A stretch of DNA of 64,000 bases from an uncultured Candidatus Saccharibacteria bacterium (lineage in GTDB: Bacteria > Patescibacteriota > Saccharimonadia > Saccharimonadales > 2-12-FULL-41-12). Position 1 is the first letter of the stretch, and every line of letters starts with the position of its first letter. This document shows positions 1 through 64,000 of this stretch, piece by piece. The translations under genes were made by a program, and so were the position numbers. The notes under the pieces were generated by a model, which worked only from the letters and a program-made list of their open reading frames with translations, was not told the DNA's origin and did no database searches. The DNA lies in the NCBI GenBank assembly GCA_964521095.1, contig CAZFPJ010000002.1, positions 21,108 through 85,107 of the forward strand, written 5' to 3'.

Positions 1-998
1 GCGTCTGTAGTTGTAATGATTGTCTGGTGGTCCTTTAAGTAATTGGTTAGGGTTTTTCGGCGCAGGCCGTCTAGTTCACTAAACACATCGTCAAGAAGTA
101 AAAGTGGTTTTTGGCCGGTTTCTTTTTCTATCAACTGTAGTTCGATAATTTTTAAGGCCAACACCAGGCTCCTGGTTTCACCCCTAGAAGCTAAAAAGGA
201 GTGGTTCTTGTCGCCAAAAACAAAACCAATGTCATCTCTGTGGGGGCCTAGCCCCGTAAAGCCTCGCAAGCTGTCTAGCTCGATGTTTTTTTGCAGGCCA
301 GCCATTAGCGAGTTTGTGTAGTTTTTTGTATTAGTTTTTGACAAATATTCAATCTTTACCTTGGTTGGGGTGCCCGCGATAATACTATAAATATCGGATA
401 AAGATTCATTTATTTGCTCTATCAGTTTGTTTCTTTGAGCCACTACGGCAGACGCTAGTTCCACAAACTTAACATCCCATACAAACAGCTGTGTAGTTGG
501 CGTGGTGCCTTGTTTTAATAGGCTGTTTCTTTGAGCCACAACCCGTTTGTATTTATTTATATTCAAGGAATAGTTGGCGTCGGTTTGGATTAATAGGTTA
601 TCTATAAAACTCCTACGAATAGAGGGCTCTCCATGTAGTAGATTTAGGTTGTTGGGTTCAAACAAAACAATTGGTTGGTTTTTGCTTTGCGGTAGACGCC
701 TGTAGTTTTTGTCATCTACTACAAACTCTTTGGTTGGTGCCTCGGCTCCCTTTATTTTGACGGTCCGACTTTGATTATCTGTTGTGTGGGCGTCTATTCT
801 AGCCCAATCTAGTCCGCTAGTTATCATCTGTTGGTTGCTCCGATATGTTTTGCCGACAGACACCACCATAAGTGCTTCTATGAGGTTGGTTTTGCCTGTA
901 GCATTGGGACCCACAACAATATTAACCCCGCCTCCAAGTTCAAAAGACGCATCTTTGTATGATCTAAAGTTCTGCAAATGTATGTCGGTAAATATCAC
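1..998 (-). CDS. recF: DNA replication/repair protein RecF (3' end runs off window)
   Basis: The minus-strand frame is open from the window edge to GTG at 996-998. Translation starts VIFTDIHLQNFRSYKDASFELGGGVNIVVGPNATGKTNL (RecF N-terminus with Walker A) and later reads LLLLDDVFSELD. It lies directly downstream of dnaN. It is absent from the ORF track because no stop lies in the window. Confidence 0.85.
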   Translation of the reverse strand, partial: MIFTDIHLQNFRSYKDASFELGGGVNIVVGPNATGKTNLIEALMVVSVGKTYRSNQQMITSGLDWARIDAHTTDNQSRTVKIKGAEAPTKEFVVDDKNYRRLPQSKNQPIVLFEPNNLNLLHGEPSIRRSFIDNLLIQTDANYSLNINKYKRVVAQRNSLLKQGTTPTTQLFVWDVKFVELASAVVAQRNKLIEQINESLSDIYSIIAGTPTKVKIEYLSKTNTKNYTNSLMAGLQKNIELDSLRGFTGLGPHRDDIGFVFGDKNHSFLASRGETRSLVLALKIIELQLIEKETGQKPLLLLDDVFSELDGLRRKTLTNYLKDHQTIITTTD

Positions 999-1015
999 CG
1001 CTACATTATCTCATG

Positions 1016-2107
1016 TTAGCTTTTTAGTGGCATAACAATATGTATATAGTCGCTACTATTTTTCCCAGCAAGCACACAAGGCTCTAGCTTACCATTAAAA
1101 GAAATCTCTACCTCGCTAGAGTCAATAACATTCAAAGCGTCTAGTATGTATCTTGAGTTTAGGGTGATGGACCCTTCACCATTAACTTTTGCCTCGGCCT
1201 CGGCTGTGTTTTCTCCTAGTTGTGATGCGATGGATTTTATCCTTACCAAACCCACTTCTTCGCTTAGCTCAATTGTTACACTACCTGCAGACTCTCTAGC
1301 AAACAAGCTAGACACTTTGGTTATGTTTATTAGGTCGGCTTTTTTTAGAGTTGCCGTTGTACTGAAGTTGTTTGGAATAAGTTTTTTGTAGTCGGGGTAG
1401 GTTCCCTCGATAAGCCTTGTCACAAGCTCGGTATCATCAACCTTAAAAAACACCTGTTGATCATCGTGCATCACCAGAACATCCTCTTCTGTGTCGGGTA
1501 GTATACGAAGGAGGTCTTGGACGGATGACGCCGGTATTAGCAGTTTTACTTCCTGGTTTAGTTTTGTGATTTTCTTTTCACCCAAACGATAACTGTCGGT
1601 AGACGCCCCAAACAATAGCCCTTCTGTTGTGTGTAAATAAACACCCGTCAAAACTGGTCGGGCTTCATCGTTGCTGGCCGCCACAATAACTTGTTGCAAT
1701 GATTTCTTTAATTGATTAGCTGGGATCTTCCATTGAATGCCGTTGGTAATTGTTGGCATAGTTGGGTACTCATCGGCTGTTATGCCGTTTATGGTAGATT
1801 GGTATTTTTCGGTGGATATGTGTAGTTTTGTGTCTTTTAGTGATATATCTATTGTTTCCGATGGCAAACTACCAACAAAATCCTGCATCAACTTAGCTGG
1901 AACAGTTATAGATCCTTCGCTAGCTACTTTTGATCCAATGTATTGAGTTATTGCAATGTTTAGGTTTGTTGCCACCACACAAACTCTATTGTCGACGGTT
2001 TTTATAAGAATATTAGAAAGAATAGGCAGGGTATTTCTGGTATTTGCAACTTTAGCTACATTATTAAGTGCTTTGTTTAGATTTCCTTGGGTGACTTGAA
2101 ATTTCAT
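1016..2107 (-). CDS. dnaN: DNA polymerase III beta sliding clamp
   Basis: 363-aa ORF starting MKFQVTQGNLNKALNNVAKV..TLPILSNILI, a typical clamp N-terminus with three-domain length. It sits in dnaA-dnaN-recF synteny. Confidence 0.95.
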   Translation of the reverse strand: MKFQVTQGNLNKALNNVAKVANTRNTLPILSNILIKTVDNRVCVVATNLNIAITQYIGSKVASEGSITVPAKLMQDFVGSLPSETIDISLKDTKLHISTEKYQSTINGITADEYPTMPTITNGIQWKIPANQLKKSLQQVIVAASNDEARPVLTGVYLHTTEGLLFGASTDSYRLGEKKITKLNQEVKLLIPASSVQDLLRILPDTEEDVLVMHDDQQVFFKVDDTELVTRLIEGTYPDYKKLIPNNFSTTATLKKADLINITKVSSLFARESAGSVTIELSEEVGLVRIKSIASQLGENTAEAEAKVNGEGSITLNSRYILDALNVIDSSEVEISFNGKLEPCVLAGKNSSDYIHIVMPLKS

Positions 2108-2359
2108 TAGTATTTAACCTCTTTTATTAATAAGTAAGTAGTAGTTTTAGTTATAAACCCTGTGAATAAAGTGTATAAAACAGTACTAACAGAGTGAAAA
2201 AACCCAAAAAACTGTGTGATTGATGGTGAAAAACTTTTGAAAAAACTGTGGTAAACCAGAGCTGTTTTACCCAGCCTCATAATCCAAAAAACAACAACTG
2301 TTAAAAACCCACTAGTTTTCCAGGACTCATCCACAACCCATCCCCGACTATTCCACACA
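2108..2359. other. dnaA-dnaN intergenic DnaA-box cluster with an AT-rich tract (candidate oriC half / DUE)
   Basis: Near-consensus DnaA boxes: TGTGAATAA 2161-2169, TCATCCACA 2327-2335, TATTCCACA 2349-2357, and weaker TGTGGTAAA 2247-2255. An AT-rich run lies at 2108-2160. Confidence 0.5.
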
Positions 2360-3730
2360 CTATACATATAGACGCTCCTTTATATCTGTTATCGCAGAAC
2401 GAATTCCTTCATCAAAAACCTGTTCTTTATTTATTTTATCTACAGAATGTATTGCGGTTGTGTGGTCTTTACGGCCAAGCTCCCGAGCTATTTTAGGGAA
2501 GCTAAGGTGTAATTCTCCGCGCATAATATACATAGCAATTTGCCTAGGCACCACAATATCTTTGTCGCGCTTTGGACTTAACAGATCCTCTACCGATAAA
2601 TGAAAGTGTTTGGCGGTTTTTTCTATGATATTACGGGCCGTAATGTGTTTTGGTCGACTTTTTTGGTTACCAAGTAGTCCAACAGCAATATCTACACTCG
2701 GTTCAATGTTTCGCATCTCGCAAAAAGCGATTAATTGGTTAAGCGCCCCCTCTAGTTCTCGAATGTTGTTTTGTACAAAACCAGCCAGGTGCTCCATTAC
2801 ATCTTGGGACAAAACAAAGCCATGGGCCTGAGCTTTTGTCTGCAGTATTACACAGCGAGTTTCAAAGTCGGGCGCCTGCATATCAATTGCCATGCCCCAC
2901 TCAAACCTAGAGCGTAATCTGTCTGTCAGAGTAGGGATGTCTTTTGGTCGAGTGTCGCTACTAATAATGATTTGCTTGTTCGCCTGGTGTAATGCATTAA
3001 AAGTATGAAAAAACTCTTCTTGGGTTTTTTCTTTGCCAGCAATAAACTGAACATCATCAACAATCAACACATCGGCACTTCGGTAGTAGCCAGCAAAGTC
3101 GGTATTTTTTTTGTACCTAATGGCGTCTAAAAACTCTTGAACAAACTGCTCTGTAGAGATATAAACCACCCTAGCGTTGCTGTTGCGTTCTTTTATGGCG
3201 GTTCCAACAGCCTGGATTAGGTGAGTTTTTCCAATACCAACCCCACCATACAAGAATAAGGGGTTATATTTTGTACCAGGCTTTTCGGCTATGGCTTGGC
3301 AGGCAGCGTGGGCCAACTCGTTTCCGCCCCCAACGATAAAGTTGTCAAAGGTGTAGCGTTCGTTTAACCCTTGTCTATAACTATGGCGAAGACTGCTGTT
3401 CTTTGGGCCAGGGTTAGCAGAGGGAGATGTTTTGTCGATGCTTAAAATGACTGGCTCGTCTTCAATCTTGCGATTTATGGTAGAGGCAGGCAAGATTTTA
3501 TATTCGATTTTTTCTGTAACAACATCATTTTTGCCAAGGGTTTCAATGATCAGGTCGTTAAACTTTCGCTCCAGGTGCTGTTTTATAAATACATTCGGTG
3601 CCCCAATCACGACACAGTCATCTTTTATTCGAAGCAGGCGAGTGTTTTTAAACCAAGTGGCGTAGTTCCCGTGCGAAACCCCCAGCTCTATTTCGCCCAA
3701 GACCGCTTGCCATAAGCCACTAGTATCCAT
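2360..3730 (-). CDS. dnaA: Chromosomal replication initiator DnaA
   Basis: The ORF track gives 2360..4057. The canonical N-terminus MDTSGLWQAVLGEIE starts at ATG 3728-3730. It has Walker A GGVGIGKTHL, an AAA+ core and the C-terminal DNA-binding helix region (RQIAMYIMRE..HTTAIHS). Confidence 0.95.
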   Translation of the reverse strand: MDTSGLWQAVLGEIELGVSHGNYATWFKNTRLLRIKDDCVVIGAPNVFIKQHLERKFNDLIIETLGKNDVVTEKIEYKILPASTINRKIEDEPVILSIDKTSPSANPGPKNSSLRHSYRQGLNERYTFDNFIVGGGNELAHAACQAIAEKPGTKYNPLFLYGGVGIGKTHLIQAVGTAIKERNSNARVVYISTEQFVQEFLDAIRYKKNTDFAGYYRSADVLIVDDVQFIAGKEKTQEEFFHTFNALHQANKQIIISSDTRPKDIPTLTDRLRSRFEWGMAIDMQAPDFETRCVILQTKAQAHGFVLSQDVMEHLAGFVQNNIRELEGALNQLIAFCEMRNIEPSVDIAVGLLGNQKSRPKHITARNIIEKTAKHFHLSVEDLLSPKRDKDIVVPRQIAMYIMRGELHLSFPKIARELGRKDHTTAIHSVDKINKEQVFDEGIRSAITDIKERLYV

Positions 3731-4085
3731 GGTTGCTGTACTGCTTCCCTCCAAAATAAGTTCCTTTTTGGCGTCCCTGCCAACAAAATTTATTGTTTGT
3801 GTATCAAAAACTATACACACAAAACAAGTCTTTTTCCACAGCAATAATAGTTTTAGGTTCAAATCCATAAAAAACCACCAAAACAGAGATGAAGTTATAC
3901 ACAGGATAATTCTACAGGGGTAATTTTGTGGAAAAGACTTGGCTAACAGTGGAAAACTTGATAAGATATAGGGGAGTAATATTGTTAATTTTACCCAAAA
4001 CAGCCGTGGTTTTTGTAGAAATTCAAAAACACCAGAAATCATTTTGGGGGTTATCAAAAAACACCAGAGAGGATAGAATAGACTA
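3731..4085. other. dnaA-rpmH intergenic DnaA-box cluster (candidate oriC / dnaA autoregulatory region)
   Basis: TTTTCCACA at 3832-3840 and its exact complement TGTGGAAAA at 3927-3935. Also TTATACACA 3895-3903, AGTGGAAAA 3948-3956 and CTATACACA 3811-3819. The context is A/T-rich between divergent dnaA and rpmH. Confidence 0.6.
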
Positions 4086-4223
4086 ATGCCAAAAAGAACA
4101 TTTCAGCCAAAGGTTCGTCGTCGCTCCAGAGTACACGGGTTTATTAAGCGTATGTCGACAAAGTCAGGACGCAATGTATTAAAGCGTCGTCGCCTAAAAC
4201 AGCGCGCTCGCCTGTCTCATTAA
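4086..4223 (+). CDS. rpmH: 50S ribosomal protein L34
   Basis: Not in the ORF track because it is too short. ATG 4086 to TAA 4221-4223 translates to [45 protein letters not shown], the classic L34 sequence. It is followed by rnpA. Confidence 0.95.
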
Positions 4224-4254
4224 AGACGGGCCTTATAACAAAAGGACCACAACA

Positions 4255-4602
4255 GTGATACGCCGAAAAAATCGATTCCATGGCCGTGGATCTCTTAATT
4301 TTGTTTACAAAAACGGCCGAACAGCCAGGTCCAAAGATATGGCCATAAAGTTTACTCCTGCTCGCCAGGAAGATTATCGGCTAGCTGTTGTTGTTAGCAA
4401 AAAAGTAAACAAGTCTGCCGTTGTCCGCAACAGAATTCGGCGCCGACTTTACGAGGCTTTCAGACACCACAGGGCGCTTGTAGGCGTAAACCTGCCCTAC
4501 GACATTATATTAACCGTATACGATGACCAGGTGGCCAATATGGATGCTCAGCATCTAAAAAACCAACTCCACGACTTACTCAAAAGAGCCAGAATTGCCT
4601 AG
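4255..4602 (+). CDS. rnpA: Ribonuclease P protein component
   Basis: Basic 115-aa protein with a GTG start. It carries the RNR motif region (VVRNRIRRRL) and sits in rpmH-rnpA-yidC synteny. Confidence 0.9.
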   Translation: MIRRKNRFHGRGSLNFVYKNGRTARSKDMAIKFTPARQEDYRLAVVVSKKVNKSAVVRNRIRRRLYEAFRHHRALVGVNLPYDIILTVYDDQVANMDAQHLKNQLHDLLKRARIA

Positions 4603-4680
4603 GCATCTACTTATTTTTGGTAGAATCCCAACCCCTAGACATGCTACAGTAGTTAGTAAAGACAAAAGGAGTCCACTTAG

Positions 4681-5598
4681 TTGATTAATTTTTTTCAGAC
4701 CTATATAGAGCGCTCCGTTTTTAATTTGCTAGAGTTCATATATGCCAGTATTCCTGGCCATGATCTTGGCATTGCCATCATCATATTTACTCTTGTTATT
4801 AGGCTGGCTTTGTGGCCATTGGTTCGCAAACAACTGCATCACACAAAGGCCATGCGCAAGCTTCAGCCAGAGCTAAAAAAGATCAAAAAAGCATCTGCCG
4901 GCGACCGCCAAAAAGAGGCTCGCTTGCAGATGGAGTTATACAAAGAGCATGGAGTTAAACCTTTTTCTACCATCGGCACACTAATTGTCCAGATACCCAT
5001 CTTTATCGCCCTTTACCAGTCTGTGCTAAAGCTCATCAAAGACCCGAACATCCTGCAGACATCTGCTTATGAGTCTATAAAAAACATGCCATACATCCAG
5101 AGTGTTGGCGCAGACATAACCAAGTTCGAGCATACCTTTCTTGGGTTGGTTGACCTGTCTCGAACCGGCTTAGGCCAGCCAGGCATCTATATCCCCGCAA
5201 TTATCCTTGGTGTTATCGCCGCCACAGCACAGTTTTATCAGAGCAAGATGTTGCTACCCGACAGCAAAGACTCTCGCAAACTATCTACCATCTTAAAAGA
5301 GGCTAGCTCTGGCAAAGAGGCCGATCAGACAGAAGTTAGCGCCGCAGTCAGCCGAAGCATGATGTACTTCTTGCCAGGAATTACCTTCGTTTTTGCAATT
5401 AGTGTTCCCTCCGCCCTGTCTCTATACCTAATAACTAGCGCTGGTGTTGGTATATTCCAGCAAAAACTAGCATTTAAAGAAGACGAAGAAGACATGCAAA
5501 AAATCGCCGACGAAGAAGTTGAGATAATCGATCCTCCTAAAAAACCAAAAACCAAAAAGAAAAAGTCGTCTACAGCTAAAAAAAGGAGGCGTAAATGA
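4681..5598 (+). CDS. yidC: Membrane protein insertase YidC/Oxa1 family (short, Gram-positive type)
   Basis: TTG start preceded by AAGGAG. Multi-TM protein with a K/R-rich C-terminal tail (KKPKTKKKKSSTAKKRRRK). The synteny fits. Confidence 0.9.
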   Translation: MINFFQTYIERSVFNLLEFIYASIPGHDLGIAIIIFTLVIRLALWPLVRKQLHHTKAMRKLQPELKKIKKASAGDRQKEARLQMELYKEHGVKPFSTIGTLIVQIPIFIALYQSVLKLIKDPNILQTSAYESIKNMPYIQSVGADITKFEHTFLGLVDLSRTGLGQPGIYIPAIILGVIAATAQFYQSKMLLPDSKDSRKLSTILKEASSGKEADQTEVSAAVSRSMMYFLPGITFVFAISVPSALSLYLITSAGVGIFQQKLAFKEDEEDMQKIADEEVEIIDPPKKPKTKKKKSSTAKKRRRK

Positions 5599-6062
5599 GC
5601 AAAACAATAGAAGAATCAATAACATTCTCCCAAAAATACTTAGAAGACATGTTGTCGTTTTTTGGGCTAAATACAGAGGTGCGAGCCCACAACAGCGAAG
5701 ACGAAGTTGTAGAGCTTCATGTGCCATCAACGCACCTAAACGGCTTTCTTATCGGCAATCGTGGCGAGACTCTGCACGCCATGCAGTTTTTGGTTAGTAG
5801 CGCTCTCAAAAATGGCGAGTATCCGCTAACCCGGGTCAACATAGATGTCGCCGAATACAAACAGCAACGGGCAGACAGACTATCGGAAAAGGCCCTGGCT
5901 TGGATAGCCGAAGTCAAAGAATCTGGCCAGCCCAAAAGTCTTCGGCCCATGAATGCCGCAGATCGCCGAACAATTCACAAACTAGCTGGCGAAAACAATC
6001 TAGACACCGAATCAGAAGGCGAGGGGCGCGAGCGCCACATCGTTTTAAAACCAGCCAAATAA
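5595..6062 (+). CDS. jag: Jag/KhpB-like RNA-binding protein (KH + R3H domains)
   Basis: 4-nt overlap with yidC. KH-like GNRGETLHAMQFL and R3H-like MNAADRRTIHKL motifs are present. Confidence 0.85.
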   Translation: MSKTIEESITFSQKYLEDMLSFFGLNTEVRAHNSEDEVVELHVPSTHLNGFLIGNRGETLHAMQFLVSSALKNGEYPLTRVNIDVAEYKQQRADRLSEKALAWIAEVKESGQPKSLRPMNAADRRTIHKLAGENNLDTESEGEGRERHIVLKPAK

Positions 6063-6078
6063 GGACGAAGTGGGGTTT

Positions 6079-6534
6079 TTAGCGGTGGGCTTTTTTGCGT
6101 TTAGACTTTGGTTTCTTCTTTTTTGGTGGTTTTGTTACGGTTGGCTCTGGTTGGGCAAGCGACCGCACTTTTTTGTTATCATAAACCCCCCACGCCAATA
6201 GCAGTACAATTATCGCCCCAAGTGCTACCAAGAATATTAATATATTTCTAAGCAAAGTGCTTTCTGCGCGCAGACTAGCTTCTTCTGAAGGCGTGGCAGA
6301 AATTGGCGTTGGCGCCAGGGGAACACTTTGTCCGCCAGAGAGCTTGTCCAGAGAATTGGCAGACCCTTGGGTGTTGTTGGGTGTATTCTGAACGCTCTGT
6401 CCGCTACCTTGCAGAGCACTTCCTTGATTCTGCAGAGGACTGCTAGTGGCATTATTTTGAACTTCTTGCGCATTAACACTGCTTGGTAGCGCCAGCAGTA
6501 ATCCTGCAATTATTAATATTTTTGTTATTTTCAT
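6079..6534 (-). CDS. Secreted, C-terminally anchored low-complexity protein (unknown function)
   Basis: Signal peptide MKITKILIIAGLLLALPSSVNAQE, a Q/S/N/G-rich middle, a C-terminal TM helix and a lysine-rich tail. Confidence 0.6.
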   Translation of the reverse strand: MKITKILIIAGLLLALPSSVNAQEVQNNATSSPLQNQGSALQGSGQSVQNTPNNTQGSANSLDKLSGGQSVPLAPTPISATPSEEASLRAESTLLRNILIFLVALGAIIVLLLAWGVYDNKKVRSLAQPEPTVTKPPKKKKPKSKRKKAHR

Positions 6535-6537
6535 AAA

Positions 6538-7647
6538 TTATCTAGATCCCTCAAGCACTTCATTATAGACGGCCTTGGTTTGTTTCGCCATTTTATCCCA
6601 CGAATATTTTTTGACCTGGTTTTGGCCGTTTTTAATTAACTTTTCTTTCAGCCTGTCATTGCGTAGGAGTTCGTTAATAGCTCGGGCGATGTCTGGTATC
6701 TCTAGTGGGTCAAAATAAGATGCACCATCACCAAATACCTCCGGCAGGCAAGTTGCGTTGCTGCTAACTAGTGCGCAGTTGTTCTGCATTGCCTCTAGCC
6801 CAGGTATGGCAAACCCCTCGCTCAAAGAGGGCAATACATAGGCCTCGGCGTTTTTATGTAGCCAGCGCATCTCTGGGTCGGGCACAAATCCATAAAACAA
6901 GATAGAGTCTTTGACGGGGCTATTTTGCGCCCAGCCTTCTAGCTCTTTGTAGTATTGTTCCTTTTTGCCTCCCAAAATTAGCTGGAGGTCAGGTTGAGTT
7001 TCTTTAACAATTTCGAATGCCTGAATCAATCGCTTTATGTTTTTGTGCGGAAAAGGGCTCCCCACATGAAAGATAAAGGGTTTTTTGGCGCCTTTTAGGG
7101 CAACTGGTTTTACAGACGAGTCCAGGTGGTCGCTAGACTCGTGGGTCACCCGTAGCTTTTGCTCTGTGCCGGGGTAACTTTGCTCAATATCGTCTGCTAC
7201 AAACTGGGTCGGAGTTATTATTCGTGCAGATTTTTTGTGTGCCCACCACATCATTAGCTGGTAAGCGTTCATCCGCAAAAAATGCACCCACTTCGGTAGC
7301 TTTCCGGGGCGAGTATAGCGGAGCATAGTTAGGTCGTGCGTTGTTGTAATGGTTTTGCCAAAATATAACAGAGGTTGTTGGGTCATTGTAAAGTGCACCA
7401 AATCTGGCTTTAACGAATACAGCTGGCGAGGAAAAGCTAGTTGGTCAACCGGATTCAAGCTAAATTGCTTAAACCTGCAGGGCAGGGTTGTAAAGTTTGG
7501 GTTGCTTGGCTTCCATGTGTCGTCAGGCTCTAACAAGATGGTGTATCTGTTGGCTGTGTCCGCTTTTTGCAAATGCTCAATCAGCCGGTCCGTGTATCGT
7601 CCGGTGCTAGAGCGCCTAATCCGAGCGTCTATAACTATGTGCTTCAT
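6538..7647 (-). CDS. Glycosyltransferase, GT-B fold (GT1/GT4 family)
   Basis: 369 aa. The C-terminal motif PSLSEGFAIPGLEAMQNNCALVSSNATCLPEVFGD matches the E-x7-E type GT4 signature. Confidence 0.85.
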   Translation of the reverse strand: MKHIVIDARIRRSSTGRYTDRLIEHLQKADTANRYTILLEPDDTWKPSNPNFTTLPCRFKQFSLNPVDQLAFPRQLYSLKPDLVHFTMTQQPLLYFGKTITTTHDLTMLRYTRPGKLPKWVHFLRMNAYQLMMWWAHKKSARIITPTQFVADDIEQSYPGTEQKLRVTHESSDHLDSSVKPVALKGAKKPFIFHVGSPFPHKNIKRLIQAFEIVKETQPDLQLILGGKKEQYYKELEGWAQNSPVKDSILFYGFVPDPEMRWLHKNAEAYVLPSLSEGFAIPGLEAMQNNCALVSSNATCLPEVFGDGASYFDPLEIPDIARAINELLRNDRLKEKLIKNGQNQVKKYSWDKMAKQTKAVYNEVLEGSR

Positions 7648-7910
7648 TATTTCTTATAAACCTGCCTTCTGTGCTCAACGCGTAAAACATCAATAATAGT
7701 GCCCTTAATATCAAAAACAACTCGATAGGGGCCAATCCTCCACCGATATTGCCCTTCAAAGGGTTCTTTTAATTGTACTGCAACCGATATTGGATCGTCC
7801 AAAGAGAGAAAATATTTAAGTTTTTTGATAATGATCTTTTTCTGATATTGATTAAGCTTTTTTACATCTTTCAAGGCAGGCTTCGAAAACGATAGTTTGT
7901 AGCTTGGCAT
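7647..7910 (-). CDS. RelE/ParE-family type II toxin
   Basis: 87 aa with the motif YRWRIGPYRVVFDI..IIDVLRVEHRRQVY. Its start overlaps the upstream antitoxin stop by 1 nt. Confidence 0.8.
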   Translation of the reverse strand: MPSYKLSFSKPALKDVKKLNQYQKKIIIKKLKYFLSLDDPISVAVQLKEPFEGQYRWRIGPYRVVFDIKGTIIDVLRVEHRRQVYKK

Positions 7911-8164
7911 TAATCTTTATCCCAGAGATCTCCAAATACTTCCTCGGGGGTAAATCGTTCTTTGCTAGCACGGGCCTCGGCAATGCTCTTTAGATATGCA
8001 GGGTCTTGGGATGCCAAGTAGTCTTCAAACAAGTCGATATCAATCATCGCTACTTCGTCTTTGCCTCGTCTTTTTACAATAAGCATCTCGCCAGATTTAA
8101 CAATATCAAGAGCATCACTCATGTTGTTTCTTAGGTCTGTTGCATTGATTGTCTTTGTAGTCAC
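7910..8164 (-). CDS. Phd/YefM-family antitoxin
   Basis: 84 aa with a GTG start. The N-terminus TINATDLRNNMSDALDIVKSGEMLIVKRRGKDEVAMIDIDLFE is typical of Phd/YefM. Confidence 0.8.
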   Translation of the reverse strand: MTTKTINATDLRNNMSDALDIVKSGEMLIVKRRGKDEVAMIDIDLFEDYLASQDPAYLKSIAEARASKERFTPEEVFGDLWDKD

Positions 8165-8177
8165 AATACTTCCTTTC

Positions 8178-8218
8178 TGTACATTTTAATTGTACATTTC
8201 AACTGTACAGTTTGTCAA
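8178..8218 (-). promoter_or_regulatory. Sigma70-type promoter with three TGTACA palindromes (putative Phd/RelE operator)
   Basis: The minus strand reads TTGACA (8213-8218), an 18-nt spacer, then TACAAT (8189-8194). TGTACA occurs at 8178-8183, 8191-8196 and 8204-8209, spaced 13 bp apart. An SD GAAAGGAAG precedes the GTG start. Confidence 0.6.
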
Positions 8219-8325
8219 TGCCACCGATGTTTTCTGTTTCCATCGAGTTTTAGTATAAACAATAGCGGTATATAAAATAAACTTTTCTAAACTATCAGCT
8301 ACAACCTAGGATATAATAAAGTCCA

Positions 8326-8964
8326 ATGGCAAAGCGTGGGAGCAAAACAGCTAGAAAGCAAACCCTATGGTCAAAAATAAAGGCCAAATATAGCTCTTTC
8401 TACAAAAAACGAAAGAAAACCACTGTTTTATTAAGCATAGTTGCTCTTTTGGTTGTGGCTTGTGGGGTTAGGGTGAGTTATGAGTGGACACAGTTCAAGA
8501 TAGCCGAACGCAAGGTTGATAAACTCCACCAGACTCTTGTGGATGAGCTAGGAAAGCCTCAATCGAATTACTTTGAGGGCAGTTGTAGCTATGCGTCATC
8601 TAAGTTCCAAAAGGGAGACCTAGGCTGTAGCTATGGATTCTCTTTAGAATACAAAGCTACAGATCTTAATAAGGCCAATAATATCGCCAACAAGTTCGAC
8701 AACATCATAAATCATCAAAGTAATTTCAAAATTTCATTTAGGTCACAAAACAGTCCTGTCGATTTCGCCAAGCTATACTTCAACGAAGCCGTAATTCGTT
8801 ACCAGCAGAGAGAAGGAGCGCTTCGCCCCAACTGTACGGCGCAGGCTGAACGCGCAGGCAACGAGGGATATTATGTGCCCCGCGGCATCAACGACAGAGT
8901 AATTGTTACCTTTTCGTGCGATAAGTCACCATTACTCCGACCAATCTACCCAGTTAAGGACTAG
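8326..8964 (+). CDS. N-terminally anchored extracytoplasmic protein (unknown function)
   Basis: Basic N-terminus, one TM helix (VLLSIVALLVVACGV) and an exported domain with several Cys. It lies directly upstream of the SGNH protein. Confidence 0.55.
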   Translation: MAKRGSKTARKQTLWSKIKAKYSSFYKKRKKTTVLLSIVALLVVACGVRVSYEWTQFKIAERKVDKLHQTLVDELGKPQSNYFEGSCSYASSKFQKGDLGCSYGFSLEYKATDLNKANNIANKFDNIINHQSNFKISFRSQNSPVDFAKLYFNEAVIRYQQREGALRPNCTAQAERAGNEGYYVPRGINDRVIVTFSCDKSPLLRPIYPVKD

Positions 8965-8966
8965 CC

Positions 8967-11768
8967 GTGAGAAGGCTATTAATCTTTTGCGCCCTGATAG
9001 CACTCAGTGTATTTTCAGCCGTGCACATAGGCAAAGCAACTAGCTCATCAACCTGGACTACACCGGGGAACCTCCAGGCGTCAGAAGTAGAAACCATCAC
9101 AGAAGGTATATTGCCCACGCAGTATATGGGTTCGATCCCTTGCAATCTTGGGCCCACAAAGGTCAGAGTGGTCAAAAAATACCTTAACTTCATACCAGTA
9201 CTTAGCCAAGAATACCGCGACGCCTGCAGTGTGCCTACGGCCTTTGGTAGTGTTAGCTCACAGTACATACAGATAAACGGACATGATGGGGCTTTTCAAA
9301 AAAACCTAGACAGCACTCGTGTAATCCCGGTGCTGTACACGAACAATGTTTTTATTGTCTCGACATCTGGTTACAGTACAGGTGGTGTGCTGTATTTGAA
9401 CGACCATTTTCTTGACAGTATCCAAATAAGCCCCAGCACCCCAGACAAACTTACAGTATCGAGCTACGGGAAGAGGCTAGTCGACCAAAACGGAAGTCCG
9501 CTTATAATCGACCAAGATTCAGTCTCGATCTCGGGGGACAAGCAGTGGTTGTTTGCAAACCTTGTGAACGGCAAGCAGGTTAGGGTGTCTACAACAAATA
9601 CTAATGAGCCACCGACTATCTTTGGCGACAAGATTGACTACTTCTTGGGCTACGATCCTCAAACTAAAACTGCTATTAGCGATGACGGAAATTATGTAGC
9701 GGTTGGAACACAAAGCACTCACCTTTCTCTTTATTCAGTAGAAGACTGCAAAACCGGCAGTTCACTATGCCGGAAAAATATAGGTAATCAATTGACTGGA
9801 ATTGCCGGCGCTGGATACAAAAATATGAGATTCAAGTTTAGTGGCAACGATCGTTTTCAAATATACCTAAACGGAACATACGGCGGACCACAAAGAAAAA
9901 CCAAAGTATATAACTTTTTCTCAAACAAAGACGCTCAGGACAAGTATGCACAAGATTCGCTACCTAAATATTTAGCCATGGGCGACTCATTTGCTAGTGG
10001 AGAAGGAGCATACAACTACAGGGATGGAACAGATATGCCAGATAACCGTTGCCATCAATCTTTGCTGGCTTACTCTAGGCTGAGCGCATCAGAAGTAGGA
10101 ATCTCAAATTCACAAAGCATTGCATGTAGCGGAGCTAAGATGGAAGATGTGTTATATAACGGTCCAAAAAACTATAATGAGAAGAAGCGTCAATCTAAGG
10201 GACTTGAAGACGACAGCTTTACCCCATATATTCTAAGAAATTTCTTGCCCGGTTATCGCCAGCAAATTAAACAAGTTAGCAACTACAAGCCGAACACAGT
10301 AACGATCTCGATCTCTGGTAACGATATTGGTTTTTCGGATAAAATCCAAACTTGCTTGCTGACTTCTTGGACTTGTTACGATAGGGCTAAAGACAGAGTA
10401 GGTATGTTAACAGAAATAAAAAATCAATACGAACCTCTCAAAGAACGCCTTCGCAAAACTAAAGAGTCGGCCCAAGAAGGTGCCAAGGTTTATGTGTTGG
10501 GCTATCCACGGTTTTTCCCAGAAGACGGCGGAGAAAATTGCCAAGCAAACACACCTTTTGATATGCAAGAGCGACGACTGGCGAACGACCTAGTTCACGA
10601 CCTAAACCAGATGATCAAGCTAGCATCCAAGTCAGAGGGAGTTTCTTATATAGATGTAGAAACTGCTATGCATGGACATTATCTTTGCGACTCAAACCAA
10701 CCAGCTTTTAACGGCTTAACGGCAGGCAATGATGCTGTTAAATACATAGGCTACCCTTTGGGGCGAGAGAGCTTCCATCCAAATCAGCTAGGGCACCAGC
10801 TTATGAAAGATGCACTGCTAGCCCAAAGCGATAACCTGAACAAAAAGAACCCAACGCCTGACACTTCTGTAAAAGTCGACGATTTTTCTTCCGAGCTGAC
10901 AGGGCAGCTCAGCAGTAATGACTTAGCCGGAGCGGACAGCTTGCCAATTTTGGTCAACAACTCAACCATGACAGCAGACTCATATAATCTGCAGACAGAC
11001 AGCAGGCTAGACATAAATCTACCTAACGACAGCAACCGTCTGTTGCCAAATACCAACTATCGTGTAGAGGTCCACTCTACTCCAACAGTTCTGGGCACAA
11101 TCAAAAGTGGTCCAGACGGTAGCCTAGAGGGCAGGGCATCGTTTACGCAAAACCTACCTACCGGCTTTCATGAAGTGCACATTATTGGCCCAACACACGA
11201 TGGTAAAACAGTAGATTTTTATAAGAGTATTTTTGTAGTCCAGACGCAGGCAGACCGAGACAATCTTTGTGCTGGTGCACCAAGGGCGGGGGTGGATTAT
11301 GATCAAGACGGCGTAGACGACGCCTGCGACGGGTATATTGGCGAACCGCCAGCTCCAGAAGTTCCAAACCCGGAAATTCCAGCTCCAGAATTGCCAACTT
11401 TGCAAGATCCAAAGACTCCTCTTGGCGAGTCGGTCGCTGGTCTGGAAGAGCTTGTTCCGCAAGCCCCATCCAGCCCAAGAGCGACATCGCCCCAGCAACT
11501 GGCCGTCGCCACCGCTAGCACTAACTCTCGCCCCCAAAGCACAGGAGGCGCCACCACTCTACCGCAAGCAGTAGCCACGACCGCTCCACAACAGGTGCTT
11601 GCCCAAAACAACGCTGTTTTGTCGAACAGCCCAGCTCAAACACCCGACACTCCTAAAGCACAGGGCTCGCAAACGCCAACGGCATCCATAAATAAACCAA
11701 TTTTTGTAGCAGGAGCCATCGTCGTGGCTATTGTCCTAATCGGCGCAACTCAGCTCAAAAAAGACTAG
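8967..11768 (+). CDS. Large surface protein with central SGNH/GDSL hydrolase domain, Pro-rich stalk and C-terminal TM anchor
   Basis: GTG start and a signal peptide. Block I is YLAMGDSFASGEGAY, block III ISISGNDIGF, and block V-like SFHPNQLGH. A P/T/S/Q-rich region is followed by IFVAGAIVVAIVLIGATQLKKD. Confidence 0.8.
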   Translation: MRRLLIFCALIALSVFSAVHIGKATSSSTWTTPGNLQASEVETITEGILPTQYMGSIPCNLGPTKVRVVKKYLNFIPVLSQEYRDACSVPTAFGSVSSQYIQINGHDGAFQKNLDSTRVIPVLYTNNVFIVSTSGYSTGGVLYLNDHFLDSIQISPSTPDKLTVSSYGKRLVDQNGSPLIIDQDSVSISGDKQWLFANLVNGKQVRVSTTNTNEPPTIFGDKIDYFLGYDPQTKTAISDDGNYVAVGTQSTHLSLYSVEDCKTGSSLCRKNIGNQLTGIAGAGYKNMRFKFSGNDRFQIYLNGTYGGPQRKTKVYNFFSNKDAQDKYAQDSLPKYLAMGDSFASGEGAYNYRDGTDMPDNRCHQSLLAYSRLSASEVGISNSQSIACSGAKMEDVLYNGPKNYNEKKRQSKGLEDDSFTPYILRNFLPGYRQQIKQVSNYKPNTVTISISGNDIGFSDKIQTCLLTSWTCYDRAKDRVGMLTEIKNQYEPLKERLRKTKESAQEGAKVYVLGYPRFFPEDGGENCQANTPFDMQERRLANDLVHDLNQMIKLASKSEGVSYIDVETAMHGHYLCDSNQPAFNGLTAGNDAVKYIGYPLGRESFHPNQLGHQLMKDALLAQSDNLNKKNPTPDTSVKVDDFSSELTGQLSSNDLAGADSLPILVNNSTMTADSYNLQTDSRLDINLPNDSNRLLPNTNYRVEVHSTPTVLGTIKSGPDGSLEGRASFTQNLPTGFHEVHIIGPTHDGKTVDFYKSIFVVQTQADRDNLCAGAPRAGVDYDQDGVDDACDGYIGEPPAPEVPNPEIPAPELPTLQDPKTPLGESVAGLEELVPQAPSSPRATSPQQLAVATASTNSRPQSTGGATTLPQAVATTAPQQVLAQNNAVLSNSPAQTPDTPKAQGSQTPTASINKPIFVAGAIVVAIVLIGATQLKKD

Positions 11769-12169
11769 CTATCTCTGCCCAGTTTTGCGCTAGCGTCTAT
11801 CACAAAATCTAATCCTAGGGCAATTATCGCCCAGTCGGCTGTTATCAGTTTCAAGCCTTCTGCTTTGGCTTGGGCAACAAGCATATTGTCAAAAGGGTCT
11901 TTGTGAGTTAAAACCTTATCTTTTAGACCTAATACATGGTCGGGTGTTACCTGCAATATTGTAAAGTCAAATTTCTCGATAGCCTCCAGGATATCTTGTG
12001 TAGCAAACGCCAGACTCCCTTTGTTGTGCTTAATTGTCAGCTCCCACACCGAGGCGATTGAAAAGTATCTCTCGCTAGCGTTTTGCATTAAAGAGCGAGT
12101 ATGCTCATTAATCTTATATGGTTCTTGTAGCGACCAGAGCAATATATGCGAATCGATAAGGATGTTCAT
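11765..12169 (-). CDS. vapC: PIN-domain toxin (VapC-like), pair 1
   Basis: 134 aa with N-terminal ILIDSHILLW (acidic PIN residue) and a conserved HKDPFDNMLVAQA motif. It is preceded by a small antitoxin gene. Confidence 0.85.
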   Translation of the reverse strand: MNILIDSHILLWSLQEPYKINEHTRSLMQNASERYFSIASVWELTIKHNKGSLAFATQDILEAIEKFDFTILQVTPDHVLGLKDKVLTHKDPFDNMLVAQAKAEGLKLITADWAIIALGLDFVIDASAKLGRDS

Positions 12170-12174
12170 TAATT

Positions 12175-12435
12175 TTACTCTGGGAAAGGCTTATTTATTG
12201 CGTCCTCAAAATCTTTGATGATGTCTGGGTCTGGGCCAACTATATCCTCGTCTTTGTAGGCTTTCTTTTTGTGCGCCCAAATACCAAACTGGATAGGTTT
12301 CTTTTTTGGGGCTACCATCAAAACTACTTCTTCTTTGCCAAACGCGCCAATAGACACAGGCTTTCCAGCCTTGGCCTGCTTGATGTATTTGGATAGGTGA
12401 GTCTTGGCCTCGTGTACAGTAATAGTTTTGTTCAT
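12175..12435 (-). CDS. vapB: Antitoxin (Phd/YefM-like N-terminal domain), pair 1
   Basis: 86 aa with the sequence KTITVHEAKTHLSKYIKQAKAGKPVSIGAFGKEEVVLM. It lies upstream of the PIN gene. Confidence 0.8.
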   Translation of the reverse strand: MNKTITVHEAKTHLSKYIKQAKAGKPVSIGAFGKEEVVLMVAPKKKPIQFGIWAHKKKAYKDEDIVGPDPDIIKDFEDAINKPFPE

Positions 12436-12442
12436 AGGTGTT

Positions 12443-12489
12443 ATTATAGCAAACTTAGTCCACCTTAGTCAAGTTTCATCATCTTAGTG
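12443..12489 (-). promoter_or_regulatory. Promoter with CTTAGT(C/G) repeats for VapBC pair 1; predicted leaderless
   Basis: The minus strand reads TTGACT (12467-12472), an 18-nt spacer, then TATAAT (12443-12448), with only 7 nt to ATG 12435 and no SD. CTTAGTC occurs at 12454-12460 and 12464-12470, and CTTAGTG at 12483-12489. Confidence 0.55.
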
Positions 12490-12576
12490 AGGTCTGAAAG
12501 GGGAGGAAGTTACCAGGCTGTTCCTGGGTTCAGACCAGGCTCTTTAAAAAACAGGGTCTCCTGTATACTTAAAATA

Positions 12577-13914
12577 ATGAATACGCTTCGGAAGGTGCCG
12601 TTTTGGATGGTTGTTGGGCTTTTGGTCTACATGCCGTTCCATATTTTTCTTAGCCAATCGCTTAGCTTGGTTACCGGTGGTCTGGACGCCTGGAAAATTG
12701 CCAAAGACATCGTGCTGTTTGCTGGCCTTATTTTGACAGTGGGCTTGGTGTTTTTTACCAAAGGGTACAAAAAAAATACCCAGTATTTTACTTTTGTGGG
12801 CATGGGTTTTGCCTATGGTTTTTTACACCTGCTGGTCTGGCTAATTCACAAAGATCAGATTAGCTCGGAGGGCGCTTTGCTAGCCACTGCCTACAACAGC
12901 CGTTTAGTCGGCTATGCGCTGTTGGCATGGGGCGCGTCCTTGGTGTACCCGGGCAAGATTCGCATCAACACTGTGGCAAAAATTATCGTTATTGTTAGCA
13001 GTATTGTCTGCTTTTTGGCGATTGTTCAGCAGTTTTTGCCAAAGGACTTCTTGACTCATATGGGCTATTCGCTAGAGCGAGGGGTGCGCCCTGGTTTTGC
13101 TATAGACGACAAGCCAGACTTGCCTCGAGTTATGTCTACTCTGCGCGACCCAAATTCGTTGGGGGCGTACCTCATTTTACCCATCACAATCTTGTCGCTG
13201 GCTTGGGCCCGTCGGCCAAAACAACGCACCATTATTGCTAGCTTGTTGTTGGTGCACGCTTGGGTGCTGTTTTTAACATTTTCGCGGAGTGCTTGGCTGG
13301 GCGCCTGCCTTAGCGTTGCCCTTGCGTTGGGCTGGACATACAAACAGCAGGCAAAACAGTTTATTAAAAAATATTGGATGCTTATTGGCCTAGCGGTGGT
13401 AGTTTTGGCGGTGTTTGTTTTTGCGCTTCGCGACCAGTATGTAGTGCAAAATGTAGTTTTTCACTCCGACGAAAACACTCAAATGACCGACTCTAACAAC
13501 CTGCATGTCAAATACGCCAAAGAGGGCATAGAGGGCATCATCGACCAGCCAGAGGGCCATGGTCCGGGCACAGCGGGGCTGGTTTCTATCCACACAAAAA
13601 CAGAGGTAGTTTTAACAGAAAACTACTTTATCCAAATCGGCTACGAGATTGGCTTTATTGGCCTAGCTTTGTTGGGCTGGATAATTTTTTATCTACTAGC
13701 TAGGTTGTGGCGTATTGGGTCTACGCTGGCTACTGCTCAGGTGGCCTCGTTTGTTGGCATTAGCTTTTGCGCACTACTGCTTTTAACATGGAGCAACGAA
13801 GCAGTCGCCGCCACCTGGTGGCTACTAGCCGGCCTCACAGTTGGCCTACCTAAGCCTCGGGGATCTTCGGCGGGCGTGAGTGTACCAAAAGGGCGTCAAT
13901 CTCCGAAGCGCTAA
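12577..13914 (+). CDS. O-antigen ligase/polymerase family (Wzy_C-type) polytopic membrane protein
   Basis: About 10 TM helices with a large loop. The motif FLTFSRSAWLGACLSVALALGW is typical of the family. I chose the start ATG 12577 (MNTLRKVPFWMVVGLL); the track start 12487 adds a non-hydrophobic leader. Confidence 0.75.
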   Translation: MNTLRKVPFWMVVGLLVYMPFHIFLSQSLSLVTGGLDAWKIAKDIVLFAGLILTVGLVFFTKGYKKNTQYFTFVGMGFAYGFLHLLVWLIHKDQISSEGALLATAYNSRLVGYALLAWGASLVYPGKIRINTVAKIIVIVSSIVCFLAIVQQFLPKDFLTHMGYSLERGVRPGFAIDDKPDLPRVMSTLRDPNSLGAYLILPITILSLAWARRPKQRTIIASLLLVHAWVLFLTFSRSAWLGACLSVALALGWTYKQQAKQFIKKYWMLIGLAVVVLAVFVFALRDQYVVQNVVFHSDENTQMTDSNNLHVKYAKEGIEGIIDQPEGHGPGTAGLVSIHTKTEVVLTENYFIQIGYEIGFIGLALLGWIIFYLLARLWRIGSTLATAQVASFVGISFCALLLLTWSNEAVAATWWLLAGLTVGLPKPRGSSAGVSVPKGRQSPKR

Positions 13915-14827
13915 CTTTTCTGGACTTCTGTATTTTCCGTCGGTCTTTTAGCACTCCCGGCAAGAGTGACAGGAATTTCACAGAGCTACGCACATAAGCC
14001 CAAAGCCCCCCTCGGACAGCGCTGCTTAGCCCGTAGCGCAGATACTGAAGTGCAAGTAAAGGAAAATATTTCCAGTACAGCCTTGCGGGCATGTTTTTAG
14101 TGTAGGTCATCAGATAGTTTTTGATCCAGTGGTAGCGGGCAAAAGAACTAACCATTTTAGAGGTCGTTGCCGATACGTGGTGGTAGGCTACGGCGTTTGG
14201 TGTATAGCGCACGTCCCAGCCGGCTAGGCGAGCCCGAAAGCTTATGTCCACATCTTCAATATAGGCAAAAAACCGTTCGTCAAACAGGCCAATACTTTGC
14301 AACATCTTGGTACGATACAGGCTAGCCCCTCCACTAGCGCCAAAAACGCTTTCTGGCTGGTTGTACTGGCCGGTATCTACTTGGTTGCGCCCGCGGGGCA
14401 TTGGGATGCCCCAAATAGTATAAAAGTCACCAGTGCTGTCTATGTGCTTGCGGTCATGACGCATTAGCTTGCCGGTAACAATGCCGGTTTTTGGGCTTTG
14501 CTCCATCTCTTGGACTAGGTTTTCTAGCCAGTCTGGCTCAGCTTCGGCATCGTTATTAAACAGGGCAGTAGCATCAAACTTTTCAGACACAGCATAGCTT
14601 AGCCCAGCATTAACTCCGCCCGTAAAACCAGTATTTTCGGCAAGCTCTATCAGATGAACTTTAGAAAACTTTTCTTTAATAATTTTAACCGAACTATCTG
14701 TAGAGCCATTGTCTACAACAATAATCTGACAGGGGTAGCTTTGCTTTTCTATAGAGCGTAAAGACTCGGCCAGCAGGTCCTCGCCGTTCCAGTTGGGTAT
14801 AACAACAGCAACTTTCATTTTCTTCAT
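13850..14827 (-). CDS. Glycosyltransferase family 2 (rhamnosyltransferase-like class)
   Basis: VAVVIPNWNGEDLL..IIVVDNGSTDSS, a DxD-like NNDAEAE, and FFAYIEDVDISFRARLAGW. Confidence 0.85.
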   Translation of the reverse strand: MKKMKVAVVIPNWNGEDLLAESLRSIEKQSYPCQIIVVDNGSTDSSVKIIKEKFSKVHLIELAENTGFTGGVNAGLSYAVSEKFDATALFNNDAEAEPDWLENLVQEMEQSPKTGIVTGKLMRHDRKHIDSTGDFYTIWGIPMPRGRNQVDTGQYNQPESVFGASGGASLYRTKMLQSIGLFDERFFAYIEDVDISFRARLAGWDVRYTPNAVAYHHVSATTSKMVSSFARYHWIKNYLMTYTKNMPARLYWKYFPLLALQYLRYGLSSAVRGGLWAYVRSSVKFLSLLPGVLKDRRKIQKSRKVSASEIDALLVHSRPPKIPEA

Positions 14828-14865
14828 AGCTGTACCTATTCTATAATGTATTCACAAGACTTCAT

Positions 14866-15666
14866 ATGAAACATGTTTTTAGCAAACAAAACCGTGCCTT
14901 ATTGGCCGAACTAGTACGCACAGACTTCAAGCTTCGCTATCAGGGGTCTGTTCTTGGCTATACTTGGTCGCTTCTTAAGCCGCTTCTGCTATTTTTAACG
15001 CTTTATATCGTCTTTGTTAAGTTTCTAAAAATTGGCGGTGACTTGCCCCATTTCCCTATATACCTGCTTTTTGGAATTGTGCTCTGGACATTTTTCGCAG
15101 AAATCACATCTCAGGGCCTATCATCTATTGTTGGCAGGGGTGATCTTATTCGCAAAATCCGCATACCGCGCTGGCTAATAGTCCTTTCGGCCAGTATCTC
15201 TGCGCTAATCAATCTAGTCTTGAATATGGCTATAGTTCTAGTATTTGTTTTTATTAACAAGGCTGACTTATTGGCGACTAGCCTATGGTTGCCTCTGATC
15301 TTCTTGCAAATATATTTGCTTGGGCTGGGTGTTGCACTAATCCTTGCAACAGCATATGTAAAATACAGGGATGTTAGCCATATCTGGGAGGTAGTTTTGC
15401 AAGCTGGCTTTTATGTCACCCCGATTCTGTACCCACTCACACTAATTACAAATGTTACCTATCAAAAGATTTTGCTCTTAAACCCGATGGCCCAAGCCAT
15501 CCAGGACGCCCGTTATGCACTGGTAACCCACGAAACACTTACCGTGACATCTGTTTTTGGCAATTCGCTGTATCGGCTAATACCAATTGGACTAAGCCTG
15601 TTGTTGCTAATAATTGGTGTTTTGTATTTCAGAAAAGAAGCCAAAAACTTTGCGGAGGACTTATAG
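14866..15666 (+). CDS. wzm: Polysaccharide ABC exporter permease (ABC-2 / Wzm-TagG type)
   Basis: 266 aa with six TM helices. The N-terminal LLAELVRTDFKLRYQGSVLGYTWSLLKP is the ABC-2 signature. An ATPase gene follows directly. Confidence 0.85.
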   Translation: MKHVFSKQNRALLAELVRTDFKLRYQGSVLGYTWSLLKPLLLFLTLYIVFVKFLKIGGDLPHFPIYLLFGIVLWTFFAEITSQGLSSIVGRGDLIRKIRIPRWLIVLSASISALINLVLNMAIVLVFVFINKADLLATSLWLPLIFLQIYLLGLGVALILATAYVKYRDVSHIWEVVLQAGFYVTPILYPLTLITNVTYQKILLLNPMAQAIQDARYALVTHETLTVTSVFGNSLYRLIPIGLSLLLLIIGVLYFRKEAKNFAEDL

Positions 15667-16875
15667 ATGGACGAAGTGGCAATCAAAGTAGACTCTGTCA
15701 GTAAATCTTTCAAGCTACCACACGAAAAGTCAGGCTCCATAAAGAACGTATTCATAGGTCTCTTTAATAAAAAACGAACCTACGAAAAGCAAGAAGTTCT
15801 CAAAGACGTATCTTTTGAGATAAAAAAGGGTGAATTTTTTGGCATAGTTGGTCGTAATGGCAGCGGCAAAAGTACTCTGCTCAAGCTCATGGCAGGCATT
15901 TACTCGCCCGAAAAAGGTGCTATTACAGTAAATGGCAAGCTAACTCCTTTTATTGAGCTCGGCGTGGGCTTTAACCCAGAGCTAACTGGTCGCGAAAACG
16001 TATACCTCAACGGTGCTCTACTTGGCTTTAACCGTAAAGAGATGGAGGCTATGTATGACGAAATTGTGGACTTCGCCGAACTAGAGAAATTTATGGATCA
16101 GAAACTCAAGAATTATTCTTCTGGCATGCAAGTCAGGCTTGCATTTTCTATAGCAATCCGCGTCGAAAGTGGTGTTCTAATATTAGATGAAGTTTTGGCC
16201 GTAGGGGATGCTGCATTTCAAAAAAAGTGTTATGACTATTTTAAAATGCTGAAAAAAGAAAAAAGAACAGTAGTTTTTGTGAGTCATGATGTAGGTGCGC
16301 TCCAAGAATATTGCAGCGAGGGAATTCTCTTGCAGGATGGCAAGATATCTAAAAAGGGGACCATCGATTTAGTTATTAAGGACTATTTAAAAACCCTGAA
16401 TAATATAGAGCAGAAAACAGAAAACGAAAGCAAGGCTTCAAGATGGGGAACAGAAGAGGTAGTTTTGGACAGTTTTAAACTGATGTCTACTAAAAAAACA
16501 TCTGTCTATTGCGAAAATGAACAAATAAAAATAGAAGCTGTATTCAAGGCAAAGAACAAAGTTGATGAACCGGTATTTGGCCTTACAATTAGTGACCTAA
16601 CTGGATTAATGGTTTTTCAATCAAATACATTATGGTGCAAGAAAAAAGTCAAAGATATGAATAAAGGGGATACGGCTACAGTCTCCTGGAGTATCCCAAA
16701 CGTTTTTAATACGGGTATGTATGTCTTGTCTCCGGCAGTTTCAGACAAAACAGGTAGCGTAGTCTATGACTGGTGTGAAGATATTAAGAGATTTAGGGTT
16801 GATAAAGAACAGAAGAGCCATGGTATCGTTAACGTTGAGCATACGCTAGACTATGAGTATGAGTCCAAAGCCTAA
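15667..16875 (+). CDS. wzt: Polysaccharide ABC exporter ATPase with extra C-terminal (Wzt_C-like) domain
   Basis: Walker A GRNGSGKST, signature YSSGMQVRLAFS and Walker B LILDEVLAVGD. About 150 extra C-terminal residues are beta-rich. Confidence 0.88.
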   Translation: MDEVAIKVDSVSKSFKLPHEKSGSIKNVFIGLFNKKRTYEKQEVLKDVSFEIKKGEFFGIVGRNGSGKSTLLKLMAGIYSPEKGAITVNGKLTPFIELGVGFNPELTGRENVYLNGALLGFNRKEMEAMYDEIVDFAELEKFMDQKLKNYSSGMQVRLAFSIAIRVESGVLILDEVLAVGDAAFQKKCYDYFKMLKKEKRTVVFVSHDVGALQEYCSEGILLQDGKISKKGTIDLVIKDYLKTLNNIEQKTENESKASRWGTEEVVLDSFKLMSTKKTSVYCENEQIKIEAVFKAKNKVDEPVFGLTISDLTGLMVFQSNTLWCKKKVKDMNKGDTATVSWSIPNVFNTGMYVLSPAVSDKTGSVVYDWCEDIKRFRVDKEQKSHGIVNVEHTLDYEYESKA

Positions 16876-18043
16876 TTTTATTTTAGAAAACTCAAATTAT
16901 ATAAGACCTTTCGGTAAAAGTGCCATCGAGGAGAAGTTTGGTTTGTGTGATGCATGTGGTGGGTTTGGGCCTTATAGATTCAGTGAAATTATAAATACCA
17001 CTCTAGCTAGACAATGGAGACTAGACAAAAAACAAAAAGAAGCCATGAGTGCAAGGGAGTCAATGTTTTGTAGTTTTTGTGAATCTTCGTATCGTTTACG
17101 TTTGCTCTCAAGAGCTATAAAAATTGTATTAAATTTAGACACCAGCAAGGGGCTGCAACAATATATTAAATCTAAAGAATTAGACAGACTTAAAATAGCA
17201 GAGATCAACTCTTGCGGTGTGCTCCACGAAATACTAAAAGAAGTAAAAGGCCTATCTTATAGCGAATTTGAGTCAAAGAATAAAAAAGTCCCACATCAAG
17301 ATATACAAGACCTAACATATGATGATAACGTCTTTGACCTTATTTTTACATCAGATACATTAGAGCATGTTCCAGACCCCCAAAAGGCCCTGGATGAAAC
17401 ATATAGGGTGCTAAAGCCTGGTGGAGCACACATAATGACCCTCCCAATAATAATCAGTAGAAAATCTATTAGGCGTACTTACTCTAGCAAAACTGACAAA
17501 AAGATATACGATAAAGACCAGTCGTTTCATGGCTCTGGCGAGCCTGACTACCTAGTCTGGAATGAGTTTGGCTATGACTTCATTGACCTTGTAAAGCAAT
17601 CAGGATTTTCTGCTAATTATTATTTTGTGAATCCAGAAGACCTAGATAGCCACACGGGGGTAGTAGTTGCTATTAAAGAACTTTCGGGGCAAAAAGGTCG
17701 AAAAAATAAGACTGAAAGATATGTTGAAGTCAGCAAGGGCCACGAGAACACCGTGGCAGAAAAGCTAAAAACCGAGCCTTATAATATGTATAAATACAGC
17801 CCTTGTAAATATGCGCCAGAGACAATACAAAATCTTTCGTACCAAGCAGGTAAAATAGAGTTATTGAGAAAAAAAATTATATTAACTGAGAATCATGCAA
17901 AGGCGCTAGATGATATTGCTGAAGACAGGTTGAAGTATATCCGTAAACTTGAAAAAGATATAAAGATTCTTCAAGAAGGTCTGTTTCTAAGAAGTCGACG
18001 TAGAATCCATAAGATAACCAGTAAAGTAACCTCAAAACGTTGA
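16853..18043 (+). CDS. Class I SAM-dependent methyltransferase with N-terminal CxxC..CxxC and C-terminal coiled-coil/basic tail
   Basis: The motif VFDLIFTSDTLEHVPDPQKALDETYRVLKPGGAHIM is methyltransferase-11-like. Cys pairs are CDAC..CSFC. The C-terminal heptad-like sequence is LRKKIILTENHAKALDDIAEDRLKYIRKLEKDIKILQEG, followed by a basic tail. It overlaps wzt by 23 nt. Confidence 0.75.
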   Translation: MSMSPKPNFILENSNYIRPFGKSAIEEKFGLCDACGGFGPYRFSEIINTTLARQWRLDKKQKEAMSARESMFCSFCESSYRLRLLSRAIKIVLNLDTSKGLQQYIKSKELDRLKIAEINSCGVLHEILKEVKGLSYSEFESKNKKVPHQDIQDLTYDDNVFDLIFTSDTLEHVPDPQKALDETYRVLKPGGAHIMTLPIIISRKSIRRTYSSKTDKKIYDKDQSFHGSGEPDYLVWNEFGYDFIDLVKQSGFSANYYFVNPEDLDSHTGVVVAIKELSGQKGRKNKTERYVEVSKGHENTVAEKLKTEPYNMYKYSPCKYAPETIQNLSYQAGKIELLRKKIILTENHAKALDDIAEDRLKYIRKLEKDIKILQEGLFLRSRRRIHKITSKVTSKR

Positions 18044-18053
18044 AAAAAATAAA

Positions 18054-19379
18054 TTAAGCCACACTCTTAACAACTTCAGAGAGTGTATCACTCCAATTAC
18101 TGCCAATTTTTGATCTTTGAGCATTTATAATACGTGTAGATTTATCTAGTTTTGAAGCCTCAACAATCGCTTTCTTAAAGTCTTCTTTATTCAGTTCTGA
18201 GACAAAAATATTATTAGAATAATTAGAAAGATTTATTTTGGTCTCCCATGCAGTAGTGACTACTGCAGCACCTGCAGATGCGAACTCCAAAGTTGGATAG
18301 TTTGGGTGAGGGGCCATCATCGGAGATATCGCTAGGTCTGTTCCTTGGACAAGTTTATAGTACTCATCTATATTCATTTTTCCTAAATTCTTTATCCTAA
18401 CACCAGAAGGCAATATCACATCAGACAGACTATCTTGTCCTGCCATACAAACTTCCCACTCAGAGGCCAAAAGCTTTTCCTCGGAAAAGAGTTCATTTAG
18501 GCTATCAAGAGCAAAAAAGAAAAGATTTCTTGCAACAGAAGGCCTGCCATAAATAAAAAGCCTTTTTTTGGTATTTTGGCCAACTTCTTTCTCGGAAGTC
18601 AACGGTTTAACGCCAACAGCAGGCTCAAACCATATACCGTTTTCTTTAATGTGCTCGTATCCTTTTTCTGACATGAATTTATACATTAACTCAGTATTGC
18701 AAACAGGTATGAACGAGCGATTTTTGTAGGTTTGTTCAGCAAGGATATATTTGTCACTATTATTGTAAAAAATAGGTTCAAAATCTTGAATAAGGTAGAT
18801 ATATTTTGAAGGAAGAGGCAGTTGATTTAATAAGTGAGCATCCCACCAAGCAGAAGCTATGTAAAGATCTTCTGGGTGGATGTCTAGGTAGCCATAATGA
18901 TTGTACTTGCGGGGGGATAAATCAATTAGGATTATATTCTCATCATCAATCTCTATAGCGTTAGCTTTGAAGAATTCGGAAAGTTGTCGAGGACTTGCTC
19001 CTCCATGTTGTAGCGTTTCAACAATACGAATTTTTTTACCTTGTTCTTTAGAGATAAGCCCCGCAAGAATAAGCGCGGTTGCCGTACCTCCAAAAAATGA
19101 ACTTTTTTGTAAAGAAGGTACCAGTATCGTGACGTATCCCTTTCTATTTACAAGAGGCAAGGAAGGATGTATGGGGGTAATCTCTGGCATATCCTTTGAG
19201 TGTAGTTTTTCAAATAAGACGCTTTTGTATAGCCTTACTGTCGGATCAGTACCATGGATAATTCGATCTGCTTTTTGTTCAACACGGCCAGAGAACCGAG
19301 CCGCCTTACTGGTGGTTCGTCTGGCTAAATTTGCCGTCTTGCGCAGACCTCTAAAGGCTAAAACTTTTTTGTCCTTCAT
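18054..19379 (-). CDS. Putative GT-B glycosyltransferase, WsaF/RgpF-like rhamnosyltransferase class
   Basis: 441 aa. VTILVPSLQKSSFFGGTATALILAG resembles the WsaF-type N-terminal motif as I recall it. It lies in a rhamnose locus. The assignment is tentative. Confidence 0.5.
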   Translation of the reverse strand: MKDKKVLAFRGLRKTANLARRTTSKAARFSGRVEQKADRIIHGTDPTVRLYKSVLFEKLHSKDMPEITPIHPSLPLVNRKGYVTILVPSLQKSSFFGGTATALILAGLISKEQGKKIRIVETLQHGGASPRQLSEFFKANAIEIDDENIILIDLSPRKYNHYGYLDIHPEDLYIASAWWDAHLLNQLPLPSKYIYLIQDFEPIFYNNSDKYILAEQTYKNRSFIPVCNTELMYKFMSEKGYEHIKENGIWFEPAVGVKPLTSEKEVGQNTKKRLFIYGRPSVARNLFFFALDSLNELFSEEKLLASEWEVCMAGQDSLSDVILPSGVRIKNLGKMNIDEYYKLVQGTDLAISPMMAPHPNYPTLEFASAGAAVVTTAWETKINLSNYSNNIFVSELNKEDFKKAIVEASKLDKSTRIINAQRSKIGSNWSDTLSEVVKSVA

Positions 19380-20209
19380 TTCATAACCTCAGTTATTTTA
19401 GGCAGGAAAGGATCCCCGATTTCTAAGTCATATCCTTTCATATAAGAAATATATGAAAGATAAAAATCTATATAAGGGATAGGCTTATATGCCCTGGATT
19501 GGCTTTCTTTATGTATGACATAACCTCCTGATTCGTACCAAGTTTGATAGCCAACCTGGTTAAGTCTTAAGCACAGGTCAACATCACCTCCACAAATAAT
19601 GAAGTTCTCATCATAGCCTTTTACGGTATCAAATTTCTCTCTTTCAATAAGCTGCAGAGCACCTGTGCATGCCGTAACTGCTCTAGGCTTGCCTATGTCG
19701 TAGGGGAATTCTTTGCTTCCAGCATCTCTTAAGGCTTTCCTGTAAGACTTTCCTACATACAGATGGTCTCCTTGCAAGCCAGGCCTTAGATAAACGCCTG
19801 CATGTTGGATTGTTTTTTCGTCGCCATACAGCAAGAGGCACCCTACGATACCTGTTTTCGGATTTTGTGCACGTTTGTAGAGCTTTTCGATCAACCCAGC
19901 TGATGCTGGGGTAAACTCAGTATCATTGTTTAAGAAAAGAATAAATTTTCCAGAACTCTGCGAAACACCCCAATTGTTAATTTTTTGATAGTTAAAAGGG
20001 TAGTTATATTCAGCTACTTTTATGTTCTTAGAATTTTGAAACTTATCTTTTAAATAATCAATTTCACCCTGTTGCGAGTTATTGCTCACGAGGAGGATTT
20101 CTTTTATGTCAGGATTAAACTGCAAAAGTGTTTCCACGCACTTTGCAGTCATTTTTGACTTATCTTTAAAGGGGATAATAATTGAAAGATCCATTTTACT
20201 CATTGTCAC
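19376..20209 (-). CDS. Glycosyltransferase family 2
   Basis: LSIIIPFKDKSKMT..LLVSNNS, FLNNDTEF (DxD-like), and GGDVDLCLRL. It has a 4-nt overlap with the downstream gene. Confidence 0.8.
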   Translation of the reverse strand: MTMSKMDLSIIIPFKDKSKMTAKCVETLLQFNPDIKEILLVSNNSQQGEIDYLKDKFQNSKNIKVAEYNYPFNYQKINNWGVSQSSGKFILFLNNDTEFTPASAGLIEKLYKRAQNPKTGIVGCLLLYGDEKTIQHAGVYLRPGLQGDHLYVGKSYRKALRDAGSKEFPYDIGKPRAVTACTGALQLIEREKFDTVKGYDENFIICGGDVDLCLRLNQVGYQTWYESGGYVIHKESQSRAYKPIPYIDFYLSYISYMKGYDLEIGDPFLPKITEVMK

Positions 20210-20258
20210 ATAATAACATTATTTAAGGTGTTTTTAGATGGTCTTAACAAGAGTCTTC

Positions 20259-22619
20259 CTAATAGGTTGCTCCAGTTTCTATGTTCTGTAGTACATTGTC
20301 AGGCATTGCGTATGTATTTGTCGCATTGCCGCCTAGATAAATATATTGAGACCAACTACTGATAGGTCTCTTTTTCCCATTCTCACCCTTATATATAGTT
20401 CCATTTCTCGCCCATGAAAATGTGGGCTTAGTACTTTTAGATATAACTCTCGAGAGAACGTGATTGCCTAGATTTATCGCAGGATAGCTTTGAAGACCCC
20501 ATTGATTTAGGTCGTCAGTGGTGAGAAGAATTTTCTCGCCAGAGTCATTCAAGAGATACTTAACGCCATTTTCATTAACAGCGATGTTGGTCAGAGGACT
20601 GATGCTTACAAAAGCAGTACTTATGTATGAATCCGAAACACTCACCACTCTGGAGGTATCAAAACCAAAATTAAATAAATCAGTGTATTTATTTAGAGAA
20701 TATAATTTATTATTGAGACCAACAGCGTATATTGCTGGGCCAGAAGGTGCCTTGATTAAGGTGCCTTGGCCAAATAGAGTATCTCCATTCTCAAAGATCT
20801 GGATAGATTCATTATCAAGACCAATAACCTGTGATATGGAGTATCCTGACGCAAAGAAATCATTCATACTGTATACGGCTCTTTTTCTGCCATTATCAAG
20901 AGTATATATAGCACCAGTAGGAGCCCACAATTTAGTCGAGTTTATGATTTGAGAGGGCTGGAGTTGATCGTACAGAGGCTTAAGGACCCCAACGCTCGGT
21001 ATTTGCCCTAAAGGCAGGCCAAGGTTAGAAATATTTAATCTGCGATTTCCATCAATTAAGTAAGGTATATTATCGCTTAATACCACTTTGGGAATTGTGC
21101 CAGCAACAGCTGGAGGGGTAGTGTTATATGAAGAAAAGGAATCGCCATATATTGGATAGCTTGGATTAAACCACGATCTATATGTGTCAAAGCTAGGAAT
21201 GGAATAAAAGTTACCGTCAGTAAACAGATAAAAGGCAGGGGAGCTACTGAATTTTATTAAGCTATAATTTTGGGGGAGAGATACGCCGAATGGCTGTGAG
21301 TAATTTACGCTATTCTCAATAGGGGTGATATTGCCCCAGCCATAGCCTCTTTCAAAAAGTGCTTGTGGCGAAAGGAAGGCCTCTTTGCTGCCAGCGTTTA
21401 GACGAAAGACTGTTCCTCCTGAATTCATAAGGGGCATCAATACACCACCATCAGGTATCGTATTCATTATTTGAGCAGCTATGCTTTTTTGAAGCACAAG
21501 ATCTCCGCAAGGTAGGCCCCAGTTGGAGCAATAAGTATTACTTGGAATTCCATATTTTTTACCTCCATCAACTAAATACGTAGTAGGATTTCCCGGGGTC
21601 GTAATTAAAGTAGTAAGGATTCCTCCGTCTTGCAGGCCAGCTAAATATGCATCAGATACAGGGGTAACAAAATTATTCTGCAACCCATATGCTCTTATGA
21701 GCTCCGCACTTGGGATTGCAAAACGCACACCCTCTACAACCAGGTAGACAGTTGTTCCGCTCCCTTTCTGTAAATAGCTGCTTTGTGTGCTGCCAAACCA
21801 GTCGTTAAATAACCTCCAGAAGTTACGGTTGCCGTATGCCCCGCACCCATCGCCGCTACCGTACAGATTATTTAAAGCAGAAGCATTAGGTTGGTAGGGA
21901 GTGTAGTTGTACAACCCGGCAGTTGCTTGGTTTTGTATATAAACATTGGCTCCTCCGCAGCCCGCATTTGGGTTGTATTGGATATAGTTGTTGCGGTAGG
22001 CTCGATAGCTGAATAAATTAGCATCTCTGCTGTAGCGCTTAAACTGGCGAGCCGCGTTATAAACTTGGTTAAAGAACCCATAGTATTCTGCGTCGCAAGG
22101 GGCTGTGTCTGGGCAGCCGTAACCAGTAGCGCTACGATATTGGATACCCCAAGGCCAGTCGTCAGTTACAAGAGACTGCTCTTTTTCTAGTAAAATTAAT
22201 AAGGTTTTTTGGCTTATACCACACGCCTGCCCAACATCATAAATAATCTGGGCAGCAGATTTAACTCCTCCATTGTATTGATTGCATAGGCCCGGTTCCG
22301 CACCCTTGGTGGGTGTATCTTGGCTATAGTTCCTTAGGCATGTGTAGGGTGCTGGGTATCCACGAGATGCCCCGTAGGCTGCCCTAGTCGTGCCGCCATA
22401 AGGCTGTGTGCCGTTGGTGTCGCAGTTTGGTACCTTTGCATTTAGAAATGTTTGAATACTGTTTGGCGCCATTGCCCCGCCATTAAAGAAAACACTATCA
22501 TCTATTATCCTGCCCGCCTGGAATTCGCCACCAGACAGAGCAGATATTTTAGCTGGAGCAATAGCAGTAATGGTGTTAAAAAAACCAACTAGAATTAGTG
22601 CCAAAAAAAACTTGCGCAT
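20259..22619 (-). CDS. Secreted 786-aa protein: Cys-rich N-terminal domain plus about 9 repeated modules (unknown function)
   Basis: Signal peptide MRKFFLALILVGFFNTITAIAPA. The conserved N-domain includes IIDDSVFFNGGAMAPNSIQTFLNAKVPNC...LLILLEKEQSLVTDDWP...GYGCPDTAPCD. The recurring motif is x-Y-L-[VI]-D-G-x-[KR]-[KR]-x-I-x-S. Confidence 0.7.
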   Translation of the reverse strand: MRKFFLALILVGFFNTITAIAPAKISALSGGEFQAGRIIDDSVFFNGGAMAPNSIQTFLNAKVPNCDTNGTQPYGGTTRAAYGASRGYPAPYTCLRNYSQDTPTKGAEPGLCNQYNGGVKSAAQIIYDVGQACGISQKTLLILLEKEQSLVTDDWPWGIQYRSATGYGCPDTAPCDAEYYGFFNQVYNAARQFKRYSRDANLFSYRAYRNNYIQYNPNAGCGGANVYIQNQATAGLYNYTPYQPNASALNNLYGSGDGCGAYGNRNFWRLFNDWFGSTQSSYLQKGSGTTVYLVVEGVRFAIPSAELIRAYGLQNNFVTPVSDAYLAGLQDGGILTTLITTPGNPTTYLVDGGKKYGIPSNTYCSNWGLPCGDLVLQKSIAAQIMNTIPDGGVLMPLMNSGGTVFRLNAGSKEAFLSPQALFERGYGWGNITPIENSVNYSQPFGVSLPQNYSLIKFSSSPAFYLFTDGNFYSIPSFDTYRSWFNPSYPIYGDSFSSYNTTPPAVAGTIPKVVLSDNIPYLIDGNRRLNISNLGLPLGQIPSVGVLKPLYDQLQPSQIINSTKLWAPTGAIYTLDNGRKRAVYSMNDFFASGYSISQVIGLDNESIQIFENGDTLFGQGTLIKAPSGPAIYAVGLNNKLYSLNKYTDLFNFGFDTSRVVSVSDSYISTAFVSISPLTNIAVNENGVKYLLNDSGEKILLTTDDLNQWGLQSYPAINLGNHVLSRVISKSTKPTFSWARNGTIYKGENGKKRPISSWSQYIYLGGNATNTYAMPDNVLQNIETGATY

Positions 22620-22623
22620 AATC

Positions 22624-23178
22624 TTATTTTACCTCTATTTGCTTAGGGGCAGAAGAGCCAGAGGAGGTATTTGAGGAATAGCTGACAACAACACTCCACG
22701 CACCCTTAGTGCTAAAGGCTGATGTAGGTATTATCATGGTAGGGCAATTTACGGAGCTAACATTTTTAACTCCTGTTGTAGTTTTGCTAAACGAGGCTCC
22801 AACTTTGCTAAAAGTAGCGGTACATGTGCCGCCATCTTCAAAAACACCACCAACATACGCGCCAACTTCTATGTTTGCTCCATATTGTTCTGCGTAGGTT
22901 ATGGCTGGTGCGACAGCTTGTTTGCCGGCAGAAGAGTTTCGCTGTCCTTGTTTCTTTAGTTGTTCATCTTTCTCTATTATGCGTTGTTTATTATCGTCTG
23001 CCCGCTTCTTGTCTTCTTTTGTTGCTGGCTGTAAGTTAACCTCACCTGACTCGTTGTCTGTTTTGGGTGGATTTGCTTTATGATTTTTGAAATAATAACC
23101 GACTCCACCGATGATAATCACAAATGAAACTACAAGGATAGTAGCTATTTTTTTTGATGAGATTTTAATCTTTTTCAT
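22624..23178 (-). CDS. N-terminally anchored exported protein (unknown function)
   Basis: One TM helix (IATILVVSFVIIIGGVGYYF), a charged linker and a beta-rich C-domain with 2 Cys. It lies upstream of the 786-aa gene, 5 nt from it. Confidence 0.55.
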   Translation of the reverse strand: MKKIKISSKKIATILVVSFVIIIGGVGYYFKNHKANPPKTDNESGEVNLQPATKEDKKRADDNKQRIIEKDEQLKKQGQRNSSAGKQAVAPAITYAEQYGANIEVGAYVGGVFEDGGTCTATFSKVGASFSKTTTGVKNVSSVNCPTMIIPTSAFSTKGAWSVVVSYSSNTSSGSSAPKQIEVK

Positions 23179-23295
23179 TATTCTTTACTAATAATAATGA
23201 AAAAGGATCATTTTGTCCATCGTCCAACCCCTTGAGGCATCAGTTGACTTAATATAACTGGTTATAGCATCAGGTTTTAGTTATACTGCTTAGTA

Positions 23296-24750
23296 ATGAA
23301 GAGTATTTTTTGGATCAACACCCAAAAACTCAAAAAACTTTGGTTAAAGCCAGAAGTTTTTTTTGTTTCGACGAGTCTTCTTTTTGGGGTTATTTTTATT
23401 ACTCTGAATCCGCCTTTTTTTGGGTTAGACGAGAGGGCTCATTTTATGCGAGCTTATCAGGTTGCACATGGCGGAATGTTTGAAGGCAGAGTAGACGGTA
23501 GCCTCGGAGCATATTTGCCAGACAATCTCACAAAGCTTGTGAACTATACTACCGCTGATATTCTTGAGGGCGATAATAATGTGCCGCTTGCGAAACGTAA
23601 AGATGCTAACACTGAAGTATATGGGGCTTACCTCCATCAACAATATTCCGATAAAAAAGTAAGTGATTATGTAAGTAATTTTCAGCTTTCCGGAACCTAT
23701 ACTTATCCACCCCTGGGATATTTTCATTTAGCTATTTTTGAGAGACTCGGAGAGATGGCAGGTTTTTCTATTATTAACATAATCTATTTAACCAGATTTG
23801 CTAATCTATTACTCTATACGGGCTGTTTGTATTTGATTATAAGATGCCTAAAATACCAGAAGTGGTTAATTGTGAGTATTGCGCTTTTACCTGTAGCAAT
23901 ATTCCAAGCTTCTTCTGTTACGATCGACTCAATCGTTAACGTTGCTTCGCTTGCGTTAATAGCACTTTTTATAAACTACAGACATCAGCCCGACCATAAA
24001 TCAAGAACAATCCCAGTAAAGCTGTTGGTGTTAGGGCTATTAAGCATACTAGCTCTAACGAAACCTCCATACATTGCACTATCATTACTGTTTTTAATGG
24101 TAGATCGTGGGCGCTTGGGGGGAGCAAGAGTGGGGCGTATATGGCAATCCATATGGATAATCATCCCTGCTATTCTGTGTTTAGTTTGGGCAAAAATTAA
24201 TTCAAATGTGGTAGAACAATTAGTCGTAGGATTGACCTCAGGAAACATGAAGGAACAGATATTCTTTCTAGAGCATCACCCACTTAGCTTTGTTTCAGTA
24301 ATTGCGAGGACCTCATTAGAGAATGCTGACCTGTATATTTCTACAATGACGGGGGCAATTGGGGATCGAACAACAGGTCTGCCTGTTGCAATAATGACGG
24401 TATTTACGTTAATTATAATCATGTTGAGTATGCTTATTACTTATCCAAAAAAAACCAGATTAAATTTTAAAACCAGAGAATCTTTTCTGATACTTTTTAT
24501 AGGCACCATCATCTATGTGGGGGTATCTTTAAGCCTATACCTACTATTTACTCCAGTTAAGAATCCATATATTCTTGGGGTTCAGGGAAGGTATTTCATC
24601 CCCCTCTTACCGTTGGCTGCTCTTGCTTGTATACGGTTTAACCCATTTAAATTGAGCATTAGAGAGAGTGCGGCAATAAAGATAATCTCAGTACTTTCTT
24701 TGATATTCTTATCTTTAACAGCGATTATTTACTACATGGCGAGCTATTAG
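23296..24750 (+). CDS. DUF2142-like polytopic membrane protein (GT-C-type glycosyltransferase candidate)
   Basis: 484 aa with 10 or more TM helices. The first loop contains the motif GLDERAHFMRAYQVAHG, typical of DUF2142/GT-C enzymes. Confidence 0.65.
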   Translation: MKSIFWINTQKLKKLWLKPEVFFVSTSLLFGVIFITLNPPFFGLDERAHFMRAYQVAHGGMFEGRVDGSLGAYLPDNLTKLVNYTTADILEGDNNVPLAKRKDANTEVYGAYLHQQYSDKKVSDYVSNFQLSGTYTYPPLGYFHLAIFERLGEMAGFSIINIIYLTRFANLLLYTGCLYLIIRCLKYQKWLIVSIALLPVAIFQASSVTIDSIVNVASLALIALFINYRHQPDHKSRTIPVKLLVLGLLSILALTKPPYIALSLLFLMVDRGRLGGARVGRIWQSIWIIIPAILCLVWAKINSNVVEQLVVGLTSGNMKEQIFFLEHHPLSFVSVIARTSLENADLYISTMTGAIGDRTTGLPVAIMTVFTLIIIMLSMLITYPKKTRLNFKTRESFLILFIGTIIYVGVSLSLYLLFTPVKNPYILGVQGRYFIPLLPLAALACIRFNPFKLSIRESAAIKIISVLSLIFLSLTAIIYYMASY

Positions 24751-24860
24751 ACAAAACTAGCTTCGCTAACTATAATAATTTTCAAAATTTACTATTAAAT
24801 GAACATACTGGGATTATGAATTTATGCTTGCTATAGTAAAAATAAGGGGAGCCAATAACT

Positions 24861-25964
24861 ATGATTACAATTGCAAAACCAGAAGTCGGCGATGAAGAGA
24901 TACGTGCTGTAAATGAGGTCTTAAAATCAGGTATGCTGGCCCAAGGTCCAAAGGTAGCAGAGCTTGAAAAAGCCTGGGCAGAGTATTGCGGAACAAAACA
25001 TGCGCTGGCAGTAAATAGTGGTACGGCCGCTATTCATGCAGCACTTTTTGCAGCAGGAGTGCAGCCTGGCGACGAAGTTATAACTACTCCATTTAGCTTT
25101 ATAGCTACTATCAACCCGATTATTATGTTAGGAGCAAAGCCAGTACTAGTGGATATTGATAAAGCAACCTTTAATATTGATGCAACCAAGATCGAGGCGG
25201 TGATTACAAAAAAAACCAAAGCTATCATGCCAGTTCATTTGTATGGTCAACCTGCTGACGTAAGTGCAATCAAAGATCTAGCCGAAAAACATGACCTTAA
25301 GATAATTGAAGATGCCTGCCAAGCAATAGGCTCTGAATATAGAGGAAAGAAAGCGGGTAACTTAGGTTCGCTGGGGTGTTTTTCTCTATATGCCACCAAA
25401 AATATTATGTGCGGTGAAGGGGGTATGATAACAACCAATGACGACGAGCAAGCAAAGTTAATTCGGCAGTTTAGACAACACGGAATGAGCGGTAGTTATC
25501 AATACGAACACCTAGGCTATAATTATCGTTTAACTGATTTGCAGGCTGCTATTGCAGTTGAGCAGCTCAAAAAAGTTGATAGATTTAATAAAGCTCGCCA
25601 AGAAAATGCTAGGTTTTTTAATGAAGAGCTTAAAGATGTGCGGGGAATTATCACGCCAAAAGTTCATGCAAACAGAACACATGTTTATCACCAGTACACA
25701 ATAATCATTGAAGATACGTGTAATGTAACTAGAGATGAATTAGCTAAAAACCTGAAGGATAAGGGAGTCATAGCGGGAGTTTACTATCCTCAGCCCTTGC
25801 ACCACATCGAACATATTGCCAAAAGGACAGGCTATAGAGTTGGGGATTTCCCAAATACAGAAGACCTAGCAAAAAGAGTCATTTCTTTGCCAGTTCACCC
25901 TGGGATTACGCCGGAAGATCGACAAAAAATTACTGAGATAATTAAGAATATGATCTGTAATTAA
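24861..25964 (+). CDS. DegT/DnrJ/EryC1/StrS-family PLP-dependent sugar aminotransferase
   Basis: 367 aa with AVNSGTAAIHAAL, DACQAIGSEY, and FSLYATKNIMCGEGGMITTND containing the PLP lysine. Confidence 0.9.
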   Translation: MITIAKPEVGDEEIRAVNEVLKSGMLAQGPKVAELEKAWAEYCGTKHALAVNSGTAAIHAALFAAGVQPGDEVITTPFSFIATINPIIMLGAKPVLVDIDKATFNIDATKIEAVITKKTKAIMPVHLYGQPADVSAIKDLAEKHDLKIIEDACQAIGSEYRGKKAGNLGSLGCFSLYATKNIMCGEGGMITTNDDEQAKLIRQFRQHGMSGSYQYEHLGYNYRLTDLQAAIAVEQLKKVDRFNKARQENARFFNEELKDVRGIITPKVHANRTHVYHQYTIIIEDTCNVTRDELAKNLKDKGVIAGVYYPQPLHHIEHIAKRTGYRVGDFPNTEDLAKRVISLPVHPGITPEDRQKITEIIKNMICN

Positions 25965-26013
25965 TACACTACGGTACGCTAAATAAGTGACTAGTATTTT
26001 GTTGTGGGTCGAG

Positions 26014-26721
26014 TTATTTTACTTTGTCTCGATAGAGCCAGTCACCCAGCCTCTTGATAGTGGTTTTGCCTGGAGTATACCCAAAAGCAGCCTCTAGAGA
26101 CCAATCATAAGGGAAGAACTGTGTATGAAGACTAAATGTGTATTTGTAGGGACGCTGTCTAGGTACAACAATAATAACTTCCTCTTTTGCTACACGTCTG
26201 ATTTCGGAAACGGCCTTCTCGAGATTTCTGACATGTTCTAACGTGTGGGTAGTAACCACCACATCGTATGAATTATCTTTGAAAGGCAAGCTCTCGATAT
26301 TTGCTTCGGTAAACTTTACATTTTTATATTTATCTTTTAATTCCTTAGACACAACAATATCGCAGGCTGTGACCTTATTCTTTTTAGCGAGTTTGTTGGC
26401 TAGGTAGCCTCTGCCACATCCTACTTCCAAAACCTTTTTATTATTTACTATCTTAAGTATCTCTTTTGTGCAGTCTTCATTGAGGTCGGTTTCTCCCTGT
26501 AGCTCCTGAACGTGCAGAGTCCTCTCGTAGAGCTTGCCGAATTCTTTATCAGACTTTTTAAACACCCAATCCTTAAAAGTCATAAAATCATGAGTTGCGT
26601 CTTTCATTAAAAGCTGCATCGGCAAATACATAAATAACTTGCTGTCACGAATGCGAGGGGGAACCCACTCATCTAATATATACTGTACTCCAATAGAAAA
26701 ATTTCTAGGAACTCTCATCAA
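26014..26721 (-). CDS. Class I SAM-dependent methyltransferase
   Basis: Motif I is VLEVGCGRGYLA, followed by DVVVTTHTLEHVRNLEKAVSEIRRVAK. Confidence 0.8.
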   Translation of the reverse strand: MMRVPRNFSIGVQYILDEWVPPRIRDSKLFMYLPMQLLMKDATHDFMTFKDWVFKKSDKEFGKLYERTLHVQELQGETDLNEDCTKEILKIVNNKKVLEVGCGRGYLANKLAKKNKVTACDIVVSKELKDKYKNVKFTEANIESLPFKDNSYDVVVTTHTLEHVRNLEKAVSEIRRVAKEEVIIVVPRQRPYKYTFSLHTQFFPYDWSLEAAFGYTPGKTTIKRLGDWLYRDKVK

Positions 26722-26849
26722 GGCCTTTCTTTTTATAGCTTCTTAAAATTTTAGCACACTCCATTGATAAATTTGATATAGTTAAGTAAGAGCATAGACG
26801 GTGTTTAAAGGCTGAAATACAAAACTTGTATTATCGCTAAGGAGGTATC

Positions 26850-27851
26850 TTGAGATCTATAAATGACCGGATTCGGGTTGCAGTTATAGGTGCTGGCAAT
26901 ATGGGTGGTCATCATGTGCGGAATTATTCTGTTCTGCCAGAGGCGGAGCTTGTCGCTCTTGCGGATGTAAATAAAGAGAATAAAAAGCTGGCCGATGAGC
27001 ACAACGCTAAATTTTATACCGATTACAAGAAAATGCTGGACGAACAAGAGCTAGATGCGGTTTCTATTGTTGTACCTACACCACTTCATTATGAAGTTGC
27101 ATCTTATGCGATGGAACGTGGTGTACATTGTTTGGTAGAAAAACCCATAGCTTATTCTATGGATGAAGCGGATAGGTTGATTAAGCTAGCCAATGAGAAG
27201 AAGCTGGTATTTACCGTAGGGCATATTGAAAGGTACAACCCCATCATCCGAGCGATCAAAGCAGTTATTGACGAAGGCAAGCTGGGTGAGATTACATCCA
27301 TTGTCTGTCAGCGAGTCGGGGGATTCCCAAAGATTGAGCCAAAGACAGATGTAATCATTGACTTGGCAGTTCATGATATTGATATATTGAATTACCTCGT
27401 CGGGAAGTACCCCACAAAAATACATAGTCATGCATCGCGGACGCATCATTCGCAGAAAGTAGACTCTGCAGAGATACTTATGGACTATGGGCAAATATCG
27501 GGCTTTGTTCGAGCAAACTGGCTAACGCCAGTAAAAATACGAACCATTTCTATCACAGGGTCCAAAGGTTACCTGGAAGGAAACTATATAACTCAGGAAC
27601 TTGTGTACTACGAACACAATATGCAAAAAGTAAAGGACGCCCAATTTAGTACCTTTGTAATTAGCATGGGAGACCCAAAGAAACATGTTATACCAGTTGA
27701 CTTTGAAGAGCCTCTGGCCGTAGAGCTGAAAGCATTTTTACACAACGTAGCAGGTGATAGGGCCGAAAGATTGGTGGATCCAAAAGATGCAAAAGAAGCA
27801 CTAAGGCTTTCGCTGATAGCAGTAAAAGAATATGAAAGGGAAGAAAAATAA
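26850..27851 (+). CDS. Gfo/Idh/MocA-family NAD-dependent sugar oxidoreductase (WbpB-like class)
   Basis: TTG start 5 nt after a strong SD AAGGAGG. The Rossmann motif is RVAVIGAGNMGGHH and the family motif is VEKPIA. Confidence 0.88.
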   Translation: MRSINDRIRVAVIGAGNMGGHHVRNYSVLPEAELVALADVNKENKKLADEHNAKFYTDYKKMLDEQELDAVSIVVPTPLHYEVASYAMERGVHCLVEKPIAYSMDEADRLIKLANEKKLVFTVGHIERYNPIIRAIKAVIDEGKLGEITSIVCQRVGGFPKIEPKTDVIIDLAVHDIDILNYLVGKYPTKIHSHASRTHHSQKVDSAEILMDYGQISGFVRANWLTPVKIRTISITGSKGYLEGNYITQELVYYEHNMQKVKDAQFSTFVISMGDPKKHVIPVDFEEPLAVELKAFLHNVAGDRAERLVDPKDAKEALRLSLIAVKEYEREEK

Positions 27852-28930
27852 TGAAGAGAATCTTAGTAACAGGAGCAGGCGGGTCTCCAGCAGTAAACTT
27901 TACGCGTTCATTGCGTCAAGCAGGTAAAGACTATTGTCTTGTAGGGACGGATGCAGATAAGTATTACCTGCAACGAGCCGAAGTAGACTCACGTTACCTA
28001 GCCCCACTTGCAAATGATCCAAAATACATTGATTTTCTAAACTATATTATAGAAAAAGAAAAGATTGATTTTGTGCATGCACAAAATGATGTCGAAGTTT
28101 CAGTACTAAGCGAGAATCGTGAAAAGATTAATGCCAAAACTCTTTTTCCTAATAAAAAAACAGTAAAAATATTACAAGATAAATTTGAATCATTTAAGGT
28201 TTGGGAAGACGCAGGGATTAAGGTCCCTAAGACAGTGCTTCTTGATAGAAAGTCTAACCTAAAAGAATTGCTCGAAGACTTTGGTGGCTCTATGTGGATT
28301 AGAGCGATTAGTGGAGCGGGCGGTAGGGGTTCTCTGCCTGTCCATGACGTTGCAACAGCCAAGAACTGGCTTGATTTTAATGAAAATAATGGTGCCTGGG
28401 ATGGTAACTTTACAGCCTCAGAGCTTCTTGAGCCAGAGACTGTAACTTGGATGTCTATATGGCACAAGGGCGAGCTTGTTGTTGCACAAGGGCGGAAGCG
28501 ACTTTATTGGGAGTTATCAAAAATTTCTCCGTCTGGGGTAACGGGCGCTACAGGTACGGGGTTAACTTATTCAGACCCAGAGCTTGATGAAATTGCAGAG
28601 AAGGCAGTTCTTTCAATCGACGATAATCCTAACGGATTGTTCGGTGTAGATATGGCTTATGATAAAAACGGAGTACCAAATCCAACAGAAATTAACATAG
28701 GTAGATTTTTTACTACTCACCAATTTTTTACAGATGCAGGGCTTAATATGCCAGACATATTCGTGAGACTTGGTTTGGGGCAAGAGATTCAGGAGATCAA
28801 GAAAAAGAAGAATCCATTGCCCGATGGAAAGGTGTGGATTCGTGGAATGGATTTCGAGCCAGTTCTTTCGGATGTAGATACAGTGCAATCATCGGTAGAG
28901 CGAATGAATGCAATATTGGAGAAACTTTAA
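27851..28930 (+). CDS. ATP-grasp domain protein (carboxylate-amine ligase class)
   Basis: 359 aa with a pre-ATP-grasp N-domain and a central sequence WIRAISGAGGRGS. The C-terminal PTEINIGRFFTT resembles the Mg/ATP-binding E-x-N. Its start overlaps the upstream stop (ATAATG). Confidence 0.7.
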   Translation: MKRILVTGAGGSPAVNFTRSLRQAGKDYCLVGTDADKYYLQRAEVDSRYLAPLANDPKYIDFLNYIIEKEKIDFVHAQNDVEVSVLSENREKINAKTLFPNKKTVKILQDKFESFKVWEDAGIKVPKTVLLDRKSNLKELLEDFGGSMWIRAISGAGGRGSLPVHDVATAKNWLDFNENNGAWDGNFTASELLEPETVTWMSIWHKGELVVAQGRKRLYWELSKISPSGVTGATGTGLTYSDPELDEIAEKAVLSIDDNPNGLFGVDMAYDKNGVPNPTEINIGRFFTTHQFFTDAGLNMPDIFVRLGLGQEIQEIKKKKNPLPDGKVWIRGMDFEPVLSDVDTVQSSVERMNAILEKL

Positions 28931-29812
28931 TTGAGGATACTTTTAACTGGAGCAACTGGTTTTGTAGGGAATGCATTTCTTGCATCATTAAGTGAGGATG
29001 TTGAAGTTATTTATTTGGGTAGAAGTCGTAGTAGTCTAGGTAAGGGTAAATTTTATGAGACTGATATTACTGATCAAAGTAACGTAACAGACGTTGCGAA
29101 AAATATAAAGGGTAAGTTTGACGCAATTGTACACATGGCTGCGCACGTACCAAAGGCTTCGCAAGAAGATCAACTTCAGCAAGCAAACGCAGTAAATATA
29201 GAAGGCCTGATAAATGTCCTGGAATCATTTGATGGGAGGTTTAACAAAATTATTCTAGGTAGTAGTGCAGAAGTTTACGATCAGGCAAGAATCAATGCCA
29301 AGATTAATGAAGATTCTCCAGTGAGCCCCAACTCATATTATGGCGCCACTAAGCTTGCAAGCGAATTTGTAGCAAGAACATATGCTAAAAAGAAAAATAT
29401 AACAGCAACTATTTTAAGATTTTCAGTCATGTATGGTCCATCTGATCCAATAGCACGTGCATTACCAAATTTTATAAAAACAGCTCTCAAAAACAGAGAT
29501 ATAGTTATTAGTGGGGGGAGCACGCTGAGAGACTATGTTCATATAGATGATGTGGCCCAGAGTATACAGCGTGCTTTGGACGTAAATACAAATGGCGTCT
29601 TTAATATTGGTACCGGTAAGGGGGTAAGTATTTACGATGCCGCTAAGAGTATAGTTGAGGCTGCTGGTTCCAGCAGTAAAGTAGTGCAAGTTGAAGGTCC
29701 GCAGTCAGCAGACATTGTCATTGATGCAAGTTTAGCGGAATTAGAGTTGGGCTTCCGAGCAAAGAATTATTTTCCCCAGAAACTTGAAGAGATGATTGAC
29801 TCCTATAGGTAA
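28931..29812 (+). CDS. NAD-dependent epimerase/dehydratase (extended SDR)
   Basis: TTG start abutting the upstream TAA. It has the motif ILLTGATGFVGNAF and the catalytic YGATK (YxxxK). Confidence 0.85.
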   Translation: MRILLTGATGFVGNAFLASLSEDVEVIYLGRSRSSLGKGKFYETDITDQSNVTDVAKNIKGKFDAIVHMAAHVPKASQEDQLQQANAVNIEGLINVLESFDGRFNKIILGSSAEVYDQARINAKINEDSPVSPNSYYGATKLASEFVARTYAKKKNITATILRFSVMYGPSDPIARALPNFIKTALKNRDIVISGGSTLRDYVHIDDVAQSIQRALDVNTNGVFNIGTGKGVSIYDAAKSIVEAAGSSSKVVQVEGPQSADIVIDASLAELELGFRAKNYFPQKLEEMIDSYR

Positions 29813-29814
29813 AG

Positions 29815-30465
29815 ATGAAGATTTTTTTTGATCTAGACGGCACCCTTATAGATATATCAACAAGGCACTATACGGTTTATCAGAGGTGCGTAGAGGCATA
29901 TGGCGGCAGAGAACTTTCAAAAGACGATTATTGGTCTAGAAAACGCAATAATACACCTTGGGACGAGATACTTATGCTTTCAGATGTATCTTTGGATAAA
30001 GAAGAAGAATTCATGAACATGTTTGTTCAGTTGATTGAGTCTCCAGGCTATCTTAAGATAGATAAGCTTTTTGAATTCTCGTTAAAAACATTAAAGCTCT
30101 TATCTTCCGATAATGAGTTGATTCTGATAAGTTTTCGAAGGAATCGCACCGCATTATTGGACCAACTTAAAACTCTAGGCATAGACCGGTATTTTAGCAC
30201 CATTCTATCTGGGCACGCACAGACAAAAGAGAGTGTTCTTAATAAGAAGTCCCAGATCATTCAAGACGCATATAGCGTACAGGCTAAAGACATTATTATT
30301 GGAGACACAGAAGCCGATGTTTCTGCTGGGAAATTACTACACATACATACCGTGAGCGTAACTTCGGGTATTCGAGACGAGGATTACCTTAAGCAATTCT
30401 CCCCTGAATTTATAGTATCTGACATAAAAGACCTACCTAGCATCGTTAGAAGCATCAAAAAGTAG
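29815..30465 (+). CDS. HAD-superfamily hydrolase (subfamily IA-like phosphatase)
   Basis: Motif I is IFFDLDGTLID and the C-terminal motif is IGDTEADVSAG. Confidence 0.8.
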   Translation: MKIFFDLDGTLIDISTRHYTVYQRCVEAYGGRELSKDDYWSRKRNNTPWDEILMLSDVSLDKEEEFMNMFVQLIESPGYLKIDKLFEFSLKTLKLLSSDNELILISFRRNRTALLDQLKTLGIDRYFSTILSGHAQTKESVLNKKSQIIQDAYSVQAKDIIIGDTEADVSAGKLLHIHTVSVTSGIRDEDYLKQFSPEFIVSDIKDLPSIVRSIKK

Positions 30466-30475
30466 GCTAGTCTAT

Positions 30476-31420
30476 CTACTTACGTTCGTTAGACACATCC
30501 ATGCTAAGTGCCGTTAGGACTAGTTGAAAGCCTAAGATAATTGGTAATACGGACATCATAACGCTAGCTGTCGTAGGAGAGCTTCCAGTTGTTACTTTAT
30601 CGATAAATATTATTAGGCCTGCAATAAAACCTAGTCCAAATACAATGACTCCGCTGAAGAGGAATAGTGCTATTGGGTGAAACCCAAAAAGTACATATTT
30701 ATAAAATATTCTCTTCCAAAAACCTATCCAGACTGCACGTAGATTTCTTAATGCGGTCGGTAGTAGCTTTATTGTTGAGGTCTCGTCCCCATAAAATGCT
30801 GGAACAGCGTGATCTATGACCTTTGCATCGGCAATGGATAGAGCAGTAAGCATGCTTGTTTCGTAGTCATAGCGTCTTTGCACCATAGAGAAATCGACCT
30901 TTTCCAAGATACTTCTTCTTAGAAAGCCGCAACCATTCGTTATGTCTGTAATAGAGTAGTACCCAGTAGAAAATTTTGTAAGTAATGATATGAAGATATT
31001 GCCGTATCTCCTATGACGAGGCATTGTCATAAACTCTTTCCTGTGGAAGAACCGGCTCGCTTTTACGTAGTCTGCAGATTGATCAATAAAATCATCTAGC
31101 ATAGATTGCAGATAACCGGTATCGAATTGGTCGTCACCCGCCACAATCCCTATGGCGGTAGATTTTGTATTTTCTAGGGCATGAGAATATCCGCTCATCA
31201 GTGCTCCACCAATACCTTGATTTTCCTCTAGGTCAATGACAACTACTTTTTTGTTAGATTTTTTAAGTAAATTTATTTTATCTAGAGTACTATCTGTACT
31301 GGCGTCATTTACAATAATTATATGATCAACAAAACTAGGTATCTTCTCTATAGTTTTCTCTATTAATTTTTCTTCGTTGTAGCACGGTACTACAACAGAA
31401 ACTTCTGTTTTTCTATACAT
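30476..31420 (-). CDS. GT2 polyprenyl-phosphate glycosyltransferase (GtrB/ArnC/DPM1-like) with C-terminal TM helices
   Basis: VSVVVPCYNEEKLI..IIIVNDASTDST and a DxD-type GDDQ. Two C-terminal TM helices are present. Confidence 0.85.
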   Translation of the reverse strand: MYRKTEVSVVVPCYNEEKLIEKTIEKIPSFVDHIIIVNDASTDSTLDKINLLKKSNKKVVVIDLEENQGIGGALMSGYSHALENTKSTAIGIVAGDDQFDTGYLQSMLDDFIDQSADYVKASRFFHRKEFMTMPRHRRYGNIFISLLTKFSTGYYSITDITNGCGFLRRSILEKVDFSMVQRRYDYETSMLTALSIADAKVIDHAVPAFYGDETSTIKLLPTALRNLRAVWIGFWKRIFYKYVLFGFHPIALFLFSGVIVFGLGFIAGLIIFIDKVTTGSSPTTASVMMSVLPIILGFQLVLTALSMDVSNERK

Positions 31421-31480
31421 TTAATCCTCTTTTTCATAGACATTATAGTATGGCATAGGTGTTATAATCGGGTCAAGCAT

Positions 31481-31894
31481 ATGCAATTACATAGAAAAAC
31501 AATGGCACAGGTGTTTTTTTTCGGACTAGTTGGCGTCGTTAGTTTGCTAATTGATGTCGGGATTACAAAGTATCTGTATTCTCTTTTAGGTATGCCTGCG
31601 TATTTAGCTAGCGCCTTCGGATTTCTTTCGGGGTTTTTATTTAACTTCCCCATGAATAGAAGTAGAGTCTTTAGACACACTAACAAAAGCCGGTTTGTAT
31701 TGCGAAATCAGGTAATTATGTTCCTGTCTTTGAGCTTGTTCAACCTTGTATTTACAAGTTTTTTTGTAGACACCCTAGTGCGCCTTAATCTTTTAGATAT
31801 TGTTTATGCAAAGATTTTAGCTACTGCAATAATTGCAACATGGAACTTTACGATATTTAAATGGGTTATTTTTTCGAAGAGCAAGTCTAATTAG
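31481..31894 (+). CDS. GtrA-family small membrane protein
   Basis: 137 aa with 4 TM helices. The motif [11 protein letters not shown] is typical of GtrA. It is divergent from the GtrB-like gene. Confidence 0.8.
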
Positions 31895-32748
31895 TTGAGG
31901 CTGGACAGATATTCGCCGTAGCCGGATTTTTTTAGGGGTTGGGCTAGTTGGGTTAGCTGGTCTTGGTTTATAAAGCCTTGCTCGTAGGCTATCCGCTCTG
32001 GGGCGCCAATGATTTGCCCGGTTCTTTTTTGCAAAACTCGTACGTAGTCTGTAGCATCTGTGAGGCTGTCTATAGTGCCGGTGTCGAGCCAGACATCGCC
32101 GTCGTTGAGAGTTGTGACTTTGAGCTTGCCTCGTCGCAAGTATTCGGCGTTGACAGATGTTATCTCTAGCTCGCCACGGTGACTTGGCTGGACATTTTTG
32201 GCAATTTCTACTACATCGTTGTCGTAAAAATAGAGGCCAACTACCGCATGGTTGGACTTTGGTTGGGCTGGCTTTTCTTCTATGCTTATGGCTTCCATGT
32301 TTTGGTTGAACTCTACGACGCCATAACGCTCTGGGTCGGACACTCTGTAGGCAAAAACTACTCCGCCGTCTGGGTCTGTGCATTCTGCAAGCGATTCGTC
32401 TAGCTCTGGGCCGTGGAAGATGTTGTCGCCCAGTATGAGGGCAACTTTGTCGCTACCTATGAACTCTTCGCCAATGATGAACGCCTGGGCCAGACCATCT
32501 GGAGAGGGCTGAACAGCATAGCTGATACTAATGCCCCAGTCCGAGCCATCGCCCAGTAGGCTCTTGAAGGCTGTTTGGTCGTGCGGAGTGGTGATGATAA
32601 GGATATCTTTGATTCCAGCCTGCATGAGGGTGCTGAGGGGGTAATAAACCATGGGTTTGTCGTAGATAGGCATGAGTTGCTTGCTGATGCCTTTTGTAAT
32701 GGGGTGGAGCCGTGTGCCTGAACCGCCCGCTAAAATAATGCCTTTCAT
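31891..32748 (-). CDS. rfbA: Glucose-1-phosphate thymidylyltransferase
   Basis: [42 protein letters not shown] is the canonical RmlA N-terminus. Confidence 0.95.
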
Positions 32749-33023
32749 CCCGTTAGAGCCTCCGTGTAATTTTTTATACGATTTCTTAAATAACGCTTTC
32801 CCATGCCTGATTTTAGATACCTTTCTCGTGCGTAAGCATCTTTTTTATTAAGACACGCTTCATAGTATATCAGTTCATAGGGTCCACGATGGCTGGTGTA
32901 TGTACTCTTGCCATCGGAGTGTTCTTTGTAGCGCTTTTTTAAGTCAGAAGTGTAACCTGGATAGAATTGCCCGGTTTTGTTTACTATTACATGCACATAC
33001 TGCATGGCTCTAACGGGATTCAT
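32745..33023 (-). CDS. Stand-alone GIY-YIG nuclease-domain protein
   Basis: 92 aa with [27 protein letters not shown] (GIY..YxG) and a conserved ERYLK. Its stop overlaps the rfbA start by 4 nt. Confidence 0.85.
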
Positions 33024-33044
33024 CTTGTTAGTGTCTCCTTAGTT

Positions 33045-33260
33045 CTAGATAGTTGATTTGTGTTCTACTGGAACACTGGTTAACTTTTTTGGCATCGGAG
33101 AGTTCTTTGACGCATCAAGAACCTCGAGGCCAATAACATGCCCGTCGGCAGAATAGTCGACCAATAGGTCCTTGGTAATTTTTTTGCTAGACTTGTAGGA
33201 AGCTTTTTCGTTTAAGCTGATGTACATAGCGTCTATTTTGTCGTCATAAGTTATCTTCAT
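33045..33260 (-). CDS. DUF2283-family small protein (putative antitoxin partner)
   Basis: 71 aa. The sequence MKITYDDKIDAMYISL...DGHVIGLEVLDAS is typical of DUF2283. Confidence 0.7.
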   Translation of the reverse strand: MKITYDDKIDAMYISLNEKASYKSSKKITKDLLVDYSADGHVIGLEVLDASKNSPMPKKLTSVPVEHKSTI

Positions 33261-33517
33261 TATTCTCCTACCAGATATTGCGTTATTACAATAGTCTTAT
33301 TATCCTCTTTTTTGCAGACAACCTCAAGAACTTCCTCCAAGAATTTCTTGCGAAAGACTAATCTGTCCCTGTAAGATGTTTCATTTGTATCAGGGTTCTT
33401 AATGGTCTCTAGCACCATGCTTCTTTTGATATTTTGGCGGTGCTTTAGGCGTTCTAGCGCATGGTCTGAGAATTCAATATTCATTTGTTTAGGTATTTTG
33501 CTAGGTCTTCTTTCCAA
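33260..33517 (-). CDS. DUF4258-family small protein (putative toxin partner)
   Basis: 85 aa with the DUF4258 signature FSDHALERLKHRQI-like region. It overlaps DUF2283 by 1 nt (TAATG) and the rfbD 3' end by 37 nt. Confidence 0.7.
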   Translation of the reverse strand: MERRPSKIPKQMNIEFSDHALERLKHRQNIKRSMVLETIKNPDTNETSYRDRLVFRKKFLEEVLEVVCKKEDNKTIVITQYLVGE

Positions 33518-34326
33518 TCTTTCGAAGCAAAACCGGTTGCTTGGATTTTGGATAAGTCCAAAGTACTTTGAAGTGGGCGAGGCGCAATGCCCTGTTTGTC
33601 TTTGAAGTACTCCTGAGTTGTGGTGTTTGTGACAGTTAGATCATCTCGGCCAAGAACTTTAAATATCTGGCGGGTAATATCTGCCCAGCTGGCAGATTCT
33701 CCGCTGTTAGAGACATTGTAGGTGCCGTAAGCGTGGTTGTTTGTTAGTAGGTGGTCAATTGCCCGGACAAGTTCGTTAGTAAAGGTGAGTCGGCCAACTT
33801 GGTCGTGTACAACTGTTGGTGAGATGTCTTTTTGGGCTAGCCCTGCCATGGTGCGAACAAAGTTGTTGCCTTCGCCGATGACCCAAGAAGTTCGTAGCAG
33901 GTAGTGTTTTGGCGCAAGACCCAAGATAGCATCGCCACAGGCTTTGCTGGCTCCATAAACGCTTAGCGGAGACAGTGGCTCGTCTTCTGTGTGATTGTCT
34001 TTGGCGCCGTCAAAAACATAGTCGCTAGAGATGTGTACCAGAGTAATGTCGTTTTGGATGGCGACTTTTGTAAGGTAGCCAACAGCAGTAGCATTGACGC
34101 GCCACGAAGCCACTCGGCCCTCTGGCGTTTCGGCGCCGTCTACATTGGTGTAGGCTCCAGCATTTAGTATGTGAGTAATGCCCGACCAGTCATAGCCAGA
34201 CACGGATTCTGGATTGGTGATGTCTAGCTCGCTAATATCTGCTTTTTGAGCGTTGGGGTATTTGGTCTGTAAGGCTCGCCCGAGCTGTCCATTTGCGCCT
34301 GTTATAAAAAATTTGGAGTCGTCCAT
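33481..34326 (-). CDS. rfbD: dTDP-4-dehydrorhamnose reductase
   Basis: 281 aa with FITGANGQLG, ISSDYVFDG and YGASK. Confidence 0.9.
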   Translation of the reverse strand: MDDSKFFITGANGQLGRALQTKYPNAQKADISELDITNPESVSGYDWSGITHILNAGAYTNVDGAETPEGRVASWRVNATAVGYLTKVAIQNDITLVHISSDYVFDGAKDNHTEDEPLSPLSVYGASKACGDAILGLAPKHYLLRTSWVIGEGNNFVRTMAGLAQKDISPTVVHDQVGRLTFTNELVRAIDHLLTNNHAYGTYNVSNSGESASWADITRQIFKVLGRDDLTVTNTTTQEYFKDKQGIAPRPLQSTLDLSKIQATGFASKDWKEDLAKYLNK

Positions 34327-34327
34327 G

Positions 34328-34885
34328 CTAGTTTTTTATAGGGGTTATTTGGCTAAGAGGAGGGTGGTTTTTGTCTTTTTCGGAGATGAGATCGTCTGTG
34401 ATGGGGATAGGCCAGTCAATGCCAAGTGCTGGGTCTTGCAGGTTGACAAGAGTGTATTTGGCCTCTGGTGACCAATGGTCGTTGACAAGGTAGGTGTAGG
34501 TGACATTTTCTTCCATGGTTTGGTAGCCATTTGCTACGCCTTTTGGCACAAATACAGCGATGTCGGGCGTTACCTCTACGGTTAGGGTTTTGCCAAAGCT
34601 GGGGCCGTCGCGCAGGTCTACCCAAGCGCCAAAGACCTTGCCGTTGGCGACCGAGACAAACTTGTCCCATGGTTCTGCGTGCAAGCCACGGGCTACGCCC
34701 TTCTGCGCATTGTATGAAAAGTTGTTTTGAACGACCTCGAAGGCAGGAAGGCCAAGTGCCTCCATCTTTTCTTTTTGATAGTTTTCTTTAAACCAGCCTC
34801 GGTTATCGCCGTGAACAGCTAGGTCTACTACAAAAAATCCTGGTATCTTGGCTTCTTTGACAGCTAAAGTTTTTTCTAACTCCAT
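34328..34885 (-). CDS. rfbC: dTDP-4-dehydrorhamnose 3,5-epimerase
   Basis: 185 aa with DNRGWFKE and RGLHAEPWDKFVSV. Confidence 0.93.
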   Translation of the reverse strand: MELEKTLAVKEAKIPGFFVVDLAVHGDNRGWFKENYQKEKMEALGLPAFEVVQNNFSYNAQKGVARGLHAEPWDKFVSVANGKVFGAWVDLRDGPSFGKTLTVEVTPDIAVFVPKGVANGYQTMEENVTYTYLVNDHWSPEAKYTLVNLQDPALGIDWPIPITDDLISEKDKNHPPLSQITPIKN

Positions 34886-34890
34886 GGGTT

Positions 34891-36039
<1,149 letters not shown>

Positions 36040-36051
36040 CTAGATACAATT

Positions 36052-36558
36052 ATGACAATGGATTGGGGTGCAGAAATAATTTCGCTGGATGAGTTTGCCA
36101 AGATTCGTGAGAGTTTGGGAGACAAGGTTGTTGCTACCAGCGGTGGCTTTGACCCAATTCACCCAGGGCATATTAGCAACATCATTGAAAGCAAGAAACA
36201 CGGCGACATAATGGTGGTTATTGTTAATGGCGATGGATTTTTGCGGGCCAAAAAAGGCCGGCCTTTCCAAGATCTTGAGACAAGAAGCCTAATAGTCAGT
36301 GGCATCGCCGGCGTTGATTATGTAGTCCCGTTCGAGATAGAAGGTGATCAGACGGTTTCGAGAGCCCTGGAAATTTTGAAACCAAATGTGTTTACAAAAG
36401 GGGGCGACCGGATAGATGAAAAGACTATCCCCGAATGGGGCACTTGCCAAAAGTACAATATCAGAGTTGTTTCTGGGGTTGGCTCGGACAAACACTGGTC
36501 GAGCAGTTGGTTTTTGCACGACTGGGATAACGCTAAAGACAAGAAAGTGAGCAGATAA
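36052..36558 (+). CDS. Cytidylyltransferase-like nucleotidyltransferase (RfaE domain II / TagD class)
   Basis: SGGFDPIHPGHIS is the HxGH motif. An extended -10 TGGTATACT at 36032-36040 favours ATG 36052 over the track's GTG 36028. Confidence 0.78.
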   Translation: MTMDWGAEIISLDEFAKIRESLGDKVVATSGGFDPIHPGHISNIIESKKHGDIMVVIVNGDGFLRAKKGRPFQDLETRSLIVSGIAGVDYVVPFEIEGDQTVSRALEILKPNVFTKGGDRIDEKTIPEWGTCQKYNIRVVSGVGSDKHWSSSWFLHDWDNAKDKKVSR

Positions 36559-36560
36559 GC

Positions 36561-37340
36561 ATGAAGAAAAAATTGATAGCCTTTGATCTAGACGGAACTC
36601 TGGCCCCCAGTAAGTCACTTTTGCCAGACAAAATGGTGGATTTACTAAATGTTCTTTTGGATAAGTACGAAGTTTGCGTAATATCTGGCGCCAAATTTGA
36701 ACTGATTAATCTGCAGGTGCTAAGCCAGCTGACAGACGACCCAGAGTTGTTGAGTAAGCTCCACTTAATGCCGACTAGTGGCACTAGGTACTACACTTAT
36801 GATAAAAGCCAGAACGACTGGGCCTTGCAATACGCCGAAGACTTTACTGCCGAGCAAAAACAACAGATTATAAAGGCTTTGCAAGAGGGCATGGAGGAGT
36901 CGGGCTATAAGGTAGAAAAAACCTATGGCGAGACAATCGAGGATAGAGACAGTCAGATAACACTATCTATTTTGGGGCAAGAAATTGTAGCCGAGCTGGG
37001 CGAAGAAGGCGTACGGATAAAAGAAGCCTGGGATCCAGACAGTACTAAAAAGATGAAGATTCGTGATATTGTGGCACCCAAAATACCAGACTTTAATGTT
37101 AGAGCTGCTGGTGCTACATCGATTGATGTAACTCGGCCAGGCATCGACAAAGCCTATGGCATGAATAAGCTCATGGAAGCTACAGGGCTATCCAAAGAAG
37201 ACATATTGTTTATGGGCGACAAGATTGTGCCAGGTGGCAATGACTATGCGGTAGAGCAGATGGGAATCGATTGTGTGTCCGTTAGGGAATGGCAAGATAC
37301 AGCAGTCGCTCTGCGGGCTATTTTGGCAGTGACAGAATAG
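36561..37340 (+). CDS. HAD-IIB hydrolase, phosphomannomutase-like class
   Basis: LIAFDLDGTLAPSK..VCVISGAKFELI and the C-terminal FMGDKIVPGGNDY. It starts 3 nt after the nucleotidyltransferase gene. Confidence 0.75.
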   Translation: MKKKLIAFDLDGTLAPSKSLLPDKMVDLLNVLLDKYEVCVISGAKFELINLQVLSQLTDDPELLSKLHLMPTSGTRYYTYDKSQNDWALQYAEDFTAEQKQQIIKALQEGMEESGYKVEKTYGETIEDRDSQITLSILGQEIVAELGEEGVRIKEAWDPDSTKKMKIRDIVAPKIPDFNVRAAGATSIDVTRPGIDKAYGMNKLMEATGLSKEDILFMGDKIVPGGNDYAVEQMGIDCVSVREWQDTAVALRAILAVTE

Positions 37341-37357
37341 GGCGGTTTTTGGCAGGG

Positions 37358-39187
37358 CTATTCGACGGTGACGGACTTGGCCAGGTTGCGCGGGCGGTCG
37401 ACATTGTGGCCCTTGCCCAAGGCTACAAAATACGAAAATAGTTGCATAACAACGGCCGTAAGCAAGGGCTGGGTTTGCTCGAGAGTTTTTGGAATATAGA
37501 TAACATCGTCGGCTACTTTGGCCACAGATTTGTTGCCTTTTGTGGCTATGGCTAGCACTTTGCCCCCGCGAGCCTTAATTTCCTCGATGTTGCTGATGGT
37601 TTTTTCGAGCAGTTGGTCGGTTGGGGCAATGGCAAAAGTTGGAAAGTTTTGGTCGATCATGGCAAGTGGGCCGTGCTTCATCTCGCCACAGGCGTAACCC
37701 TCGGCATGAATGTAGCTAATCTCTTTGAGTTTTAGGGCTCCTTCGAGCGCGCAGGGGTAGCCGTATTTGCGCCCAATAAACATAAAGTCTGGGTAGCTTT
37801 GGTATTTTTTGGCCAGCTTTTCGATGGTTGGCGCTTGGTCTAGAACTTGCTTGATTTTGTCGGGCAAGGCAAGTAGTTCGTTTAAAACGGGTTTGTATAG
37901 CGGGGTGTTGCCTTGGCTGAGGTGCAGGGCGATCTCGGTAAGGATGGTTACCTGCGCCATAAAAGCTTTGGTGCTAGCGACAGATTTTTCGGGTCCAGCG
38001 TGGCAGTAAACACCAGCATCGGTCATGCGAGCAATGGTAGAGCCAACGGCGTTGACGATACCAAGTCGCAAAACACCAAAGTCCTCGACTTTTTTGAGAG
38101 CCGAGATAGTGTCGGCGGTTTCGCCCGATTGCGAGATAGCTAGCAGGGCGGTACTGCGCGAAAACGGCTCGTTGCGATATTTGAACTCGGAGGCTAGCTG
38201 GACTTCTACGGGAATGCCAGCGATTTCTTCGATTAAGTATTCGCCAATTAGCCCGGCGTAATAAGATGTTCCGCAGGCCACTATGACAAGGCGGTCGATA
38301 TAGCGGAGTTGCTCGGCGACGGTAGTTAGCCCACCCAGCGTAACGGCGCTGGTGTCGGCTCGAACGCGCCCTCTGGTAGCAGATTGCACGGTTTGTGGGG
38401 CTTCGAAGATTTCTTTGATCATGTAGTTTGGGAAGTCTCCTAGGCTGGCTTTTTCGAGGTCGTAGTCTAGCATTTTGGCTTGGCGCTTTACCTGGACGGC
38501 TTTTTTGATGTTATGAATCTGGACGGTGTCTGCACAGATTTTGGCCACCTCGTAGTCGTCTAGGTAGATAACTTTTTTGGTTTGATCCATAAGTGCTGTA
38601 GCGTCGGAGGCAATAAAGTGTTCGCCGTTTCCCACGCCAATAACTAGCGGGCTGGAAAGTCGGGCTACAAACAGGCAGTCTGGATTGTCTGTGTGCATGG
38701 CCATGATGGCAAAGGCACCGGTTAGCTCTTGGATGGCTTGCTCAAAAGCTTGCTGAAAAGATTTGCTGGTTTTGAGATGAAGGTCAATAAGGTGAGGAAT
38801 AACCTCGGTATCGGTCTGCGAAATAAATGTGTAGCCAGCTTCGGTTAGGCGAGTTCGGAGTTCTTGGTAGTTTTCGATGATGCCGTTGTGTACCACCAGT
38901 ATGGATTGGTCGGCGTTAAAATGTGGATGCGCATTTTTGACGGTTGGTGTGCCGTGAGTCGCCCAGCGAGTGTGTCCCAAAGCAATAGTACTGTTGCTGG
39001 TTAGTTGATCTGATAGTTCTTGGCGCAAGCCTTCGACCCGCCCAACTTGTTTGGTAGTAACAGCTTGGCCATCCACAATTGTGCTGACGCCAGCCGAGTC
39101 GTAGCCTCTGTATTCGAGCGTTTCTAGACCATCAACCACAAAGTTGACTGCACTAGCTTTACCTATGTATCCGACGATTCCGCACAT
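37358..39187 (-). CDS. glmS: Glutamine--fructose-6-phosphate aminotransferase
   Basis: 609 aa with N-terminal MCGIVGYIG, two SIS domains, and a C-terminal KSVTVE. Confidence 0.97.
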   Translation of the reverse strand: MCGIVGYIGKASAVNFVVDGLETLEYRGYDSAGVSTIVDGQAVTTKQVGRVEGLRQELSDQLTSNSTIALGHTRWATHGTPTVKNAHPHFNADQSILVVHNGIIENYQELRTRLTEAGYTFISQTDTEVIPHLIDLHLKTSKSFQQAFEQAIQELTGAFAIMAMHTDNPDCLFVARLSSPLVIGVGNGEHFIASDATALMDQTKKVIYLDDYEVAKICADTVQIHNIKKAVQVKRQAKMLDYDLEKASLGDFPNYMIKEIFEAPQTVQSATRGRVRADTSAVTLGGLTTVAEQLRYIDRLVIVACGTSYYAGLIGEYLIEEIAGIPVEVQLASEFKYRNEPFSRSTALLAISQSGETADTISALKKVEDFGVLRLGIVNAVGSTIARMTDAGVYCHAGPEKSVASTKAFMAQVTILTEIALHLSQGNTPLYKPVLNELLALPDKIKQVLDQAPTIEKLAKKYQSYPDFMFIGRKYGYPCALEGALKLKEISYIHAEGYACGEMKHGPLAMIDQNFPTFAIAPTDQLLEKTISNIEEIKARGGKVLAIATKGNKSVAKVADDVIYIPKTLEQTQPLLTAVVMQLFSYFVALGKGHNVDRPRNLAKSVTVE

Positions 39188-39226
39188 TACCGAGATTTCC
39201 TTTTTTAAATTTTTAAGAGGTAATGG

Positions 39227-40333
39227 CTATTGTAGGCTGTCTTTGATGACTTTTTGAAGGTTTTTGTGAAAATTCTTAACCGAGAAGGTTTGGGCAGAGG
39301 CTTTTATATCATCAGGTGAATATTTGCTGTTTAATTTAGCGATAGCGCTTTTGAGACTAGCGGTTGTTTGGTCGGCAAAGAATACGCCGTTTTTGCCGTC
39401 GATAACATAGTCTAGGGCACCCCCGCCACGGTATGCGACAACCGGTACACCAGCAGATAATGCCTCGACTGGGGCAATGCCGAAGTCGTCTAGACCAGGA
39501 AACATAAAGGCCTTGGCCGAGGCTAGCGCATTGTTGATGTCTTGGTCGGTAGGACTAGAAATAAATGTAACAGTTGGCCCAGCCATGGCCTGCAAACGAC
39601 CAAGCTCTGGCCCTCCGCCTAAAACCACCAGAGGTAGACCCAAGTCTGTTGCTACCGATACGGCCAGATCGACTCGTTTGTAGGGGGCTAGGCGACTAAC
39701 ACAGACAAAGTTTGTCCTTTCGGTTGATTTTAGGGACTTGAATCGATCGGTATCTACCGGAGGGAAAACTACTTCTGCTTGGCGGTTATAATATTTTTTT
39801 ATCTCATTTTTGATGTGCGTGCTGTTGCCGATAATTTTGTCCGGGCGTTGGGCCGATCGGTAGTCCCACCGGCGCATTGGACCAACTAATATTTTGAGCC
39901 CAAGGCGTGCTAGCCAGTCGAGTTTGCCAAAACCGGGGTTTTTGAGATATTCGTCGTAGCGACTCCAGTAGTAGTGGGTAGGGGCATGGATGTACGCAAT
40001 ATGCGTTGCAGTTAGTCGCCGTTTGACGAATTTGGCTTCGGCGCCACTGCTGGAAATGATCAAGTCGTACTGGGACAGGTCTAGTCTAGAGAAATATATA
40101 GCTCGAAGTACTGGCAAGAACTTTTTAAGGCTTGCAGGTAGTTTTTGGAGCCAGCCGGTTCGGATATCTAGCCCGTTAAACCAGGTGGCTTTGTCTGCAT
40201 TGTACTGCGAGGTATAAATAGGCGCTTCTGGATACATCTTGTGCATTTCTAGCACGACGCGCTCGGCACCACCAGGTCCGGTTAGCCAGTCACAAACAAT
40301 CGCCACCTTCAGCTGGTTATTTTGTGGCATCAA
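39227..40333 (-). CDS. Glycosyltransferase family 4 (GT-B)
   Basis: 368 aa with VAIVCDWLTGPGGAERV and FMFPGLDDFGIAPVEALSAGVPVVA. Confidence 0.85.
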   Translation of the reverse strand: MMPQNNQLKVAIVCDWLTGPGGAERVVLEMHKMYPEAPIYTSQYNADKATWFNGLDIRTGWLQKLPASLKKFLPVLRAIYFSRLDLSQYDLIISSSGAEAKFVKRRLTATHIAYIHAPTHYYWSRYDEYLKNPGFGKLDWLARLGLKILVGPMRRWDYRSAQRPDKIIGNSTHIKNEIKKYYNRQAEVVFPPVDTDRFKSLKSTERTNFVCVSRLAPYKRVDLAVSVATDLGLPLVVLGGGPELGRLQAMAGPTVTFISSPTDQDINNALASAKAFMFPGLDDFGIAPVEALSAGVPVVAYRGGGALDYVIDGKNGVFFADQTTASLKSAIAKLNSKYSPDDIKASAQTFSVKNFHKNLQKVIKDSLQ

Positions 40334-40703
40334 TCGTCCTCAGGTTTTTTTCGTGCAAAGACAAGATTTTTTTATCAGAGGTAACCAATGCAAGGTTTTT
40401 GGAAATGGCAACAGTAGTAATGGCATTGTTGAAAGGGTCTTTGTTGGTTTTATCATAGAGCTTATAGGAAAGTACCTGGCTCGAATCCAGGTTTAGCACC
40501 TTTATATCTGTAATAAGCAGTGCTTTTTCTATATCAATAAATGGTAATTTTTCGATCTCTTGTTTTATTTTTATTTCTAACAATGAAAGAGCAGACACAT
40601 AAACCATTGGGGTTTCAGCGATAAGATTTTTGATTCTTTTAGACATTGGTTCGCCGTAAATAAACCAGATGAGTACATTAGTATCAAGAAGTAGGCTATT
40701 CAT
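40317..40703 (-). CDS. vapC: PIN-domain toxin (VapC-like), pair 2
   Basis: 128 aa with LLLDTNVLIW and NKDPFNNAITTVA. It overlaps the antitoxin by 8 nt and the downstream GT4 start by 17 nt. Confidence 0.8.
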   Translation of the reverse strand: MNSLLLDTNVLIWFIYGEPMSKRIKNLIAETPMVYVSALSLLEIKIKQEIEKLPFIDIEKALLITDIKVLNLDSSQVLSYKLYDKTNKDPFNNAITTVAISKNLALVTSDKKILSLHEKNLRTIDATK

Positions 40704-40965
40704 GGTGCAGAGGGTCTTCTGTCATAGAGCGAATTACTTCTTTCCACTCGGGGCTATTGTCAATTGCCTCAAGGTCAGGTACAGATATTTTGCCCTTTAG
40801 GACGCCGAATTGGCGTTTTGGTTTTTTGATTTCATTTGGGTTGAGCAGAACCAGCTTAACTTCGGGCTTGCCAAAGCTTCCGACATAAATAGTCTCACCG
40901 CGTTTGGCGGCGGCGATGTATTTGCTGAGATTAGTCTTGGCATCGTGGATGCTGACAGTTTTCAT
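40696..40965 (-). CDS. vapB: Antitoxin (Phd/YefM-like), pair 2; paralog of 12175..12435
   Basis: KTVSIHDAKTNLSKYIAAAKRGETIYVGSFGKPEVKLV aligns by eye at roughly half its positions with the pair-1 antitoxin. Confidence 0.8.
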   Translation of the reverse strand: MKTVSIHDAKTNLSKYIAAAKRGETIYVGSFGKPEVKLVLLNPNEIKKPKRQFGVLKGKISVPDLEAIDNSPEWKEVIRSMTEDPLHHE

Positions 40966-40971
40966 AAGTAT

Positions 40972-41000
40972 ATCTTAGCTAAGTTAGCTAAGTTTGTCAA
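40972..41000 (-). promoter_or_regulatory. Promoter with palindromic CTTAGCTAAG repeat for VapBC pair 2; predicted leaderless
   Basis: The minus strand reads TTGACA (40995-41000), a 17-nt spacer, then TAAGAT (40972-40977), with 6 nt to ATG 40965 and no SD. A perfect 10-bp palindrome CTTAGCTAAG lies at 40974-40983, followed by TTAGCTAAG at 40984-40992. Confidence 0.55.
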
Positions 41001-41003
41001 GCA

Positions 41004-42434
41004 CTATTTGGCTCCGATGCCGTTGATTACAGCGCGAAAAGTTCGTAGCAAGATGCTGATGTCTATCCAAAAACTCCAGTTTTGTACATAATAAACATCT
41101 AGTTTGCGTCGTTCGTCAAAGCTGATGTCTCGGCGACCAGATACCTGGGCTAGCCCGGTTAGGCCAGATTTGACGCTAAGGATTTGATGTTTGCCTTGGT
41201 ATTCTTCTAGCTCTTGCGGAATTAAAGCCCTTGGTCCAACAAGGCTAATGTCGCCTTTTAGGACATTGAACAGCTGAGGCAACTCATCTAGGCTAGTAGC
41301 GCGAATAAACGAGCCAAGCCGAATTAGGCGCGGGTCGTTGGCTACTTGGTCGCCATTTTTGCGATATTTTTTGGCCAGGTCTTCTTGACCGAGTAGCTTG
41401 AAGGCTTCTTCTGGCGTGGTGCCATCGAACTTTTTGCGCTGTGAGCGAAATTTGTAAACTGTAAATTTTTTGTCGAATTGAGTCAGACGAGTTTGTTTGA
41501 AAATAAGTGGTTCGTGAGGGTTGGCTATCTTAACGATGATAACGGTTAGTAGCATGAACGGCGATAAAAGGATGATAAAAAACAAGCAAAAAACAAAGTC
41601 GAAAAGTCGTTTTACTATACGCCCCCAGCCAACCAGCGCTGTTTGGTGAACGCTAACTACTGGCACGCCCCGAAATAGCTCTACTTCGATGTTGCCGGCA
41701 AAAACGCCGTCGTTGCCAGGGATGAATTTGTAGGCTATATGGCGCTTTTGGGCGTAGCCTAAAATGTCGGTATTTTGATTTTCGGACGAGTACAGCTTGG
41801 TCTGGATGATTGTGTTAATAACTTTGCCTTTAAGCTTTTTGGTTGCTACTAAAAAGTCGTCATAAGCAGGGATGGAGCTGTCGTCTATCTTGAAGCCGAC
41901 TGTGCCAACAATGTTGTATCCACTAAAGCGAGTGTCGATAAGTTCCGAGATGACCGCTCGACTGCTTTTGGGGTTGCCAACAACCAAAACATTGTTAATG
42001 CCAACCCCATAAGTAAACAATATGCGCCTAAAGATTCGGGCAACCGTACGAAAAGCGATAAGAAAGCCAAAACTTAGGAAAAGCCCATAAACAGGTACCA
42101 GCCGAGCGGGGAACAAGTCGCCATTGGCCACAAAGTCGTAGCCAATAACCAGCAAAACTCCGATAAACGAGCCCAAAATGAGCCGTCCAATCTCGCGGAA
42201 GCGATTTTCGTAGACATGGCGCGTGTATAGCCCCAGGGCGCTCTGACTGACTAGCCAAAAAGGTACAACCGCCAGAAAGGCCGATATGTATGACAATGAC
42301 GAGATTTGGTAAATTAGCGGGCGATCGTCTAGCTTGACGCGCAGGACATAAGCCAAAGCAAAGGCTGAAATAATAGCCAGAAAGTCACCGACGATTAAAA
42401 GAATTGCAAAAAACAGATTGGCGTTATTTTTCAT
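41004..42434 (-). CDS. Polyprenyl glycosylphosphotransferase (WbaP/bacterial sugar transferase family)
   Basis: 476 aa with N-terminal TM helices. The C-terminal domain reads KRLFDFVFCLFFIILLSPFML...DELPQLFNVLKGDISLVGPRA. Confidence 0.9.
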   Translation of the reverse strand: MKNNANLFFAILLIVGDFLAIISAFALAYVLRVKLDDRPLIYQISSLSYISAFLAVVPFWLVSQSALGLYTRHVYENRFREIGRLILGSFIGVLLVIGYDFVANGDLFPARLVPVYGLFLSFGFLIAFRTVARIFRRILFTYGVGINNVLVVGNPKSSRAVISELIDTRFSGYNIVGTVGFKIDDSSIPAYDDFLVATKKLKGKVINTIIQTKLYSSENQNTDILGYAQKRHIAYKFIPGNDGVFAGNIEVELFRGVPVVSVHQTALVGWGRIVKRLFDFVFCLFFIILLSPFMLLTVIIVKIANPHEPLIFKQTRLTQFDKKFTVYKFRSQRKKFDGTTPEEAFKLLGQEDLAKKYRKNGDQVANDPRLIRLGSFIRATSLDELPQLFNVLKGDISLVGPRALIPQELEEYQGKHQILSVKSGLTGLAQVSGRRDISFDERRKLDVYYVQNWSFWIDISILLRTFRAVINGIGAK

Positions 42435-42518
42435 CTCTAGTCAGATTATACCATTACAAACCCAGTTACTTGGTGATATACTTTGGTTGGATAATCGAAC
42501 AAATAACAAACAAAACTT

Positions 42519-43025
42519 ATGAAATTTAAAAAACTAAAAAAATCGGAACAACGAGAAATAAGACGCATCACCGAATATATGATTAGCGGGGGCGCCTACT
42601 TTTGGTCTGGTTATGGCATGTTCTTTTTTATAGACAAGATCTTGGGCGGAACATTTTTTTGGGCCAAGTCTGTGTCGACCTTGTTTGGCTGGACTATAAA
42701 CTTTATTTTGCAACGATATTGGGTGTTTAATAACCCTAAACTAAAGAAACATCAGACCGAAGTTACTAGCAGGTATGCAACTATAACTATTGTTGGGTTT
42801 GTGATGGACTATTTGATAGTATTTGGCCTGAAAGAAGTCGGAATAACTCCTTATATTGGCCAGTTTGTCTCGGCTGGGTTTTTTACAGTTTGGAATTACT
42901 TGTGGTACAAGTACTGGGTTTTTCCCGAGAAATTCAAAAAGCCAGCTCACAAAGTCAAGATTACGCCTGCCAGGGTGTTGGCGCACAAACCTCATGGACA
43001 CAGCGCTTATAGGATATTGAAATAA
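42519..43025 (+). CDS. GtrA-family membrane protein (second copy)
   Basis: 168 aa with 4 TM helices. It contains the motif NFILQRYWVF. Confidence 0.72.
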   Translation: MKFKKLKKSEQREIRRITEYMISGGAYFWSGYGMFFFIDKILGGTFFWAKSVSTLFGWTINFILQRYWVFNNPKLKKHQTEVTSRYATITIVGFVMDYLIVFGLKEVGITPYIGQFVSAGFFTVWNYLWYKYWVFPEKFKKPAHKVKITPARVLAHKPHGHSAYRILK

Positions 43026-43477
43026 TGACAACCCAGGTGCGACCGACCAAAAAGCAGACAGAGATGTTGGCTTTTATTACTCAATTTATTGCCCAACATG
43101 GGTATGGCCCGAGCTATCGAGAGATTTGTAGTGGCTTGGGGTATAAGTCGGTAGCTACGGTGGCAGTACACATAGATAACCTGATTGCCAGGGGACATTT
43201 GGTAAAAAAAGGTAAGTCGGCGCGGTCTTTAGAAGTTGTGTCGGCAGGGGAAGAGTCCAACACACCTCTTCGGACGAATTCTGTTGAGCCATCCGAAGAA
43301 AAGTGGCTGGTGGACAAGATAGACTATCATTTTCGTCGTTTAGAACAAACAGAGACGGTTAGCCAGAATGATGTTGACGGGCTGTATGTGCTAGTGGGCT
43401 CTTTGAAGGTGCTTGGGTTGGACGGTGCATCGCAGTCCTTTGTTTCGCGGTTAGTCGATATTAAAAAGCGAGTATAA
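43025..43477 (+). CDS. LexA-type winged-helix DNA-binding protein lacking the S24 peptidase domain
   Basis: LTKKQTEMLAFITQFIAQHGYGPSYREICSGLGYKSVATVAVHIDNLIARGHLVKK matches the LexA N-terminal domain. The remaining roughly 75 aa show no Ala-Gly/Ser-Lys autocleavage motifs. It has a 1-nt start/stop overlap with the GtrA gene. Confidence 0.7.
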   Translation: MTTQVRPTKKQTEMLAFITQFIAQHGYGPSYREICSGLGYKSVATVAVHIDNLIARGHLVKKGKSARSLEVVSAGEESNTPLRTNSVEPSEEKWLVDKIDYHFRRLEQTETVSQNDVDGLYVLVGSLKVLGLDGASQSFVSRLVDIKKRV

Positions 43478-43486
43478 TATAGCCTA

Positions 43487-44293
43487 ATGGAAATCTTGCA
43501 AGCAATACTGTTGGGAATAATCGAGGGGCTGACTGAGTTTTTGCCAATATCTAGCACTGGTCACCTAATCGTTTCGGAGAATTTGATTGGCTATAAAGAC
43601 ACGGCAGAGGTGTTTACTGTTGTTATACAGATGGGTGCCATAGGAGCGGTTTTGTGGCATTATCGTAAAGACTTGATAAGTAAATTTATCGGGCTCGCTA
43701 AAAGAGAAAAACAAGCTACTTATTTTATGCTGTGTTGGGTTATTGCGACAATCCCTGCTGGCCTGGCTGGCCTGCTTTTAAAAGACTACTTGTCGAAGTA
43801 TGCTGTTGTTACTACGGTAGCTGTGAGCCTGATAGTTGGCGGTATCTTGATATGGATTATAGAGAGCTTTCATAAGGCTCCAAGTAATACAACAGAGAAG
43901 CCAAGGTTTGATCAGTTGAGCATAAAGCAGGCTCTGCAAGTTGGTTTTTATCAGATGTTGGCTTTGATCCCTGGGGTGTCACGGAGCGGGGCTACTATTA
44001 TGGGCGGACTACTGTCTGGGCTAGACAGGGTGACAGCAACAACACTGTCTTTTTACTTGAGTATACCTATTTTGTTATTAGCCGGATTTTATCAGTTGGC
44101 TAGAGGCTGGGGTGAGCTAGATACAGTTAGTGGTGGCGGGCCTGCGCTTTTGGCTGGGACAATATCGGCCTTTATAACGGCCATGATAGCTATAAATTGG
44201 CTATTAAAATATGTGTCAAAAAACGATTTTAAGATTTTTGCATACTACAGGATTATTGCAGGGACGATTATACTCCTTGCTATCTGGTTGTGA
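43487..44293 (+). CDS. uppP: Undecaprenyl-diphosphate phosphatase
   Basis: MEILQAILLGIIEGLTEFLPISSTGHL and PGVSRSGATI are the BacA/UppP signatures. Confidence 0.95.
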   Translation: MEILQAILLGIIEGLTEFLPISSTGHLIVSENLIGYKDTAEVFTVVIQMGAIGAVLWHYRKDLISKFIGLAKREKQATYFMLCWVIATIPAGLAGLLLKDYLSKYAVVTTVAVSLIVGGILIWIIESFHKAPSNTTEKPRFDQLSIKQALQVGFYQMLALIPGVSRSGATIMGGLLSGLDRVTATTLSFYLSIPILLLAGFYQLARGWGELDTVSGGGPALLAGTISAFITAMIAINWLLKYVSKNDFKIFAYYRIIAGTIILLAIWL

Positions 44294-44350
44294 CGCTATG
44301 GGTGGTGTATATTCTACATCTAGCACACCACAGCTAGCGTGATATTATTG

Positions 44351-44463
44351 AGATACATTAAAATTTTAATCCGGAAACAGGTGAGATTCCTGTGCTGTGC
44401 CGCAACGGTTAAAGCCCGATACGGATCTTTTTAGACTTCCGAGCAGAAGCATTTTTTGTATCT
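44351..44463 (+). promoter_or_regulatory. Candidate cobalamin-riboswitch-like aptamer (short, class-II-like)
   Basis: The core at 44368-44409, AAUCCGGAAACAGGUGAGAUUCCUGUGCUGUGCCGCAACGGU, resembles the conserved Cbl core. A degenerate B12-box-like element lies at 44435-44450. The closing helix pairs AGAUACA (44351-44357) with UGUAUCU (44457-44463). This call is made by eye only. Confidence 0.5.
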
Positions 44464-44496
44464 TTTTCTCGGCCACCCTAAAAGGAACGAGAAAAT

Positions 44497-45651
44497 ATGT
44501 ACGCTACCATAGAAAAAGAGAAACAACCAGAAACATTTGTCTACAACCCGGAACGGAGACTGTATGACGATACCACAACTTGGCTAGCAGAGGTCGTGCA
44601 CGGGAGTATGCAGTCCGAATTTGTCTATGAGCTTAATGGACAAGATCTGGTCGCAGAAGATGGGAGCTCTTTGAAGCAGATTTTTGAAGATGCGCTAGAC
44701 GAGAGCTATAAGTTGCCGGCTAATTTGTACTTTGAGTCTAGGCGAAGACAACACGAGCTAGAGGAATACCAGGATATGTTGGCAATGGCACAAGGAGGTG
44801 GCCCGAATACTATGGTGGTGGTTTCTGATTTTCCACAGGAGCTGGAGGGTCATAATGAAGATGTTGGCGGATACAATGTGACTCGCCAGCAAACTATGTT
44901 GCGGGTAATAAGTCGTCGGCAAGATGGTTCGCTACATATCCAGTCGCAGAGCCTGGATGGGAGCAATCGGAGGGCTTTGGAACAGCTGTATGAGTATCTG
45001 GAGGTAGATAAGCCAGAGCAGGGTGAGCTATTAGGCCAGAGACGGCATTTTAATCTTGATAGCGACATTGAGCAGGCAAAACTAATTGGCGATCTGCGTG
45101 GACAGTACGACCAAAGCCTTAAGGTACAGACAGGTGCAGAGCATTTTGCAGGGATAAAACATGGGCGCCAGACCGATACTTTGAACTTTGTTAAGGCTCA
45201 GACCGATGTGCTTCAGATGTATTTTGATAAAGTAGAGACGATTAATGACGATAACCAGCTTTTGTACGCAGTTGCGGCAACAATAACAGAGAGGTTTAGT
45301 GGTGCATTGAAATTGGGCAGATTGGGCGATGACACTGCATGGACGACTGACTCAACAACAGGATTCGTTCCCGAGAGAGAGTTGGCAGATCAAGTCTGGC
45401 AGGCAGCCCAACGGGCGACCTCTGCTGGCAAAACATTTAGTGGCTGTGGGGGGAGCATCAAGGCAGGCACGACAGATGCTAATGGCCAGCTAAGCGAGTT
45501 GGGTTATGGCGATAAAGCTGATGAAAAAACTAGCTATAGTTTTAACAAAAAACAGCACTGTGTTGTTTGCCAGCCTAAACCTAAAGACGATGAGCCCAAA
45601 AAGATGTGTGGTCCCTGCGGTATTTGCCGTTCGTGCGACGCCAAGCTTTAG
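44497..45651 (+). CDS. Uncharacterised acidic cytoplasmic protein with C-terminal Cys cluster (zinc-ribbon-like)
   Basis: 384-aa ORF with SD AAGGAA 9 nt upstream. There is no TM helix or signal peptide. The C-terminus reads HCVVC-x12-CGPCGICRSC. I recognised no family. Confidence 0.65.
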   Translation: MYATIEKEKQPETFVYNPERRLYDDTTTWLAEVVHGSMQSEFVYELNGQDLVAEDGSSLKQIFEDALDESYKLPANLYFESRRRQHELEEYQDMLAMAQGGGPNTMVVVSDFPQELEGHNEDVGGYNVTRQQTMLRVISRRQDGSLHIQSQSLDGSNRRALEQLYEYLEVDKPEQGELLGQRRHFNLDSDIEQAKLIGDLRGQYDQSLKVQTGAEHFAGIKHGRQTDTLNFVKAQTDVLQMYFDKVETINDDNQLLYAVAATITERFSGALKLGRLGDDTAWTTDSTTGFVPERELADQVWQAAQRATSAGKTFSGCGGSIKAGTTDANGQLSELGYGDKADEKTSYSFNKKQHCVVCQPKPKDDEPKKMCGPCGICRSCDAKL

Positions 45652-47348
45652 ATGTTGATCTCGTCTTCTAGATAGTTTTTGAGGTAATCTTGGTGTTTTT
45701 GGCCGTATTTTTTAAATTCATTTTTTTGCAAACCACTTTTTCGGATAAATGAGCTAACTCGTTCGTTGCCAATATAGTGAGGCATCATGACATAGCTAGC
45801 ACCAAGATCGTAAAGTTCGTTTGCCTCAGTAACGGTATCTGCTCTAGAGATGATAACTGCGTCGGGGTTGAGCCTGTCCATAGTACTAACTACGAATTTG
45901 TTTACTTCGTGTCCGACAATAATTGAAACAATTAACTTGCTTTTGTCTATCTGGGCTTCTTTGAGCAGTTCTAGATCTGCGGCGTCACCGTACAGATAGT
46001 CTATTTTGCGTTTTTCTAGGATCTCTATGACATCGGGGTCGTAGTCGATTACTAAGTATTTTTTGCCGAGTTCTTTGAAGGTTTTGATTATCTCGTAACC
46101 TCCCTGGTCGTACCCGAACAGGACAAGCTCGTATGGCTTGGCTTGCTTTTTCTCTCTAAAAGTGACTTCTTTTTCGAAGAGTTTAATATTGATTCGGTCA
46201 AACTTTTCAAAGAGAACATCGTCGTAATGCATTAGATAAGTGGATATAGCAATAGTTATTATGGCCACCAGCGTAATGATAGCGCTGAGCTCTGGACGGA
46301 CCATACCTACGCTGGTAGCTAGTAGAACTAATATGATAGAGAATTCACTAATTTGAGATAGGTTAATGCCGGCTTTGAAGGCTACTCGCTTTGGATAGCC
46401 CATTAGGCCAGTCGCGGTGATGACCGCCAGAGGTTTTACCAGCATTACTATTGCCGACAAGATTAATGCGGGCACCAAACCAGCAGCTATATTACCCAGG
46501 CTCATGCTCTGCCCAAGGGTTATAAAGAATATGACAACAAAAAAGTCTCGTAGTGGCTTGAGGCGCGAGGCGATCTCTTTGACATAGGGCGAAGACGCCA
46601 GGGCAATACCAGCGAATAAGGCACCGATCTCTATGGAAAAACCGGCTCTTTCGAATAAGGTAGCGATACCGAAGCCCCATGCGATGGCAAATAAAAAGAG
46701 TAGCTCTTGGTTGCTGGCCATGTATTTTGCAATTTTTGGTATGAGCTTGGTGCTAGCAAGAGCCAGGGATATAAGGAGAAATATTGATTTGGCGGCGAGC
46801 AAGACAAGCTCTGATATCTGAAAACTGCCACCATCTTTGCCAGCAACAATAAATAGTAAAGCTAGGGTTGCAACTATGTCATCTATAACAATCACCCCAA
46901 TAGCGATCTGTCCGTGTAGCCGGTTTTGTTCTTTTTTGTCGGTAAGGATTTTGACGATAATAATTGTGCTACTAAAGAATAGAGCCAGACCAGTTATCAT
47001 GGCTTCTGTTTTGCCAAAGCCAAGGAGGGTTGAGGTGGCAAAGCCGGCAGAGAATATTGTTAAAAATGTTGTAGCAGCGGTGAGAAGTACAACGCTTCCT
47101 AGGCGTTTGAGTTCGCCAAGACTCATGCCCAGTCCGATAATAAATAGAAGCAAAGCGATGCCGATGCCAGAGAATGACTCGAACATGGCTGTTGAGTGAA
47201 TTAACCCAAGCGCTGCTGGTCCTACTATTAGACCAGAAAGAATGTAGCCCAATATCAGGGGTTGTTTGATAAGCTTCATAATAATCGAGACAACTGCGGT
47301 CACAACTATGACTAGGCTTAGTTCGCTAAAAACGGAATCAATATGCAT
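45648..47348 (-). CDS. Monovalent cation:proton antiporter (CPA2/Kef-type) with C-terminal RCK/TrkA-N domain
   Basis: 566 aa with about 12 TM helices. The cytoplasmic domain reads LVLFGYDQGGYEIIKTF...YLYGDAADLELL. Confidence 0.85.
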   Translation of the reverse strand: MHIDSVFSELSLVIVVTAVVSIIMKLIKQPLILGYILSGLIVGPAALGLIHSTAMFESFSGIGIALLLFIIGLGMSLGELKRLGSVVLLTAATTFLTIFSAGFATSTLLGFGKTEAMITGLALFFSSTIIIVKILTDKKEQNRLHGQIAIGVIVIDDIVATLALLFIVAGKDGGSFQISELVLLAAKSIFLLISLALASTKLIPKIAKYMASNQELLFLFAIAWGFGIATLFERAGFSIEIGALFAGIALASSPYVKEIASRLKPLRDFFVVIFFITLGQSMSLGNIAAGLVPALILSAIVMLVKPLAVITATGLMGYPKRVAFKAGINLSQISEFSIILVLLATSVGMVRPELSAIITLVAIITIAISTYLMHYDDVLFEKFDRINIKLFEKEVTFREKKQAKPYELVLFGYDQGGYEIIKTFKELGKKYLVIDYDPDVIEILEKRKIDYLYGDAADLELLKEAQIDKSKLIVSIIVGHEVNKFVVSTMDRLNPDAVIISRADTVTEANELYDLGASYVMMPHYIGNERVSSFIRKSGLQKNEFKKYGQKHQDYLKNYLEDEINI

Positions 47349-47429
47349 ATGGTTTTGTGTTACTCTGTACCTGTACCTCTTAAGTTTACACGAAGTACAA
47401 GAGTTTTACGAATAAGGAGATAGTCACTG

Positions 47430-47909
47430 ATGAAAGATATGTTTAGGAAAGTTTCTAACAAGGTTTCTGTAGCTGCTGGTTCTGCTATGACATTTGTTAT
47501 GGCTTGTCTCGTGGTAGTGCTTTGGGCAACAACAGGCCCGCTATTTAATTTTTCGGACACATGGCAGTTGATTATCAATACAGGTACTACGATTGTCACT
47601 TTTTTGATGGTATTTTTAATCCAGAATACTCAAAACCGTGACGGCAAAGCTATGCAATTAAAGCTGGACGAGCTAATTCGTGTCACCACCAAAGCACGGG
47701 GTTCGTTTGTGAGCCTGGAGAGGCTGACAGATGAAGAACTAGCAATATTGGACAGAGAGTTCGACGAACTACACGAGAAAGCGCTGTCTAGCCCAGTGAT
47801 GAAAAAGCTAGAAGCTACGATTGAGGAAGAGCACGAACGACGCAAAAAGGGCATTAATTTGCATCCAGACATGCATGCTTTTGACGGACTTCTTAAAAAA
47901 CTAAAGTAA
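47430..47909 (+). CDS. Low-affinity iron permease (Fet4-like) family small membrane protein
   Basis: The sequence FSDTWQLIINTGTTIVTFLMVFLIQNTQNRDGKAMQLKLDELIR is characteristic of the family. Confidence 0.72.
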   Translation: MKDMFRKVSNKVSVAAGSAMTFVMACLVVVLWATTGPLFNFSDTWQLIINTGTTIVTFLMVFLIQNTQNRDGKAMQLKLDELIRVTTKARGSFVSLERLTDEELAILDREFDELHEKALSSPVMKKLEATIEEEHERRKKGINLHPDMHAFDGLLKKLK

Positions 47910-47932
47910 CTTTATCTGGGCTATTGTAGGAT

Positions 47933-48589
47933 TTAGTTTTGTGGTTTGTTTTGTTTGGCGATTTCTTCGTCTATTAGCTTTTTGAATTCGTCGAGACTGG
48001 TTGGACTTTTGTCGAGTTTTTTGCCATTGAGTATGAAGGTTGGGGTGGACTCTACTCCAGCTTTTTTACCTGCCGAGAGATCGGCGTTGATGGTATCTGC
48101 TACAGACGAGCTCTTCATGTCGTTTTTGAATTGGTCAACATTGAGGCCAAGACTTTTGGCGTAGTCGTTGAGTAGCGAAGTTGGGTCTTTGCTGGTGCTC
48201 CAGGCTTCTTGGTTTTCGTATAGTTGACCGTACATTTCAAAGAATTTACCCTGACGGCCGGCGGCTTCTGCGGCCCTGGAGGCTATAAATGCGTTAGGGT
48301 GAATTTGGGTTAGCGGGAAGTGCTTGAATTGGAATGTAATATCATCACCATAAATCTCTTTGACTTGCTCGACAACAGGGTAAAAACTTTTACAGGCTGG
48401 GCACTGGAAGTCGCCAAATTCTACCAAGGTAACGCCTTTTTTGCCAGCGCCCACCGTGTGATTGCTGGTTTGGCTCTGGTCTCCAGATTTTTTGTTGCTG
48501 TTGTTGCTATCTTTTTTCTTTGTGATGGTCAGTACGCCAAAAAATCCTAAAATAATTACTGCAATTATGATTAAAAACTGTTTGCTCAT
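47933..48589 (-). CDS. Membrane-anchored DsbA-family thiol:disulfide oxidoreductase
   Basis: N-terminal TM helix and the active site FGDFQCPACKSF. Confidence 0.85.
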   Translation of the reverse strand: MSKQFLIIIAVIILGFFGVLTITKKKDSNNSNKKSGDQSQTSNHTVGAGKKGVTLVEFGDFQCPACKSFYPVVEQVKEIYGDDITFQFKHFPLTQIHPNAFIASRAAEAAGRQGKFFEMYGQLYENQEAWSTSKDPTSLLNDYAKSLGLNVDQFKNDMKSSSVADTINADLSAGKKAGVESTPTFILNGKKLDKSPTSLDEFKKLIDEEIAKQNKPQN

Positions 48590-48673
48590 TGTATCCCCAT
48601 TTATTTACTACCCATACATCATATCATCTGGCTTGTTGCAGACTGAAAACTAAAGGAATATTATGAGGTAGGT

Positions 48674-49645
48674 ATGATAGTGGCTTTATTTGCAATATCG
48701 GTGGTGGTGAGTATTCTTATAGCGAAGTTGCGTCGTGCTTATACGCAGAATTCATTAGCAGAGCTAGAGTCTAGAGCTAGGCACGAAGATGAGTCTTCTC
48801 ACCGACTAATTTTAGTTGCAAGATATCAAGAGAGCATTAATTTTGTTGCTTGGAGCTTGATTGTCTTGCTGTCGTCTGGTGCTGTTTTACTCTCTGTCAG
48901 AACGCTATCGGTGCCGTGGGCTTATATTTTTAATATTCTATTTATTACTGCAATATTTTTGTTGATTCCAAATATTAAATCTGCAAGTTGGTGGGTGGGC
49001 ATTGGTGCTTATTTAGCCCCAAGCTTGAAGGGGCTTTTGCAAGCCTGCCAGCCGTTTAGTAAAGCTTTTTATAAAAAAGTATCTAGGCTACAGCTCAAAA
49101 AATCTACAGTTTTAGATAAACAAGACTTTTTGAATTTACTAAAAAGCTCAAAACAACGAGAGGCGTTGGGTTTGCCGGAAATAAACCAGCAAGCAATGTT
49201 GGCTTTGATGCTGTCCGAAAAGAGTATTGGCGAAGTTATGTTGCCTTTTGACGAGGTGCGAATTGTGAGCGCCAAAGAATCTATAGGACCTATTTTGATT
49301 GATGAATTACACAAAACCGAACAAGGCTGGTTCCCGGTTAAGGAAGGCCGAAAAAAGAGTGTTATTGGGTTTTTTTATATAAATGATTTGTTGGATTATC
49401 AAGAGGGTGGCAGTATTTTTGAGGTGATGAATCCGCGGATATATTATGTCAAATATGACCAACCGTTGTGGCTGGTTTTAGATGCTTTTATCAAAACAGG
49501 CAGTAGAGTATTTTTGGCGATTGACGAGAGAGGTAAGGTAAAAGGCATGGTGTCTGTTGAAGAAGTCTTGGTGAGTCTTTTGTCGGTTAGTATTTTGAGT
49601 GACAAAGACGGCTTTGATGACCCCGAGCAGGTCGCACTATATTAG
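48674..49645 (+). CDS. DUF21(CNNM)-type membrane domain plus CBS-pair protein
   Basis: Three or four N-terminal TM helices, then GEVMLPFDEVRIVSAKESI...VKGMVSVEEVL, which looks like a CBS pair. The CorC_HlyC C-terminal domain is absent. Confidence 0.65.
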   Translation: MIVALFAISVVVSILIAKLRRAYTQNSLAELESRARHEDESSHRLILVARYQESINFVAWSLIVLLSSGAVLLSVRTLSVPWAYIFNILFITAIFLLIPNIKSASWWVGIGAYLAPSLKGLLQACQPFSKAFYKKVSRLQLKKSTVLDKQDFLNLLKSSKQREALGLPEINQQAMLALMLSEKSIGEVMLPFDEVRIVSAKESIGPILIDELHKTEQGWFPVKEGRKKSVIGFFYINDLLDYQEGGSIFEVMNPRIYYVKYDQPLWLVLDAFIKTGSRVFLAIDERGKVKGMVSVEEVLVSLLSVSILSDKDGFDDPEQVALY

Positions 49646-49701
49646 GTACCCTAAATCTGGTACAATAGTTTAATCAAGCATAATAACTATAGACAATAGC
49701 T

Positions 49702-51729
49702 ATGGCAAACAAAAAAGACAAAAACAATTCTAGTGACTTATTCGGATCTTCGGTAGACCCGCAGGTCGAAGAAAAAGTTGATAATATGATGAGCCTGGAG
49801 AATATAGATACTCCAGAAAAAGTTGACGCCAAAGATGTCGTTGATGAGCAGATCCCAGAAAGCACTGAAGCGCCGATAATACCCAGCGATGAGCTACCAA
49901 GCTTTGAAGATAAACTGCCTTTGCCGGCGCAGGATGAAGCACCATCTGCCGAGATAGACAAAGATCAAACAATTGCCGAAGCAGAGCAGGCCCAAGAAGA
50001 GGCAAAGACCACTACAGACCTTGGCCCGGTAGATGATGCTACGACAGATAAGGCGGTTGACGACATTGTAAAAGAAGAGTCCAACGCACTGCTGGCTACA
50101 GAAGACGCTAAAATTAAGAAGGCCAATGAGCCGACTCCAAAACGAAGTTTTGGCCAAAAAATCAAAGCATTTTTTAGAGCTTGGTGGAGTAATCCACTTT
50201 ATCGTAAGCTGACTATCGCCAGTATATTGATTGTGGTCGTGGCACTAGCAGTAGTTCCAGCCTCGCGATACTTTGTACTAAACACAGTAGGCGTGAGGAG
50301 CTCTAGCTCGGTAATTGTTTTGGATCAAAAGACCAGTCAGCCTCTAAAAAATGTAGAGGTTAGTATAGCTAGCCAATCTAGCAAGACAGACAAAGAAGGC
50401 CGAGTACAGCTGAACGGGATCAAGCTGGGCCCTCAACAACTCGTTATTAAGAAACCAGCTTTTGCGGAGGTGAATCAAAAGGTAACTATAGGTTGGGGTA
50501 GTAATCCGTTGGGGCAAATGAAATTAACTCCTGTGGGGAGCCAATATACATTTAGGTTAAGTGACTTTATCTCTAACAAGCCAGTTAAGGATGCCGAGGC
50601 TACCAGTGGCGAGTCTAGTGCGGTGGCCAATAGTGACGGAGAGATTGTGCTGACTTTGCCTAACACCAAGGAGGCAGAGGTAGAAGTAGAGATCTCTGCT
50701 AACAACTACAGAACAGAGAAGTTGAAGCTTGAGGTTGCTAACAAAGAGTCAAAAGATATAAAAATGGTGTCTGCTCATAAGCATGCTTTTGTTTCAAAGC
50801 GGAGTGGAAAATACGATGTTTACAAAATAGATGTAGATGGCAATAATGAGCAAAAAGTTTTTGAGGGAACTGGCACAGAGCGTGAAGACAGCATGTCACT
50901 GGTGCCGCACCAGACTAAAAATTTGGTAGCTTTTGTTTCTGGCAGGAGCGATGCGCGGAACCAAGATGGGTATGTTTTGAACAGCCTAAATATTATTAAT
51001 CTTGATACGAACGAAGTCGACAAGATTACTGCATCCGAGAGGATCCAGGTGGTTGGCTGGCAAAACGATAGATTGGTTTATGTCAAGATCACCCAAGGGG
51101 CCAGTGCGTCCAGTACTGATAGGCACAAATTAATGTCGTATGATATGAAGTCCGAAGACGACAAAGAACTTGCCAAGACGAATTATTTTAACGATGTCAT
51201 GCTAGCTGGGGGAGCTATCTATTACAGTCCAGCCTTGTATAAAGTTAATGGCCCAGTTGGTCTGTATAAAGTAAATGCAGATGGCACTAATAGGCAGACC
51301 GTCATGGACAAAGAAGTGTGGAATTTGTTCAGGACCAGCTATGACACAATCGCTGTGTCTGTTGGACAAGATTGGTACGAATACCAAATATCTAGCGGTA
51401 AGCTAGCGAAAGCTAACAATCCGCCAGCGCAGTTAAAGTCTCGAGTTTATATTGATGCTCCTAGTGGCAAAAAGAGTCTGTGGGTAGATGAGCGAGATGG
51501 CAAGGGAGTTCTGCTGGCCTTTGATGTAGATACCAACGCAGACAGGTCTTTGCAGAACAAAAGTGGACTCAAGAATCCTGTTGAGTGGCTAGATGGCGAC
51601 CATATTGTCTACAGAATTGCCAACAGTCAAGAAACTGCCGATTTTGTTATGAGTTTAAGTGGTGGTGAGCCCAAAAAGATTTCTGATGTTACCAATATCG
51701 CCGGGGTTGAGCGCTGGTATTACTACTAG
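49702..51729 (+). CDS. Single-pass membrane protein with acidic N-terminus, Ig/carboxypeptidase-regulatory-like and beta-propeller-like ectodomain (unknown function)
   Basis: 675 aa with a TM helix at LTIASILIVVVALAVV. Repeats of the type VLDQKTSQPLKNVEVSI (CarboxypepD_reg-like) occur. The C-terminal half has a TolB/PD40-like pattern. Confidence 0.6.
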   Translation: MANKKDKNNSSDLFGSSVDPQVEEKVDNMMSLENIDTPEKVDAKDVVDEQIPESTEAPIIPSDELPSFEDKLPLPAQDEAPSAEIDKDQTIAEAEQAQEEAKTTTDLGPVDDATTDKAVDDIVKEESNALLATEDAKIKKANEPTPKRSFGQKIKAFFRAWWSNPLYRKLTIASILIVVVALAVVPASRYFVLNTVGVRSSSSVIVLDQKTSQPLKNVEVSIASQSSKTDKEGRVQLNGIKLGPQQLVIKKPAFAEVNQKVTIGWGSNPLGQMKLTPVGSQYTFRLSDFISNKPVKDAEATSGESSAVANSDGEIVLTLPNTKEAEVEVEISANNYRTEKLKLEVANKESKDIKMVSAHKHAFVSKRSGKYDVYKIDVDGNNEQKVFEGTGTEREDSMSLVPHQTKNLVAFVSGRSDARNQDGYVLNSLNIINLDTNEVDKITASERIQVVGWQNDRLVYVKITQGASASSTDRHKLMSYDMKSEDDKELAKTNYFNDVMLAGGAIYYSPALYKVNGPVGLYKVNADGTNRQTVMDKEVWNLFRTSYDTIAVSVGQDWYEYQISSGKLAKANNPPAQLKSRVYIDAPSGKKSLWVDERDGKGVLLAFDVDTNADRSLQNKSGLKNPVEWLDGDHIVYRIANSQETADFVMSLSGGEPKKISDVTNIAGVERWYYY

Positions 51730-52007
51730 AGTTGTTGTAGTTGCACAAAGATACTTAGTGCAATCAGTATAAACGCTACGAACACCGCAATAGATATAGC
51801 GCCCCAAGGTGTATTTGATTGATATTTTTTGAGAGGAGCTTCGGGGTCTTTTGTTGGCTCTTCGACTGGCTGGCTAGGTTTTGGTACAGGCTCTTTTTGT
51901 TGCGGAGAAATATTTGGCTTGCTTGTGATGTCGACCGCTCGCCTAGCAGGCGCAGATGGTTGTGGTATGGTCTTCGGCTGTGCTGGTGCTTGTATTTCTT
52001 CTGGCAT
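51726..52007 (-). CDS. Pro-rich small protein with C-terminal TM anchor (hypothetical)
   Basis: 93-aa ORF that is P/Q/K-rich, followed by WGAISIAVFVAFILIALSIFV. It has a 4-nt convergent overlap with the 675-aa gene. Confidence 0.4.
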   Translation of the reverse strand: MPEEIQAPAQPKTIPQPSAPARRAVDITSKPNISPQQKEPVPKPSQPVEEPTKDPEAPLKKYQSNTPWGAISIAVFVAFILIALSIFVQLQQL

Positions 52008-52027
52008 AGGCCTCCCTTTGTTATGCT

Positions 52028-52900
52028 TTATTTTCCAGTCGGCAACTTACTGGTCGGCAGTTTTAGTTTGTTATGCCTAAAGGCTATGAGTAGCCGTTTG
52101 TAAAATTCATCCTGGACTTCCCACTGGTCGTTGGCGGTTGCTTGCCCTAAGACTTTGATTTCTACACCACCTTCGGTAAAACGGACTACGCGCTTAAAGT
52201 AAGGGGGGATTTTGATCTTATTTTTCAGGTCGGGGTCGACAGACATTTCTTCGCCTACATGATTAATGATATGTTCGACGCGTTCTATGTCTACAGACTC
52301 GTCTAATACTAGGTTTTCGTTAATGCCACCATACCCCATAGTCATATTAGTGGTCACAACAATACTGCCGTTGGGTATGTGATATAGGTTGCCCCCAAGG
52401 TCTCGCAGGACTGTGGCGCGGATCGTGAGTGCCTCTACACGACCTTCTACATTGTTTAGTCTAACAATATCGCCTACTCGATATTGGTTGTCGGCAATAA
52501 TAAAAATACCGCTGGTGAAGTCTTTGATTAAACTTTGAGCACCAAACCCCAGGGCGATACCCAAAATACCAGCACTAGCTAGCAAGGGCGCAGTGTTGAC
52601 TCCAATTTCGCCTAGTATCATTAGTCCGATTACCAAAAATACAATTAACTTTGTCCCGCCATTTATGAGGTTGTCTAGGGTTTTTACTCGCTTATCGCGG
52701 TCGGATTTTGTGGGATACAGGTCGCGCCGGATGGTCTTGTGAACTATTCGACTAAGTACGCGCGCGCCGTAGCGATAGATAAACCACCCAACCAGCAAGA
52801 GTATGGCGACCCTAGTGCCACTGGTAGCCAACCAGGTGACTATCTTGTCGGTAGTCTGTTGGAAAGTCTCGTTTAGGGTTATAACAAATAACTGGTCCAT
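52028..52900 (-). CDS. Small-conductance mechanosensitive channel (MscS family)
   Basis: ASAGILGIALGFGAQSLIKDFTSGIFIIADNQYRVGDIV is the pore-helix/beta-domain signature. I chose the start ATG 52898-52900 (MDQLF...). Confidence 0.85.
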   Translation of the reverse strand: MDQLFVITLNETFQQTTDKIVTWLATSGTRVAILLLVGWFIYRYGARVLSRIVHKTIRRDLYPTKSDRDKRVKTLDNLINGGTKLIVFLVIGLMILGEIGVNTAPLLASAGILGIALGFGAQSLIKDFTSGIFIIADNQYRVGDIVRLNNVEGRVEALTIRATVLRDLGGNLYHIPNGSIVVTTNMTMGYGGINENLVLDESVDIERVEHIINHVGEEMSVDPDLKNKIKIPPYFKRVVRFTEGGVEIKVLGQATANDQWEVQDEFYKRLLIAFRHNKLKLPTSKLPTGK

Positions 52901-52940
52901 GTGTCCTAGTAGTATAATACGAGCATGAAGAATAAGGTAG

Positions 52941-53534
52941 ATGCTAATGCTTATTAGTGACAGAAGTTTGCTGGCAGACAAGTTGCTTGGTGGCTCCGTA
53001 GCGATTATGTCAACCGATACGGTATATGGCATTTGCGCTCGAGCTACAGACAGTGGTGCCGTAGCTCGTCTCTACTCCCTAAAGAGCAGAGACAAAAAGC
53101 CGGGTACGCTTATTGCCTCGTCGGTTGATCAGCTGGTAGGCCTTGGCATAAAAAGGCGCTACTTGAAGGCTGTCGAACAATTCTGGCCTGGGGCGTTGAG
53201 CGTGGTGGTGCCAACAGCCTCATCGAATCTAGGATACCTAGACTTAGGACTGGGCACCCTGGCCATGAGGGTAGTAGAAGACAAAAGTTTAGTAGATGTT
53301 TTGCAAAGAACGGGCCCACTAATTAGTACTAGCGCTAACTTGCCTGGATGTCCCCCTGCGGATACTATTGCCGAGGCTATAGACTATTTTGGGGATAAGG
53401 TAGATGTATATATGGATGGCGGAGATTTATCGGGCAGAGAGGCCTCGACAATCATTAGAATAGTAGATGACGCAGTAGATGTTTTGCGACCAGGTGCCGT
53501 ACGGATAGACGAGAACGGACAGATTATTAACTAA
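52941..53534 (+). CDS. tsaC: L-threonylcarbamoyladenylate synthase (YrdC/TsaC type)
   Basis: 197 aa with STDTVYGICARA, KKPGTLIAS, and LISTSANLPG. Confidence 0.85.
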   Translation: MLMLISDRSLLADKLLGGSVAIMSTDTVYGICARATDSGAVARLYSLKSRDKKPGTLIASSVDQLVGLGIKRRYLKAVEQFWPGALSVVVPTASSNLGYLDLGLGTLAMRVVEDKSLVDVLQRTGPLISTSANLPGCPPADTIAEAIDYFGDKVDVYMDGGDLSGREASTIIRIVDDAVDVLRPGAVRIDENGQIIN

Positions 53535-54801
53535 ATTGTTGACGAGCCCATTGGTCAAGACTGCCACCTCCACCACCAGAGACGCAAACTACTAGGTCCC
53601 CCTGGTCTGCATGGTTTTGGATAGCAGTTTTTAGGTTTTCATCTAGTTGGTGTGGTTCTGCAATATTTTTGTTGGCCATATTTTGGATTAGTTCTTCTGG
53701 TGACAGAACAGGCTGATTTGGGTCTTCACGAGTTAAGTAGCTGGGCACCCAGTAAAGCTTGTCGACACCTTTAAATAAATCACGGTAAGTTTCTCTTATA
53801 AAATACTGACGCTTGTTGGTTAGTGGCTCATAAACTATCACTACTCTGCTAGATATCTCTTGGGCCATTTCTAGGCAGCCAGCAATTTTTTCTGGGGTGT
53901 GAGCATAATCGGTGTAGATGTTGTTGGCTAGTTTTTCGAACCGTCTAGATACACCAGGGAACTGATTTAAAAGAGGGGTTAGTTCTGCGTTGGTTTTGCC
54001 GGTAATTTTGCTAACTCCGTTAATGGCTAGGGTGCCGTCTAGTTTATTGACATTTCCAGGCAGGCTAACACCCTTTGTAATGCCAGATAGAGTTTGCAGA
54101 CTATTTGGATTGACCTCAATTAATTTAGGGGCGTCTTCTTCCCAAGATATAGTTGAGGCGCTTTGTTTTACGAAATCAACGAACGCCTCTATATAATCGC
54201 TTTCTGTCGGGAATATATCGTGGTGATCATAGGCAATTCCGGTGATAAGACTAAGGTGAGGAGTAAAAGCCAGGAAATTCCGATCGTATTCGTCGCACTC
54301 GTAGATAAAGTATTCGCTTGCAGGGTGAAAATAACCCATCTCACCAAAGCTAATTTTGGCGCCAACCGAGTAACTTATAGGCACCCTGAGTTGTTTCATG
54401 AGCCAGATAACCATGGCTGTAGTAGTGGTTTTGCCATGCGTCCCGGCAATGGCTATGAGTTTTAGATTGTGATCTTTAATAATCTTGTTGAGTAGCTCGT
54501 CGCGTTTGCTGAGGTGTATACCAGACTCTTTGGCAAAGACAATCTCTGGGTGGTTGGGATCTTCAATGCTAACAGCAGAAGAATGCACCAACCAATCTAT
54601 AGGGTTTGCTTGGTGTATTTTTGCAATACTAGCCTTGTTTTGGCCGATATGAATATTGGTGAGGCCCTGGGTCTTTAGATAATCAATATAGTCAGAATTT
54701 TGTTTGTCAGAGCCGGACACGGTATAGCCAGCCTGATGAGCAATCAGGGCTAGTGGTCCAATAGCGGTACCGCCAACTCCAGAAAAATATATATGCATCA
54801 C
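53527..54801 (-). CDS. Mur ligase family protein (MurC/Mpl-like)
   Basis: 424 aa with IYFSGVGGTAIGPLA, IAGTHGKTTTTAM, and ECDEYDRNF..IAYDHHDIF. It is not flanked by dcw genes. Confidence 0.78.
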   Translation of the reverse strand: MMHIYFSGVGGTAIGPLALIAHQAGYTVSGSDKQNSDYIDYLKTQGLTNIHIGQNKASIAKIHQANPIDWLVHSSAVSIEDPNHPEIVFAKESGIHLSKRDELLNKIIKDHNLKLIAIAGTHGKTTTTAMVIWLMKQLRVPISYSVGAKISFGEMGYFHPASEYFIYECDEYDRNFLAFTPHLSLITGIAYDHHDIFPTESDYIEAFVDFVKQSASTISWEEDAPKLIEVNPNSLQTLSGITKGVSLPGNVNKLDGTLAINGVSKITGKTNAELTPLLNQFPGVSRRFEKLANNIYTDYAHTPEKIAGCLEMAQEISSRVVIVYEPLTNKRQYFIRETYRDLFKGVDKLYWVPSYLTREDPNQPVLSPEELIQNMANKNIAEPHQLDENLKTAIQNHADQGDLVVCVSGGGGGSLDQWARQQFS

Positions 54802-54842
54802 CTTTTAGTTTAATCTAATCTGGCAATTAAGGGTACAATAAA

Positions 54843-55460
54843 GTGTATAAGCTTATGAATAAACGAAGAATTCGCAACTATTATCGTCAATTCCACATCA
54901 TCCCTGCCTGGTATTTTTTGGTAGCCAGCCTGCTTTGTCTGATGATTGGTGTTTACGGGCTACGACAAAATAACCTCAAAATGGTAGAGCTCAGAAAGGC
55001 TGTAATAACGGCCGACGAGAGCAATGGAGATGTCGAGACGGCGCTAAATAACCTGCGAGAGTATGTTTATGCCCATATGAATACAGATCTATCTGGGGGG
55101 AATAATGCTATAAAGCCACCAATTCAGCTAAAAGGTAGGTATGATAGATTGCTGTCCGAAGAGAATATAAGGGTTAAAGCCCAGAATGATCAGGTCCAAA
55201 AACGAGCGGAGGCAATTTGTACTGCACAGTTTCCTGCATCGGGCTATAACAGTCCCAGAGTGTCTTGTGTGCAGAATTATGTAGCTACAAACGCCGTTAA
55301 GACAGGAGAGGTACCAGCAGATCTGTATAAGTTTGATTTTGTTAGTCCACGATGGTCACCAGATCTTGCTGGCTTTGGGCTATTCTTTAGTGTTGGGTTT
55401 TTTGTGCTCTTTGTCTTGAGATTTAGCGTAGAGCGGTGGTTTATAGCTAGGATAAATTAA
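54843..55460 (+). CDS. Hypothetical membrane protein (N- and C-terminal TM helices)
   Basis: 205-aa ORF with a GTG start, followed by a strong terminator. Confidence 0.5.
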   Translation: MYKLMNKRRIRNYYRQFHIIPAWYFLVASLLCLMIGVYGLRQNNLKMVELRKAVITADESNGDVETALNNLREYVYAHMNTDLSGGNNAIKPPIQLKGRYDRLLSEENIRVKAQNDQVQKRAEAICTAQFPASGYNSPRVSCVQNYVATNAVKTGEVPADLYKFDFVSPRWSPDLAGFGLFFSVGFFVLFVLRFSVERWFIARIN

Positions 55461-55494
55461 AAAACTCTCCTTAAATAATCAAGGAGAGTTTTTT
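55461..55494. terminator. Bidirectional rho-independent terminator
   Basis: AAAACTCTCCTT (55461-55472), an 8-nt loop, then AAGGAGAGTTTT (55481-55492), followed by a T-run to 55494. It lies between convergent genes. Confidence 0.78.
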
Positions 55495-55511
55495 GGCCGA
55501 TCAACAAACTA

Positions 55512-56234
55512 CTAACGAGCAGGAGTCGTTGTTGGGGTTGTGACTGTAGGAGTCGGGGTATTGTTGTTTGTTGTTGGGGTGCTTGGCGTAGTGTTGCTAC
55601 TAGTGTTGTTGGTACCAGTAGTGCTGTTGTTTGACTTCACAGAAGAGTCGCTTGAGCTTGAGTTAGTTGCACCAGTTTGTTGACACTTCTGCCCGTTTGG
55701 ATTGGCTTTGACAAATTCTGCCACTGCTTTGGCAACTTGGCCATCGCCCTTTAGGTTCTCCCAGAAAGTTATCTGGTCGCGGTTAACTATCATGGTGTCT
55801 TGGGGGCCGTGTAGCTCACAGCCTAGCTTTGCTAGAGACACATCGTTTTGGTTAGTCTGTTGCTGTTGCCCTGGTTGCACTTGTTGGTTAACGCGCAAAT
55901 AGTAGACATTTGTTAGTTTTAGGTATTCGCTGTTCAGTGTCTTTATGTTGCCAAAGTAGACCTGCCCGTTGTTAAGGAATACTGCCTGCATTTGGCCTTT
56001 GTCTATGTTTTTGCTTTCCTGGTGGTTTCTGCTAGTAGCAAGAGAAACTAGTGTTGCTACTACAAGAATTGTTACGGAGAAGAGAAGGACTATGTAGACA
56101 ATGCCTAGTACGCGCCCCGGCTTTTTAAATTTTAAGCGTCTGCTTTTTTTGGGCCCCTTAGCATCCATAGATGGAGCAGGAGGCTGTGGTGTCTCTGACT
56201 GCATAGGTCGAGCACTTCGATTTGTAAAATCCAT
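55512..56234 (-). CDS. N-terminally anchored exported protein with S/T/N-rich C-terminal tail (unknown function)
   Basis: 240 aa with the TM helix VLGIVYIVLLFSVTILVVATLV. The tail reads SSSSDSSVKSNNSTTGTNNTSSNTTPSTPTTNNNTPTPTVTTPTTTP. Confidence 0.55.
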   Translation of the reverse strand: MDFTNRSARPMQSETPQPPAPSMDAKGPKKSRRLKFKKPGRVLGIVYIVLLFSVTILVVATLVSLATSRNHQESKNIDKGQMQAVFLNNGQVYFGNIKTLNSEYLKLTNVYYLRVNQQVQPGQQQQTNQNDVSLAKLGCELHGPQDTMIVNRDQITFWENLKGDGQVAKAVAEFVKANPNGQKCQQTGATNSSSSDSSVKSNNSTTGTNNTSSNTTPSTPTTNNNTPTPTVTTPTTTPAR

Positions 56235-56415
56235 ATTAAAAATAACCCCTGTTTTATATATTAGTTACAAGAAGTAGTGTAATACATAAGCGTATTGTTG
56301 TGCAACCAGAGAAGCTCCTTTTTGGCCGTTGTGATTTTTAAAAGGTGTTGACAAGTAAAAACCCCTCGGAGTATGGTAGGGATACCATTAGTTAATCTAA
56401 TAAAAGGGAGATGTA

Positions 56416-56613
56416 ATGGCTTACAAGCACACAAATAGCAAGGGTGTAACATATTACCTAAACTCAAAGGATGTTGTTCTTCGAGGTGGTAAGAAGCAAA
56501 CTATTTACTACTTTAGCAAGGACGAGCGAAAAGACACTGCTACTGAATTGCCAAGTGGATTTAGCGTAAACGAAAACCCACGAAACGGTTTTCTTACAGT
56601 AAAGCGAAGCTAG
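56416..56613 (+). CDS. Small basic conserved-looking protein (65 aa, unknown function)
   Basis: The upstream promoter is TTGACA, an 18-nt spacer, then TATGGT. An SD AAGGGAG is present and a terminator follows. Confidence 0.5.
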   Translation: MAYKHTNSKGVTYYLNSKDVVLRGGKKQTIYYFSKDERKDTATELPSGFSVNENPRNGFLTVKRS

Positions 56614-56631
56614 TAATAACTTTAGCGAACC

Positions 56632-56665
56632 AAAAAGTACCTTTCTTTGCAGAGAGGTACTTTTT
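56632..56665 (+). terminator. Rho-independent terminator
   Basis: A 15-bp stem pairs AAAAAGTACCTTTCT with AGAGAGGTACTTTTT (one G-U pair) around the loop TTGC. The 3' arm ends in T5. Confidence 0.7.
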
Positions 56666-56688
56666 GCTCTCAGAGCTACATAAATTTT

Positions 56689-57447
56689 ATGAATAAAACT
56701 ATAGTAAAAGTCAGTAAACTGACAAAAAAATATGGATCCAAGAAGGTGGTTAAAGGTATTAGCTTTGAGGTTGGAGAGGGTGAGATATTTGGAATCCTTG
56801 GACCAAATGGTGCTGGCAAGACTACTACGCTAGAGATGATAGAGGCTCTTCGTCCCATAGACGGAGGAGTGGCATCTATAGACGGTGTAGATGTATCAAA
56901 AAATCCAGACACAATAAAGAGTTTAATCGGTGTTCAGCCTCAAACACCATCTTTTGAGGAAAAGACTAAGTTGACCGAACTTATTCAATTCTTTTCGTCG
57001 ACCTATGGCGAAAAAGTGGATGCCATGAAATTTTTAAGAGATGTCCAGTTGTCCGAAAAGGCAGATAGCTATCCAGAGCAACTCTCTGGCGGACAAAGGC
57101 AGAGATTCTCGATAGCGGCAGCCTTGGTGCATGGTCCGAAAGTGTTCTTTCTGGACGAGCCAACTACCGGCTTGGATCCTCAGGCTAGGCGTAATTTGTG
57201 GGGACTTATTAGAGCCGTCCAAAAACGAGGGGTAACAGTTATTATGACGACCCACTACATGGATGAAGCAGAGCTACTTTGCGACAGAGTAGCCGTGATG
57301 GATGAGGGGAAGATTATTGCTCTTGATACTCCAAAGAATTTAATAAAGACGCTTCTAAAGAAGGGTTTCAAGAAAGAACAGCACGTTGAACAAGCTAATC
57401 TAGAAGATGTTTTCATAGACCTGACAGGAAAGGCCTTGAGGGATTAA
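56689..57447 (+). CDS. ABC transporter ATP-binding protein (ABC-2 / DrrA-like exporter)
   Basis: Walker A GPNGAGKTT, signature LSGGQRQR and Walker B FFLDEPTTGLD. The start ATG 56689 is preferred because the track's TTG 56647 lies inside the terminator. Confidence 0.9.
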   Translation: MNKTIVKVSKLTKKYGSKKVVKGISFEVGEGEIFGILGPNGAGKTTTLEMIEALRPIDGGVASIDGVDVSKNPDTIKSLIGVQPQTPSFEEKTKLTELIQFFSSTYGEKVDAMKFLRDVQLSEKADSYPEQLSGGQRQRFSIAAALVHGPKVFFLDEPTTGLDPQARRNLWGLIRAVQKRGVTVIMTTHYMDEAELLCDRVAVMDEGKIIALDTPKNLIKTLLKKGFKKEQHVEQANLEDVFIDLTGKALRD

Positions 57448-58560
57448 ATGGAAAATTTAAAACGCAATATATTGCCAATAACTACCTTTGTTAGGATAGA
57501 CATAAAACGGCTATTTCGAGACAAAGTTGCTATTTTCTTTGTATTTTTCTTTCCGTTAATTTTTTTATTAATTTTTGGCAGTATTTTTAAGGGCGATGGC
57601 GATGTGTCTTTTCGTGTCGCTTTAATTAACCAGTCCAGCACCGAGACTTCAAAGAATTTTGAAGAGCAGATTAAGGGTATGAAGGCTATGAAGGTGGACG
57701 ACCAAGTAACGACACTTGATCAGGCAAAAGAAAAGATGAATCGTAGTCAGCTTGATGCAACCATTATTTTGCCAGATGATTTTGGGGATAAAAAAGACGG
57801 TCTGCCAAGTGGACAGGCAATCGTTACTTATGATCAAAACAACGAACAAGCCGGACAGACATTAGGAACGGTCTTGAGTGGAGTTTTTAAAGAGGCTAAT
57901 AGTAAGATTGCGCCATCTCCAGAACCATTTACGGTCAAGGCCGAGTCTACTGGATCAAAAGGATTAACAAGATTTGACTACACCTTTTCTGGTATTTTGG
58001 GCTTTACCTTGATGTCGCTTGGTATTTTTGGTCCAACGCAGGTGTTTCCAAGGCTAAAACAGAGGGGGGTTTTGCGACGCTATCAGACGACAACACTCAA
58101 GGTCTGGCAGTATTTTTTGGGTAATGTACTCTCTAATGCAATGATAGGTCTGCTGGCCGTATCCATGATGTTTGCAAGCGCTGTAGTGGTGTTTGATCTA
58201 GCTATGAGAGGTAATTATTTTAACTTGGGCGTAGTGGTGGTGCTGGGGACTATGCTCTTGTTTGGGATTGGTTTGGCTATTGGAGGGTGGGCTAAAAACG
58301 AGAATCAGGCAGCTCCGCTTGCACAGCTAGTAACTCTGCCTATGATGTTCTTGAGTGGAGTATTCTTTCCAACTTTTATGATGCCAGAGTTCTTGCAGAG
58401 TATTACCAAATTCATCCCTTTGACGCCAATCATAGATTCGGTGAGGATGGTGATAACTGAGAATGCTAGCTTAATTGACTTGGCCCCGCAGATGGGGATA
58501 ATGCTAGGCTGGCTGGTGGTTACTTATACTATAGCTTTTAAAGTGTTTAGGTGGGAGTAG
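57448..58560 (+). CDS. ABC-2 family transporter permease
   Basis: 370 aa with an N-terminal TM helix, a large loop and 5 C-terminal TM helices. It abuts the ATPase stop. Confidence 0.85.
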   Translation: MENLKRNILPITTFVRIDIKRLFRDKVAIFFVFFFPLIFLLIFGSIFKGDGDVSFRVALINQSSTETSKNFEEQIKGMKAMKVDDQVTTLDQAKEKMNRSQLDATIILPDDFGDKKDGLPSGQAIVTYDQNNEQAGQTLGTVLSGVFKEANSKIAPSPEPFTVKAESTGSKGLTRFDYTFSGILGFTLMSLGIFGPTQVFPRLKQRGVLRRYQTTTLKVWQYFLGNVLSNAMIGLLAVSMMFASAVVVFDLAMRGNYFNLGVVVVLGTMLLFGIGLAIGGWAKNENQAAPLAQLVTLPMMFLSGVFFPTFMMPEFLQSITKFIPLTPIIDSVRMVITENASLIDLAPQMGIMLGWLVVTYTIAFKVFRWE

Positions 58561-58578
58561 GTTTGGTATAGTAGGTCT

Positions 58579-58974
58579 ATGCAAGAGGACTCGATATTTA
58601 CTCGTATTGTTAAGGGCGAAGTTCCGTGCAATAAAGTTTATGAAGACGAATTGACGCTGGCTTTCCTTGACATTAATCCAGTGCAACCTGGACACACCCT
58701 GGTTATACCTAAAAAGCAGGTAGAATTTGTTTGGGACTTAGACGACATTACCTATCAGGCGTTAATGGCCACTTCTAAAAAGGTGGCTACACGGGTTAAA
58801 GAAGTTCTACGGCCTGCCTATGTGGGCGAGCAAATTGTTGGTGTCGATGTGCCACATGCTCATGTGCATATAATTCCATTTTCTAGCGTAGCAGAGTTCC
58901 GCAATCTGCCAGATAAGGCCACTGAACCAGATTTTGCGACGCTGGCCAAGATGGCCAAGAAACTTGCTTTTTAG
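58579..58974 (+). CDS. HIT-family nucleotide hydrolase/transferase
   Basis: DSIFTRIVKGEVPCNKVYEDE and the histidine triad HAHVHIIP. Confidence 0.9.
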   Translation: MQEDSIFTRIVKGEVPCNKVYEDELTLAFLDINPVQPGHTLVIPKKQVEFVWDLDDITYQALMATSKKVATRVKEVLRPAYVGEQIVGVDVPHAHVHIIPFSSVAEFRNLPDKATEPDFATLAKMAKKLAF

Positions 58975-58980
58975 CCACTT

Positions 58981-59937
58981 ATGAAAAACTACTTAGATGA
59001 ACTGCCGAAGCCTTTTTTAGCCCTAGCTCCGCTTGACGATGTTACAGACACAGTATTTCGCCAAGTTATAGTGGACTGCGCTCCGCCCGACTTGCTGTTT
59101 ACAGAGTTTACCAATGTTGACGCACTGCAAAGCCCCGGCCGAGCCAATACACTCAAGAGACTACAGTACACCCAAAAAGAACAGCCATTAATTGCCCAAA
59201 TCTGGGGTAAAAAGCCAGAGAATTTTTACAAAACAGCACAAGAGCTAGTAGAGATGGGTTTTGTTGGGGTGGACTTGAACATGGGTTGTCCCGACAAAGC
59301 AGTCGTAAAGAATGGTTGTGGCGGAGGGTTAATTCAAAATAAAGAGTTAGCAAGTGAGATTATTCAGGCAACACAGGAGGGCGTTGCTGGCAAAATACCA
59401 GTTAGCGTAAAAACTCGGCTCGGTTTTAAACAATACGATCCGGATTGGCTCGAGCATATTTTCTCGCATAAGCTCAACATGCTAAGTATTCATCTGCGTA
59501 CGGTCAAAGAAATGTCATTAGTGCCGGCTCGTTGGGAGCTGGCTAGCGAGGTACGAAAACTCCGAGACGCTATATCTCCAGACACGGCACTTGTTGGTAA
59601 TGGCGATGTTGCGAGTTATGCGCAGGCTCAAGACTTAGTCACAAAATATAGATACGATGGCATTATGATTGGACGAGGAGTCTTTCGTGATCCGTTTATT
59701 TTTAGCATTAATTCGCCGTGGGAATCATATTCTAAAAATCAAAAGTTAGACTTGTACCAAAAACATATCGAACTTTTTATGGCTACTTGGCAGGGCGAGC
59801 GAAAACTCCATACGCTTAATAAATTTTGCAAAATTTATGTCAATGACTTTGCTGGGTCAAAGCAATTACGAGATAAGCTTATGCACGCTACTTCAGCCGA
59901 GGAACTGTTGGACTTACTTCGGTCTGCGAAAGATTAG
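58981..59937 (+). CDS. dus: tRNA-dihydrouridine synthase
   Basis: LAPLDDVTDTVFR, VDLNMGCP, and VKTRLG. Confidence 0.88.
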   Translation: MKNYLDELPKPFLALAPLDDVTDTVFRQVIVDCAPPDLLFTEFTNVDALQSPGRANTLKRLQYTQKEQPLIAQIWGKKPENFYKTAQELVEMGFVGVDLNMGCPDKAVVKNGCGGGLIQNKELASEIIQATQEGVAGKIPVSVKTRLGFKQYDPDWLEHIFSHKLNMLSIHLRTVKEMSLVPARWELASEVRKLRDAISPDTALVGNGDVASYAQAQDLVTKYRYDGIMIGRGVFRDPFIFSINSPWESYSKNQKLDLYQKHIELFMATWQGERKLHTLNKFCKIYVNDFAGSKQLRDKLMHATSAEELLDLLRSAKD

Positions 59938-60251
59938 GCAGGATATTTAGCGCCCCATTTTGCCATTTGGGCCAAGACTTTTTGTAGATCTTCGCCTTTT
60001 TTGGTTAGTTCGTATTCAAAGCGGGGAGGTTTTTGGCAGTAACACTTCTTTTTGATAATCTCTTCGCTTTCTAGCATGTCGATGCGCTGACTGAGCGTCC
60101 TAGGGCTAATGCCAGGCAACGAGGCCTCTAGCGAAGAAAAGGTAGCAGGAGATTTTGAAAGATCTCTAATAATTAACGAAGTCCATCTGTCGCCCAATAC
60201 CTGAAGTGTGCGCTGTATGCATCCGGGTTTGGACTCTAGCTGTTTAGACAT
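59934..60251 (-). CDS. HxlR-family winged-helix transcriptional regulator
   Basis: CIQRTLQVLGDRWTSLIIRDL...ISPRTLSQRIDMLESEEII...YELTKKG. Confidence 0.85.
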   Translation of the reverse strand: MSKQLESKPGCIQRTLQVLGDRWTSLIIRDLSKSPATFSSLEASLPGISPRTLSQRIDMLESEEIIKKKCYCQKPPRFEYELTKKGEDLQKVLAQMAKWGAKYPA

Positions 60252-60282
60252 AACGGTATTTTAACACAAATACTTTACAAAA

Positions 60283-60299
60283 TATAGTTAGTAACTATA
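60283..60299. promoter_or_regulatory. Palindrome TATAGTTA-G-TAACTATA in the HxlR/FMN-reductase divergent region (putative operator)
   Basis: Perfect 8-bp inverted arms around one central base, located between divergent genes. Confidence 0.4.
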
Positions 60300-60331
60300 C
60301 TTAATAAAGTAACAAATAAAAAGGAGACACA

Positions 60332-60895
60332 ATGACACTAAAAATAGCTATCATTACAGCCAGTACCCGGGATGCGCGAGTTGGCAAAAATATTACAGAT
60401 TGGTTTTACGGACAAGTTAAGGGCGCGCCAGACATAGAATTTGAGATTATAGATCTACAACAAGAAAACCTACCATTCCTTAATGAGCCAAAGTCGCCTG
60501 CGCAGGGGGACTATGCTCTAGAGTCGACAAAAAAATGGTCTGAGAAGATAAGTAAATACGATGGATTTGTGTTCGTTACTCCAGAATACAACCATGGTTA
60601 TCCGGCTACGCTTAAAAATGCCATCGACACGCTTTATGCTGAGTGGCAGAAAAAGCCGGTGGCTTTTGTTGGCTATGGAGTTTTAGGAGCCCCAAGATCA
60701 ATCGAACAGCTGATACAGGTTACCTCACAAATTGGCATGGTGCCGTTGGGTAGTAAAGCAATGCACATTATAGAATCTTACAAGGCTATAGACGAAAATG
60801 GAGACATGAACCAAGCTCACGCCAAGGGGGCTAGTCCCGAAAATCTAGTCAAAGAACTCATCTGGTGGGTCAGGTTATTGAAGCCAATTAGGTGA
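60332..60895 (+). CDS. NAD(P)H-dependent FMN reductase-family oxidoreductase
   Basis: IAIITASTRDARVG and FVTPEYNHGYPATLKNAID. Confidence 0.85.
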   Translation: MTLKIAIITASTRDARVGKNITDWFYGQVKGAPDIEFEIIDLQQENLPFLNEPKSPAQGDYALESTKKWSEKISKYDGFVFVTPEYNHGYPATLKNAIDTLYAEWQKKPVAFVGYGVLGAPRSIEQLIQVTSQIGMVPLGSKAMHIIESYKAIDENGDMNQAHAKGASPENLVKELIWWVRLLKPIR

Positions 60896-60922
60896 TGTCC
60901 TTAGGTGATCTTATAAAACGAA

Positions 60923-60948
60923 CATCGCCCTTTCGGGCGACGCTTTTG
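60923..60948 (+). terminator. Possible weak rho-independent terminator
   Basis: TCGCCC (60925-60930), the loop TTTC, then GGGCGA (60935-60940), followed by CGCTTTT. Confidence 0.4.
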
Positions 60949-60962
60949 GATATAGTCTAGTT

Positions 60963-61038
60963 TGGTGGGGCAGGCAGGATTTGAACCTGCGACCAATCGG
61001 TTATGAGCCGACTGCTCTAACCCCTGAGCTACTGCCCC
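60963..61038 (-). tRNA. tRNA with CAU anticodon (elongator Met, or Ile2 if lysidine-modified), CCA encoded
   Basis: The reverse complement GGGGCAGTAGCTCAGGGGTTAGAGCAGTCGGCTCATAACCGATTGGTCGCAGGTTCAAATCCTGCCTGCCCCACCA folds into a full cloverleaf with 7/4/5/5-bp stems and a TTCAAAT T-loop. The G1-C72 pair argues against an initiator tRNA. Confidence 0.9.
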
Positions 61039-61141
61039 ATAGATAATTTTCTAGGTCTCACTAGGGATATATAACAGATATGAGTATACCAGAGGACACA
61101 GTAAAATGTTAGGAGAAGTTGTATAATAGTTATACATTATT

Positions 61142-61591
61142 ATGCTTCCAGAAATAGACACCGATAAATATTACAAAAAAATCCGACCTTTCTTTGAGGT
61201 TAGGGTTGTTGGGCTGATTATATTTGCGACAATTATTTTGCTGGTTACATGGAGCGGAGTTAAGGTGCTTCAGACAAATTATGAGCTAGAAAAAAAGATG
61301 GCAGAGTTGAGCCATCGAAACAATATCCAAAAGCTAGAAAATGAGAATCTAAAACTAGAGAATTCGTATTATGAGTCCGATCAATACCTAGAATTAACCG
61401 CTCGCAGGCAGTTTAACAAAGCCCTGCCAGGCGAAAGAGTTTATATCGTGCCACAGTCGGTCGCTATGAACAAGACTATCGATGCGCCTAAAGACCAAGC
61501 GTCCAAAGAACAGTCAAAAGATGCAAAAAACAGATACAACCAGAATATTGATGACTGGATAGATTTCTTATTTCACAGGGGTAAGTCTTGA
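61142..61591 (+). CDS. Septum formation initiator family protein (FtsB/DivIC-like)
   Basis: One TM helix, then the coiled coil LEKKMAELSHRNNIQKLENENLKLENS and YLELTARRQFNKALPGERVY. Confidence 0.72.
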   Translation: MLPEIDTDKYYKKIRPFFEVRVVGLIIFATIILLVTWSGVKVLQTNYELEKKMAELSHRNNIQKLENENLKLENSYYESDQYLELTARRQFNKALPGERVYIVPQSVAMNKTIDAPKDQASKEQSKDAKNRYNQNIDDWIDFLFHRGKS

Positions 61592-61613
61592 TAAAAGTTG
61601 ACAGGATGTATAT

Positions 61614-61940
61614 ATGAAAAAGGCTAAAAAAGCTTGGCGAGCAACTCCTTCAAAGGTGCGTAAACCGGTAACCTTACTTATTGGTTTATTGTTTGTTGTA
61701 GGGGCTGGGCTGACTGGCTGGCTTCCGGGGCCAGGAGGCATCCCCCTCTTTTTAATAGGTATTGCCATATTGGCAACAGAGTTTGAATGGGCAGAGCGGT
61801 TGCGCGACTGGTTTTTGGAAAAGCTAAAAATAGCGGCCAAATTATACAAAGAACACAGAGCTCTTGGGACTGTTCTGGTGGTTTTGGCGATAACTGTCGC
61901 TGTATTCACTTCGTACAGCATTTACAGGAGAGTTTTCTGA
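61614..61940 (+). CDS. PGPGW-motif small membrane protein
   Basis: The sequence GWLPGPGGIPLFLIGIAILATEFEWA is present. Confidence 0.6.
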   Translation: MKKAKKAWRATPSKVRKPVTLLIGLLFVVGAGLTGWLPGPGGIPLFLIGIAILATEFEWAERLRDWFLEKLKIAAKLYKEHRALGTVLVVLAITVAVFTSYSIYRRVF

Positions 61941-62016
61941 GAACGACGCTTATCAATACTATTGTTTTTTGTTAGTATAAAACAAGCATTATGCAAAAAT
62001 TAAAAACCGTTTACCC

Positions 62017-62853
62017 ATGAAGAAGTATCTAGTATTTGCAGGCCTTGTTGTTGTCTTGGGTTTTGGCTTTAGGTTTTGGTCAGGTACGCCTTTTGGCATG
62101 AGCAGTTCAGGCGACGAGGACACAGTTAGTGCAGAGCCAAAATACTATAAAGCACCAGACATGTCGGCCTTTATCCAGCAGGTAAATCAGAGCATCAATG
62201 ATCGTAAAGACTTGCAAGTAGGTGTTTCGTTAATAAATCTAAATAATAACGAGCAAATTAACCTGGGCGTACAGGAGCCATTTGATGCTGCTAGCACTAA
62301 CAAACTAATCACTGTAGCCTACTTTTTAAGCCAGGTAGATGCGGGCAAGGAGTCCTTGAGTAGTAATATCCAAGGACAAACCTCAAAAAATTTAATTGAG
62401 AAAATGATAGTAAACAGCGATAACGATGCTTGGAAGATTATGAATGATCATCTGGATAGAGATAAGATTCAGGCCTATGCACAGTCTATGGGGCTTGGTA
62501 CATACTCTGTAAAAGACAATCGTATAACAGTGTCCGACGAGGCTAAGTTGCTTGCTAAAATCTATGATAAAGATTTATTGACCAAGTCTAGTCGAGATCT
62601 TGTGTTGTCTTTTATGAAACGCGCTGACAATAGAGACTACATCGTGGCTGGAGCGGGCGGGGCTGACAAGGTTTATCACAAATCTGGATATCTACGAGAT
62701 CGAGTACACGACGCAGCGATTATTGAAAACGGCCAAGAAAAATTTGTATTAGTTATATTTACCAAGTCTTCCGGAGACTATGATTTTATAGCTGGACAAA
62801 AGCTCTTCAAGAGTATAACTAGTAGCGCGCTTACAGTTTTTGCTCGAGGGTAG
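62017..62853 (+). CDS. Exported serine hydrolase of the class A beta-lactamase / PBP-like fold
   Basis: Signal/anchor sequence, SxxK (ASTNK), SDN (NSDND) and KSG (HKSGY) motifs in the canonical order. Confidence 0.72.
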   Translation: MKKYLVFAGLVVVLGFGFRFWSGTPFGMSSSGDEDTVSAEPKYYKAPDMSAFIQQVNQSINDRKDLQVGVSLINLNNNEQINLGVQEPFDAASTNKLITVAYFLSQVDAGKESLSSNIQGQTSKNLIEKMIVNSDNDAWKIMNDHLDRDKIQAYAQSMGLGTYSVKDNRITVSDEAKLLAKIYDKDLLTKSSRDLVLSFMKRADNRDYIVAGAGGADKVYHKSGYLRDRVHDAAIIENGQEKFVLVIFTKSSGDYDFIAGQKLFKSITSSALTVFARG

Positions 62854-63097
62854 CCAGTTTTTGTCTGGCAGAGACTAAGGCCACTGCTATCACGGTGCTA
62901 TAGATTAGTCCTCCGATGCAGGCGTGAGCCATTGTTGCTGGATGAAGTGCCACCAAGTAGACTCCGCTAGCAAGAGTTAGTGCTAGAAACGCATAATTTA
63001 GTCGAAGATTTTTGCCTGAAGGCTTAAAAAATGAGTAAGTAGCCAGCCCAACGCTAGCCAGTGCAATTATTATGTGTGCTAGTAATATCATAAACAT
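62831..63097 (-). CDS. Small 3-TM membrane protein (hypothetical)
   Basis: 88-aa hydrophobic ORF with a 23-nt convergent overlap with the preceding gene. Confidence 0.4.
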   Translation of the reverse strand: MFMILLAHIIIALASVGLATYSFFKPSGKNLRLNYAFLALTLASGVYLVALHPATMAHACIGGLIYSTVIAVALVSARQKLATLEQKL

Positions 63098-63178
63098 AAG
63101 TATATCAAGTTTTTACAACTTGGCTATAGAAGGCCGGTTGCACTTGGTCCATTAACCCGATATTATCTAGAGTAATAT

Positions 63179-63823
63179 ATGGGTAAAATCTTGAATAAAG
63201 AGTTATTGCACGCAGAGATAGCGTTGCTGGTGGCGATTATCTTGCAAATAGTCGTTTGGAAGACGAGCCACTACTTTTTTGGATCTCAGTATGTGATTAT
63301 TTTGGCCGAGATAGTTTTGATAGGAATCATCGCACTATTTGCTCGCATGAAGAATATGCACGACAGGGGTATTTATCGCTCTTCGGCTGTAGCTTTTTTG
63401 GGTCTTATATCTGTAGGTAATGTTAGTTCGCTAGCTATTGTGCTAAATGTCTTGATTGTAGGTAGTAGCAATATGACCGGCTTTGAGTTATTAAGCTCGG
63501 CAATTGCCATATTTTTGACCAATATCATCGTATTCTCTCTCTGGTATTGGGAGATAGACAGTCCAGGTTTAACTCGCAGGCGATGGTCAAAGGCCGACCA
63601 AGACTTTTTGTTTATCCAACAAGAGCGAAAAGTAGATCATCCAAAATGGCAACCAGAATATCTTGATTATTTATACCTTTCCATAACAAACGCCATCAAC
63701 TTTGCCCCGGCCGATACCAAGCCACTCACCAGAAATGCCAAGTTTCTGATGGGTACTCAGGCGCTAATATCTGTATTTACACTAGCACTAGTTGTTGCTC
63801 GTTCGGTCAGCATTTTGGGCTAA
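63179..63823 (+). CDS. DUF1345-like polytopic membrane protein
   Basis: The motifs NIIVFSLWYWEIDSPG and DYLYLSITNAINFAPAD match DUF1345 as I recall it. Confidence 0.55.
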   Translation: MGKILNKELLHAEIALLVAIILQIVVWKTSHYFFGSQYVIILAEIVLIGIIALFARMKNMHDRGIYRSSAVAFLGLISVGNVSSLAIVLNVLIVGSSNMTGFELLSSAIAIFLTNIIVFSLWYWEIDSPGLTRRRWSKADQDFLFIQQERKVDHPKWQPEYLDYLYLSITNAINFAPADTKPLTRNAKFLMGTQALISVFTLALVVARSVSILG

Positions 63824-63897
63824 AGTTTTTAAACTAGCGCTTTCTTGCAAAAAACCATAAGCGTAAACCTGTTTAAGGGTGCTATTATTGTTAGTAA

Positions 63898-64000
63898 ATG
63901 TCCCCCGAGATAGATAGAATACTTGAGAGCGCGGTGTCGCAAGGCATATCCCCTGAAGAGGCGGGTCGGCAGATGATTGCCCAGGGGATGCCAGAACAAC
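63898..64000 (+). CDS. Possible start of a further ORF (runs off window)
   Basis: ATG 63898 opens a frame reading MSPEIDRILESAVSQGISPEEAGRQMIAQGMPEQ to the window end. No further support. Confidence 0.25.
   Translation, partial: MSPEIDRILESAVSQGISPEEAGRQMIAQGMPEQ

Follow-up and report, generated by a model that had tools for sequence, protein, structure and literature searches.

GIY-YIG enzymes hydrolyse DNA, and Slx1 cuts branched DNA; to our knowledge, no GIY-YIG enzyme carries out strand transfer. All classes of mobile DNA that we know of use DDE, HUH, serine, tyrosine or Cas1 enzymes, reverse transcription, or homing. Phage homing genes (segA-G of T4 and the relatives of I-TevI) resemble the GIY-YIG gene described here, which also lies between conserved genes, is expressed from host signals and is variably present among relatives. 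The protein itself matches the UPF0213/YhbQ/Slx1 branch in sequence and in predicted fold (PDB 1zg2, 1ywl; Slx1, 6seh and 4xlg). Like the UPF0213 branch, it is minimal (~90-100 aa) and consists of a catalytic domain only.

Insertion sequences with their MITEs, and the REP/RAYT system (REPINs), offer a second comparison. They share with our locus a short nuclease gene bracketed by inverted repeats and dispersed ORF-less palindromic units, in which a conserved outer core is joined to a variable but complementary inner stem. Unlike theirs, the protein of our unit does not belong to the DDE, HUH, serine or tyrosine enzymes. REPs lack the flanking duplication seen here and, in contrast to the genes of insertion sequences, our ORF appears to be supplied with its start and stop codons by the target together with the duplicated copy. 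At 271 bp the unit is very small; no autonomous insertion sequence of this size is known to us. Integron cassettes are likewise promoter-less ORFs with palindromic ends, and the element ends GTTAGAG and CTCTAAC resemble the attC core sites GTTRRRY and RYYYAAC. We rejected an attC identity: the core order is the reverse of that in an attC hairpin (R''-L''...L'-R'), there are no arrays, and no integrase occurs among the called neighbours. Unlike cassettes, the units are single and sit on the start codons of housekeeping genes. We regard the resemblance as coincidental.

The other two genes at the locus recall type II toxin-antitoxin modules of the RelE/ParE (BECR-fold) kind, being two small, co-oriented, overlapping genes that occur in varied contexts. 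Pfam family DUF4258 overlaps Ntox49 of the colicin-like branch. It is entered with unknown activity and no references in Gerdes (2025; PMC11980606), where the order for the family is antitoxin then toxin; the order here is toxin then partner. The partner here is DUF2283, the FseA/QseM domain, known from the regulation of integrative elements.

An insertion in the rml operon

We analyzed a 64-kb stretch of Saccharibacteria DNA (the window). Its minus strand carries, in order, rmlB, rmlC, rmlD, DUF4258, DUF2283, a GIY-YIG gene and rmlA (Table 1). The same order, under rfb names, and the same three domain families had been proposed in a sequence-only reading of this DNA. The ORFs of the window bear out the order, and all three small proteins exceed their Pfam cut-offs. 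Searches with Pfam and NCBIfam models placed RmlA and RmlB above equivalog cut-offs and RmlC and RmlD above Pfam cut-offs only.

Table 1. Annotated features of the rml locus, listed from the 5′ end of the minus strand
Feature	Position in window	Strand	Evidence or description
rmlB	34999-36009	minus	TIGR01181, 469.8 bits (cut-off 365.1)
rmlC	34328-34885	minus	Pfam, 149.5 bits; TIGRFAM equivalog, 120.8 bits, below cut-off of 155.75
rmlD (dTDP-4-dehydrorhamnose reductase)	33481-34326	minus	Pfam RmlD_sub_bind, 205.9 bits; TIGR01214, 196.6 bits, below cut-off of 224.05
DUF4258 gene, 74 aa, putative toxin	33260-33484	minus	PF14076, 44.7 bits (cut-off 25), E = 1.7e-11
DUF2283 gene, 71 aa, putative antitoxin/partner	33045-33260	minus	PF10049, 54.4 bits (cut-off 23), E = 1.4e-14
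21-nt spacer	33024-33044	minus	AACTAAGGAGACACTAACAAG; between DUF2283 and GIY-YIG; contains AAGGAG
GIY-YIG ORF, 92 aa, UPF0213/Slx1-like branch	32745-33023	minus	PF01541, 45.9 bits (cut-off 22.6), E = 7e-12
Upstream TGAA flanking direct repeat, 4 nt	33019-33022	minus	with A33023, makes the ATG of the GIY-YIG ORF
T-type GIY-YIG mini-element, 271 bp	32748-33018	minus	runs from TCCCGTTAGAGCC to GGCTCTAACGGGA
5′ terminal inverted-repeat arm	33006-33019	minus	ATCCCGTTAGAGCC; within codons 2-6 (N-P-V-R-A)
3′ terminal inverted-repeat arm	32747-32760	minus	GGCTCTAACGGGAT; within the last codons (E-A-L-T-G)
Downstream TGAA direct repeat	32744-32747	minus	its TGA is the GIY-YIG stop
rmlA (glucose-1-phosphate thymidylyltransferase)	31891-32748	minus	TIGR01207, 452.9 bits (cut-off 360.65)

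The B-C-D-A order is kept in ~75 Saccharibacteria loci. As the rmlD/rmlA junction is tight in 46 of 74 scorable related Saccharibacteria species, the block of three genes is an insertion into a conserved rmlBCDA operon. Synteny comparison, which the sequence-only reading had suggested, showed that the block is missing from most relatives and is not universal. The junction is empty in L010, the nearest relative by RmlB (92% identity). We did not find an empty allele in the same species; six contigs with exact copies of RmlA share the identical arrangement. G+C content is 0.38-0.40 in the block versus 0.48-0.51 in the flanking rml genes.

Empty junctions usually consist of an ATGA overlap, mostly within ...GGAGnnnnnnn(A/G)TGAAAGG. 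In the window, rmlA begins with ATGAAAGG, the conserved target sequence in junctions compared among 50 relatives. The 3′ tail of rmlD is shortened, reading Y-L-N-K-stop versus roughly Y-L-K-G-E-x-x-stop at the empty junctions of relatives. Other genomes carry unrelated cargo at this junction (NUDIX, NYN, 23S_rRNA_IVP, LigT-like, DUF7822 and DUF218), which argues that the junction merely tolerates insertions and happens to suit as a target. The inserted genes are probably co-transcribed with the rml genes; a promoter and terminator scan gave no signal above chance and is uninformative on this point.

The explanation we favor, with a probability of roughly 0.7, is that two unrelated selfish modules have piled up in the 0.77-kb block: a toxin-antitoxin-like cassette and a start-codon-capturing GIY-YIG mobile element. 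Both would sit on the ancestral ATGA stop/start overlap of rmlD and rmlA. The first module would comprise DUF4258 followed by its partner DUF2283, and this cassette would have replaced the last few codons of rmlD. The second would be a 271-bp mobile element whose only gene encodes a GIY-YIG nuclease (92 aa) from the Slx1/UPF0213 branch.

The GIY-YIG unit and its relatives

The GIY-YIG protein matches PDB 1zg2 with E = 2e-9. An AlphaFold2 model (pLDDT 85) had UPF0213 proteins and the Slx1 nuclease domain as its top Foldseek matches (1zg2, 6seh, 1ywl, 4xlg). The catalytic domain covers the protein almost end to end, with no DNA-binding domain. Among candidate catalytic residues, Y21, R31, H35 and E67 are invariant in 30 homologues, and Y11 and N81 are present in at least 90%. 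The window copy keeps Y21, R31, H35, E67 and N81. Its H11 replaces the near-invariant GIY tyrosine and its P22 replaces T22; both lie in catalytic motifs, and each is unique or nearly so among 114 homologues, 105 of which have the YVY motif and 105 the YTG motif. Due to these two changes (Y11H and T22P), the window copy may be weakened. The protein is predicted to be a nuclease, and it is a candidate for the enzyme that mobilizes its own element. The N-terminus MNPVR[AT] and C-terminus [AG]LTG are kept in most of the 120 closest homologues.

We set the element boundaries by comparison with ~75 full and ~27 mini units; the units in L083 and L084 are also 271 bp. As the element spans TCCCGTTAGAG to CTCTAACGGGA, its inverted repeats fall within the gene's initial and final codons. 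A repeat search found the two arms to be complementary at 14 of 14 nt (100%) and to be the sole such pair in the window. A third match resembling a terminal inverted repeat (7526-7539, 2 mismatches) was treated as chance because it lacks a partner arm and lies inside a gene. The 64-kb window contains one GIY-YIG unit and no mini unit. At the downstream end, the GIY-YIG stop and the rmlA start overlap by 4 nt (ATGA), as the sequence-only reading had described, and the last A of the element (32748) with the TG of the downstream repeat restores the rmlA start codon.

Upstream, the AAGGAG in the 21-nt spacer is a Shine-Dalgarno sequence for the GIY-YIG ORF. Element 3′ ends read GGAGGCTCTAACGGGATG, and empty junctions have GGAG, ~7 nt and ATG. 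We interpret the spacer, which has GGAG, 11 nt and ATG, as possibly what remains of an older unit's 3′ end; alternatively, it could be the ancestral tail of rmlD.

These features suggest how such an element could enter an operon. Insertion would occur between the A and the TGAA of ATGAA, at the start codon of a host gene, and would duplicate TGAA. The nuclease gene would borrow the ribosome-binding site and ATG of the host gene, and the duplicated TGA would provide its stop. The last A of the element and the duplicated TG would form a new ATG for the host gene, in this case rmlA. Since the host gene would regain its ATG from the element end, it would be translated by stop/start coupling, and the operon would survive. 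The conserved ends of 11 bp may be what the nuclease recognizes, perhaps folded into a hairpin or cruciform; the cutting of branched DNA by Slx1 would fit such recognition. The nuclease may also promote the movement of full copies as well as of mini copies without an ORF.

The wider family of units carries much of the evidence. The terminal helix of 13 bp, compared over 78 units, is paired in 87% of cells and shows 153 double-sided changes, with almost no G·U pairs, and none of 500 shuffles reached the observed covariation score; pairs 1-9 were required during unit selection, so that only pairs 10-13 are unbiased. Approximately 27 clean ORF-less mini units with the same ends are 29-164 bp long. 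They occur in tandem with full copies (L082, L086, L087, L105) or dispersed (L033, L040, L139, L181), with up to five units inside 5.9 kb in L181. Their density is ~15-fold higher in loci with a GIY-YIG gene as anchor. Exact 4-nt flanking repeats border 19 of 53 mini units of 30-130 bp, versus a mean of 2.9 and a maximum of 9 in 2,000 shuffles, and comprise eight different tetranucleotides.

For the full copies, the flanks are less clear. T-type units with a non-TGAA flank on at least one side gave ~7 matching versus ~6 mismatching pairs when counted by hand, and matching flanks are mostly absent from C-type full copies. The TGAA repeat of full copies could reflect selection that maintains ATGA at the two ends, and not an insertion footprint. 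Of the 59 full copies ending in (A/G)TGA, 46 lead into an ORF of 50 codons or more whose start is exactly that codon, and dozens of different genes lie downstream. At least five unrelated gene junctions are used, with only ATGAA in common. One such site, between CTP_transf and PMM, is filled in L084 and empty in the window. Searches of Rfam with the region and five loci rich in mini units gave no relevant match, and we found no description of such an element in the papers that could be searched.

We considered whether a free-standing homing endonuclease of the phage T4 Seg/Mob type might cut empty rmlD/rmlA junctions and be copied in by double-strand-break repair, with the inverted repeats incidental. 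The GIY-YIG catalytic domain, the occupation of the same junction in three distant lineages (the window, L082 and L087), and the presence of both filled and empty states among species all favor this possibility. So does the conservation of the nuclease, which exceeds that of the flanking Rml proteins (71% versus 50-64% in L082). Nonetheless, homing appears unlikely. Unlike the phage homing genes, this family has no DNA-binding domain within its 92 aa for reading a long target, and it uses many targets, the unrelated sites described above. Its inverted repeats covary as DNA, and ORF-less derivatives that share these ends and carry 4-nt flanking repeats would not be expected from homing. A survey of insertions in CPR rRNA genes also judged its GIY-YIG genes to be unlike homing genes (PMC11270868); these genes, found in non-intron insertions, might belong to the same family. 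Thus, where the sequence-only reading took stand-alone GIY-YIG domains as typical of homing or selfish elements, the selfish and mobile part stands, but a small protein without a DNA-binding domain in an inverted-repeat element is not a typical homing endonuclease.

The units might instead be moved by a conventional but unlinked transposase (DDE or similar), with the GIY-YIG gene as a passenger in a MITE-like shell; we consider this no more probable than homing. Terminal inverted repeats with a 4-bp duplication are the classic DDE signature, and because GIY-YIG enzymes are not known to perform strand transfer, a 4-bp duplication made by such an enzyme alone would be without precedent. Against a passenger role, the ORF occupies precisely the whole unit, and more than 100 homologues, at 53-74% identity, have the repeats in their first and last codons, implying that gene and ends have long co-evolved. 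The sole ORF of the unit has a GIY-YIG domain, and no DDE, HUH, serine or tyrosine recombinase is encoded. Inspection of ORFs revealed no transposase gene adjoining any of the ~75 full copies, and the mini units are enriched near GIY-YIG genes. A DDE_3 gene lies ~800 nt from the DUF2283 locus in L193, but as L193 has no GIY-YIG unit, this gene gives the transposase explanation no real support.

Less probable still is that the GIY-YIG protein is a domesticated housekeeping nuclease similar to E. coli YhbQ, annotated in RefSeq as a DNA damage response nuclease, and that the inverted repeats make up a regulatory or RNA structure such as a processing site or coupling device. The family is strongly conserved, with catalytic motifs intact in nearly all homologues and 3,286 cluster representatives matching at E <= 1e-10, and the window has a single copy. 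Yet among 80 rml-anchored loci from related species spanning ~6 kb on each side of rmlD, a homologue is present in one (L026, 40% identity), and the position of the gene varies between genomes. The near absence of G·U pairs in the 78 units fits pairing as DNA rather than as RNA, and no Rfam family matched. The E. coli yhbQ product is 27% identical, and that gene has no inverted repeat spanning its ORF, whereas the window family has conserved ends, flanking repeats and mini copies, with the ORF-less copies sharing both ends and flanking repeats.

More tentatively, and with the odds somewhat against it, the GIY-YIG unit could represent an undescribed class of prokaryotic mobile element. Such an element would be autonomous, 271-280 bp long and able to recognize its own 11-13-bp inverted ends. 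It would mobilize ORF-less copies, duplicate 4 bp and take its start and stop codons from the captured start of a host gene.

The DUF4258-DUF2283 pair and the independence of the modules

The sequence-only reading had started DUF4258 37 nt inside rfbD, which holds only for the longest ORF (TTG at 33517) and is probably an artefact. Most likely, the gene starts at ATG 33484, within an ATGA shared with the rmlD stop. This start is likelier because gene prediction run independently on the source contig returns a 74-aa protein, because the Pfam model starts at residue 5 of the 74-aa form, and because homologues in L007 and P0002 start there with M-[KN]-I-E-F-S-E-H. The PF14076 match spans profile positions 1-68 of 71. 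The TAATG overlap of DUF4258 and DUF2283 was as previously described, with 1 nt shared. The cassette lacks its own ribosome-binding site, so its translation probably depends on coupling to rmlD. We looked for matching inverted ends on the cassette and found none.

Homologues of DUF4258 occur in L007 (57% identity), P0002, L189 and L191. Close homologues of DUF2283 are found in unrelated, non-rml contexts (L189, L191, L193), always behind a small overlapping ORF, and two of the small ORFs that precede DUF2283 elsewhere are 48-52% identical to the window DUF4258. In L007, L189, L191, L193 and L183, a small ORF lies directly ahead of DUF2283; the overlap is 1 nt in L007, as in the window, and 4 nt in the other four. 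DUF2283 also occurs on small plasmids. As the upstream ORFs of the L183 and L182 plasmids do not match DUF4258 (PF14076), DUF2283 is not exclusively partnered with DUF4258.

These arrangements support the proposal that the two genes form a toxin-antitoxin-like pair, and the absence of references for DUF4258 in Gerdes (2025; PMC11980606) agrees with its description as experimentally uncharacterized. DUF4258 is a putative ribonuclease toxin of the BECR (Barnase-EndoU-ColicinE5/D-RelE) fold, an assignment that comes from the literature, and the pair is predicted to have toxic activity. Literature searches yielded no description of DUF2283 as an antitoxin, and PDB searches by sequence and by profile gave no significant match to either protein. 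A tblastn search of plasmids with DUF4258 gave no match. Scans of viral contigs found neither DUF4258 nor DUF2283 and only four weak relatives of the GIY-YIG protein, which also gave two weak tblastn matches in phage records. These sparse or absent matches indicate that the modules of all three genes are not mainly viral.

The sequence-only reading had treated the three genes as one module. This did not hold up, as the pair and the nuclease gene occur separately, both at this junction and in many unrelated places. At the rmlD/rmlA junction, L007 carries DUF4258 and DUF2283 (57% and 71% identity) and no GIY-YIG ORF, and L082 and L087 carry the GIY-YIG gene without the pair. Other close homologues of the GIY-YIG gene lie between CTP_transf and PMM, between PMM and CTP_transf, between RNase HII and UPF0102, and inside a type IV pilus operon. 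We also considered a decayed GIY-YIG element as the origin of the 265-nt spacer in L007 and rejected this, as the spacer's local alignment score was 17 versus a shuffle mean of 18; the resemblance of its last 19-25 nt before rmlA to the element 3′ end is suggestive only.

It is thus very improbable that the three genes are a single three-component addiction or defense system selected to stabilize or protect the glycan locus: although they are tightly packed in one direction with no internal terminator-like site on the coding strand, and L007 may once have had all three (a similarity that is not significant by score), the components are apart far more often than together, none of the three proteins matched a known defense family or any other entry in PADLOC and PHROGs, and the junction holds unrelated cargo in other species.

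Implications for streamlined genomes

With the block read as two unrelated selfish modules, the best view of it is as a set of parasites tolerated at a target that is conserved and well expressed, and not as part of rhamnose synthesis. For the DUF4258 toxin family, which has thousands of members and no experimental data, the DUF4258-DUF2283 pair offers a specific partner. Start-codon capture would also have consequences for gene calling in CPR genomes; for example, N-termini would appear extended, start codons would be mis-set, and 33-aa "genes" would in fact be mini units.

Should the nuclease move its own element, the enzymes of mobile DNA would gain a hydrolytic GIY-YIG nuclease of the Slx1 type, carried by a very small autonomous element. 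Start-codon capture would let such an element live inside the essential operons of reduced CPR genomes without polar damage, and this design would explain how a parasite persists inside the operons of streamlined genomes.

Insertion at the rmlD/rmlA junction

The window is Saccharibacteria (TM7, CPR) DNA. The best relatives of its RmlD all come from Saccharibacteria metagenome-assembled genomes (57-73% identity), and the window DNA is also present on an 85-kb Logan contig. Between rmlD and rmlA lie three small genes, hereafter the block. Pfam bore out the family names assigned in the sequence-only reading: DUF4258 scored 44.7 bits (curated cut-off 25), DUF2283 54.4 bits (cut-off 23) and GIY-YIG 45.9 bits (cut-off 22.6). 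Two of the tight junctions that it described were also found in the sequence, TAATG between DUF4258 and DUF2283 and ATGA between GIY-YIG and rmlA, while DUF2283 and GIY-YIG are separated by a 21-nt spacer containing AAGGAG. The 37-nt overlap claimed for DUF4258 and rmlD probably does not stand, as it requires a TTG start at 33517. There is better support for a start at the ATG at 33484, whose overlap with the rmlD stop reads ATGA, because the gene call on the source contig is 74 aa, the Pfam alignment agrees and homologues start M-[KN]-I-E-F-S-E-H.

Genes of the rml operon in the window
Feature	Position	Strand	Basis
rmlB	34999-36009	minus	ORF call
rmlC	34328-34885	minus	ORF call
rmlD	33481-34326	minus	ORF call
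three small ORFs	between rmlD and rmlA	minus	ORF call
rmlA	31891-32748	minus	ORF call

We retrieved 80 rmlD loci, each from a different Saccharibacteria species, and searched each for the four Rml and three small proteins. The gene order B-C-D-A was nearly universal, and the rmlD-rmlA distance was tight in 46 of the 74 scorable loci. At the nucleotide level, most tight junctions read ...GGAGnnnnnnn(A/G)TGAAAGG, with the rmlA start overlapping the stop of rmlD and the Shine-Dalgarno sequence of rmlA lying within the rmlD tail. The junction is empty in L010, the closest relative by RmlB (92%), and the G+C content of the block (0.38-0.40) is lower than that of the rml genes (0.48-0.51). This synteny check upheld the proposal that the block is an insertion.

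Other species carry other cargo between rmlD and rmlA: opposite-strand NUDIX genes, an NYN-domain gene, a 23S_rRNA_IVP gene, a LigT-like gene, DUF7822, DUF218 and a 4.3-kb insert. Among the rml-anchored loci (L002-L081), a co-oriented NUDIX gene lies between rmlB and rmlC in about 25 species, and about five have a zinc-ribbon NUDIX gene in the rmlD-rmlA gap, oriented against the operon. Thus, operon junctions generally tolerate insertions. The recurrence of NUDIX genes may reflect a functional tie to nucleotide-sugar metabolism rather than selfish DNA.

We also observed other irregularities at these loci. In the rmlB-rmlC spacer of the window (34886-35022, minus strand), a direct copy of the final 24 nt of rmlB (AAATACAAGGAGCTGGGAAGATGA) stands immediately ahead of rmlC, and about 89 nt of non-coding DNA separate the two copies. 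Relatives have either a tight rmlB-rmlC junction or one occupied by a NUDIX gene of about 182 aa, and the repeat looks like a mark left by an insertion or a deletion at this second rml junction. A 137-aa plus-strand ORF (31481-31894) converges on rmlA, overlapping its 3′ end (31891) by 4 nt; the rmlA gene of L087 likewise faces a convergent GtrA-like membrane gene (PF04138, 144 aa). The rml strand yielded no terminator-like site. In L026, the arms of a 17-nt inverted repeat, 82% complementary, enclose the 23S_rRNA_IVP (four-helix-bundle) gene at the rmlD/rmlA junction (6815-7324), which may be a further small ORF-in-a-stem element like those in rRNA intervening sequences. A divergent GIY-YIG gene (40% identity) is located 3 kb upstream.

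Two modules in the block

The three genes had been suggested to form one module. Instead, the block is two. Only L007 carries DUF4258 (57% identity) and DUF2283 (71%) at the rmlD/rmlA junction, and it has no GIY-YIG ORF there; L082 and L087 carry a GIY-YIG homologue at that junction without the pair. The nearest GIY-YIG homologues, all 71-73% identical, occupy these and several other contexts: between the CTP_transf and PMM genes (L084) or between PMM and CTP_transf (L086), within a type IV pilus operon (L083), and between RNase HII and UPF0102 (L092-L101). The L082 nuclease is 71% conserved, versus 50, 64, 64 and 62% for the flanking RmlB, C, D and A. Close DUF2283 homologues likewise occur in unrelated contexts, each behind a small ORF that overlaps by 4 nt, and the window's DUF4258 shares 48-52% identity with two of these ORFs. 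DUF2283 is also found on small Thermus, Geminocystis and Acidithiobacillus plasmids.

DUF4258 has been placed among BECR-fold RelE/ParE-type toxin families, with its activity listed as unknown and no references (PMC11980606), and in a colicin-like branch overlapping Ntox49 (2026 preprint). DUF2283 is the domain of FseA and QseM, which regulate an integrative conjugative element (PMC4755241). Searches by sequence found no solved structure for either protein, and neither matched defence or phage families. DUF4258–DUF2283 is a putative toxin–antitoxin cassette, a new example of an already known type.

Two further observations concern these modules. In the L087/L088 lineage, a single fused ORF of 494-514 aa (L087, 1470-3014) combines rmlC with rmlD; directly after it come a GIY-YIG unit and then a 100-nt ORF-less unit once called a 33-aa gene. 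In the window, the GIY-YIG gene (32908-32928) and the DUF2283 gene (33089-33109) have in common a 21-nt direct repeat (19/21 identical), which the two seem to read in different frames. The DUF2283 gene of L007 lacks this repeat, and we roughly estimate its chance expectation at ~3e-4.

Ends, copies and sites of the GIY-YIG unit

When gene ends were aligned, the GIY-YIG ORF started with ATGAATCCCGTTAGAGCC and finished with GGCTCTAACGGGATGA. In the window these are inverted repeats of each other, matching perfectly over 14 nt (33006-33019 and 32747-32760), the sole such pair in the 64 kb. At the protein level they correspond to the N-terminus MNPVR[AT] and the C-terminus [AG]LTG, both retained by most of the 120 closest homologues. 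Scanning metagenomes brought in 80 further loci. Among about 90 complete genes, the ends are conserved and the inner parts of the arms vary in complementary fashion (GCC/GGC, GAT/ATC, GACAG/CTGTC, GAAA/TTTC, ACCTC/GAGGT, CACG/CGTG and others).

Across 78 distinct units, 87% of the cells of the 13-bp terminal helix are paired. Double-sided changes number 153 versus 62 in shuffles, none of 500 shuffles reached the observed score, and sliding the register caused a sharp drop. Since pairs 1-9 were required for unit selection, only pairs 10-13 are unbiased; these four form in 71-78 of the 78 units, with many compensatory changes at three of them. The near absence of G·U pairs from the 78 units agrees better with identity of the two DNA ends than with an RNA stem.

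The same ends, TCCCG...CGGGA in T-type units, also bracket ORF-less mini units of ~30-130 bp. Some stand in tandem after a full copy, with TGAA common to both (L082, L086, L087 and L105), and others are scattered among further gene junctions (L033, L040, L082 between rmlC and rmlD, L139 twice and L181 four times). With ends defined as YCCCG...CGGGR and the four flanking bases compared, an exact 4-nt direct repeat flanks 19 of 53 candidate mini units (shuffle mean 2.9, maximum 9 in 2,000 shuffles), in eight versions: TGAA, TGGA, TTCA, TCCA, TTTA, CTTA, TTGA and CTCG. A filled site equals the empty site plus the unit plus 4 nt. At the CTP_transf/PMM junction, the window is empty (...TAAGCATGAAGAAA) and L084 is filled (...AAATGAA/TCCCG...CGGGA/TGAAGAAG); filled and empty rmlD/rmlA junctions show the same relation.

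Mini units in L164 (4746-4810), L181 (2156-2217) and L151 (8252-8317) have a common internal GGCAAGACGCCA(A/G)AGGCG..., an inner hairpin. As these come from different metagenomes, at least one MITE-like subfamily is widespread, beyond a local deletion product. A second subtype, C-type units (L111, L112, L120 and ~20 other loci), has ends CCCCG...CGGGG, a non-coding 5′ repeat ~16 nt upstream of its own internal ATG, and a protein starting MYYVYV; its flanks are mostly mismatched, with no tie to host start codons.

Among 75 distinct full copies, 59 end in (A/G)TGA, and in 46 of these 59 an ORF of at least 50 codons begins exactly at that codon. A long ORF ends at the 5′ ATGA in only 11 of 44. 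The general rule is therefore that the unit occupies a host gene's start codon; operon-internal junctions are a subset of such sites. In T-type units, the nuclease ATG would consist of the host's own A plus TG, the nuclease stop would be the TGA of the duplicated TGAA, and the host start codon would be rebuilt from the element's last A plus TG.

The GIY-YIG protein belongs to the UPF0213/YhbQ group (PDB 1zg2, E = 2e-9), and its AlphaFold2 model (pLDDT 85) matches 1zg2 and 1ywl as well as the nuclease domain of the structure-specific endonuclease Slx1. Candidate catalytic residues Y21, R31, H35 and E67 are invariant in 30 homologues, and Y11 and N81 are kept in at least 90%. In the window copy, H replaces the GIY tyrosine (Y11H) and P replaces T22. 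Among 114 homologues, each change is confined or nearly confined to this copy, which may therefore be weakened despite its perfect ends. A profile search of 1.84 billion cluster representatives returned 3,286 at E <= 1e-10. E. coli yhbQ encodes a protein 27% identical; we looked for an inverted repeat spanning that ORF and it was absent.

Possible history of the junction and comparison with known elements

The 21 nt before the GIY-YIG ATG (GGAG + 11 nt + ATG, with CTAAC within) agree with element 3′ ends (GGAGGCTCTAACGGGATG); in empty rmlD tails, GGAG is followed by ~7 nt. Just before rmlA, L007 reads TACACCTGGAGGGCCTAACAACATGA, close to the window's TACACGGAGGCTCTAACGGGATGA, with a match score that is not significant. 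A plausible order of events is that a unit first occupied the ATGAA of rmlA, that the toxin–antitoxin cassette then arrived beside it and trimmed the rmlD tail, and that the nuclease gene later decayed in the L007 lineage, an intact copy being present at the junction of the window's genome today. The 265-nt DUF2283-rmlA spacer of L007 also contains perfect hairpins at 7301-7341 (19-bp stem) and 7420-7455 (16-bp stem), and no other fetched locus has similar sequence.

The GIY-YIG unit mixes features of homing-endonuclease genes, insertion sequences with MITEs, and REP/RAYT systems, and fails one defining test of each. Unlike a homing endonuclease, its protein lacks a DNA-binding domain and the unit occurs at many sites; unlike an insertion sequence, it has no known transposase class; and unlike REP/RAYT, its enzyme is not HUH and it has a flanking duplication. 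A study of CPR rRNA genes reported GIY-YIG genes in non-intron insertions that do not resemble homing (PMC11270868), and we found no description of such a unit in the literature searched. The rml operon and both protein superfamilies are ordinary. We give a probability of roughly one in three (0.35) that the unit is a mobile element of a new class, with a GIY-YIG nuclease driving it.
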